Virus record (IMG/VR): IMGVR_UViG_2526164613_000023 | Source: a virus | Taxonomy: Duplodnaviria > Heunggongvirae > Uroviricota > Caudoviricetes | DNA: 35,309 nt | Direction: 5' to 3' (one strand) | In this document: positions 1-35,309 of the stretch, piece by piece | Layout of the letters: each line of letters starts with the position of its first letter | Position numbering within the stretch: position 1 is the stretch's first letter | Notes under the pieces: model-generated | What the model was told of the DNA's origin: nothing | Seen by the model: only the letters and a program-made list of their open reading frames with translations | Database searches by the model: none | Position numbers and translations under genes: made by a program

Positions 1-62
1 GGTATCCGTTCTGCTGAAGTGTCATGGCGTTGATTTTACGGTGACTCTTCGACAGTGAAAAG

Positions 63-83
63 AAAAAAGGCCGCAGAGCGGCC
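63..83 (-). terminator. Putative Rho-independent terminator closing the leftward int-linked operon
   Basis: Hairpin GGCCGC-aga-GCGGCC at 69-83 with an adjacent A6 run on the plus strand, which reads as a T-tract after the hairpin on the minus strand; sits downstream of the minus-strand ORF ending at 193. Confidence 0.45.
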
Positions 84-192
84 ATAATCACATTCAAAAA
101 TCAACAAGTTAAATAATTATCAATAACTTACAGACACACAAAAACACAGTCAACCACAACAAGTAACAGTGATGTGGTCACTTTGTGGATCA

Positions 193-735
193 TCAGCCAA
201 CAAATTTTGCAATGAAATACGTAGCCGCCGCTGTAAATAGCGAAGTAAAGATGGCTATGCACACAGGTATAATGATGCCACTCAACCGCCACTTCGTATT
301 ATCATCAACTTTGTCAAACCGCCGATTCATCTCATCCATAATCTTGTCAAAGCGTTTATCCATCGCTTCGGCAATCTCACCCTTCAGGCTGTTAATGTCT
401 GATTTGATCTGCTCTTTCAGGTGAGCTGTATCAGATTTAAGCTCACCTTTCAGATTCGCAATATCGCATTTAAGATCACCTTTCAGATGAGCAATGTCTG
501 CTTTGAGCTCACCTTTCACCTCACCAACATCGGCTTTGGTTGAGAGGTTTGTAGTGCGTTCAGCAAGCGTCGCAAGGTCGTTTCTTGTTAGCGATAAATC
601 ACCTTCGAGCCGCTCAATTCGCCTTTCAAGTTTATCTGACATTCCGCCTCCACTATCACCGCCTCCCCCACCGAAAGAGTTGCCAATGTCCTCACGAATA
701 AGGGTTATGCCATGCTCACTTTTAGCATATGCCAC
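193..735 (-). CDS. Tail-anchored coiled-coil membrane protein with five tandem 11-residue repeats; function unknown
   Basis: 180-aa ORF; Gly-rich linker GGGGGDSGGG; five 11-aa repeats (…LKGELK…/…LKGDLK… pattern) encoded by 33-bp tandem repeats around 370-534; single C-terminal hydrophobic segment IIIPVCIAIFTSLFTAAATYFIAKFVG; start abuts the stop of the upstream ORF. Confidence 0.6.
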   Translation of the reverse strand: MAYAKSEHGITLIREDIGNSFGGGGGDSGGGMSDKLERRIERLEGDLSLTRNDLATLAERTTNLSTKADVGEVKGELKADIAHLKGDLKCDIANLKGELKSDTAHLKEQIKSDINSLKGEIAEAMDKRFDKIMDEMNRRFDKVDDNTKWRLSGIIIPVCIAIFTSLFTAAATYFIAKFVG

Positions 736-1149
736 TCAGATTCCCTCCCAAACTATATATCCTTTGTCTCTTGCCCAACAAACAACTGTGTGGGCTGTAT
801 ATGTGGATGTGAAGCCGCAATAAGAACATGACACTTCATACCGAGTATTGTAGATGTTAATGGGCTCGTTCTCCTTGTGTATGGGAGTGACATATTCCCA
901 ATCATTTGAATCATCATAATCATCAAGTTCAGGGTCTGTGCCGTGAACAACCGTATGTGGAATAAACAAATCTGGGCGCCCACACGAGAGACAAGAGATT
1001 CTGGCTCCTCTATCTTTAAGGAATTGAATAAATAATTTGGGCGAAATCTGTTGCAGAACCTGCAAATGCCCACGTTCACTATCATTAAGAGACCTGTCTG
1101 CATATGGAAAATCATCAAATTTAAGAGGCTTCATATAAGGCATCTCCAA
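736..1149 (-). CDS. Hypothetical Cys-rich (zinc-ribbon-like) protein, int-linked cargo
   Basis: 137-aa ORF with CxxC…CxxC spacing (CLSCG … CSYCG); start overlaps the 3' end of int and its stop abuts the next ORF, suggesting translational coupling; AT-richer than the int gene. Confidence 0.5.
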   Translation of the reverse strand: MEMPYMKPLKFDDFPYADRSLNDSERGHLQVLQQISPKLFIQFLKDRGARISCLSCGRPDLFIPHTVVHGTDPELDDYDDSNDWEYVTPIHKENEPINIYNTRYEVSCSYCGFTSTYTAHTVVCWARDKGYIVWEGI

Positions 1150-2113
1150 GGGGATTAAATCTCACCGCATCCTGCAGGTAATCCGGCGCAAGATGGGCAT
1201 AAATCATCGTTGTCTGAATCTTTGCGTGCCCCAGAATTTTCTGGAGCGTCAGAATATTGCCGCCGTTCATCATGAAATGACTGGCGAAGGTGTGGCGCAG
1301 CGCATGAACAGCCTGGCCGTCAGGAACATCAGGTGCGACCGTTTTGATGACATCGCGAACCAATGGATAATCCAGCGTCGGAAACACCAGTTTCCCGCCC
1401 CGTTTTTTGATCTTTTCAAACAGGCTTTCAGAAATAGGAACGGTACGGTTTTTGCTGTTTTTCGTTTTTGAAAAAGTGATTCGACAATGAAGAACACGGC
1501 GCTGCTCCAGTACCGCTACCTCGCCCCATCGCGCCCCGGTCGACAGAAGGATTTCGACAGCCAGCCGTTCATCGGGATTTTCAGCCAGTGCATCCAGCAA
1601 CTGAACACATTCAGACTTACTCAGATATCCCATTTCGCGCTCGTTAACCTTCATTCCTTTAAGGCCTTGAACGGGGTTATCGTTAAGAAAATGGCCGGAT
1701 GAGATGAGTGCGGTAAACATCGCGCTTAACGCCCCAATCTCTCGATTTATGGTGCTGGGCTGTATCCCCTGCTCTATCCTGGACACACGTAGCTCGGTGA
1801 GCATCGTTGTATTAAGTTTATGCACGCATGGGTCATCCATTGCCTCACTCAAGCGCAGCAATTTAAGGCGCGTGTTATGCCCTGACTTCATTAGCTGGCC
1901 GTGGTATTTCCACCACAAGTCAATAAGCACTGACAGAGGACGGCGATCAATAGAGTTTCCTTTCCACTCATTGTTATGCTGTTGCGCCAGCACCCACCGC
2001 TCATATAAAACTGCATCCGATTTCGTTTTAAATTTTTTGCGAATGCGTTTGCCTTTACGCCCCTCAGGGCGCATGTCAAGAAGATACCCTCCCGGAATTG
2101 ATTTTATGCTCAT
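1121..2113 (-). CDS. int: Tyrosine integrase, P2 Int-like
   Basis: Translation aligns along its length with P2 Int from memory (…GRKGKRIRKKF…, …HALRHTFASHFMMNGGNILTLQKILGH…TMIYAHLAPDYLQDA…); start chosen at the internal Met MSIKSIP (2113) by alignment to the P2 Int N-terminus; the ORF-track start at 2263 is probably too long. Confidence 0.9.
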   Translation of the reverse strand: MSIKSIPGGYLLDMRPEGRKGKRIRKKFKTKSDAVLYERWVLAQQHNNEWKGNSIDRRPLSVLIDLWWKYHGQLMKSGHNTRLKLLRLSEAMDDPCVHKLNTTMLTELRVSRIEQGIQPSTINREIGALSAMFTALISSGHFLNDNPVQGLKGMKVNEREMGYLSKSECVQLLDALAENPDERLAVEILLSTGARWGEVAVLEQRRVLHCRITFSKTKNSKNRTVPISESLFEKIKKRGGKLVFPTLDYPLVRDVIKTVAPDVPDGQAVHALRHTFASHFMMNGGNILTLQKILGHAKIQTTMIYAHLAPDYLQDAVRFNPLGDALYEAS

Positions 2114-2162
2114 TCGTGAAACCCCAGCGTTACAAGACCACCATGCCCCCAGCGTTCCATGA

Positions 2163-2474
2163 TTAGCCGGGCTGTGTACCAGTCTTGCGGGATTTTTGAG
2201 AAGACGATGTGTTTTCTGGCCCATCAGGAGAGAGAGAGGGACTGATCTGCCCGGCAGCCTCATTTGTTTTTCCCGTCATAAGCCATATAGTGTATTTTTC
2301 GAAATCCTTAGAATTAATTACGCGATCAACAACGCTTAAACCAACCTCTCTTTTACCGCTCTCATAATTCTTTATAGTTCCGAGATTTATCCCAGTAACA
2401 TCAGCAAACTCAGCTTGAGTTAACCCTTCACTTTTCCGTATCTCTTTCAGTTTTTTTTCGTACCCACTTGACAT
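2163..2474 (-). CDS. C: Immunity repressor, P2 C-like (HTH)
   Basis: 103-aa ORF; HTH segment LTQAEFADVTGINLGTIKNYESG and C-terminal GQISPSL…SQKSRKTG resemble P2 C as recalled; GGAG RBS before the ATG; divergent from the rightward early genes. Confidence 0.8.
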   Translation of the reverse strand: MSSGYEKKLKEIRKSEGLTQAEFADVTGINLGTIKNYESGKREVGLSVVDRVINSKDFEKYTIWLMTGKTNEAAGQISPSLSPDGPENTSSSQKSRKTGTQPG

Positions 2475-2484
2475 GGTGGTCTCC

Positions 2485-2524
2485 AGACGACTAAATTAAT
2501 CCTAAAAGTCGCCTAGAGACGACT
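2485..2524. promoter_or_regulatory. Putative operator direct repeats in the divergent C / early promoter region
   Basis: Two copies of AGACGACT(A/T)(A/T)(A/T)T at 2485-2492 and 2517-2524 flanking an AT-rich TAAATTAAT element, between the C start and the first rightward ORF; P2-type repressors bind direct repeats flanking the early promoter. Confidence 0.35.
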
Positions 2525-2565
2525 TTTAGCAACAAATAACCACAGACTGAACAGGTTATCACATC

Positions 2566-2844
2566 ATGACAAAGCTCTTGAACACATACGAGCAAGCGGA
2601 TTTTGAGCGTTTGGCGGCGTTCTACCCATACCGCGATGAGCATGGATTACCGGTACTCGAAGAAAGCCTGAAAGATTACGCGAAGCGTACCAATCAAACT
2701 GTTAATGCAGTGAAAAGGCAGGCTGACAGAGCAGCCCTTCCCATCAACCAAGAAGAAAAAAACTCAAAACGTACAGTAAATCTCTTCGCAATTTTCCTGA
2801 AAACCATCAGAAACGCAGAGAAATACGTGCAGATGACAAAATAA
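2566..2844 (+). CDS. First rightward early gene; Cox/Apl-like excisionase-regulator by position only
   Basis: 92-aa ORF immediately right of the divergent promoter, the position of cox in P2; no recognisable sequence match recalled. Confidence 0.3.
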   Translation: MTKLLNTYEQADFERLAAFYPYRDEHGLPVLEESLKDYAKRTNQTVNAVKRQADRAALPINQEEKNSKRTVNLFAIFLKTIRNAEKYVQMTK

Positions 2845-2858
2845 CGAGGTGTCATTTT

Positions 2859-3197
2859 ATGCTGAAGCAACGCCGTAATTTTCGCACCGAAACGGAACGC
2901 CAAGCTAACCGTTTCGCTACCAGCGCATCACGCAGCAACATCCGCTACAGCCTGAGCGAGACGCACGCAACGCCAGATGGCCATACAGTAAAACAAATTG
3001 GCGAACACACCTGGCTGATTGAAAAAGCTGGAATCGTGGTTCACAGATGCCAACGCAACCCATTTACCGGAAACCGCATTTTTGCTCTGAGCAACGGCGA
3101 CAATCAGTTTGGACAGGATTTCACATTGTACGAAGCACTTCGCACGGTTGATCGTCTGCTTCGCGGGCAAAGTTTTATTAAACAGACTGATTTATAA
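2859..3197 (+). CDS. Hypothetical early protein
   Basis: 112-aa ORF packed tightly after the preceding early gene. Confidence 0.4.
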   Translation: MLKQRRNFRTETERQANRFATSASRSNIRYSLSETHATPDGHTVKQIGEHTWLIEKAGIVVHRCQRNPFTGNRIFALSNGDNQFGQDFTLYEALRTVDRLLRGQSFIKQTDL

Positions 3198-3207
3198 CAG
3201 GTGCGTT

Positions 3208-3336
3208 ATGACCAAAGAGCATGCACAAGGTGTATTTATCCGTTTTATTGATTTTCGCGGTGAACTGTTATTGCGCGCATCAGCTATTGATGGAGTTGTC
3301 CCATCAGAAAAAATGCAGCTACTTACGTTTATCTGA
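3208..3336 (+). CDS. Short early ORF, possibly the 5' part of a frameshifted gene continuing to 3484
   Basis: ATG at 3208 gives a 42-aa ORF; an adjacent frame stays open and protein-like from about 3279 to the TAA at 3484 without a start codon; the junction is an A6 run at 3325-3330. Confidence 0.3.
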   Translation: MTKEHAQGVFIRFIDFRGELLLRASAIDGVVPSEKMQLLTFI

Positions 3337-3496
3337 ACGGCACGCGCCTGACCGTAGAACTTCCGTACCAGACTGTACACGGAATCATTAGCGAAGCTGA
3401 AAAAGCGCGCCAGGCTAATGGCAATGAACCCTATATCGAAATTATTTGCATGGATTCAGAAGCTGAAATCCAGAAAGCAGATTAAAGGGTGTTGCA

Positions 3497-3739
3497 ATGG
3501 ACAAAGAATATAAAACACTCATCAACAAAGCACTTGAGCGTTTTTATTTTCGCTTAAGTGCATCAGGCGCTCATGCTGAACGTGCAGCCCGTGACTCATT
3601 GACCAGGGCAATCCGGAGTCTGTATGACGTGGCTTTTTACGCTGATGATCTGGATGCACTTAACGAACTTTCCGAGCTGATCTGTGCCGCAGAATGCGGG
3701 GAGCATATTGAACCGTATAAGCTGGGGAATATTGCATGA
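3497..3739 (+). CDS. Hypothetical early protein
   Basis: 80-aa ORF with GGGTG RBS-like sequence upstream; its stop overlaps the start of the next small ORF. Confidence 0.45.
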   Translation: MDKEYKTLINKALERFYFRLSASGAHAERAARDSLTRAIRSLYDVAFYADDLDALNELSELICAAECGEHIEPYKLGNIA

Positions 3740-3848
3740 GTATATTTATCTCATGGCTTGTCCTGATTATTTCGGTGGTCTGCGCCATTGGGATTATGCA
3801 AATTATTCATTCAGTAAAAAAGATTGAACGCATTTTCACTGGCGAATA
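3735..3848 (+). CDS. Small hydrophobic peptide (37 aa), putative membrane protein
   Basis: ATG overlaps the upstream stop (ATGA); translation MSIFISWLVLIISVVCAIGIMQIIHSVKKIERIFTGE has one predicted transmembrane helix; below the ORF-track size cut-off. Confidence 0.3.
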
Positions 3849-3936
3849 ACAGCGCAAATAAAAACCCTAGGTTAAATAAGAAAATGTAAAAACAATCCGC
3901 ATTCGCGGAGGTATTCGCACACGCCCAGGAGGCGTA

Positions 3937-4140
3937 ATGGCAATTAAGCATTTTCCTGTCGTTCGTTTCACTTCCAGAGGACGTGAATACGAAGTTGACG
4001 AACGCCTGATTACCACAATCGACAAACACCGTTCAGAAAAGGATGCACATCACATCTATCTCACTGACGGCACTTACTTCTGCGCCACCAACGTGGTGCA
4101 GGTGAATCTTATCAGACAGGTACAGGAGTCACGCAGATGA
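3937..4140 (+). CDS. Hypothetical early protein
   Basis: 67-aa ORF preceded by AGGAGG; stop overlaps the next start. Confidence 0.45.
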   Translation: MAIKHFPVVRFTSRGREYEVDERLITTIDKHRSEKDAHHIYLTDGTYFCATNVVQVNLIRQVQESRR

Positions 4141-4382
4141 CCATTCTGGACTACATCGCTGCCAATCCGGGTTGTAGCGGTGGAGAAATCGCCGCAGCAC
4201 TGAATACACCAACCACAACCATTAATGCGGAGTTACGCCGTCTCTGGCGCAGCGGTTCAGTCATAAGAAAAGAGCGCAAAACAGGCGGTCGCTTTTCTTA
4301 TCAGGTAAACCCGATGCCGTTTGGGTGTAGCAACCCACTAACCCAGATGTTCAACCAGCTACTGAGGGAAATCAGAGCATGA
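4137..4382 (+). CDS. Small winged-helix DNA-binding protein
   Basis: 81-aa ORF; segment GGEIAAALNTPTTTINAELRRLWRSGSV resembles a winged-HTH recognition region. Confidence 0.45.
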   Translation: MTILDYIAANPGCSGGEIAAALNTPTTTINAELRRLWRSGSVIRKERKTGGRFSYQVNPMPFGCSNPLTQMFNQLLREIRA

Positions 4383-4523
4383 GCACCTCCAACTGCCGGA
4401 AACCACGTCGGGCTTCAGCAGCTCATCCGGCAGCAAAACAAACTCCATTAATTCCAGTTCCGGGCCTTTCCTGCACCTTGTGGCGGGAGGCCTTCGCACA
4501 TCTGTAACAAGAGGATTGCCGCA

Positions 4524-4889
4524 ATGATTCTCGCCAACGACTTTCTTGAATACCTGCTCAACACAGAGCGTGATCTTGCCGTTCGCGTGCGTGAACGTTA
4601 TGACATGTACCTGAAATCCCTGCCTGTACCGCAGCTCGCTGACGGAAAGATTGTTATTGATGGTCGCTACATGATTGACAGCCACGAGGGAAATTACAGG
4701 CTTTACCGCATTGAAGGTGGCACCCCGTCCGTTATTGGCATTTACCAGCGCCCATCCTCTGCAATCGTCGATGTGATTGCCGACAGCATCCGCATCACAC
4801 ATCGCCATGCCGACACAGAAGACACCGTGCTGGAAATTCAGCGGCTGGCTACAGTCTGCCGCGACACCCTGAATGGCATGACGAAGTAA
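4524..4889 (+). CDS. Hypothetical protein immediately upstream of the replication gene
   Basis: 121-aa ORF ending 7 nt before the gpA start. Confidence 0.45.
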   Translation: MILANDFLEYLLNTERDLAVRVRERYDMYLKSLPVPQLADGKIVIDGRYMIDSHEGNYRLYRIEGGTPSVIGIYQRPSSAIVDVIADSIRITHRHADTEDTVLEIQRLATVCRDTLNGMTK

Positions 4890-4895
4890 ATCACT

Positions 4896-7718
4896 ATGAC
4901 GGCAGAGTACATCAGGGACTGGCAACAACCGCGCCACGCAGTGGGGCGTGAAGGAACGGGGATCCCCGCTCCTGAATCCGCGCTTTCCTCCTGGCTGGAT
5001 GCCTACCGGGCAGAGAACGAACGCCGCCAGGAAATGGCTGATGCGGCGTTTTCCGCCACGCCGCTGGGCAACCTGATTAATAAAAGCCTGGACGCACAGG
5101 AAAAACAGGACAAAACCATCACACTGGCAGGAGACGCCAGAAAACAGGCACGTGGCGCGGTGGATGAAGCCATGGCCTCGCTGCGCCTGCTGCCGTCCTA
5201 TCTGCGCGATCCGCTTATTCGCCACCTCTCCTTCCTGCGCAAAAAACAGGAAGCCGATCGTCAGAAAGGAAAAAACGCCAGGCAGGCAGAACGCTATGCG
5301 CGTGGGACCCTGCGCAAAATATTCGAACGTCTGGAGCGCACCGATCACCGCTGGGTGACACCGGGTTATCGCTCCCTTGCCGGACGCGAACGCCTGGACG
5401 ATTTGCTTTACCTGCCGCAGCTCAACAAACACCAGATACAGACGCTGGCCACCATGACGGCGGCGATGTTCAGCAGCACCTTCGAAAAACTCTGCGATGG
5501 CTTTGGCGCGACCGATGGCGAGCTGACCATGGATGTAACCATGAAGGCGCATCAGATGCTGGCCCGCATGGCGTTACACCTGCATGCCATGCCTCCACAT
5601 TATGACGCACTGACAACAGACAAAGACCGGAGGAACGAACCGGACACGGAGCTGCTGCCGGGTGCAATCCTTCGCCTGACCTGTGCGGAATGGTGGAAAC
5701 GCAAACTGTGGCTGTTACGTTGCGAGTGGCGGGAAGAACAACTCCGCGCCGCCTGTCTGGTTTCCAGAAAAACATCACCCTATCTGAGCCAGGACGCGTT
5801 AAGCGAGTTTCGCGCACAGCGCGAGAAAACACGCGATTTCCTGAAAAGTTTCATGCTGGAAAATGAAGACGGGTTCACGATTGATCTCGAGACGGTGTAT
5901 TACGCGGGAGTAAGTAACCCGGTTCACCGTAAAGCAGAAATGATGGCCACCATGAAGGGGCTGGAACTTCTGGCCGAAGCCCGTGGCGACAAAGCGGTGT
6001 TTCTGACTGTCACCTGCCCGTCAAAATACCACGCCACAACGGAGAACGGTCATCCGAATCCCAAATGGAACGGGGCCACAATGCGCGACTCCAGCGATTA
6101 CCTGGTTAACACGTTTTTTGCGGCGGTCCGCAAAAAACTGAACCGCGACGGCCTGCGCTGGTATGGCATCCGCACGGTGGAGCCTCATCATGACGGCACC
6201 GTGCACTGGCATATGATGGTCTTTGCACATCCGGAAGAAATCGACACCATTGTGTCCCATACCCGCGATATTGCGATTCAGGAAGACCGCCACGAGCTGG
6301 GCAATGATATTACTCCGCGCTTTAAGGTGGAGTATGTCGACGGCTCAAAAGGCACGCCAACCAGCTACATCGCCACCTACATCGGAAAGAACCTGGACAG
6401 CCGCGCCGTGGATGGCATCGACCCGAAAACGGGCAAGCCACGCGTGGACCACGAAACCGGAAAATCAATGGCCGAGAGCGTGGAACGCGCCATCGGCTGG
6501 GCGCGTCTTCACCGCATCCGCCAGTTCCAGTTCCTTGGTATCCCCTCCCGTCAGGTATGGCGTGAACTCCGCCGCCTTGCCAGTCAGATGGCCCGCAACC
6601 CGGAAGGTCCACAACGTCTGGAAAATGACGCAATGGATGCGGTACTCGCTGCCGCTGATGCCGGGTGTTTTGCCACCTACATTGAGAAACAGGGTGGCGT
6701 ACTTGTTCCACGCAAAGACTACCTGATTCGCACAGCCTACGACCTCGCAGATGAGCTGAACGATTACGGCGAACAGAGTGTACAGATTTACGGGATCTGG
6801 TCACCACTCATCGGGGAATCCTCCCGTGTGTGCACGCACCCGGATAACTGGAAGCTGGTAAGACGTAAACCGGAACAGGAAGGTAGCGCCCACGAAAATG
6901 GTTTTGACCTTCAGGGCGGCCCTGCCGCCCCTTGGACTCGTGGCAATAACTGTCCCCGTGTACAAGAAACGGACAACAACGGGACAGAACAGCCGGAAGA
7001 ACGGCCAGCACCGTGGCCGCAGCTTCCTGACGGCGTTGACGTGAATGAATGGATGCGCTCACTGAAACGGCACGAACGCCGGGCGCTGATGCGTTCGCTG
7101 CGTGACAAACAGGCAAAAAACAGCAGTGATGAAATGCAGAACTGGACACAGAGCCGCAAACAGCCACAGCCTTTGCCTGATAACCACGAGTTACTCGCTA
7201 AAGAATGGCGGGAGTCTGCTGAATCTCTCGGCCTGCATATTGGTGAACAGCAGATGCAGCACCTGTTACGGGGCGGCAGTCTGTACGTTGACGGCAGCAT
7301 CATTGCACCGCAGGGATTTGAAATTGTACGCAAACCGGATACCCGCCCGGACAGCCGAATCACGCAGCTCTGGCAACGCCTGAGTCGTAATCACGGCGTA
7401 AGCAGCACGGAGATCCGCCATAACCCGGTCGCCAGCTATCTGGAACAACTAGAGGCATCAGACCCTGAAGCCGCCGCACGCCTGGCATCCACACTTCAGC
7501 AAGACCAGAACACCATGAAAACACCCGTTACCGTACTTTCTGACATGCTGCGCGCCATCCGCGACGCAGAGCACGCACAGAGAATCAGTGAAACAACTGA
7601 ACGCGCCCGCCGCAAAGCAGACCTGCTGCGGGGTGGCCTGAGCAGTGGAAACAAAAAACAGACAAAAACGGGATTCACAAATCCCGTAAATGAGCAAAAA
7701 ACGCGCCGCGATATATGA
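4896..7718 (+). CDS. A: Rolling-circle replication initiator / endonuclease, P2 gpA-like
   Basis: 940-aa ORF; segments TVHWHMMVFAHPEE and YIATYIGKNLDSRAVDG match the P2 A motifs as recalled; long C-terminal extension relative to P2 A (761 aa). Confidence 0.85.
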   Translation: MTAEYIRDWQQPRHAVGREGTGIPAPESALSSWLDAYRAENERRQEMADAAFSATPLGNLINKSLDAQEKQDKTITLAGDARKQARGAVDEAMASLRLLPSYLRDPLIRHLSFLRKKQEADRQKGKNARQAERYARGTLRKIFERLERTDHRWVTPGYRSLAGRERLDDLLYLPQLNKHQIQTLATMTAAMFSSTFEKLCDGFGATDGELTMDVTMKAHQMLARMALHLHAMPPHYDALTTDKDRRNEPDTELLPGAILRLTCAEWWKRKLWLLRCEWREEQLRAACLVSRKTSPYLSQDALSEFRAQREKTRDFLKSFMLENEDGFTIDLETVYYAGVSNPVHRKAEMMATMKGLELLAEARGDKAVFLTVTCPSKYHATTENGHPNPKWNGATMRDSSDYLVNTFFAAVRKKLNRDGLRWYGIRTVEPHHDGTVHWHMMVFAHPEEIDTIVSHTRDIAIQEDRHELGNDITPRFKVEYVDGSKGTPTSYIATYIGKNLDSRAVDGIDPKTGKPRVDHETGKSMAESVERAIGWARLHRIRQFQFLGIPSRQVWRELRRLASQMARNPEGPQRLENDAMDAVLAAADAGCFATYIEKQGGVLVPRKDYLIRTAYDLADELNDYGEQSVQIYGIWSPLIGESSRVCTHPDNWKLVRRKPEQEGSAHENGFDLQGGPAAPWTRGNNCPRVQETDNNGTEQPEERPAPWPQLPDGVDVNEWMRSLKRHERRALMRSLRDKQAKNSSDEMQNWTQSRKQPQPLPDNHELLAKEWRESAESLGLHIGEQQMQHLLRGGSLYVDGSIIAPQGFEIVRKPDTRPDSRITQLWQRLSRNHGVSSTEIRHNPVASYLEQLEASDPEAAARLASTLQQDQNTMKTPVTVLSDMLRAIRDAEHAQRISETTERARRKADLLRGGLSSGNKKQTKTGFTNPVNEQKTRRDI

Positions 7719-7770
7719 AGCGCGCACAAAACAGGCGAAAACGGGATTTAAAAATCCCGTAAACGATTAA
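7652..7770. repeat. Two copies of a ~45-bp direct repeat, each with a 20-bp palindromic hairpin core
   Basis: Copy 1 at about 7652-7697 (core ACGGGATTcacaAATCCCGT) inside the last codons of gene A; copy 2 at about 7726-7770 (core ACGGGATTtaaaAATCCCGT) between A and parM. Confidence 0.7.
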
Positions 7771-7794
7771 TTAATCAACATAAGGAAAAGCTAC

Positions 7795-8754
7795 ATGAAA
7801 ATTTGTATCGACGACGGCTCCACCAACATCAAGCTGGCATGGACTGAGAACGGCGAACGCCGCAACGCCATCAGCCCGAACAGCTTCAAGTCGGAATGGT
7901 CTGCACCGTTCGGTGGCACGCAGCCCGCGAACTACATGCTTGATGGCGTGCGCTATGGTTTTGATCCGGTCAGCGATCGCTTTGTCCAGACGACCGACAC
8001 GCAATACCAGTACAGCGATGTGAATGTAATCGCCATTCACCACGCGCTGGTCAAATCAGGCATCACGCCACAGGAGGTGGATGTGGTTGTCACCCTGCCA
8101 CTGAGCGAGTATTTCGACACAAACGCACAGCCGGATATGACCAACATCAACCGCAAAAAAGCGAACGTCATGCGCCCGGTGGAGTACCAGAACGGTGAGG
8201 CATTCACTATCCGTAACGTGCGGGTTATGCCTGAATCCATTCCGGCAGGCTTTAAGGCACTGGCTGACATGAGTCCGTTTGAATCCCTGCTGATTGTTGA
8301 TTTGGGCGGAACCACGCTGGATGTGGCAAAGGTTCAGGGGCAACTGGCAGGCATCAGCCAGGTATTTTGCGATCCACACGTAGGCGTTTCACTGATGACC
8401 GATGCCGTACTGTCGGTGATGGCCACTAACGGTATGCGTACCAGTCACCACATCGCCAATACCATTATCGAACATCGCCATGATGAAGCCTGGCTGCGCC
8501 AGCACATCCACAATGTCGCGCATTACGACAGCCTGATGGCGGTTATTCGTGAAAAGGAAGAAACACTGAAACAACGCGTGATTCGCGCGCTGGCGGGGTT
8601 TTCGGGGTACGGTCGGGTGATGGTTGTCGGTGGAGGGGCGGAGATTGTGGCTCCGGCGGTACATGACGCTTACGGCCTCAACGCAAACATTCACACAACA
8701 CCGGAGCCACAGTTTGCCCTGGTTAATGGACTCCATGATATGGACAGGGAGTGA
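7795..8754 (+). CDS. parM: Actin-like plasmid segregation ATPase, ParM/StbA family
   Basis: 319-aa ORF; N-terminus MKICIDDGSTNIKLAW…ISPNSFKSEW… and later …YQYSDVNVIAIHHALVKSG… closely track R1 ParM as recalled; AAGGA RBS. Confidence 0.85.
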   Translation: MKICIDDGSTNIKLAWTENGERRNAISPNSFKSEWSAPFGGTQPANYMLDGVRYGFDPVSDRFVQTTDTQYQYSDVNVIAIHHALVKSGITPQEVDVVVTLPLSEYFDTNAQPDMTNINRKKANVMRPVEYQNGEAFTIRNVRVMPESIPAGFKALADMSPFESLLIVDLGGTTLDVAKVQGQLAGISQVFCDPHVGVSLMTDAVLSVMATNGMRTSHHIANTIIEHRHDEAWLRQHIHNVAHYDSLMAVIREKEETLKQRVIRALAGFSGYGRVMVVGGGAEIVAPAVHDAYGLNANIHTTPEPQFALVNGLHDMDRE

Positions 8755-8758
8755 ACCA

Positions 8759-17940: not shown

Positions 17941-18344
17941 AGCTCTGGCACACGCTGGGCGTCGCTTTCCTTCTGATTGCCGCATGGGGAACATCCATGC
18001 GTCTGTCGTGGTCGCTGGGCCGGGAGAACGCCAGAAACGAAGCGCAGGCCAGCGCCCTGAAAAGTACCGCCGACCCCCTGAATATCATCAGCGCCGGGGT
18101 ACAGGATATGCAGCAGGTGCTGGCGCAACTCCGCGTGGAAAATCAGCAACGCAATCAGGACGGAGAGGTAAGACGTGAACAGCTACGCAACGATATTGCA
18201 AAAGATGAATGCGCCCACGCTTTGCCTGACGCTCGTTTTACTGACAGGTTGCGCAGGCACGCAGAACGCGCCACGGCCAGCGCCGTCAGTCCGGCTTATA
18301 CCGCAGACGCTGACCATACCGGTAACGCCTCCCCCCTTCCCTGA
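17937..18344 (+). CDS. i-spanin, Rz/LysB-like
   Basis: ATG overlaps the endolysin stop (ATGA); N-terminal transmembrane helix LWHTLGVAFLLIAAWG followed by a charged coiled-coil-like region. Confidence 0.65.
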   Translation: MKLWHTLGVAFLLIAAWGTSMRLSWSLGRENARNEAQASALKSTADPLNIISAGVQDMQQVLAQLRVENQQRNQDGEVRREQLRNDIAKDECAHALPDARFTDRLRRHAERATASAVSPAYTADADHTGNASPLP

Positions 18345-18495
18345 CACTCCCACATGGGGAAATCTCGGTATATGGGGCGACCGCCTTCTGGATGCACTGG
18401 AAACCTGTAACGCGGATAAACGGGCCATTGAATTACTGGAACAGCGCAGGCTGCAACGACTGAACAACGAGGACAACAACCATGCTGAAAACTGA
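18205..18495 (+). CDS. o-spanin lipoprotein, Rz1/LysC-like
   Basis: Out-of-frame ORF overlapping the 3' part of the Rz-like gene; signal peptide with lipobox LLTGC and a Pro-rich segment. Confidence 0.6.
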   Translation: MNAPTLCLTLVLLTGCAGTQNAPRPAPSVRLIPQTLTIPVTPPPFPDTPTWGNLGIWGDRLLDALETCNADKRAIELLEQRRLQRLNNEDNNHAEN

Positions 18496-18949
18496 TTCTC
18501 TGCGTGAAGCCATGACCCGTTCATGCCGATGGTGTCAGGCCAACCCGGAAAAATTCACCATTTTCGTGGAGAGCGGCAACATTGAAACGACAGGAGAAAC
18601 CCCATCGTTTGTTTACCGCTATCAGATGGTGATGTTTGTCATGGATTACGCCGGGGAGCTGGACGACCTCACGCTGCCGCTGCTGGCGTGGTTATCCGAA
18701 AATCAGCCACAGTTGTTGCTCAACCCTGAGCGTAATCAGGACATCAAATTCTCCGCCGTTATTAATGACGATGACAGCGCCGATCTCCTGTTTACGCTCC
18801 CCCTGCGGGAACGCGTTCGCATCACGCGCAGCAGTCAGGGCACACCGCAGGCAGAACACCTGCCGGAGCCAAAACCCCGCCTGCCATCTTCCGAAGGCGA
18901 CTGGTCGCATGTATTCCAGGATGTGACGTGGGGTGAAAGCGATGGATAA
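18482..18949 (+). CDS. R: Tail completion protein, P2 gpR-like
   Basis: 155 aa; MLKTDSLREAMT…LPLLAWLSENQP… versus P2 R MLKPDSLRRALT…VPVLAWLRENQP… as recalled. Confidence 0.85.
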   Translation: MLKTDSLREAMTRSCRWCQANPEKFTIFVESGNIETTGETPSFVYRYQMVMFVMDYAGELDDLTLPLLAWLSENQPQLLLNPERNQDIKFSAVINDDDSADLLFTLPLRERVRITRSSQGTPQAEHLPEPKPRLPSSEGDWSHVFQDVTWGESDG

Positions 18950-19577
18950 GGCATTCACCCGCGTGGATGAAACCTTTGAGGCCATCCGCGACAGCCTGAA
19001 TCAGCAGGCCATCAATAACATCGCCAGAAAGCTGGCACAGGATTTACGCCGCGCCCAGCAGGCGCGTATCCGGTCACAGAAAGCGCCGGACGGGACCGCG
19101 TGGACACCACGCAGACGCCGCGTAACCCGGATACAGGAACGCATTCGCTTTATCTGGAATAACGAAGCACGCACGCTGAAAAACTGGCATCACGACACGG
19201 GGAAATACGGGCGAACCATTACCGGGTGGGATGAGGATAAAAACAATATCCGCACGTTTTACCGGGATGACATCGACCGTTTTCTGGAAATACGCACCCG
19301 GCGCATCAACCAGGACAGCACCAGGCGCGTCCCCATGTTCGTAAAACTGCGCACCGCCCGCTACCTGAAAGCCCGTGCAGATGCTTCCAGTGTGACGGTG
19401 GGTTACAGCGGCGTGGCCGCACGTATTGCCCGCGTTCATCAGTTCGGTGAGCGCGATCAGGTTGCGCCGGGCATTTTCACCGATTACCCGGTACGTGAGC
19501 TGCTGGGTATCAGCCAGGCAGATGAGCGCCTGATTTATAACACGGTGCTGGGCCGGATTGCGGAGGCTGTACGGTGA
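18933..19577 (+). CDS. S: Tail completion / virion morphogenesis protein, P2 gpS-like
   Basis: ORF at the S position between R and V; start uncertain (GTG at 18933 or ATG at 18942). Confidence 0.65.
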   Translation: MKAMDKAFTRVDETFEAIRDSLNQQAINNIARKLAQDLRRAQQARIRSQKAPDGTAWTPRRRRVTRIQERIRFIWNNEARTLKNWHHDTGKYGRTITGWDEDKNNIRTFYRDDIDRFLEIRTRRINQDSTRRVPMFVKLRTARYLKARADASSVTVGYSGVAARIARVHQFGERDQVAPGIFTDYPVRELLGISQADERLIYNTVLGRIAEAVR

Positions 19578-20155
19578 GCGCAGAACTCATGCGACTGCTG
19601 AGCAATATCATCCGCACCGGGATCATCTCTGAAGTTGATGAGAAGTCCTGGCGCGTGCGCGTTCGCAGCGGCGAACTGGAAACAGACTGGTTGCGCTGGA
19701 ACACCACGCGCGCGGGAGCCTTCAATGTGTGGCTGCCGCCATCACCAGGCGAACAGGTGGTAATTGCCTGCATTGGCGGCAACCCGGAAACCGCCATGAT
19801 AATTGGCAGCCTGTGGAGTGATGCCAGTCCGGCACCCGGCAAAAGCCTGAAAGAAATCGTGATCAGCGCGCCGGACGGCGCGGTGTTCCGCTACGACGCG
19901 GACGCAGGCGCACTGAGCGCCAGCGGCATGAAAACGGCCACTTTACAGGCATCCGTCAGCGTGAAACTGGATACGCCCGTCGTGGAATGCACAAACCTTC
20001 TGAGAACGGCGACGCTTGACGTCACAAAAGGAGGAAAGATGAGCGGCAATATCACGCACAGCGGCGGCAACTTCACCTCAAACGGCATTACCGTGCATAC
20101 GCATAAACACGGTGGCGTGAAAGGCGGCAGCGATTCGACAGGAGGCCCGCAGTGA
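19574..20155 (+). CDS. V: Baseplate spike protein, P2 gpV-like
   Basis: 193 aa at the V position; start overlaps the S stop. Confidence 0.8.
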   Translation: MSAELMRLLSNIIRTGIISEVDEKSWRVRVRSGELETDWLRWNTTRAGAFNVWLPPSPGEQVVIACIGGNPETAMIIGSLWSDASPAPGKSLKEIVISAPDGAVFRYDADAGALSASGMKTATLQASVSVKLDTPVVECTNLLRTATLDVTKGGKMSGNITHSGGNFTSNGITVHTHKHGGVKGGSDSTGGPQ

Positions 20156-20502
20156 CAACCCGCTACACAGGAATGAATCCGGACGGGACGGGAAACCTGA
20201 ACGATATGGAGCACCTGAAACAGTCAGTCAGGGACATCCTGACCACCCCGCTGGCAAGCCGGGTTATGCGACGGGAATATGGCAGCCTTGTGCCTGATTT
20301 GATTGACGAACCCATGAATAACACCACGCGTCTGCAATGCATGAGTGCTGCCGTGATTGCACTGACACGATGGGAACCCCGCATTGCCCTGGATGCCATC
20401 GATGTTGTCTGGAAAGCAGGAGGCCGCGCCGGGGTGACGCTGTCGGGCACTGTCATGCAGACCATGCAGAATGTTGAATTAACCATCACGCTGAGAGAGT
20501 AA
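20152..20502 (+). CDS. W: Baseplate wedge protein, P2 gpW-like (GPW/gp25 family)
   Basis: 116 aa (P2 W 115 aa); overlapping start with the V stop. Confidence 0.85.
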   Translation: MTTRYTGMNPDGTGNLNDMEHLKQSVRDILTTPLASRVMRREYGSLVPDLIDEPMNNTTRLQCMSAAVIALTRWEPRIALDAIDVVWKAGGRAGVTLSGTVMQTMQNVELTITLRE

Positions 20503-20505
20503 ATC

Positions 20506-21402
20506 ATGCCTGCCGTTGACCTTTCCCAGTTACCGGAACCCGCCATCATAGCGGAGCCTGACTTTGAGGCAATTCTGGCTGACACAAAGGCCATGATGAT
20601 TGCGGCTTATCCCGCCGAACAGCGTGAAGCCGTATCCGCCGCGCTGGAGCTGGAATCGGAACCCCTTAACGTTATCGCTCAAACCATGTCGTTTCGTGAA
20701 ATGCTGTTACGCCAGCGGGTTAACGAGGGCGCACGCGCCTGCATGTTAAGCCACGGTTCAGGGACAAACCTGGACAACCTCGCGGGCAATATGAACACAA
20801 AGCGCCTGGTTATCACTCCGGCAACGGATACCACCGACGCGGTGATGGAGAGCGACACCTCGCTGAGACTGCGGGCGCAGCGGGCGTATGACGGCCTGAG
20901 TGTTGCAGGCCCGTCAGGCGCATACGAGTATTTTGCACGCAGCGCCAGCGGTCTGGTGCGTGATGCGCGGGCCATCAGCCCGTCTCCGGCCTGTGTGACG
21001 GTTTCCATTCTGTCCACTGAAGGCGACGGCACAGCAACGGAGGCGTTGCTTAATACCGTTCGCGCCGTTCTGAATGCAGAGGATACCCGCCCGGTGGCCG
21101 ACCGCCTGACGGTACAGAGCGCCAGAATCGTGACATGGCGGCTGAATGCAAAACTGTACTTTTACCCCGGCCCGGAATCCGAACCTATTCTGGCCGCGGC
21201 AGAATCGTCATTCAGGAAGTGGCTGGCTGAACAGGGGCTTATCGGTCAGGACGTGGCGTTGTCCGCCATTGCTGCCGCACTGCATGTGCACGGTGTGCAA
21301 CGCGTGGAGATAATCGAACCCACACAGAATATGGCCATCAGCGACATACAGGCGGCGCGCTGTGAGTCATTTACCATCAGCGAAGGTGGGCGCAATGAGT
21401 AA
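20506..21402 (+). CDS. J: Baseplate protein, P2 gpJ-like
   Basis: 298 aa (P2 J about 302 aa) at the expected position. Confidence 0.85.
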   Translation: MPAVDLSQLPEPAIIAEPDFEAILADTKAMMIAAYPAEQREAVSAALELESEPLNVIAQTMSFREMLLRQRVNEGARACMLSHGSGTNLDNLAGNMNTKRLVITPATDTTDAVMESDTSLRLRAQRAYDGLSVAGPSGAYEYFARSASGLVRDARAISPSPACVTVSILSTEGDGTATEALLNTVRAVLNAEDTRPVADRLTVQSARIVTWRLNAKLYFYPGPESEPILAAAESSFRKWLAEQGLIGQDVALSAIAAALHVHGVQRVEIIEPTQNMAISDIQAARCESFTISEGGRNE

Positions 21403-21925
21403 TTCGTTGTTACCACCATCAGCCAGCAATTTCATGCGTTGTGCCGAAGCTGTCGGAGCGCGCATTACAAATATCCCGGTAGACCTCAACACGCTGTGGT
21501 CGCCGGACACATGCCCGGTGCATCTGCTGCCTTATCTCGCCTGGGCATTTTCCGTTGACCGCTGGGATCGCAACTGGCCGGAAGAGACAAAGCGACAGGT
21601 GATTCGTGATGCATGGCTGATACACCGACACAAAGGGACCATCAGCGCACTGCGCCGGGCCATTGAGCCGCTGGGATACCTCATTCGTGTGTCTGAGTGG
21701 TGGGAGTTCGGCGGAGAACCGGGAACATTTACCGTTGAAGTCGGCACGCTGGACAGTGGCGTGACGGAGGAAATGTATCTGGAAATGGAGCGGTTGATTG
21801 CTGATGCCCGCCCGGTCAGCCGCCACATGACAGGGCTGAATATCATTCAGGAGATCCCGGGGGATATTTTCGCGGCGGCAGCAACTTACGACGGTGAAGT
21901 CATTACCATTTATCCGGACGATTAA
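21395..21925 (+). CDS. I: Baseplate protein, P2 gpI-like
   Basis: ATG at 21395 gives 176 aa, the same as P2 I; overlaps the J 3' end. Confidence 0.8.
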
Positions 21926-21927
21926 GC

Positions 21928-24087
21928 ATGAGTACCACAACACGAAAATTTAAAACCATTATCACTGATACTGGTGCCAAAAAATTAGCTCAGGCAGCCG
22001 CGCCAGATGGTAATCCTGTCCGCCTGACTCACATGGCCGTGGGCGACGGTGGCGGCACGTTGCCCACACCAGACAGTAAGCAGACCCGTCTGGTGCATGA
22101 GGTGTGGCGACATACTGTTAATCGCGTCATCCTGGACGCAACACATCAGAACCGCATTATTGCGGAGCTGGTTATTCCTCCTGAAACGGGCGGATTCTGG
22201 ATCCGGGAAATTGGTGTATTTGATGAGCACGGCGATTTGATCGCGGTGGGCAATACTGCCGAAAGTTACAAACCAACCGTTGCCGAAGGATCCGGACGTG
22301 CACAAACATTTCGCACCATTCTGACCGTATCCAGCACTGCCACCGTGGCGCTTACCGTGGATAACACCATGGTTATGGCCACAGTGGATTACGTGAATGA
22401 CAAACTGAAAGAACATGAACAGTCACGACGTCACCCGGACGCCTCGCTGACCGCAAAAGGCTTTGTTCAACTCAGTAGCGCCACCAACAGCACGTCTGAA
22501 GCACTGGCCGCAACGCCGAAAGCGGTCAAGGCAGCCTATGACCTTGCTATCGGGAAATATACCGCACAGGACGCCACTACAGCGCGGAAAGGACTTGTCC
22601 AGCTCAGTAGCGCCACCAACAGCGATTCAGAAACGCTGGCGGCAACACCAAAGGCGGTAAAGGCAACATATGACCTTGCTAACGGGAAATATACTGCGCA
22701 GGATGCCACCACAGCGCGGAAAGGCCTTGTCCAGCTCAGTAGCGCCACCAACAGCACGTCTGAAGCACTGGCCGCAACACCGAAAGCGGTAAAGACAGCA
22801 TATGACCTTGCTAACGGGAAATATACCGCTCAGGACGCTACGACAGCACAAAAAGGGATTGTCCAGCTAAGCAGCGCGACTAACAGCACATCTGAAACGC
22901 TTGCCGCGACACCGAAAGCAGTGAAAGCAGCTAATGACAATGCGAATGGTCGGGTACCTTCTGCCCGTAAGGTGAATGGTAAGGCGCTTTCAGCGGATAT
23001 TACACTGACGCCGAAAGATATTGGTACGCTTAACTCAACAACTATGTCATTCAGCGGTGGTGCTGGTTGGTTCAAATTAGCAACGGTAACCATGCCGCAG
23101 GCGAGTTCTGTTGTTTCAATTACGTTGATTGGTGGCGCGGGATTTAACGTGGAGTCACCTCAACAGGCAGGTATATCTGAACTTGTTCTTCGTGCGGGAA
23201 ATGGAAATCCAAAAGGTCTTACTGGTGCGTTATGGCGACGGACATCGGTTGGATTTACTAATTTTGCATGGGTGAATACATCCGGTGATACCTATGATGT
23301 TTATGTTGAAATAGGTAATTACGCCACAGGTGTTAATATTCAATGGGATTATACCAGTAACGCCAGCGTAACGATTCATACTTCACCAGCATATTCTGCT
23401 AATAAGCCGGAAGGATTAACGGACGGTTCTGTTTATTCGCTGTATATTTCGCCTCATGAACTTTATCCGGTTGGCGCACCGATCCCTTGGCCATCAGATA
23501 CCGTTCCGTCTGGTTATGCCCTGATGCAGGGGCAGACTTTTGACAAATCTGCATACCCGAAACTTGCAGCCGCTTATCCGTCAGGCGTGATCCCTGATAT
23601 GCGTGGCTGGACGATTAAGGGCAAGCCCGCCAGTGGTCGTGCCGTATTGTCTCAGGAACAGGACGGCATTAAATCGCACACCCACAGCGCCAGCGTATCC
23701 AGTACGGATTTGGGTACGAAAACCACATCGTCGTTTGATTACGGGACGAAAACAACCTCACTATTTGACTATGGGACCAAAACTACCAGTAACGCCGGGA
23801 GTCACACGCATTCAATACCAACATCAGATGGTGCAAACCAGGGGGGGGAAATTCCACTGACATCTGGGCGTCTGGCAACTCAATATACATCAGCAACAAC
23901 AGGTTCCTCTGGCTCACATTCTCATACTGTAGGTATTGTTTCTCATCAGCACACTGTCGGTATTGGTGCACACACGCACTCGGTTGCGATTGGCTCACAT
24001 GGACACACCATCACCGTTAACGCTGCTGGTAACGCGGAAAACACCGTCAAAAACATCGCATTTAACTATATTGTGAGGCTTGCATGA
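21928..24087 (+). CDS. H: Tail fibre protein, P2 gpH-like, with tandem fibre repeats and a His-rich HxH tip
   Basis: 719 aa; four 44-aa (132-bp) tandem repeats of the KG(F/L/I)VQLSSATNS…TPKAVK…YDLA…[11 protein letters not shown] type; C-terminal SHSHT…SHQHT…AHTHS…SHGHT motifs. Confidence 0.9.
22456..22950 (+). repeat. About four copies of a 132-bp in-frame tandem repeat inside the tail fibre gene
   Basis: Repeat units start at 22456, 22588, 22720 and 22852; the last copy diverges. Confidence 0.85.
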
Positions 24088-24986
24088 TTACGCTCATTCT
24101 TTCTGCACCAGTAACAGAAATGGCTGAAGCATTTAAGCGGGTATTTGCAAACGCAGATAATGTGAATATTGTCGGAAAGCCATTTGAAACAATCAGAGAA
24201 TTTGACTGTATGGTAAGTGCGGCAAATAGTTTCGGCCTGATGGATGGCGGTGTTGATGCCGCCATTACCGCATTCTTCGGTACTCAGTTACAGTCCCGCG
24301 TTCAGAATCATATTCTTCGTGAATATCTAGGCGAGCAGCCTGTAGGATCTGCGTTTGTTATTGAAACGGGGCATAATCATCACCCCTGGCTGGTACATGC
24401 GCCAACAATGCGTGTTCCGCTGACAATTGACGGAACAGACGCTGTATATAACGCAACCTGGGCCGCTCTGCTTGCCATCTTTCAGCACAATAAAAACGCA
24501 ACGACAGACAGGAAAATAAAGACGGTGGTATTCCCTGCGATGGGGGCTGGATGTGGTCAGGTACCGTTTGAAAGTGTTGCCCGCCAGATGAAGCAGGCCT
24601 GGGATAACTTTAATAAAAAAACAGAATCAATTAACTGGGAATACGCACAATCCCGCCAGTCGGCAGTATTTGGCACATATGCATACTGTCCGGGTAATTC
24701 TGTTTGCCGTTATGCGGATGCTAAATATATTGGATGCGGCGATTATCGGACGTATTGCTCACGTTCCGGGCAGGTCTGTATTAACCCTGAACATCAGGCT
24801 GATGATGTACTGATACAACATCAGGCTAATAACCGGTTTCGCCCTGATTCGCATATACACCGGATTAATCCAGAAAATCCCGTAGGTAATGTCACCTCTG
24901 GCGCACATAGCCACAGAAGTAGCATCGTTATTGGTGCTCACACCCATACGCTCAATAAACAATATTCTGTCTCTGATATTAAGTAG
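24084..24986 (+). CDS. Macro-domain protein (ADP-ribose binding/hydrolase fold) with a tail-fibre-like HxH C-terminus
   Basis: 300 aa; start overlaps the H stop (ATGA) with a GAGG RBS; …[21 protein letters not shown]… and …[24 protein letters not shown]… align with the macro-domain core of E. coli YmdB and Af1521 as recalled; C-terminus …[18 protein letters not shown]… resembles the H tip at protein and nucleotide level. Confidence 0.75.
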
Positions 24987-24994
24987 AGGTGAAC

Positions 24995-25573
24995 ATGGAT
25001 TTCAGAATGAGTGAACAACCACGGACCATAAAAATTTATAATCTGCTGGCCGGAACTAATGAATTTATTGGTGAAGGTGACGCATACATTCCGCCTCATA
25101 CAGGTCTGCCAGCAAACAGTACCGATATTGCACCGCCAGATATTCCGGCTGGCTTCGTGGCTGTTTTCAACAGTAATGAGGCATCGTGGCATCTCGTTGA
25201 AGATCATCGGGGTAAAACGGTTTATGACGTGGCTTCCGGCGACGCGTTATTTATTTCTGAACTCGGTCCGTTACCGGAAAATGTTACCTGGTTGTCGCCG
25301 GATGGAGAGTGTCAGAAGTGGAACGGCACATCCTGGGCGAAAGATGCAGAAGCAGAAAAACTGTTTCGGGTACGGGAGGCAGAAGAAACAAAAAACAGCC
25401 TGATGCAGGTAGCCAGTGAGCATATTGCGCCACTTCAGGATGCCGTAGATTTGGATATTGCGACGGAGGAAGAGGCATCGTTACTGGCTGCATGGAAGAC
25501 ATATCGGGTATTGTTGAATCGTGTTGATACAACAGTAGCAGCGGATGTTGAGTGGCCAGTCGCCCCACAATAA
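24995..25573 (+). CDS. G: Tail fibre assembly chaperone, P2 gpG-like
   Basis: C-terminal …[21 protein letters not shown]…EWPVAPQ matches P2 G …EERARLESWERYSVLVSRVD…EWPEMPQ as recalled. Confidence 0.85.
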
Positions 25574-25579
25574 AAAGAA

Positions 25580-25609
25580 AAAGCCATCGACAGAAATATC
25601 GATGGCTTT
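25580..25609. terminator. Bidirectional Rho-independent terminator between G and the acetyltransferase gene
   Basis: Perfect 11-bp stem AAAGCCATCGA-cagaaata-TCGATGGCTTT; T-rich tract on the minus-strand side and a moderately T-rich tract on the plus side. Confidence 0.65.
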
Positions 25610-25616
25610 ATGTACT

Positions 25617-26222
25617 CTATTTATACAATACAACACCACTCTTTTTAGTTATATATGTGCAGTTTGATGGTATATCTTTATTTATAAAAGACATTGCACC
25701 TATTTTTACATTATCCCCAATTTTACGTGATAATCCAATGATGCAACAATTAGCTCCGATATCAACGTTACTACCAATTTTTACTCTTGAACTAGGCATA
25801 TCACCATCTATCTGTCCAATGGTAGTATTCTGTCGTAATACCAGATTTTCACCCGCATCAACAGCAAAATGAACAACAATTCCAGCATGATGGGGAATTG
25901 TCAACCCTTTTCCAATATTTGCGCCCAATCCTATTTCACAACCAAACTTGTTAATTATTTTACTGTTTAACTTTTTGGCTGCTTTCTTATGTAATTTATT
26001 ACCATTAATATACATTTCGTTAGCCAACCGCCACCAGAAAAGGAAATTCCGGTTACGCTGCTTTTTCTCTCTTAAAAGCCTCCAGATATCCATACGTTTC
26101 CGCCGAATTACTTCATGTTTCCAGAAGTTTTTTAAATTAGTAGAGTTTCCAAATAAAACAAAGTGAATTGCCATTAAGTAAGATAGCACGATAATCTCCT
26201 TAATTATTATTTCAGACCACAC
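25617..26222 (-). CDS. Hexapeptide-repeat (left-handed beta-helix) acetyltransferase, serine-acetyltransferase-like; cargo at the Z/fun position
   Basis: 201-aa ORF in a strongly AT-rich island; …GCEIGLGANIGKGLTIPHHAGIVV…IGSNVDIGANCCIIG…IGDNVKIGAMSFI… shows hexapeptide periodicity typical of CysE-like acetyltransferases; start codon uncertain (internal Met candidates). Confidence 0.65.
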   Translation of the reverse strand: MWSEIIIKEIIVLSYLMAIHFVLFGNSTNLKNFWKHEVIRRKRMDIWRLLREKKQRNRNFLFWWRLANEMYINGNKLHKKAAKKLNSKIINKFGCEIGLGANIGKGLTIPHHAGIVVHFAVDAGENLVLRQNTTIGQIDGDMPSSRVKIGSNVDIGANCCIIGLSRKIGDNVKIGAMSFINKDIPSNCTYITKKSGVVLYK

Positions 26223-26345
26223 ATGTTATAAGGTTAAGAGATTATAAAATCCTGTTATTTGTTATTCAAAAACAATTTTCTGAGAAGGACATACAACAGC
26301 AAGTCGCCAGTCACCTTCATCAGGAAATTGGCGACATACGTTAAA

Positions 26346-26840
26346 TCAGAGCAGCCCCTTAACTGAGCTGGCCGCGCTATTAAGGGATGATGTCACCTTA
26401 TCTTTGAAGCCGGACAGCATATCGCTGAACGATGAGGATTGCAGGCGCTCCCGCAAATCCTCATCACAGCGTTCAAGAGTCAGTGAAAATTCTATCTTTT
26501 TCGCCTTACCGTAGCGATCAAACTCGGAGCGGGTCGTATTCGTTCCGGTCAGGACATACATGCCGTAAATCTGCCCGACGCCATCAATCAAAGGCCAAGG
26601 ACGTCCTGTATATGCCTGCGTGGTCAACAACGACAGCGACACTTCGCCACCAGTAATCTCAGGATAAAGAACACCAGAAAGAACGATGCGATCATCACCT
26701 GCACCGATATACTGCCAGCTTGCTGAACGGTTAACGCGTTCATTTTTCACATGTCGCCAGCTTTTGTTTTGCTGTAGCTGCTGATGCGGCAACGTGCGCA
26801 GCTCAAAAACAAACATGCCGTAGATCATCATCATGGCCAT
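26346..26840 (-). CDS. U: Tail protein, P2 gpU-like
   Basis: 164 aa (P2 U about 159 aa), immediately downstream of the tape-measure gene on the minus strand. Confidence 0.75.
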   Translation of the reverse strand: MAMMMIYGMFVFELRTLPHQQLQQNKSWRHVKNERVNRSASWQYIGAGDDRIVLSGVLYPEITGGEVSLSLLTTQAYTGRPWPLIDGVGQIYGMYVLTGTNTTRSEFDRYGKAKKIEFSLTLERCDEDLRERLQSSSFSDMLSGFKDKVTSSLNSAASSVKGLL

Positions 26841-26846
26841 GACTCC

Positions 26847-35309: not shown

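Follow-up and report, generated by a model that had tools for sequence, protein, structure and literature searches.

Among described systems, the membrane proteins of the DUF1640/CCDC90 superfamily come closest to the larger product of the gene pair reported here. They have a single C-terminal transmembrane anchor and a long stalk, a parallel coiled coil that starts with the beta-layer motif [aliphatic]-A-T-K-[polar]-[DE] (Hartmann et al., PMC4786415). According to PMC7519068, the members characterized to date are scaffolds; the eukaryotic ones, MCUR1 and CCDC90B, are scaffolds and not effectors, which counts against a defence role for the proteins considered below. Bdr, borne on cp32 prophages and linear plasmids of Borrelia, is described as inner-membrane-associated, made during vertebrate infection and of unknown function, with no phage phenotype assigned (review PMC10016077). 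DUF1640 genes are also found in the Liberibacter phages SC1 and SC2 and on Vibrio and Col-type plasmids; bdr, gp26 of SC1 and the Vibrio plasmid gene lack a zinc-ribbon partner, no role is known for them, and such partnerless relatives also count against a defence reading of the pair. A second comparison is offered by RexA/RexB of lambda, with its soluble and inner-membrane components, and by old, tin and fun of P2, all of them genes that the lysogen expresses from the immunity operon or next to it. These three P2 morons are all exclusion genes, which speaks for an exclusion role of the pair. A third is XhlA (PF10779), a small protein that combines a helical part in the cytoplasm with a transmembrane segment at its C-terminus.

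The locus studied here belongs to a P2-like prophage of Escherichia coli O55:H7 DEC5B (NZ_CP038389.1, reverse complement), which is inserted between btuC and ihfA. The window, that is, the whole stretch of DNA analyzed, is 35,309 nucleotides long, and the following features of its left part are relevant to the gene pair:

59 to 83, no strand assigned: att core, attL copy, AAAGAAAAAAGGCCGCAGAGCGGCC, which is also the ihfA-btuC intergenic terminator hairpin (empty-site match and attR copy)
193 to 735, minus strand: tail-anchored coiled-coil protein (hereafter the stalk protein), 180 aa from GTG 735, DUF1640/CCDC90/Bdr-like by sequence, phrog_9415 (E = 9e-15)
736 to 1134, minus strand: zinc-ribbon protein, 132 aa from ATG 1134 (the mechanical ORF reaches TTG 1149), phrog_4293
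1121 to 2074, minus strand: tyrosine integrase, 317 aa in PGAP, stop at 1121-1123, its last 14 nt overlapping the zinc-ribbon gene
2163 to 2474, minus strand: P2 C-type HTH repressor (Pfam HTH_3, E = 2e-10), first gene of the leftward lysogenic operon

The 25-mer at 59-83 recurs beside ihfA at the other prophage end (attR) and therefore is the att core. In empty-site genomes, MG1655 included, the match is confined to bases 1-83 of the window and the gene pair is missing. With the homology to host DNA ending at base 83 and a second copy of the att core present at attR, the two genes (193-1134) are prophage cargo, lying in the P2-like slot between att core and int. A host-gene origin of the pair, outside attL, was the caveat that the first-pass annotation had attached to its own proposal; it is ruled out by the empty-site genomes, which share bases 1-83 only. 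The proposal itself, that the pair sits between int and attL and is foreign to the P2 backbone, agrees with these data and with a tblastn search in which the zinc-ribbon protein matched only four of 50,697 phage records, none named P2 or 186. The GC content of the pair (0.41-0.48) is slightly under that of int, a difference so small as to be uninformative.

A GC-rich, terminator-like hairpin is present on the minus strand (stem 83..69, then a T run), 110 nt downstream of the last stop of the pair. It had been taken for the terminator of the phage operon; the hairpin is indeed there, but it is the host ihfA terminator, doubling as the 25-bp att core. No terminator-like site was found on the minus strand between C and this hairpin. 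The genes overlap or abut int and each other, and their co-transcription with C and int is therefore very likely.

The two mechanical ORFs on the minus strand encode 180 aa (193-735) and 137 aa (736-1149), with the stop of the upstream one (TGA, 736-738) directly abutting the GTG (733-735) of the downstream one. Overlap with int and abutment thus stand as first reported, but the upstream protein is probably shorter: ATG 1134, which has GGAG 9 nt on its 5' side and overlaps the final 14 nt of int, is a likelier start than TTG 1149 and yields the 132-aa form (MKPLKF...). PGAP annotates this form in sister loci and omits the zinc-ribbon gene in DEC5B (RefSeq). For the stalk gene PGAP begins at ATG 642, 31 codons later than GTG 735, with a product of 149 aa that we consider probably too short. 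Locus comparison supports the long start: the N-terminal extension is open and in frame in six divergent loci despite low identity, with indels in multiples of three; one of them, L004, has ATG at the position equivalent to GTG 735; in every locus compared the start directly adjoins the upstream stop or overlaps it (TGAGTG, TAAAATG, ATGGGTAA); and independent gene callers also give the long forms. No Shine-Dalgarno selection was detected before Met32, and pairing with the anti-SD sequence is just as good when the Gly run is recoded synonymously, so that a second start at this residue is possible but unsupported. Because the two ORFs share a frame in the window, a fusion by readthrough of the TGA was also considered; it was rejected, as the genes are in different frames in L004 and in O157-type loci (TAAAATG, ATGGGTAA), and stop-codon readthrough is therefore no conserved feature.

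The product of the upstream gene is an acidic (pI 5.1), soluble protein that matches phrog_4293 (E = 1.8e-29), a family without assigned function. The first-pass annotation had called it Cys-rich and zinc-ribbon-like. The former term is too strong for a protein with five Cys in 132 aa, whereas the latter is sustained by two CxxCG knuckles:

982 to 993, minus strand: first Cys knuckle, C48-L-S-C51, followed by Gly, kept in 28 homologues
817 to 828, minus strand: second Cys knuckle, C103-S-Y-C106, followed by Gly, kept in 28 homologues

Only these four Cys are invariant among the 28 homologues, C119 being variable. The AF2 model (pLDDT 83) has two N-terminal helices, a four-stranded zinc-ribbon-like sheet (strands 60-63, 79-82, 97-103 and 109-113) and a C-terminal helix. 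The two CxxC knuckles on beta-hairpins that characterize zinc ribbons generically are both present in this model, which supports the assignment. No specific zinc-ribbon family of Pfam was matched (best E = 0.12), and the protein has no family in Pfam, NCBIfam or PADLOC (0 families in PADLOC-DB 2.0) and no fold relatives in the PDB or BFVD. An exhaustive profile search retrieved 68 representative clusters with proteins of 83-180 aa, plus one protein of 1170 aa; the motif (I/V)(T/S)PxxFxxFL...CxxCG...Y.V.CxxCG is common to the 17 cluster representatives inspected. A 166-aa gene located in the same slot of O157:H7 and other STEC is a homologue of the same PHROG (phrog_4293), with 25% identity. 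The zinc-ribbon part of the locus is fast-evolving and patchy in distribution, as is typical of accessory or defence cargo.

The stalk protein has a more elaborate organization, which can be read from its N-terminus as follows:

673 to 735, minus strand: variable N-peptide, aa 1-21, disorder predicted by AF2 (pLDDT <50 at residues 1-26), co-segregating with the zinc-ribbon gene
643 to 672, minus strand: Gly-rich linker GGGGGDSGGG, aa 22-31, present in all homologues
640 to 642, minus strand: invariant Met32, directly after the linker, the start annotated by PGAP
547 to 642, minus strand: N-terminal coiled coil, aa 32-63, MSDKLERRIERLEGDL..., AF2 helix 32-64, with conserved L36, E37, R38, R39, L43 and E44
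529 to 546, minus strand: beta-layer-type motif L-S-T-K-A-D, aa 64-69, with T66, K67 and D69 invariant in 19 homologues and a break of the AF2 helix at 65-66
367 to 531, minus strand: five 11-residue (33-bp) repeats, aa 69-123; TRF period 33 bp, 3.2-3.8 copies, score 126
301 to 366, minus strand: two second-type 11-residue units, AMDKRFDKIMD and EMNRRFDKVDD, aa 124-145; some homologues are without one unit
211 to 279, minus strand: C-terminal transmembrane anchor, about aa 153-175, then a 5-residue tail; Kyte-Doolittle 19-residue peak of 2.19 at 153-171, AF2 helix 145-179

Linker, five repeats and single anchor had all been recognized at first pass, to which the two MDKRFD-type units are now added. 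The hydrophobic periodicity of the stalk peaks at 3.67 residues, equivalent to 11/3. The number of repeats, which the first-pass annotation had proposed to compare among homologues, does vary, and strikingly so: in the close ones, the segment from TKAD to MDKRFD measures 23, 34, 45, 56, 67 or 78 residues, corresponding to 2-7 units in exact 11-residue steps. This variation accounts for the different lengths that PGAP gives in different strains, namely 134, 145 and 149 aa at the loci inspected, and 123 and 156 aa in NCBI-named homologues. Short relatives in other phages (95-109 aa) are without the 11-residue repeats and keep the N-peptide, the Gly linker, the coil, an ATKxD-like motif and the anchor.

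Sequence comparison places the stalk protein in the DUF1640/CCDC90 superfamily, with a resemblance to Borrelia Bdr. Its score with the PF07798 (DUF1640/CCDC90-like) HMM is 27.8 bits, under the gathering threshold of 33.5; homologues with 80-94% identity have precomputed PF07798 matches and are named DUF1640/CCDC90 by NCBI. The likeness extends to the architecture, i.e., a single C-terminal transmembrane anchor following a long coiled-coil stalk that opens with [aliphatic]-(A/S)-T-K-x-(D/E), here LSTKAD, and to 11-residue repeats of ELKxDIxxLK type, which are also present in the distant bacterial members P0047 and P0051. The best PDB profile matches are the trimeric beta-layer coiled coils 6h9l, 7o92 and 5apz; 6h9l and 7o92 have been deposited with three chains, and the ATKEDIEALRK 11-residue repeats of 6h9l align in register. 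The window protein differs from the superfamily in having a disordered N-peptide with a Gly tether, where other members carry other N-terminal regions, and in being obligatorily paired with a zinc-ribbon gene, an association undescribed for the family.

The resemblance to Bdr is recovered by tblastn (E = 1e-5 to 1e-6) and by pairwise BLASTP (E = 3e-14). The consensus of the 11-residue unit is nearly the same in Bdr (VKSDLKSDIMS) and in the window protein (LKGELKSDTAH), and both proteins share carriage by prophages or plasmids, a central array of these units in variable copy number and a C-terminal hydrophobic anchor. The combination of array and anchor is found here with 2-7 units among homologues and with alignment to the repeats of B. 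miyamotoi Bdr. By contrast, the alignments obtained with BLASTP are confined to the repeat region (residues 46-143), with no similarity to the conserved N-terminal domain of Bdr, and the Borrelia plasmid context is absent here. Bdr itself has neither Gly linker nor N-peptide and comes from another phylum, and at the bdr locus inspected (L033) no zinc-ribbon gene lies upstream.

The pair is conserved in about 30 loci of P2-like, 186-like, lambdoid and P22-like phages. The co-occurrence of its two genes, which the first-pass annotation had proposed to follow, is complete in the informative phage and viral loci: in 17 of 17 the phrog_4293 gene is immediately followed by a gene for a protein with N-peptide, Gly linker, coiled coil and transmembrane segment, stop and start abutting or overlapping. 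Every bacterial locus examined (E. coli, Salmonella, Klebsiella, Providencia and others) has the same pairing, with the exception of L036, in which the zinc-ribbon gene stands alone. The module is present in 39 of 5426 complete E. coli genomes (0.7%), always on the chromosome, and its carriers include many STEC and EPEC lineages. We thus hold with high confidence that the pair is a real, conserved and uncharacterized two-gene accessory module of temperate enterobacterial phages, combining a zinc ribbon with a tail-anchored stalk of DUF1640/Bdr-like type.

Between the window and the O157 locus, identity is 28% for the zinc ribbon and 29% for the N-peptide vs. 92% for the stalk core; between L039 and L040 it is 94% and 89%, respectively, vs. 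48% for the core. Distances of the zinc ribbon correlate with those of the N-peptide at a Mantel r of 0.52 (p = 2e-4), against r = 0.32 for the core. These comparisons show that zinc-ribbon gene and N-peptide are swapped as one unit, with the stalk recombining separately. Such joint exchange is expected if the N-peptide docks its cognate zinc-ribbon protein, but it is also expected from mere adjacency, provided that recombination breaks within the conserved linker and coil.

The genomic positions of the module have a common character. Besides the int-att slot that it fills in P2-like prophages (E. coli, Salmonella, Klebsiella), the pair is flanked by an S24-type CI repressor and int in a 186-like element (L035), and in Enterobacter phage ENT1 (48 kb) it comes immediately after a cI-like S24 repressor, in the position of rexAB; in a P22-like phage it is placed, together with a lipoprotein gene, between tailspike and the ejection protein gp16, which in P22 is the immI/sieA region, and in Providencia it adjoins ogr. 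All are lysogeny or moron positions, sites at which temperate phages carry genes that are active in the lysogen. In P2-like phages, the int-att interval counts as a minor defence hotspot, holding only 3% of P2 defence systems (PMC13586616), and the cI-int slot of K139-like phages is another hotspot (PMC9122126). Such positions lend circumstantial support to a defence role. The ENT1 arrangement and the division into a soluble and a membrane component also recall RexA/RexB, although neither Rex nor the P2 morons have sequence or fold similarity to the pair, and RexB is polytopic whereas the window protein is tail-anchored.

The first-pass annotation had suggested lysogenic conversion, superinfection exclusion or abortive infection. 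From position and architecture, we tentatively propose that the pair may form a lysogen-expressed, membrane-tethered module of exclusion or abortive infection, a reading we regard as possible, if short of probable. The pair would be a moron module expressed in the lysogen as the tail of the repressor-integrase transcript, with translational coupling ensuring that both proteins are made in step. The 180-aa protein would insert its C-terminal helix into the inner membrane and leave its N-terminus in the cytoplasm; its stalk would be a parallel, probably trimeric coiled coil of DUF1640 type, with a length set by the number of 11-residue repeats. Each chain would carry at its tip a disordered N-peptide, flexibly tethered through the Gly linker, and this peptide may dock one acidic zinc-ribbon protein about 10-20 nm off the membrane. 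The zinc-ribbon part could then recognize a phage component and the membrane part execute the response, leading to abortive infection in the manner of RexA/RexB; alternatively, the tethered complex could block an early step of superinfection at the membrane, i.e., exclusion. In either case, specificity would be supplied by the exchangeable zinc-ribbon cassette. The fully specified version of this proposal, a two-component anti-phage system in which a trimeric DUF1640/Bdr tail-anchored stalk acts as length-adjustable tether or effector for an exchangeable zinc-ribbon sensor held by the Gly-tethered N-peptide, we consider doubtful.

Neither protein matches known families of defence, toxin-antitoxin or lysis proteins, and in PADLOC-DB 2.0 the stalk protein has only low-complexity coiled-coil matches (ZorA, LmuB, LeoBC) with E no better than 3e-5. 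In the literature searched, obligatory zinc-ribbon pairing, a Gly-tethered exchangeable N-peptide and a stepwise stalk are not described. The stalk protein itself is a new member of a known family.

The scaffold function of the characterized DUF1640 members (PMC7519068) suggests a different role, namely host-directed lysogenic conversion. The stalk would then be a membrane scaffold, comparable to MCUR1 in mitochondria or ElaB/YqjD in E. coli, that recruits the zinc-ribbon protein or a host partner and thereby alters stress tolerance, envelope function or virulence; the many STEC and EPEC lineages among the carriers fit this role, as do the membrane association of Bdr, its production during vertebrate infection and the lack of an assigned phage phenotype. 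However, the pair rides four unrelated temperate-phage backbones in their usual immunity or exclusion slots, and its rarity in E. coli genomes, combined with high mosaicism, points to an arms race more than to a benefit for the host. We therefore regard a host-directed scaffold as unlikely.

Quite unlikely, too, is an addiction module of toxin-antitoxin type, one that stabilizes the prophage, with the membrane protein as a latent toxin kept in restraint by the zinc-ribbon protein. Two small, translationally coupled genes with the soluble partner first would suit such a module, the same prophage carries hok/gef at its opposite end, and L036 retains the zinc-ribbon gene alone, a pattern tolerated for antitoxins. 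Yet no toxin-antitoxin family is matched in Pfam, NCBIfam or PADLOC, a stalk of variable length (95-190 aa) is unlike known small membrane toxins, and relatives of the membrane protein exist partnerless on plasmids and phages, so that these relatives are not obviously toxic.

Very improbable, finally, is an accessory function in the lytic cycle of the prophage itself, of XhlA or holin-regulator type: the first-pass annotation had noted a likeness of the stalk protein to XhlA, and the tail-anchored topology would agree with it, as would weak matches to XhlA (Pfam E = 0.021), to a PHROG labelled 'hemolysin' (E = 0.0011) and to spanin/holin PHROGs (E about 0.006-0.02), but these matches are all well under family thresholds (15.4 bits vs. 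a cut-off of 34.7 for XhlA in Pfam) and fall in coiled-coil or transmembrane segments, the beta-layer motif and the 11-residue repeats point instead to the DUF1640/CCDC90/Bdr superfamily, and the genes run in the direction of the lysogenic C-int operon and overlap it, well away from the lysis cassette, the pair being placed directly after the repressor in ENT1 and the 186-like phage.

Were the two-component anti-phage version true, prokaryotic DUF1640 proteins would have their first function and Borrelia Bdr a hypothesis open to testing; Bdr is prophage-borne and inner-membrane-bound and has been without a function for 25 years. The module is absent from PADLOC-DB 2.0, and temperate-phage hotspots are a rich source of new immune systems. 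Its architecture is also readily manipulated, given the exchangeable sensor-like cassette, the flexible tether, the single-helix anchor and a stalk that changes by 11-residue steps of about 1.6 nm each. For current annotation, the consequence is that the zinc-ribbon gene missing in the RefSeq record should be added and that the start of the stalk gene is probably placed 31 codons late.

The zinc-ribbon gene of the pair (window 736-1134, - strand) lacks a RefSeq/PGAP annotation in DEC5B as well as in several sister genomes, and the annotation of the stalk gene (window 193-735, - strand) begins at an internal ATG, giving a protein of 149 aa, rather than at the conserved upstream start. The start chosen by PGAP is the Met lying directly 3' of the Gly-rich linker (linker plus Met, window 640-672, - strand), a residue that is retained at this position in all homologues examined, distant ones included. 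A GGAGG-like Shine-Dalgarno sequence is an unavoidable consequence of the Gly codons of the linker, and a search of the choice of these codons for extra selection in favor of such a sequence detected none. With this arrangement, a second start at the post-linker Met could produce a short stalk isoform that is devoid of the N-peptide.

Other loci carrying the pair, together with the right end of the prophage, contain the following additional genes:

L030/L031 (another P2-like prophage), 2111-2947: inserted gene that separates int from the pair and encodes a 278-aa protein with a hydrophobic N-terminal region
L037 (P22-like phage), 3638-4108: 156-aa predicted lipoprotein with lipobox LIGC, encoded immediately 3' of the pair within the region equivalent to immI/sieA
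Window 33449-34516, - strand: 355-aa ORF flanked by late gene D (31947-33179) and ogr
Window about 35169-35309, continuing just past the window end: toxin gene of the hok/gef family, between ogr and attR/ihfA at the right prophage end

The position of the gene for the 278-aa protein shows that the slot between int and att is able to hold more than one cargo. The predicted lipoprotein of the P22-like phage may be another exclusion-type moron. Of note, the stalk gene of L006 (E. coli 300709; 233-1886) is truncated at its 3' end by an IS3-family insertion, with unrelated residues taking the place of the TM anchor in its protein.

The stretch 33449-34516 is covered by DEC5B only among 5426 E. coli genomes. 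The 355-aa ORF therein matches Pfam DUF3800 below threshold (18.5 bits, the cut-off being 21 bits) and has no match in the PADLOC search; it appears to mark another cargo slot, one that is specific to this strain.

The window additionally contains these repeats:

22456-22949: three direct repeats with 132 bp spacing and 83-85% identity
7652-7766: two copies of a 42-nt direct repeat, 73 nt apart, with a small GGGATT...AATCCC hairpin in each copy
2502-2529: inverted repeat with 12-bp arms, flanked by the C repressor gene and the divergent early operon

The first of these presumably lie within a tail gene. The inverted repeat was scored as terminator-like in our scan, but despite this flag it probably represents the operator.

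Follow-up and report, generated by a model that had tools for sequence, protein, structure and literature searches.

Paired palindromic repeats at the gene A-parM junction of a P88-like prophage: a candidate parC-like centromere and operator

The DNA analysed here, a window of 35,309 nucleotides, is a P88-like (Xuanwuvirus) prophage of Escherichia coli O55:H7 DEC5B. Its gene A (4896-7718, + strand) encodes a replication endonuclease of 940 aa (Pfam Phage_GPA) and is followed on the same strand by parM and parR. The parM gene (7795-8754, + strand) encodes an actin-like ATPase containing a StbA_N domain (Pfam, 2.8e-82) and the ParM C-terminal domain, and it matches the ParM of plasmid R1 (PDB 1MWK, E=2.7e-91). 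Downstream of it, parR (8759-9070, + strand) forms the right end of the module and encodes a ribbon-helix-helix adaptor of 103 aa (Pfam Plasmid_stab_B, 4.2e-24), whose profile matches the ParR of pB171 (PDB 2JD3, E=5.8e-13). The N-terminal strand of this ParR reads TRRISFYL and its C-terminal tail NIRALFPE; the ParM-binding tail is conserved in the alignment.

A repeat search of the window detected one family of direct repeats, with two unstranded 42-nt copies at 7652-7693 and 7725-7766. The copies start 73 nt apart and are identical at 36 of 42 positions (86%); the best 42-nt match expected by chance, from 200 shuffles of positions 7200-8200, was 27/42. Copy 1 corresponds to codons 919-933, at the end of gene A, and copy 2 lies in the A-parM intergenic region, beginning 7 nt past the A stop codon and ending 29 nt before parM. 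Each copy carries a palindrome, ACGGGATT-CACA-AATCCCGT at 7668-7687 (proposed ParR site 1) and ACGGGATT-TAAA-AATCCCGT at 7741-7760 (proposed ParR site 2 and operator), the latter ending 35 nt from the parM ATG. The pattern ACGGGATT-N4-AATCCCGT occurs exactly at these two places in the 35.3-kb window, even when two mismatches are allowed, and was never found in 100 dinucleotide-preserving shuffles. The first-pass annotation had described a pair of palindromic repeats of 45 bp, about 74 bp apart, one in the last codons of A and the other upstream of parM; the repeats and the palindromes are real and their placement agrees with the gene coordinates, although the units measure 42 nt and are spaced by 73.

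The core of both palindromes has the form GGG-N10-CCC, with GGG at 7670-7672 and CCC at 7683-7685 in the first, and GGG at 7743-7745 and CCC at 7756-7758 in the second. Among 61 distinct sequences the central GG/CC of both palindromes is invariant. The whole two-site region spans 115 bp and contains two inverted repeats of 18-20 bp, with four half-sites. AA/TT dinucleotides at the site show a periodicity of 10.4-10.5 bp that was reached by none of 500 shuffles, part of this periodicity being a harmonic of the 73-bp duplication. A third, central palindrome with the same geometry (CGCG-N10-CGCG, 7707-7724) was considered and dropped, as it is not kept among E. coli variants.

Comparison with other loci places the repeats inside the parMR module. 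At two of them (L060 and L090) the C-terminus of A has been replaced, and at a third (L072) the A gene shares no DNA homology with that of the window; all three become homologous to the window again at 7653/7654, within the opening bases of repeat 1. The right edge of homology is at 9070, the parR stop, in these three and in 50 loci overall. The par module thus supplies the last 22 codons and the stop codon of gene A, and the true left boundary of this cargo in P2-like phages, which includes those codons, is now marked. Conversely, a sibling prophage (L089) has the A of the window as far as position 7602, followed by other cargo instead of parMR. Occurrence of the repeat in P2-like phages devoid of parMR had been named at first pass, together with a failure of ParR to bind, as what would speak against a role in partition; L089 has no repeat, nor any match to CGGGA-N8-TCCCG even with one mismatch. 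A scan of viral contigs for CGGGATT-N4-AATCCCG returned 120 stretches, 77 of which adjoin parM; 40 of these 77 are paired, 72-73 bp apart. The rest are 40 unrelated single matches without a second site and three at contig ends, so that none of the 120 stretches holds a repeat pair without parM. The repeats are therefore inherited with parM-parR, as the left end of the module. The repeat region is present in 1304 of 5426 complete E. coli genomes (about a quarter), including O157:H7 EDL933 and UTI89, and 1442 of its 1444 places in E. coli are chromosomal.

The design is also maintained across genera. P2-like prophages of Plesiomonas and Hafnia, whose ParM is 62-63% identical to that of the window, carry GGG-N10-CCC twice, 72-73 bp apart. 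Relative to the parM ATG the two motifs lie at -125/-52 in the window, -131/-59 in Plesiomonas L091, -128/-55 in Hafnia L092 and -124/-51 in Hafnia L117, that is, with spacings of 73, 72, 73 and 73. Elsewhere in ten loci counted, the motif appears 0-4 times per 3-35 kb. The two-site design and its distance to parM are kept where identity of the flanking sequence falls to about 50%. In Plesiomonas and in Hafnia L092 the hairpins themselves are lost (z-scores -0.02 to -2.45), with the GGG and CCC triplets still in place. Scans with other queries added few loci: a genome-contig scan with the ParM alignment gave only 18, mostly of plasmid type, and next to none came from viral contigs scanned with the ParM of Plesiomonas and of Hafnia.

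The ParR proteins vary along with the sites. All loci with the GGG-N10-CCC type of site encode a ParR that begins TRR(I/V)SFYL, and this includes the ParR alleles of the E. coli group, which are just 51-93% identical overall yet share the same start. Relatives in Serratia and Enterobacter have NRKISFYL, and there the upstream design differs, with inverted GAAATAGAAAAAT arms. Judged from these alignments, the predicted DNA-reading strand of ParR, TRR(I/V)SFYL or NRKISFYL, tracks the type of site.

We conclude that a type II ParMRC system borne by the phage probably has the two repeats as its cis-acting site, a parC-like centromere and operator. A centromere or ParR operator was also the leading idea of the first-pass annotation, and it is favoured by the inheritance of the repeats with parMR, their absence from L089, the conserved core and geometry, and the matching ParR strand. 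Each repeat can be read as an inverted pair of GGGA/TCCC boxes, with centres 13 bp apart and an A/T-rich spacer between them, and each pair of boxes would bind ribbon-helix-helix ParR dimers via the N-terminal strand TRRISFYL; we infer both this binding and its stoichiometry. The two sites sit in DNA with phased A-tracts, and since the 73 bp between them correspond to seven helical turns, both face the same side of the helix. With its conserved C-terminal tail, ParR bound at the two sites would catch ParM filaments by their ends. Polymerisation of ParM could then move the circular phage DNA, or separate its copies, once it has been excised or while it replicates.

Site 2 might also serve in regulation. 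A weak promoter-like candidate can be drawn on the + strand at 7747-7775, with a -35-like hexamer TTTAAA (7747-7752) inside palindrome 2, a spacer of 17 nt and a -10-like ATTAAT (7770-7775). No + strand promoter was found at the stricter threshold of a consensus scan, the TTTAAA-17-ATTAAT candidate lying below it. Hafnia and Plesiomonas share the ATTAAT motif, and L117 and L092 have a promoter-like candidate at the same position. Since the best -35-like hexamer ahead of parM falls within site 2, ParR would be expected to repress its own operon as well.

Other readings of the palindromes have to be weighed. One is that they act as RNA, as + strand hairpins in the A-parM transcript or the parM leader that affect processing, stability or parM translation. 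Both hairpins are stable on this strand (-10.7 and -11.2 kcal/mol), and because no terminator lies between A and parM, read-through transcripts would include them both. The common variants of site 2 (G1, T18) retain G-U pairs on the + strand, but the commonest variant of site 1, present in 18 of the 61 distinct sequences, creates a C-A mismatch; in the same set, no double change is found at any of the 16 stem pairs. Plesiomonas and Hafnia L092, moreover, keep the GGG/CCC positions without the hairpin. A search of Rfam gave no family match, the best hit (E=0.56) falling far under the gathering score. A role as RNA thus seems very unlikely.

The palindromes could instead bind a protein other than ParR: the A protein at an origin or nick site, another phage regulator or a host factor. 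The origin of P2 is located inside gene A, and site 1 lies inside the A coding sequence, as such a reading would have it. The site is present, however, in L072, beside an A gene without DNA homology, and L089, where A is that of the window as far as 7602, lacks it; this refutes the origin function that had been suggested at first pass. The sites also follow parMR and co-vary with the N-terminal strand of ParR, so a binder other than ParR is, in our opinion, hard to credit.

Termination of transcription can be envisaged on either strand. A terminator pair for the A transcript, as put forward in the first-pass annotation, is unsupported, as neither hairpin is followed by a T-run on the + strand. 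On the minus strand the hairpins might act as intrinsic terminators, shielding A from antisense transcription out of the variable cargo region: the 8-bp stems fold with -10.8 and -11.6 kcal/mol and are followed by a T-rich tail (TTTTTGTCTGTTTTTT at site 1, TTTTCGCC at site 2), and a consensus scan flagged site 1 as terminator-like. No minus-strand gene adjoins the hairpins, since parM and parR (7795-9070) are on the + strand, and the nearest one (9302-10108) has a terminator-like site of its own at 9137-9118. Hairpin and T-tail are not kept in Plesiomonas and Hafnia L092, which have just GGG-N10-CCC. The 61 distinct sequences hold no compensatory change in the 16 stem pairs, and their single-sided changes favour opposite strands at the two sites. 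We regard minus-strand termination as very improbable indeed. Finally, the duplication might be a scar without function, left where recombination attached the par cassette to A. This is extremely improbable, for although repeat 1 sits exactly on the recombination breakpoint, the GG/CC core is invariant and both the 72-73-bp spacing and the distance to parM are kept across genera despite flanks of about 50% identity.

We also considered, and rejected, that repeat 1 is kept for the peptide (KKQT.TGFTNPVNEQKTRRDI) that it encodes at the C-terminus of A. The frame of repeat 1 is kept in three contexts, as the tail of A, as the tail of a 155-aa ORF and as a stand-alone 31-aa ORF with a Shine-Dalgarno sequence (L072). 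In Hafnia L117, however, the A stop falls within the loop of palindrome 1, and no conserved peptide is seen in Plesiomonas or Hafnia L092, which indicates that it is the DNA that is kept rather than the peptide.

The centromere and operator reading raises the question of what the system would do for its carrier. The need for a centromere is not obvious because the element is an integrating prophage, almost always found in the chromosome. Four half-sites, in addition, may be too few for a helical ParR scaffold of the plasmid type. More tentatively, P2-like integrating prophages might carry a fully functional minimal ParMRC, with two palindromes, each taking a ParR tetramer, seven helical turns apart and fused to the end of the replication gene. 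Such a system could position or separate excised genomes replicating by the rolling-circle mode, or allow a transient plasmid-like carrier state, rather than serve plasmid maintenance; we see this as possible but doubtful. In the literature we found no description of parMR function in P2-like or P88-like phages, or of this two-palindrome site.

The textbook example of an actin-like machine for DNA segregation is ParMRC of plasmid R1, in which ten direct iterons lead to a helical scaffold of ParR. R1 parC is 159 bp long, with two blocks of five 11-bp direct iterons placed around the promoter, upstream of parM (PMC2241845). Like R1 parC and pB171 par1, the phage site is directly upstream of parM-parR, bipartite and A/T-rich, with GGG/CCC triplet cores and phased A-tracts, and the cognate proteins are homologous as well, ParM to that of R1 and ParR to that of pB171. 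By analogy with R1 parC, a dual role as operator and centromere would be expected (PMC2241845). In contrast to R1 parC, the phage region is more compact, at 115 bp, and has two inverted-repeat sites within a 2 x 42-nt direct repeat and no tandem iterons of 10-11 bp; an array of 11-bp iterons was seen at an R1-type control locus (L088). Further, the best promoter candidate of the phage overlaps site 2, whereas the R1 promoter lies between the blocks; site 1 is within the upstream coding sequence, the replicon is not a plasmid but an integrating P2-like phage, and the phage ParR has 103 aa compared with 116-147 aa in four plasmid ParRs. The likeness to R1 parC, as far as analogy allows, is functional and not architectural. 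If ParR binds, the phage site would offer a minimal natural centromere for testing the number of ParR dimers required to cap a ParM filament.

Relatives on plasmids that share the site were looked for and discarded: no plasmid ParM exceeds about 52% identity, and an iteron-type parC region is present at all four of the plasmid loci examined. Seven plasmid records match ParR, and the three examined proved to be two P88-like prophages or phage genomes and one unannotated record. In geometry, the phage site resembles the operators of Arc and Mnt of phage P22, which consist of short inverted boxes about one helical turn apart, with the beta-sheet of one dimer on each box and a dimer of dimers on each palindrome. 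The likeness is in geometry only, as Arc and Mnt are plain repressors without a role in partition.

In prophage CGP3 of Corynebacterium glutamicum, the AlpA/AlpC/alpS system ties circular phage DNA to filaments and is required for efficient phage replication (PMC4446434). AlpC and AlpA are not family-level relatives of the ParM and ParR of the R1 family, the alpS motif (TTAAnnG) is unrelated and the host is Gram-positive. Nevertheless, by analogy of function, CGP3 AlpAC is the best precedent for an actin-type system in an integrated prophage. Binding by ParR would make the P88-like site a tractable E. coli model for asking why temperate phages have cytoskeletal partition systems, and if the minimal ParMRC is fully functional, CGP3 AlpAC would have a counterpart in a Gram-negative host and the two palindromes would be the smallest type II centromere in nature.

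A repeat search of the window returned two 42-nt copies, at 7652-7693 and 7725-7766, which are 73 bp apart and identical at 36 of 42 positions, whereas the best 42-nt match in shuffles of the region did not exceed 27/42. Each copy carries the palindrome ACGGGATT-N4-AATCCCGT (site 1, 7668-7687; site 2, 7741-7760), found only at these two sites in 35.3 kb even at two mismatches, where chance predicts none. The duplicated palindrome-bearing repeat described in the first-pass annotation is therefore real. A third palindrome of the same geometry, CGCG-N10-CGCG (7707-7724), stands halfway between the two and overlaps the stop codon of A; the E. coli variants do not conserve it.

The repeats lie in a P2-like prophage that is P88-like (Xuanwuvirus, Peduoviridae). 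Over the stretch tested, 7200-8100, it is 100% identical to the E. coli O55:H7 DEC5B chromosome; matches to phage P88 and its relatives stand at 96-97%. Repeat 1 occupies codons 919-933 of the replication endonuclease gene A (4896-7718, plus strand; 940 aa, Pfam Phage_GPA), and repeat 2 starts 7 nt past its stop codon. The plus strand continues with parM (7795-8754; Pfam StbA_N / ParM) and parR (8759-9070; 103 aa, Pfam Plasmid_stab_B), and the minus strand carries a DUF3800 cargo gene (9302-10108) and the portal gene (10718-11764). Within the A protein the GPA domain spans residues 179-503; Pfam assigns nothing to the long C-terminal extension, and the last 272 residues (~669-940; window 6900-7715) match only the 14 P88-like records in the phage collection. 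The interval between parR and the portal gene (9071-10717), like its equivalent in related loci, is a variable cargo slot with terminator-like sites on either side, 9118-9137 (-) and 9282-9301 (+). It holds DUF3800 in the window and, in related loci, DUF4760, a ClpX zinc-finger protein with an Ead/Ea22-like protein, HicAB or a KAP NTPase. Elsewhere, Rfam RF02111 (IS009 RNA) has a full-length match at 25338-25536 (+), scoring 191 bits against a gathering score of 117.

P2-like prophages of Plesiomonas, Hafnia, Serratia and Enterobacter encode ParM relatives 54-63% identical to that of the window, and in every case the gene lies between A and the portal gene. In one Plesiomonas locus (L091) and two Hafnia loci (L092 and L117) the upstream DNA has strongly diverged, yet each retains GGG-N10-CCC twice: at -131 and -59 from the parM ATG in Plesiomonas (spacing 72), at -128 and -55 in L092 and at -124 and -51 in L117 (spacing 73 in both), compared with -125 and -52 (spacing 73) in the window. 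Outside these sites the motif occurs 0-4 times per 3-35 kb in the ten loci counted. In the four-way alignment, invariant columns cluster on GGGA, CCC, CGGG and CCC, plus a downstream TTAAT, and extended 8-bp stems are confined to the E. coli group. The window hairpins fold at -10.7 to -11.6 kcal/mol, while folding in Plesiomonas and Hafnia L092 is like that of shuffled sequence or modestly better (z -0.02 to -2.45). Among 61 distinct E. coli-type sequences the central GG/CC pairs are invariant, none of the 16 stem pairs shows compensatory change, and the frequent one-sided stem changes are wobble-tolerable on opposite strands at site 1 and site 2. Judged by this pattern, the conserved element appears to be a protein-type site and not a hairpin. 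A plus-strand RNA element is possible in the E. coli group only, but it lacks covariation support, and no Rfam family matches the repeats. The hairpins might also be minus-strand terminators, a consensus that site 1 fits on that strand; however, no minus-strand gene adjoins them, because parM and parR (7795-9070) lie on the plus strand, the nearest such gene (9302-10108) has its own terminator-like site (9137-9118), and hairpin plus tail are not conserved.

We compared the window with 80 viral contigs encoding a ParM 93-98% identical to that of the window. In the contig L060 and the chromosomal prophage L090 other sequence replaces the C-terminal part of A, and in the contig L072 the entire A gene lacks DNA homology to the window, though it still encodes a GPA protein. 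In all three, homology restarts with the first bases of repeat 1, at 7653 or 7654. For L060 and L072 it stops at 9070, the parR stop codon, a right-hand boundary seen in 50 loci. These ends define the mobile unit as 7653-9070, the left end of which provides the final 22 codons of A together with its stop codon. In L072 this end (2830-2924, corresponding to window 7653-7718) is a stand-alone 31-aa ORF (MKRINANTKAKKQTETGFTNPVNEQKTRRDI) with a good Shine-Dalgarno sequence, covering repeat 1 beside the unrelated A; the same frame is the tail of A in the window and of a 155-aa ORF in L060 and L090. The peptide is probably incidental, since it is not conserved in Hafnia or Plesiomonas.

Conversely, a prophage of E. 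coli cS51a (L089) shares A as far as window position 7602 and has three unrelated genes in place of parMR; neither repeat nor palindrome is present and its A protein ends differently. Scanned for CGGGATT-N4-AATCCCG, 2.9 million viral contigs yielded at least 120 stretches: at least 77 adjoin parM, at least 40 of these as pairs 72-73 bp apart; at least 40 are singles in unrelated sequence, without a second site; and at least three lie at contig ends, adjoining a GPA gene. No pair without parM is among the matches listed. The repeat in P2-like phages lacking parMR, named in the first-pass annotation as evidence against a ParR site, was thus not encountered, and the origin-associated structure it had also considered is removed by the same presence and absence, the site standing beside an unrelated A in L072 and missing beside the shared A in L089. 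A site for A or another protein is contradicted by this pattern too, and a recombination scar by the geometry conserved across genera. Of 5426 complete E. coli genomes, 1304 carry the repeat region, and 1442 of its 1444 places are chromosomal.

The ParR profile matches pB171 ParR (PDB 2JD3; E=5.8e-13) and ParM matches R1 ParM (PDB 1MWK; E=2.7e-91). In the E. coli group ParM alleles are 93-98% identical and ParR alleles 51-93%, the latter keeping the N-terminal strand (T)RRISFYLKPA and the C-terminal tail NI(R/Q)xxFPE. They diverge in the protein's second half, with homology breakpoints at ~8904-8958 in many loci, which looks like allelic replacement of the middle or linker region. Ribbon-helix-helix proteins read the major groove with the N-terminal strand. 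Plesiomonas and Hafnia ParR (33-74% identical to window ParR) have TRRISFYL or TRRVSFYL and GGG-N10-CCC upstream; in the Serratia and Enterobacter relatives the strand is NRKISFYL and the upstream design differs, with long inverted, GAAATAGAAAAAT-like arms 26-28 nt apart. The type of site therefore seems to follow the ParR strand. The putative parC of the latter prophages (L094, L100, L095 and L115) lies ~120-30 nt upstream of parM, with 14-20-nt inverted arms (GGGAAC.A.ATAGAAAAAT), 26-28 nt between them, and then a GCCGTTTAAACGGC-like palindrome.

We consider it probable that the repeats are a ParR-bound centromere or operator, the leading reading of the first-pass annotation. Inheritance with parMR, geometry conserved across genera and covariation of site with ParR strand are indirect but convergent support. 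From geometry and homology we infer a mechanism, ParR binding included, in which two ParR dimers would sit on the GGGA and TCCC boxes of each palindrome, centres 13 bp apart. The 73 bp between palindromes would equal seven helical turns and so place both on the same DNA face; as in R1, the ends of ParM filaments would meet the ParR tails that the complex displays. A-tracts are helically phased (AA/TT periodicity 10.4-10.5 bp, reached by 0 of 500 shuffles), a signal to which the duplication itself contributes a harmonic. Upstream of parM the best promoter-like match is weak: palindrome 2 contains its -35 (TTTAAA, 7747-7752), and its -10 (ATTAAT, 7770-7775) falls in the conserved TTAAT. Candidates occupy the same position in both Hafnia loci, and a stricter consensus scan found nothing on the plus strand. 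The same scoring as for the weak match placed the R1 promoter between the iteron blocks, as published (PMC2241845). Transcripts of the early operon probably also read through into parM, since there is no terminator between A and parM.

This compact site is common in E. coli and lends itself to experiments; it also poses the question of what use an integrating phage would have for a partition machine. The 34,461-bp record NZ_CP148288.1, entered as a circular 'plasmid' of E. coli Z1323PEC0009, is a complete P88-like phage genome with integrase, cox, A, parM, parR, structural genes and a Hok/Gef family gene. The record may reflect a phage that is episomal or excised, consistent with a role for parMRC; alternatively, induction may have left it as a by-product in the assembly.

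The 159 bp of R1 parC hold ten 11-bp direct iterons, a block of five on each side of the promoter (PMC2241845), a layout reproduced exactly in the R1-type locus L088. The phage site shares with it position, bipartite layout, A/T richness with CCC/GGG cores and homologous proteins, but it has no such iteron array, so we treat it as a variant apart from the R1 design. In the literature we found no description of the repeat-pair site, or of parMR function in P2-like phages. The nearest functional precedent in a prophage is AlpA/AlpC/alpS of Corynebacterium CGP3: the repeats bound by the adaptor lie upstream of the operon that encodes it, and efficient replication of the phage DNA requires the system (PMC4446434).

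Follow-up and report, generated by a model that had tools for sequence, protein, structure and literature searches.

A Ymx7/Macro2-type macro domain gene with a fibre-like HxH tail is an optional passenger between tail fibre and chaperone genes of enterobacterial prophages

Introduction

ADP-ribose signals are read and erased chiefly by macro domains. To our knowledge, AdfM is the only phage macro domain with a demonstrated role in counter-defence, and it belongs to another clade than the protein considered here. The present locus lies in a caudoviricete genome (IMG/VR record IMGVR_UViG_2526164613_000023; 35,309 nt, the whole stretch being referred to as the window), in which a 300-aa open reading frame (ORF) is wedged between the P2-like tail fibre gene H and the fibre assembly gene G (Tfa). 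An earlier note, made from the letters alone, had seen a macro-domain core and a fibre-like HxH C-terminus in this ORF, and had suggested either a virion- or fibre-associated enzyme acting on ADP-ribose or a DarT-directed anti-defence protein that was acquired by recombination with the fibre tip. The question is what a macro domain does at this position, and whether it belongs there. The gene is already known and annotated (PHROG 2613, RefSeq), and no functional study of the family was found in the literature on Gifsy-1/STM2587 and on macro domains together with tail fibres.

Results

The gene and its junctions

The ORF is present as described earlier, with a start that overlaps the H stop codon (Table 1). 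The macro ATG (24084-24086) and the fibre stop codon TGA (24085-24087) form a 4-nt ATGA, preceded by GAGG at 24075-24078, and the ATG of G/Tfa at 24995 lies 8 nt past the macro stop codon, with GAGGTG (24986-24991) ahead of it; this is the RefSeq start, assigned by correspondence with locus L001. The suggested location inside the late fibre operon is borne out. H itself is composed of a P2-type N-terminus, four fibre repeats, a collar domain, an HxH shaft and tip, and a conserved end (...NYIVRLA).

Table 1. Features of the H-macro-G region in the window (positions are those of the whole stretch).
Feature	Position	Strand	Basis
Tail fibre H, 719 aa	21928..24087	+	Pfam PF12571, PF03406 x4, PF07484
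Terminal HxH repeats of fibre H, residues 663-696	23914..24015	+	Alignment to macro tail
Upstream junction (GAGG Shine-Dalgarno and ATGA)	24075..24087	+	Sequence; overlap identical in 86/87 loci
Macro-domain protein gene, PHROG 2613 (300 aa and stop)	24084..24986	+	ORF list, sequence, Pfam, PHROG, RefSeq
Ymx7/Macro2-type macro domain with N-terminal beta-alpha extension, residues 1-195	24084..24668	+	Pfam Macro, loop motifs
Family-specific Cys-rich segment, residues 196-241 (C202, C208, C225, C232, H237)	24669..24806	+	Conservation, dN/dS, AF2
HxH-repeat tail (SHIH, AHSH, AHTH), residues 256-290	24849..24953	+	Aligns in register with H 663-696
Tail fibre assembly protein G/Tfa (ATG 24995) with its Shine-Dalgarno GAGGTG (24986-24991)	24986..25573	+	Pfam Caudo_TAP, E=7e-40
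Hairpin terminator-like site closing the H-macro-G operon	25580..25609	.	Minus-strand listing; between convergent genes

A programmed -1 frameshift from H into the macro gene, whose frame is the -1 frame of H at the ATGA, is not favoured, as no slippery heptamer is present at this site (…GGCTTGCATGA…), and ordinary termination-reinitiation is therefore the simpler reading. Around the macro gene, promoter- and terminator-like sites do not exceed chance, and its GC content (0.45-0.49) matches that of tfa and the fibre tip, as befits a gene embedded in the operon. The neighbouring acetyltransferase gene differs, with a GC content of 0.33-0.37 and its own promoter and terminator. An independent moron is rejected on the same grounds of missing signals and matching composition.

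A Ymx7/Macro2-type macro domain with intact catalytic loops

The macro-domain assignment is upheld by the proposed Pfam search, as PF01661 matches residues 44-169 with 68.1 bits (gathering cut-off 22; E=8e-19) over the full profile (1-118 of 118), and the ORF has the three-layer alpha/beta/alpha macro fold. Compared along its whole length, N-terminal extension included, the domain is closest to Ymx7, which places it in the Ymx7/Macro2 clade, with yeast Ymx7 (YMR087W, PDB 1NJR) as the nearest relative of solved structure. Ymx7, the one characterised member of the clade, has ADP-ribose-1''-phosphate as its substrate and reportedly lacks de-MARylating activity (PMC6397177). The phage protein, a putative enzyme of this kind, is about 20% identical to Ymx7, and while Ymx7 is a cellular, eukaryotic protein without a Cys4 or HxH extension, the phage protein has both.

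The check for conserved catalytic residues finds both loops intact. The catalytic loop N48-SFGLMD-G55-G56-V57-D58 conforms to the MacroD-type pattern N-x6-GG[VLI]-D, and the glycine-rich diphosphate loop reads P151-AM-G154-A-G156-C-G158; both motifs are invariant in family sequences (n=13 and n=48), and across 66 sequences of the subfamily N48, D58 and G158 each remain conserved at 90% or more. Purifying selection on the macro core is strong (dN/dS 0.09-0.21). Its nearest standalone relative (64% identity), which carries no extension, is found in another phage among accessory genes for ParB_N and methyltransferase proteins.

A DarT-type target, as put forward earlier, is unlikely because the domain is of the Ymx7/Macro2 type and not of the DarG type: the protein fails the NCBIfam DarG model (12.6 bits, cut-off 250) and a second DarG model (14.5 bits). 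Neither a DarT toxin nor a DarT-binding domain lies beside the macro gene, whose neighbours are always fibre and Tfa, and no ADP-ribosyltransferase (ART) or TIR gene was found among the window ORFs scanned. The DarG/DarT-type reading is rejected on model scores and gene context. The phage-encoded standalone macro-domain protein AdfM (PhiKZ gp104/PhiPA3 gp108) of chimalliviruses is an anti-DarT2 factor with proven use against ADP-ribose-based immunity, whereas such a use is proposed for the window protein (PMC13309987). However, AdfM, a DarG2-like protein (ALC1/TARG1-type, with a catalytic Lys) that the phage nucleus imports, strips ADP-ribose from DNA, in contrast to the window protein, which fails the DarG models, belongs to another clade and combines a late fibre operon with a fibre-like tail.

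An optional gene in a fixed slot

The protein matches the PHROG 2613 profile (E=7e-149), with its residues 1-271 covering profile positions 1-272 of 274. The gene is recurrent in E. coli and Salmonella prophages, with RefSeq using the name 'macro domain-containing protein' for it in 128 of the 5426 complete genomes of E. coli, some copies being 100% identical, and its carriers include well-known model elements, among them Gifsy-1 of S. Typhimurium LT2 (STM2588.1n), P2-like prophages of O157:H7 and O55:H7, and the P2-like phages SEN4/SEN5 and Chuche. The earlier note had presented a macro domain at this position as unfamiliar in P2-like phages, which does not hold, and a common conserved fibre-module gene, one half of what it had named as speaking against its proposal, is what was found. 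Many database entries name the family 'phage tail protein', which is annotation and not evidence.

The placement is identical in 86 of 87 loci, with the fibre stop codon overlapping the macro ATG (ATGA), and Tfa follows directly 3' in 83 of the 87. This slot is constant across fibres of 411-1177 aa and six tip clusters, and is kept in myoviruses (P2-like), lambdoid siphoviruses and a linear phage-plasmid (N15-like), which have only the distal fibre cassette in common. As had been stated for canonical P2, nothing need stand between H and G, since a macro-less E. coli cassette has identical flanks (...GGCTTGCATAATGGCATTCAGAATG...). In the natural macro-less junction (...GCATAATGG...; TAATG), the GAGG that is used by the macro gene serves tfa, and the macro gene is a clean insertion of ~0.9 kb between the last fibre codon and tfa.

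In the proposed survey of H-G content most junctions are macro-less, yet the gene recurs: tfa is next in 108 and the macro gene in 12 of 120 fibre-tfa junctions sampled from IMG/VR, and 131 macro gene places stand against 6638 conserved fibre 3' ends in 3893 E. coli genomes. Among fibre-tfa junctions that are otherwise identical, no more than 2-10% bear the macro gene, which is therefore an optional passenger and not a requirement for assembly. A general insertion hotspot is rejected, as the 120 IMG/VR junctions contain tfa or the macro gene only. Linkage of the macro core to its surroundings was also considered as a sign of co-adaptation with fibre or Tfa; this is rejected, since map distance alone accounts for the correlations (TfaN 0.90, fibre end 0.78, tip 0.70, TfaC 0.53).

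A Cys-rich segment and a diverged copy of fibre HxH repeats

Between macro domain and tail, residues 196-241 form a candidate metal-binding knuckle, in which 48 sequences all share C202, C225 and C232 and at least 90% of them C208, with a dN/dS of 0.10-0.35 and beta-hairpins in the AF2 model (pLDDT 59-73). The segment is missing from standalone macro homologues, a tblastn search of phage records with it returned family members and an orphan remnant in SEN34 only, and the C-terminal 117 aa, used as a query by themselves, gave only four fragments, all of the same family.

Among the window ORFs, the best match to the macro tail is H, whose residues 663-696 align with residues 256-290 so that three HxH motifs match in register (score 64, reached by none of 1000 composition-preserving shuffles, which score 32 +/- 5). 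The resemblance to the fibre tip that had been claimed at both levels thus stands for the protein, and is marginal for the DNA, where the best match between tail and fibre tip covers 19/22 nt (E=0.076 within the window). Judged by this alignment, the macro protein ends in a diverged copy of the HxH repeats of the fibre, to which it is homologous there. Recent recombination or gene conversion with the fibre tip is unsupported, because the nucleotide match is this short; of the earlier proposal, an old recombination event involving a fibre gene is left, with which the tail homology is consistent.

The GxHxH period of the tail is shared, in all classes, with the metal-binding HxH shaft of T4 gp37-type, P2 H and lambda Stf fibres, although the tail has one to four repeats only and is without collar, tip and attachment domains. 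No match to the fibre Pfam domains (N-terminal attachment, collar, tip) was obtained in the macro ORF, nor one to Caudo_TAP (PF02413), in contrast to the next gene. Of the conserved fibre end, macro tails retain at most a trace, in some classes only and at relaxed gap penalties: in SEN5 it reads N.E..VKN (4/1000 shuffles reach the score), and in the window copy it amounts to a few scattered identities. The tail is disordered in the AF2 monomer, with no confident structure for residues 238-300, and again in a second, poorer AF2 model from a family-only alignment (mean pLDDT 56.6).

How far the tail is maintained bears on the view, unlikely on balance, that the protein is a free cytoplasmic enzyme and its HxH tail an evolutionary scar. 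A macro and Cys4 gene would then have been captured by illegitimate recombination within the HxH region of a fibre, the leftover fibre codons would be drifting, and the location would reflect hitch-hiking on conserved flanks with no fibre interaction. In the 300-aa class of E. coli, tail dN/dS reaches 0.87; many alleles no longer have the third HxH, lost HxH motifs read IGTPTH, IGAPTH or GAYNH, and truncated alleles of 242-255 aa exist, so that the tail may be partly a fossil; likewise, flanks are identical with or without the macro gene, and linkage falls simply with distance along the DNA. However, the fibre-like tail recurs in every family class, with 2-4 in-register HxH motifs even in the most divergent members, the histidines of the first HxH (H257, H259) are at least 90% conserved, and two other classes show a dN/dS of 0.30-0.40 for the tail. 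The adjoining Cys4 segment, which standalone relatives likewise lack, is strongly constrained, and this also speaks against a scar.

Discussion

The reading that we prefer, at slightly below even odds (about 0.45), is that the protein is a late hydrolase of ADP-ribose derivatives, carried as an optional passenger of the exchangeable fibre end-chaperone cassette of enterobacterial phages, and that its role is probably counter-defence. Termination-reinitiation would couple synthesis of the protein to that of the fibre, at a late stage of infection or upon induction, and the macro domain would hydrolyse or sequester 1''-substituted ADP-ribose compounds in the cytoplasm. Candidate substrates are ADP-ribose-1''-phosphate-like molecules or TIR/Thoeris-type ADPR signals, with macromolecular ADP-ribosyl adducts less likely. 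This would blunt NAD/ADP-ribose-based host immunity while the structural proteins that trigger it are being made, the Cys4 and HxH extension may mediate metal-dependent trimerisation or docking on the nascent fibre-Tfa complex, and homologous recombination in the two flanks, which are among the most highly conserved sequences of these prophages, would allow the gene to travel with host-range modules.

For phage macro proteins encoded in morphogenesis clusters, soluble ADPr signals have been predicted as target in a survey of macro, NADAR and Nudix proteins, and the window protein fits its class of standalone macro domains encoded with structural or late genes (Iyer et al. 2022, PMC9503650). 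That survey predicts head packaging, and its main text, by term searches, contains neither tail fibres nor Gifsy; it further describes macro domains as rare in siphoviruses, whereas the PHROG 2613 family also occurs in lambdoid prophages. In Pseudomonas phages, the folded side tail fibre and its chaperone decide sensitivity to Thoeris II, which signals by His-ADPR (bioRxiv 10.64898/2026.06.04.730250); this link stems from unrelated podoviruses and is an analogy only. Against the preferred explanation stand the fast evolution of the tail, the lack of a confident AF2 structure for residues 238-300 and the absence of a nearby ADP-ribosyltransferase or TIR gene that would suggest a target; moreover, the product of a late-operon gene comes too late to shield the entering genome, except if it is packaged.

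A bolder version, the 'trigger-linked antidote', is quite improbable. Here a hydrolase that mimics the fibre, zippered by metal through Cys4 and HxH, would be made one-for-one with the fibre and dock on the nascent fibre-chaperone complex, where it would destroy Thoeris-type His-ADPR or gcADPR, or ADP-ribosyl marks, raised on sensing of that complex, and host-range cassette and immune-evasion factor would be swapped as one recombination unit among myoviruses, siphoviruses and phage-plasmids.

The family unites the least-studied macro clade with an acquired, fibre-derived tail of putative metal-binding type, and occupies a fixed slot in the module that enterobacterial prophages exchange most often. 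If it does counter NAD/ADPR-based immunity, host-range cassettes would bear their own immune-evasion gene, which would matter for the design of phage therapy, for tailocins and for fibre-swapped phages.

Among the alternatives, a virion-borne decoration of the fibre is unlikely, in which an HxH-tail trimer or a binder of the fibre-Tfa tip would stay on the particle and the macro head, as an auxiliary receptor-binding or receptor-modifying part, would bind or modify a ligand on the cell surface; it would be the first macro domain with a structural accessory role on a tail fibre. The overlap-coupled position between fibre and chaperone in all contexts, the homology of the tail to metal-bridged shaft repeats and the distal cassette as sole shared part of the carriers agree with a decoration, as does the annotation mentioned above. 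However, known macro-domain ligands are intracellular ADP-ribose derivatives, the hydrolase-typical loop residues are conserved, and identical fibre ends and Tfa work without the macro protein in 90-98% of cassettes. The gene moreover accompanies at least six different tip types and is thus not tied to one receptor, the protein has no recognisable attachment domain, and its closest standalone homologue lies outside a tail module.

Metabolic housekeeping with no role in immunity is very unlikely. As in its closest characterised relative, an ADP-ribose-1''-phosphatase, the macro domain would clear ADP-ribose-1''-phosphate or related by-products of an RNA 2'-phosphotransferase (KptA/Tpt1) or of NAD turnover during phage growth, yet the phage has no RNA-repair genes, the fibre-derived extension and the fixed cassette position find no rationale, and sporadic occurrence is typical of conflict genes.

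Least credible of all is a fibre-maturation helper, whose His/Cys-rich extension would act as metallochaperone or co-chaperone for the HxH shaft of certain fibres, delivering metal or templating, with a regulatory macro domain: the gene adjoins Tfa, its tail mimics shaft repeats and, in modest co-variation, E. coli tails score higher on fibres of their own class, but the great majority of prophages assemble fibres with the same terminal 150 nt and Tfa N-terminus without the macro protein, and a helper role leaves unexplained why a macro domain with intact catalytic loops is so strongly constrained. The Tfa, P2 G and Mu U chaperones and T-even gp38 are, like the macro gene, encoded directly 3' of a fibre gene and translationally coupled to it; in contrast to the Caudo_TAP chaperones, to which it has no sequence or predicted structural similarity, the macro protein is dispensable for most cassettes, and its gene is itself followed by a normal Tfa.

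A macro gene in the tail fiber cassette

The complete P2-like (Peduoviridae) prophage in the window carries genes for integrase, GPA replication protein, ParM, portal, terminase, V, W, J, I, H, G, FI, FII, T, U and D, and the ORF list and sequence confirm the 300-aa ORF that the earlier note had placed between the tail fiber gene H and the chaperone gene G/tfa (the macro gene; see the table). This gene has neither a promoter-like nor a terminator-like site to itself, and its GC content (0.45-0.49) is like that of the fiber tip and tfa, the phage core having 0.54-0.60. The same note had taken a macro domain to be new at this position, which was mistaken, since databases already list this sequence family, which is widespread: the protein matches PHROG 2613 (function unannotated; E=7e-149), 100%-identical copies stand in RefSeq as 'macro domain-containing protein', and the gene is carried by the P2-like phages Chuche and SEN4/SEN5 and by Gifsy-1 of S. 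Typhimurium LT2 (STM2588.1n, 'contains pfam01661'). It is also found within lambdoid stf-tfa modules, on a linear N15-like phage-plasmid and at 131 places (22 on plasmids) in 128 of 5426 complete E. coli genomes, while a protein search returned 1712 clusters from Escherichia, Salmonella, Citrobacter and Erwinia, frequently labeled 'phage tail protein'.

Features of the prophage and of related loci (positions in the window, or in the other record where one is named; strand in brackets)
Feature	Position	Description
ParM	7795-8754 (+)	Full-length plasmid-type segregation ATPase; Pfam StbA_N E=3e-82 plus ParM C-terminal domain
DUF3800 protein; small unannotated ORF	9302-10108; 10184-10573 (-)	Between ParM partition genes and portal
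Repeats in H	22450-22990	H residues ~175-345; four tandem ~45-aa 'phage tail fibre repeat' copies (PF03406)
H/macro junction		Macro ATG overlaps H stop as ATGA; GAGG five bases upstream
Macro gene	24084-24986 (+)	300 aa
Macro domain	residues 1-195	Pfam PF01661, 68.1 bits (cut-off 22)
Cys-rich segment	residues 196-241	C202, C225, C232 invariant; C208 at least 90% conserved
Tail	residues 242-300	Variable, with HxH motifs
G/Tfa	start ATG 24995	Preceded by GAGGTG; Pfam Caudo_TAP E=7e-40
Terminator hairpin	25580-25609	Of acetyltransferase gene
Acetyltransferase gene	25617-26222 (-)	Hexapeptide-repeat; AT-rich, GC 0.33-0.37
Promoter-like site	26269-26241	Of acetyltransferase gene
FI (sheath), FII (tube), E, T (tape measure), U	26346-31921 (-)	Strand opposite to H-G
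D	31947-33179 (+)
E. coli O157:H7 PV15-279 prophage	22764-27065	Tape-measure gene cut by IS1203 and IS30 insertions
Split macro ORF (IMG/VR 3300029190_000077)	510-1411	Pieces of 169 and 132 aa
SEN34 remnant	5001-5183	Orphan Cys segment, 59% identity to residues 184-244

At 86 of 87 loci, the upstream fiber (411 to 1177 aa, six tip clusters) ends in ...NYIVRLA, with its stop and the macro ATG overlapping over 4 nt; Tfa lies -28 to +24 nt after the macro gene at all but five loci, and of these five one has its first called downstream ORF at +72 and four have no called ORF. A total of 3893 E. coli genomes contain the conserved 154-nt fiber end, at 6638 places, of which about 2% have the macro gene. 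Among 120 exact junctions in an IMG/VR sample, tfa comes directly next in 108 and the macro gene in 12, with no other insert between fiber and tfa. The flanks of a macro-less cassette are the same to the base (...GGCTTGCATAATGGCATTCAGAATGAGTGAAC...), hence the macro gene is a clean insertion of ~0.9 kb, which has appropriated the ribosome-binding site of tfa and brings a replacement one for it. The gene is thus optional, in a fixed, operon-embedded slot of a highly recombinogenic cassette. A requirement for fiber assembly is excluded in practice, as identical fiber ends and Tfa work macro-less in 90-98% of cassettes. Linkage gave no sign of co-adaptation with fiber or Tfa: macro-core similarity between loci correlates as map distance predicts (r=0.90 with Tfa-N, 0.78 with the fiber end, 0.70 with the tip and 0.53 with Tfa-C). 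In PV15-279, the 100%-identical macro gene lies in a defective, otherwise near-identical prophage.

Architecture and constraint of the macro protein

The macro domain is borne out by the HMM search, and pLDDT exceeds 90 across it in an AF2 model (66-sequence alignment). Its catalytic residues are intact, the catalytic loop N48-x6-G-G-V-D58 and the glycine loop G154-x-G156-x-G158 being invariant in the family and N48, D58 and G158 at least 90% conserved in 66 sequences sampled from the wider subfamily, which argues for a probable enzyme and against a degenerate binder. dN/dS values for core, Cys segment and tail are 0.09, 0.15 and 0.87 in the E. coli 300-aa class, 0.14, 0.35 and 0.40 in the Salmonella 274-aa class, and 0.21, 0.10 and 0.30 in the 289-aa class; the Macro2-type domain looks enzymatically intact and is under strong constraint. 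Its relatives form a large subfamily of standalone proteins, ~200 aa long, in both bacteria and eukaryotes (at E ≤1e-10, 1306 cluster representatives), and certain members carry an added WD40, DSP-phosphatase or RRM domain. Fold and sequence both place the core with yeast Ymx7 (YMR087W), not with MacroD/YmdB, DarG/AdfM or PARG, and the DarG/DarT-type reading of the earlier note did not hold up (NCBIfam 12.6 bits, cut-off 250; PADLOC 14.5 bits). Ymx7, the only protein of the Macro2-type clade to have been studied, turns ADP-ribose-1''-phosphate into ADP-ribose and reportedly lacks de-MARylating activity (PMC6397177). The nearest standalone homologue, a 207-aa protein of 64% identity that lacks the extension, is encoded upstream of terminase in an unrelated phage, among accessory genes for ParB_N and methyltransferase proteins, so the macro core can function without a fiber context. 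Jumbo phages (among them Noxifer, phiRSL1, FBKp24, RTH11 and PA1C) encode distant standalone core homologues (31-39% identity) named 'tail protein' or 'tail assembly-like protein' (PHROG 14717); these names look like annotation transfer from the enterobacterial fiber-cassette family and not like evidence of a tail role.

The Cys-rich segment, predicted with moderate confidence to form beta-hairpins (AF2), also has an invariant H237 in a smaller, 13-sequence alignment. It is missing from standalone relatives of the core and had no homologue beyond the family in the phage records searched; it is a constrained, family-specific Cys4 element. In SEN34, the orphan remnant lies outside any fiber cassette, downstream of a macro-less fiber-tfa pair and beside an O-acetyltransferase gene, and seems to be what is left of a macro copy since lost.

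The tail is disordered in both AF2 monomer models, including a second run on a family-only alignment (mean pLDDT 56.6). The proposed likeness to the fiber stands at protein level, residues 256-290 lying in register with H 663-696 with three HxH motifs matched (score 64; shuffles 32 ± 5, 0/1000 as high), and H is the best match among window ORFs. The E. coli 289-aa and Salmonella 274- and 269-aa classes show the same in-register likeness to the terminal HxH repeats of their own fiber, as do two divergent members (L052 and L087, the latter with four motifs). Under relaxed gap penalties the alignment extends into the fiber NAENTVKN region, where SEN5 keeps an N.E..VKN trace (4/1000 shuffles as high) and the window copy has a few scattered identities. 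The tail is thus a diverged copy of a fiber C-terminal segment. The likeness claimed at nucleotide level is marginal, as at most 19/22 bases match (E=0.076), so the event is old. H257 and H259, the first HxH, are at least 90% conserved, later motifs are missing from many alleles and a few alleles are truncated. A homologue search with the C-terminal 117 aa returned four fragments, all from the same family. Most of the tail is gone from 255-aa alleles (protein clusters P0023 and P0019), and these and the split copy indicate that decay of the gene or its tail is tolerated in some prophages.

Possible function and alternatives

The macro protein belongs to a known group, the phage macro-domain accessory proteins, and its closest working likeness is a standalone viral macro-domain enzyme; it is neither a fiber nor a Tfa, and its gene is not a moron. 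Unlike anything described are its Cys4 and fiber-HxH extension and the fixed slot between fiber and chaperone across three virion architectures; the literature searched contained no functional study of the family, nor its architecture, fiber-derived tail or cassette logic.

The favored reading, with a probability of roughly 45%, is a late, fiber-coupled hydrolase or sequesterer of ADP-ribose derivatives acting in counter-defence. The protein would be translated by termination-reinitiation in step with the fiber and would act in the cytoplasm, late in infection, to hydrolyze or sequester 1''-substituted ADP-ribose compounds, the extension may serve metal-dependent oligomerization or docking, and the gene would spread through flanking homology. 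Counter-defence is proposed because of a general prediction for phage macro proteins of morphogenesis clusters (PMC9503650), the precedent of AdfM, a chimallivirus DarG2-like anti-DarT2 macro protein (PMC13309987), and Pseudomonas phages in which a folded side tail fiber with its chaperone sets sensitivity to His-ADPR-signaling type II Thoeris (bioRxiv 10.64898/2026.06.04.730250), a finding from unrelated phages that may bear on the macro gene by analogy.

A virion-exposed decoration of the fiber, whose terminal repeats the tail resembles and whose assembly proceeds macro-less elsewhere, is unlikely, and the same holds for a free enzyme carrying its tail as a fossil. More doubtful, and of high interest if true, is a trigger-linked, fiber-docked eraser of ADPR immune signals exchanged with host-range modules. 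Ymx7-like housekeeping, in keeping with the grouping of the core, is improbable, and a fiber-maturation or metallochaperone role is very improbable for a gene that most cassettes do without.

Other features of the prophage

The acetyltransferase gene, between G and the tail genes, occupies the P2 Z/fun position; its product matches PHROG 2154 and resembles EpsC, CysE and WcaB (NCBIfam E=3e-21 to 1e-14, all under curated cut-offs), and is possibly a surface-polysaccharide O-acetyltransferase. With its own promoter-like site and terminator, the gene looks like a lysogenic-conversion moron. The FI-U block is inverted relative to canonical P2 order, a layout common to the Salmonella phages SEN4/SEN5 (Senquatrovirus). 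The PF03406 copies of H are near-identical at protein level and are a likely substrate for fiber-shaft length variation. The ParM gene sits within an integrated P2-like prophage, and in PV15-279 a partition/stability protein is annotated beside its counterpart. The DUF3800 protein matches the PADLOC candidate defense family PDC-M04A (E=2.5e-35); the same slot in PV15-279 holds a hypothetical protein and a DUF4760 protein instead, which points to a variable accessory/defense hotspot.

What the first reader, a model, noticed from the sequence alone, without database searches (positions are those of the whole stretch)
25574..26345. Hexapeptide acetyltransferase in an AT-rich island at the Z/fun position
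A CysE-like left-handed beta-helix acetyltransferase sits, with its own terminator, where P2 carries the Z/fun exclusion gene. A phage-borne acetyltransferase here may O-acetylate a surface polysaccharide (receptor masking or serotype conversion) or act on a metabolite. It also lies next to the macro-domain gene; macro domains deacetylate O-acetyl-ADP-ribose in other systems, but any functional link is speculative.
Basis: partly seen in the sequence, partly recalled or inferred. Interest (0 to 1): 0.5.

Follow-up and report, generated by a model that had tools for sequence, protein, structure and literature searches.

The report
Tail-fibre-linked phage sugar acetyltransferase gene
A small, self-contained prophage gene labelled "serine acetyltransferase" is real, but it lacks the features of a cysteine-pathway enzyme; it travels with the phage's tail-fibre genes and most likely acetylates the cell's lipopolysaccharide to change the surface that phages bind.

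Summary
Window 25617-26189 (-) encodes a 190-aa left-handed beta-helix acetyltransferase. It sits in a 35-39% GC island and has its own sigma-70-like promoter, Shine-Dalgarno site and strong terminator. It is under purifying selection (dN/dS about 0.12-0.17) and occurs in 530 of 5426 complete E. coli genomes.

It has the serine acetyltransferase (SAT) fold but is not CysE. It scores far below the CysE, WcaB and EpsC cut-offs, lacks the serine-binding residues and has no C-terminal tail.

The gene is part of a portable fibre tip - tfa (tail-fibre assembly gene) - acetyltransferase cassette. That cassette occurs in P2-like, P1-like and Mu-like prophages and in prophages of other types. The acetyltransferase and tfa lie tail to tail and diverge together.

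Family members keep company with lipopolysaccharide (LPS) core genes. One is the last gene of a waa operon in Leminorella. Others are paired with GT25, GT9 or HtrL genes in prophages.

Best reading, inferred and not shown: a lysogenic-conversion O-acetyltransferase acting on the LPS core and masking a phage receptor. O-antigen serotype conversion is unlikely, because carriers include O157, O55, O84, O103, O111 and O104. The macro-domain link is not supported. No functional study was found.

The parts
25617..26189 (-). Acetyltransferase CDS: 190 aa, GTG start at 26189, stop codon at 25619-25617. SAT-fold protein with a helical N-domain (about residues 1-82) and a left-handed beta-helix (about 83-185).
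26196..26201 (-). Shine-Dalgarno AAGGAG, 6 nt upstream of the GTG start.
   Evidence: Read directly from the sequence.
26241..26269 (-). Sigma-70-like promoter TTGAAT-17 nt-TATAAT (10 of 12 matches), about 50 nt upstream of the start codon.
   Evidence: Consensus scan. This is a prediction only. Promoter-like sites are not enriched in this AT-rich stretch (4 found against 4.4 expected).
25570..25609 (-). Intrinsic terminator of the acetyltransferase gene: 13-bp stem, 4-nt loop, T-run. The same palindrome forms a hairpin on the + strand just after the tfa stop, so it is a shared, two-way terminator.
   Evidence: folding gives dG -19.3 (z -6.4) on the - strand and -16.1 (z -5.7) on the + strand.
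26294..26343 (-). Hairpin directly after the stop of gene U, at the end of the tail operon. It separates late tail transcription from the acetyltransferase promoter.
   Evidence: Folding dG -21.2 kcal/mol, z -4.5. The T-run is weak, so read-through from the late operon is possible (inference).
25574..26345 (.). AT-rich island between the tfa stop and the U stop. In P88 the same slot holds the alternative tfa', fibre' and DNA invertase.
   Evidence: GC 0.35-0.39; P88 layout; homology to P88 resumes at 26340. At least 80% of the island is matched in one place in 510 E. coli genomes.
24995..25573 (+). Tail-fibre assembly (chaperone) gene tfa, the P2 G analogue. It is the tail-to-tail partner of the acetyltransferase.
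   Evidence: Pfam Caudo_TAP 7e-40. 67 of 80 IMG/VR loci have tfa convergent within about 60 nt. Acetyltransferase and tfa identities co-vary, Pearson 0.97 over 44 distinct pairs.
22950..26340 (.). Mosaic host-range cassette replaced relative to P88: fibre C-terminal tip, inserted macro gene, tfa and acetyltransferase.
   Evidence: blastn window against P88 and against P1-like JL22. P88 homology ends near 22950 and resumes at 26340. JL22 shares 23019-24091 (83.5%) and 25001-26188 (91.6%) but not 24092-25000.

Best explanation
The gene is a moron, an independently transcribed prophage cargo gene with its own promoter-like site, ribosome-binding site and terminator. It encodes a soluble, acetyl-CoA-dependent O-acetyltransferase with the serine-acetyltransferase fold. 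It is not a serine acetyltransferase.

The most likely mechanism is as follows. In the lysogen the enzyme acts at the cytoplasmic face of the inner membrane. There it O-acetylates a sugar of the nascent LPS core, or a core-linked intermediate. Its nearest characterised relative, WcaB, acts in the same compartment on the colanic acid repeat unit. The modified LPS is then exported and changes the structure that LPS-binding tail fibres recognise. This gives superinfection exclusion or receptor masking (lysogenic conversion), probably against phages carrying the same kind of fibre tip that travels next to the gene.

Shown here: gene reality and purifying selection; fold; a conserved catalytic His and acidic residue; absence of CysE-specific features; the moron layout; long-term linkage with tfa and the fibre tip across unrelated phage backbones; and recurrent neighbourhood with LPS-core genes.

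Inferred: the acceptor (LPS core), expression in the lysogen, and the phage-exclusion phenotype.

For: (2) LPS-core company. A family member nested inside the phage clades (53% identical to the phage phiNP copy) is the last gene of the Leminorella waa operon. The order is WaaP, GT4, GT8, WaaY, a WaaZ homologue (65% identical to K-12 WaaZ), then the acetyltransferase, convergent with WaaL. In Xenorhabdus prophages the gene is immediately followed on the same strand, 58 nt downstream, by a GT25 'LPS biosynthesis' glycosyltransferase (1.6e-35). In a Morganella prophage it lies about 630 nt upstream of a co-oriented GT9 heptosyltransferase-family gene. In two IMG/VR phages an HtrL/YibB homologue lies beside it; it is 54% identical to K-12 HtrL, whose gene borders the waa region. 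In Rosenbergiella it is divergent from an AT3-SGNH acyltransferase gene, a family I recall as OafA-type glycan O-acetyltransferases.

(3) Fibre linkage. The gene is convergent with tfa or the fibre gene in a Xuanwuvirus (this window), in P1-like phage-plasmids inside the cin-associated fibre segment, and in canonical-order P2-like contigs. The same holds in phiNP, Hafnia yong2, a Mu-like Salmonella prophage, and Proteus, Morganella, Xenorhabdus and Buttiauxella prophages. Acetyltransferase and tfa co-diverge, and fibre tip, tfa and acetyltransferase move together between P2-like and P1-like backbones.

(4) The acceptor must be conserved, because carriers span O157, O55, O84, O103, O111 and O104.

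(5) Moron layout.
Against: No experiment of any kind was run; the acceptor is inferred only from gene neighbourhood. LPS-gene company was seen in five or six of the roughly 25 distinct contexts inspected. Other copies sit alone on EPEC bfp plasmids, on islands, at prophage ends beside hok or hicAB, or among housekeeping genes.

The GT9 hit is modest (32.6 bits), and the function of HtrL is unknown. The region downstream of tail-fibre genes is a general cargo hotspot in temperate phages, so adjacency alone is weak evidence. The co-divergence statistic uses non-independent pairs dominated by a few clusters.

To my knowledge (memory, not checked here) no O-acetyl substituent has been reported in E. 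coli core oligosaccharides. The receptor of this particular fibre tip is unknown and could be a protein such as OmpC. The promoter is only a consensus match.
Confidence: 0.4

Rival explanations
1. The enzyme does O-acetylate an envelope glycan, but not the LPS core. The acceptor would be another widely conserved polymer built on undecaprenyl phosphate, such as colanic acid, enterobacterial common antigen, or a sugar shared by several O-units or capsules. The outcome would still be surface remodelling (phage, immune or biofilm phenotype).
For: The nearest characterised relative is WcaB, the colanic acid acetyltransferase. RefSeq product names in the K-12 colanic acid cluster show acetylated Und-PP-linked intermediates. 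The top NCBIfam hit is the EPS-cluster enzyme EpsC. In Rosenbergiella the neighbour is an AT3-SGNH acyltransferase gene, a family I recall as O-antigen O-acetyltransferases. In Intestinirhabdus a member lies beside ugd and the arn operon.
Against: None of the contexts inspected is a cps, wca, wec or O-antigen cluster. The biosynthetic partners seen (waa operon, GT25, GT9, HtrL) are all core-associated. Scores against WcaB, WcaF and EpsC are far below their cut-offs. An O-antigen-specific role does not fit the spread across six O-serogroups.
Confidence: 0.2
2. It is a genuine serine O-acetyltransferase, as most database records call it. It would be an auxiliary metabolic gene that raises O-acetylserine and cysteine supply or CysB signalling in the lysogen, possibly free of cysteine feedback.
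For: The overall fold and the catalytic His and acidic residue are those of SAT. PGAP and UniRef name it serine (O-)acetyltransferase. Published phage annotations repeat that name (PMC9603915, PMC6456863).
Against: The TIGR01172 cysE score is 62 bits against a cut-off of 210.65, and PRK11132 scores 36.6 against 397. Positions aligned with the CysE substrate-binding residues differ: D157 is Pro99, and R192/H193 fall in a variable loop with insertions and deletions (the residue roles come from my knowledge of the SAT structures). The N-domain is about 80 aa rather than about 140. There is no C-terminal CysK-binding tail; the protein ends ...VVLYK against CysE ...GDGI. No cysK or cysM neighbour was seen in any context. 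Some RefSeq records now call it only 'LbetaH domain-containing protein'.
Confidence: 0.07
3. The target is not a glycan. The enzyme would acetylate a small molecule (xenobiotic, antibiotic, signalling nucleotide, ADP-ribose derivative), a protein or a nucleic-acid component. It would then act as a defence, counter-defence or detoxification gene, possibly together with the neighbouring macro-domain protein.
Against: There is no PADLOC match. The sequence and fold place it in the CysE/WcaB branch, not the Vat/CatB/Maa branch. The macro gene assorts independently of it. Known O-acetyl-ADP-ribose arises from sirtuin reactions, not from LbH enzymes (my knowledge). This reading does not explain the recurrent LPS-core partners.
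Confidence: 0.13
4. The linkage with tfa carries no functional meaning. The gene would simply hitch-hike because the conserved 3' end of tfa is a recombination anchor at a general cargo hotspot, and its benefit to the host would be unrelated to phage receptors.
For: Cargo is commonly placed downstream of tail-fibre genes: fun(Z) in P2 and the invertase cassette in P88. Homology with JL22 ends exactly at the start codon, and each backbone has a different upstream region. Many family members are not next to fibre genes.
Against: Linkage persists down to 46% acetyltransferase and 36% tfa identity, across many phage backbones and several genera. This is hard to obtain by repeated independent insertion. 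This rival concerns the linkage only and proposes no biochemical function.
Confidence: 0.15

Closest known systems
WcaB, colanic acid O-acetyltransferase of E. coli (NF007564 / TIGR04016)
   Same: Short CysE-like LbH protein (162 aa) with a reduced helical N-domain. It is cytoplasmic and acetyl-CoA dependent and acts during assembly of the colanic acid repeat unit. It is the nearest characterised relative in the NJ tree.
   Different: Identity is only about 25%. Scores are 55.8 and 54.4 bits against cut-offs of 196 and 194.65. The family signatures differ: FLFWWRLANEMY and RQNTTIG here against VWRKKNVL and RHGVTIG in WcaB. It is never found in a wca cluster, and it is carried on phages and plasmids.
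CysE, serine O-acetyltransferase (TIGR01172, EC 2.3.1.30)
   Different: It lacks the aligned serine-binding residues, the first roughly 60 residues of the N-domain and the C-terminal CysK-binding tail. Its score is far below the cut-off, and there is no cysteine-pathway context.
NeuO, polysialic acid O-acetyltransferase of the K1 prophage CUS-3 (PDB 3jqy)
   Different: It belongs to a different LbH subfamily (maltose/galactoside-type, no SAT N-domain) and has a capsule-specific acceptor. As I recall, it is phase-variable through 5' heptanucleotide repeats, and I noticed no such repeat when reading the start of this gene (no repeat search was run). It is not linked to tail-fibre chaperone genes.
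Oac / OafA-type O-antigen acetyltransferases of converting phages (Sf6 and others)
   Same: Lysogenic conversion by O-acetylation of LPS, blocking adsorption of the converting phage (PMC3851460 background; my knowledge).
   Different: These are integral-membrane AT3-family enzymes acting on O-antigen, usually encoded next to int/att. The present gene encodes a soluble LbH enzyme, sits next to tfa, and occurs in hosts with many different O-antigens.
P2 Fun(Z)
   Same: Non-essential cargo gene in the slot after G, transcribed against the flanking late genes, and described as a lysogenic-conversion and exclusion gene.
   Different: No sequence similarity (BLASTP E = 14). It is 528 aa with no Pfam domain. 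In the window the slot is bounded by U and not FI.

Membership tests
Hexapeptide-repeat (left-handed beta-helix) acyltransferase superfamily | Hexapeptide repeats folding into a left-handed beta-helix. | tested here: met
Hexapeptide-repeat (left-handed beta-helix) acyltransferase superfamily | General-base His, with a supporting acidic residue, at the subunit-interface active site. | tested here: met
   H100 aligns with CysE His158 and is conserved in at least 90% of 37 family members. E85 aligns with Asp143 and is E or D in nearly every aligned member. Trimer formation was not modelled.
Serine O-acetyltransferase CysE (TIGR01172 / PRK11132) | Score above the curated equivalog cut-off. | tested here: not met
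   62.4 bits against 210.65, and 36.6 against 397.
Serine O-acetyltransferase CysE (TIGR01172 / PRK11132) | Serine/cysteine-binding residues (E. coli numbering Asp92, Asp157, Arg192, His193; roles from published SAT structures, recalled). | tested here: not met
   Asp157 aligns with Pro99. Arg192/His193 align with S134/R135 in a loop that varies in length and sequence across the family. No counterpart of Asp92 aligns.
Serine O-acetyltransferase CysE (TIGR01172 / PRK11132) | C-terminal tail ending in Ile that binds CysK, and a full N-terminal helical domain of about 140 aa. | tested here: not met
   The protein ends just after the beta-helix (...KKSGVVLYK). Its N-domain is about 80 aa. CysE has about 50 further C-terminal residues ending in GDGI.
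Serine O-acetyltransferase CysE (TIGR01172 / PRK11132) | L-serine acetylation activity, or complementation of a cysE mutant. | not testable with these tools
   Needs an enzyme assay or a genetic complementation test.
WcaB colanic acid acetyltransferase (NF007564 / TIGR04016) | Equivalog score, and location in the wca cluster. | tested here: not met
   55.8 and 54.4 bits against 196 and 194.65. None of the contexts inspected is a wca cluster.
EpsC (NF041874) | Equivalog score. | tested here: not met
   76.2 bits against a cut-off of 150.
Phage moron (independently transcribed lysogenic-conversion cargo) | Own promoter and terminator, atypical base composition, absent from close relatives of the phage. 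| tested here: met
   Promoter-like site and terminator. GC 0.35-0.39 against 0.55. In P88 the same slot holds other genes, and no acetyltransferase homologue was found by DNA or protein search in P88, Chuche or other listed Xuanwuvirus records. Actual transcription in lysogens was not tested.
LPS-core modifying enzyme (proposed role) | Encoded in, or together with, LPS core biosynthesis genes. | tested here: inconclusive
   True for some family members: the Leminorella waa operon and the GT25, GT9 and HtrL partners. Not true for the window copy itself, which stands alone.
LPS-core modifying enzyme (proposed role) | Acetyl group detectable on core oligosaccharide; altered adsorption of LPS-dependent phages. 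| not testable with these tools
   Needs LPS chemistry and phage assays.
P2 Fun(Z) | Sequence homology to Fun(Z). | tested here: not met
   BLASTP best E = 14.
Known anti-phage defence systems (PADLOC-DB 2.0) | Match to a defence-system protein model. | tested here: not met
   No family at E <= 0.01.

The most novel reading that the evidence does not exclude
The fibre tip, its chaperone (tfa) and this acetyltransferase form one portable 'key plus lock-changer' cassette. Each fibre-tip type would travel with an enzyme that acetylates the very LPS-core structure the tip recognises. Any temperate myovirus that acquires the cassette (P2-, P1-, Mu-like and others) would gain a host range and the matching superinfection exclusion at the same time. 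In P1-like phages the gene lies within the cin-associated fibre segment (stf-tfa, acetyltransferase, U', S', cin). If that segment inverts as in P1, expression could even be coupled to the fibre orientation.
Probability: 0.25. Interest if true: 0.65.

Novelty: new member of a known kind. Interest (0 to 1): 0.42.

Why it matters
The gene is present in about one in ten complete E. coli genomes, including many O157:H7 genomes and other Shiga-toxin-producing (STEC) lineages, and on P1-like phage-plasmids. It is almost universally mislabelled as a cysteine-pathway enzyme.

If it acetylates the LPS core, it would be a common and so far unrecognised determinant of phage susceptibility. That bears on phage typing, phage therapy and biocontrol of STEC, and possibly on LPS antigenicity.

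Its stable pairing with tail-fibre chaperone genes across unrelated phages would also give a simple genomic rule for finding receptor-modifying genes next to receptor-binding genes. The hypothesis can be tested cheaply with one cloned gene, LPS mass spectrometry and spot assays.

Tried and rejected
(1) Functional link with the macro-domain gene: rejected. The macro gene is an independent 909-nt insertion and the two genes assort separately.

(2) Genuine CysE: rejected on scores, residues, missing tail and context.

(3) Homology to P2 Fun(Z): none.

(4) Remnant of an invertible segment in the window: no cix/gix-like AAACCNNGGTTT site was found even with one mismatch, and there is no invertase, although P88 has one in this slot.

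(5) Known defence system: no PADLOC hit. PHROGs places the protein only in phrog_2154, 'unknown function'.

(6) A structured RNA in the island: only sub-threshold Rfam noise overlapping the terminator.

(7) Literature: nine full-text searches found no functional study. One paper states that the reason for the gene's presence in P1-like JL22 is unknown (PMC9603915), and another lists it as a 'fitness' cargo gene by annotation only (PMC6456863). A Gifsy defence gene that came up in the searches is an unrelated ATPase.

(8) My small tfa HMM found no tfa near the chromosomal homologues from other genera. Their neighbourhoods are heterogeneous, so those loci are mostly isolated islets.

(9) The distant relatives (30-40% identity) in Clostridia, Bacteroidota, Nitrospira and archaea were not analysed further.
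Full report
**What is there**

The interval 25574-26345 is the gap between two genes: the tail-fibre assembly gene tfa (24995-25573, +; Pfam Caudo_TAP 7e-40) and the P2 gpU-type tail gene (26346-26840, -; Phage_P2_GpU 1.5e-38).

It holds one gene on the minus strand. The longest ORF is 25617..26222. The convincing start is GTG 26189, six bases after AAGGAG. NCBI's PGAP pipeline uses the same boundaries for WP_000954203.1 in O157:H7 genomes.

GC falls to 0.35-0.39 here against about 0.55 on both sides.

A TTGAAT-17-TATAAT promoter-like site lies at 26269-26241 (-). A 13-bp-stem terminator with a T-run lies at 25609-25580 (-). The terminator folds at -19.3 kcal/mol (z -6.4). The same palindrome also folds on the plus strand just after tfa, so the two convergent genes share it. 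A further hairpin (-21.2 kcal/mol) follows the U stop codon.

The gene therefore has the layout of a moron, an independently transcribed cargo gene: promoter, ribosome-binding site, gene, terminator and foreign base composition. The promoter is only a consensus match, and such matches are not enriched in this AT-rich stretch.

**It is a real, selected gene**

- The island is 100% identical in many O157:H7 chromosomes.
- It was found in 530 of 5426 complete E. coli genomes. There are 534 places on chromosomes and 66 on plasmids.
- Against copies that differ by 4-30% in DNA, dN/dS is 0.12-0.17. The value is lowest in the beta-helix part, about 0.05-0.15.
- A protein search found 336 relatives of about 180-200 aa in Escherichia, Salmonella, Citrobacter, Buttiauxella, Pantoea, Xenorhabdus, Morganella, Pseudomonas and other genera. 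Nearly all are named 'serine acetyltransferase'.

**What kind of protein**

NCBIfam places it in the CysE/WcaB/EpsC branch of the hexapeptide acyltransferases. Every equivalog score is far below its cut-off: EpsC 76 against 150, cysE 62 against 211, WcaB 56 against 196. Pfam Hexapep is just under threshold.

In alignments with solved SATs and with E. coli CysE, the following holds:
- H100 matches the catalytic His158 and is nearly invariant in the family.
- E85 matches Asp143.
- Asp157 is replaced by Pro99.
- Arg192/His193 fall in a loop that varies in sequence and length.
- The first part of the N-domain is missing.
- The protein stops right after the helix, with no CysK-binding tail.

The functional roles of the CysE residues come from my knowledge of the SAT crystal structures, not from a tool.

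A rough NJ tree puts the family beside WcaB (25% identity) and not CysE (19%). The family has its own invariant motifs, including FLFWWRLANEMY and RQNTTIG.

In short, it shares the SAT fold and catalytic residues, so the chemistry is presumably the same, but it lacks the features that define a serine acetyltransferase. Some RefSeq records already call it only 'LbetaH domain-containing protein'.

**Where it sits**

The window is a P88-like (Xuanwuvirus) member of the P2 family. The closest phages are Chuche, Shae_phiSM and 500465-2, at 76-85% coverage and 94-97% identity.

In these phages the FI-FII-E-T-U block is inverted relative to P2, so the gene after the slot is U. In P2 itself the slot after G holds fun(Z), on the opposite strand. 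Fun(Z) is unrelated in sequence. In P88 the slot holds an alternative tfa, an alternative fibre end and a DNA invertase. The window has no invertase and no cix-like crossover site.

Comparison with P88 and with the P1-like phage-plasmid JL22 shows that 22950-26340 is a replaced mosaic cassette:
- P88 homology stops near 22950 and resumes at 26340.
- JL22 shares the fibre C-terminal tip (23019-24091, 83.5%).
- JL22 also shares tfa plus terminator plus the whole acetyltransferase, up to its start codon (25001-26188, 91.6%).
- The macro-domain gene (24084-24986) is exactly the segment missing in JL22, so it is a separate insertion.

**Linkage to tail-fibre genes**

In JL22 the gene lies between tfa and U', in the fibre region that ends at the cin invertase gene. 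Many P1-like plasmids carry fibre-tfa-acetyltransferase without the macro gene.

Among the 80 best IMG/VR loci, 67 have tfa convergent within about 60 nt. This includes copies only 45-71% identical to the window protein. Over 44 distinct pairs, acetyltransferase and tfa identities co-vary (Pearson 0.97). Examples are 85/67, 65/45 and 46/36 percent identity to the reference pair. The pairs are not independent, so this is descriptive.

The same tail-to-tail arrangement with a tfa or fibre gene appears in:
- Citrobacter phage phiNP (44% identity);
- Hafnia phage yong2 (35%);
- a Buttiauxella prophage;
- Proteus, Morganella and Xenorhabdus prophages with a different baseplate type;
- a Mu-like Salmonella prophage;
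- contigs with the canonical P2 gene order, where the gene lies exactly between G and FI.

Not every member is fibre-linked. Others sit after the bfp operon on EPEC plasmids, beside an integrase on a Salmonella island, next to hok at a prophage end, after int and an Abi gene in ESSI2_ev040, or alone among housekeeping genes.

**Clues to the acceptor**

1. In Leminorella grimontii a 190-aa family member is the last gene of the LPS core operon. This member carries all the family motifs, is 53% identical to the phiNP phage copy, and is nested among the phage clades. The operon order is WaaP-family kinase, GT4, GT8, WaaY, a WaaZ homologue (65% identical to K-12 WaaZ), then the acetyltransferase 38 nt downstream. 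The operon is convergent with the O-antigen ligase gene.
2. In Xenorhabdus bovienii prophages the gene is immediately followed on the same strand, 58 nt downstream, by a GT25 'LPS biosynthesis' glycosyltransferase (123 bits). The pair is convergent with the fibre gene.
3. In a Morganella prophage it lies about 630 nt upstream of a co-oriented GT9 (heptosyltransferase family) gene (32.6 bits).
4. In two IMG/VR phages an HtrL/YibB homologue lies between it and the tail genes. It is 54% identical to K-12 HtrL, whose gene borders rfaD-waaFCL in K-12.
5. In Rosenbergiella it is divergent from an AT3-SGNH acyltransferase gene, a family I recall as OafA-type glycan O-acetyltransferases.
6. Near-identical copies occur in O157:H7, O55:H7, O84:H7, O103:H2, O111:H8 and O104:H4. 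The acceptor therefore cannot be specific to one O-antigen.

Fibres of the P2 H, P1 S and Mu S class bind the LPS core (established knowledge). The receptor of this particular tip is not known. The tip carries T4 gp37-like HxH repeats.

**Most likely mechanism**

A soluble, probably trimeric enzyme is made in the lysogen. It uses acetyl-CoA to O-acetylate a sugar of the nascent LPS core at the inner face of the membrane. WcaB, the nearest characterised relative, is also a cytoplasmic enzyme and acts during assembly of the Und-PP-linked colanic acid repeat unit (product names). The modified LPS masks a receptor for LPS-binding phages, including phages that carry the co-inherited fibre tip.

The fold, catalytic residues, moron layout, fibre linkage and LPS-gene company are shown. 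The acceptor, the timing of expression and the phenotype are inferred. I give this 0.40. The alternatives are:
- 0.20 that the acceptor is another conserved envelope glycan;
- 0.07 that it is a true serine acetyltransferase;
- 0.13 that the target is not a glycan;
- about 0.15 that the fibre linkage is mere hitch-hiking, with the function left open.

**Macro-domain link**

The link is not supported. Only 13 of 61 IMG/VR acetyltransferase loci with enough flank contain a macro homologue. P1-like copies lack it. Fibre-macro-tfa occurs without the acetyltransferase on other plasmids.

**Comparison with what is known, and novelty**

Phage-borne O-acetyltransferases that convert surface glycans are well known. 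Examples are the Oac/OafA membrane enzymes and the LbH enzyme NeuO of prophage CUS-3.

This family is a different LbH branch. It is uncharacterised and almost everywhere mislabelled. The literature I could search says only that its presence is unexplained (PMC9603915), or lists it as presumed 'fitness' cargo (PMC6456863).

I therefore rate it a new member of a known kind. The fibre-chaperone linkage and the predicted core acceptor are the parts that would be new if confirmed. Interest is moderate (0.42): the gene is widespread, easy to test and relevant to phage susceptibility of STEC, but its chemistry is unsurprising.

Noticed in passing
window 24084-24986 (+): A macro-domain protein gene (Pfam Macro 8e-19; phrog_2613) lies between the fibre gene H and tfa. 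It is a clean 909-nt insertion relative to P1-like JL22. Its C-terminal ~100 aa carry fibre-like HxH motifs ([19 protein letters not shown]). Fibre-macro-tfa also occurs on ~46-kb phage-like plasmids without the acetyltransferase. It could be a virion-associated or anti-ADP-ribosylation function.
   Followed up: partly
window 25338-25536 (+): A full-length match to Rfam family IS009 (RF02111; 191 bits, gathering score 117) lies entirely inside the 3' part of the tfa coding sequence. Either an sRNA candidate is embedded in tfa, or the Rfam family was built on conserved tfa ends.
   Followed up: no
window 9302-10108 (-), in the AT-rich stretch 9001-10500: A 268-aa ORF matches the PADLOC candidate defence protein PDC-M04A (2.6e-35). 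It lies just before the portal and terminase genes, which is the old/tin-type cargo hotspot of P2-like phages.
   Followed up: no
window 33449-34516 (-), AT-rich 33001-34500 (GC 0.37-0.38): A 355-aa ORF with only a weak DUF3800 match (E 0.0035) lies in a second low-GC island downstream of gene D. It is probably another cargo gene.
   Followed up: no
L001 (E. coli O157:H7 PV15-279) 7274-10852: In this strain the tape-measure gene next to the acetyltransferase is truncated by IS1203. The prophage is therefore defective there, while the acetyltransferase island is 100% identical to the window.
   Followed up: no
L002 (phage JL22) 5596-9943: In P1-like phage-plasmids the acetyltransferase lies between tfa and U', in the fibre region that ends at cin. 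It is co-oriented with S'-U', about 450-590 nt downstream of U' depending on the start codon used. If this segment inverts as the P1 C segment does, inversion could change whether late fibre transcription runs into the gene in sense or antisense.
   Followed up: no
L201 (Salmonella enterica CP191473.1) 6261-7537: In a Mu-like prophage the acetyltransferase is preceded, 20 nt upstream and on the same strand, by a 239-aa ORF with no Pfam hit. The pair is convergent with tfa. The ORF could be an unrecognised partner enzyme.
   Followed up: no
L009-L013 (EPEC bfp plasmids) 5001-5594: A 50%-identical family member lies downstream of the bundle-forming-pilus operon on EAF-type virulence plasmids, among IS elements and outside any phage.
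   Followed up: no
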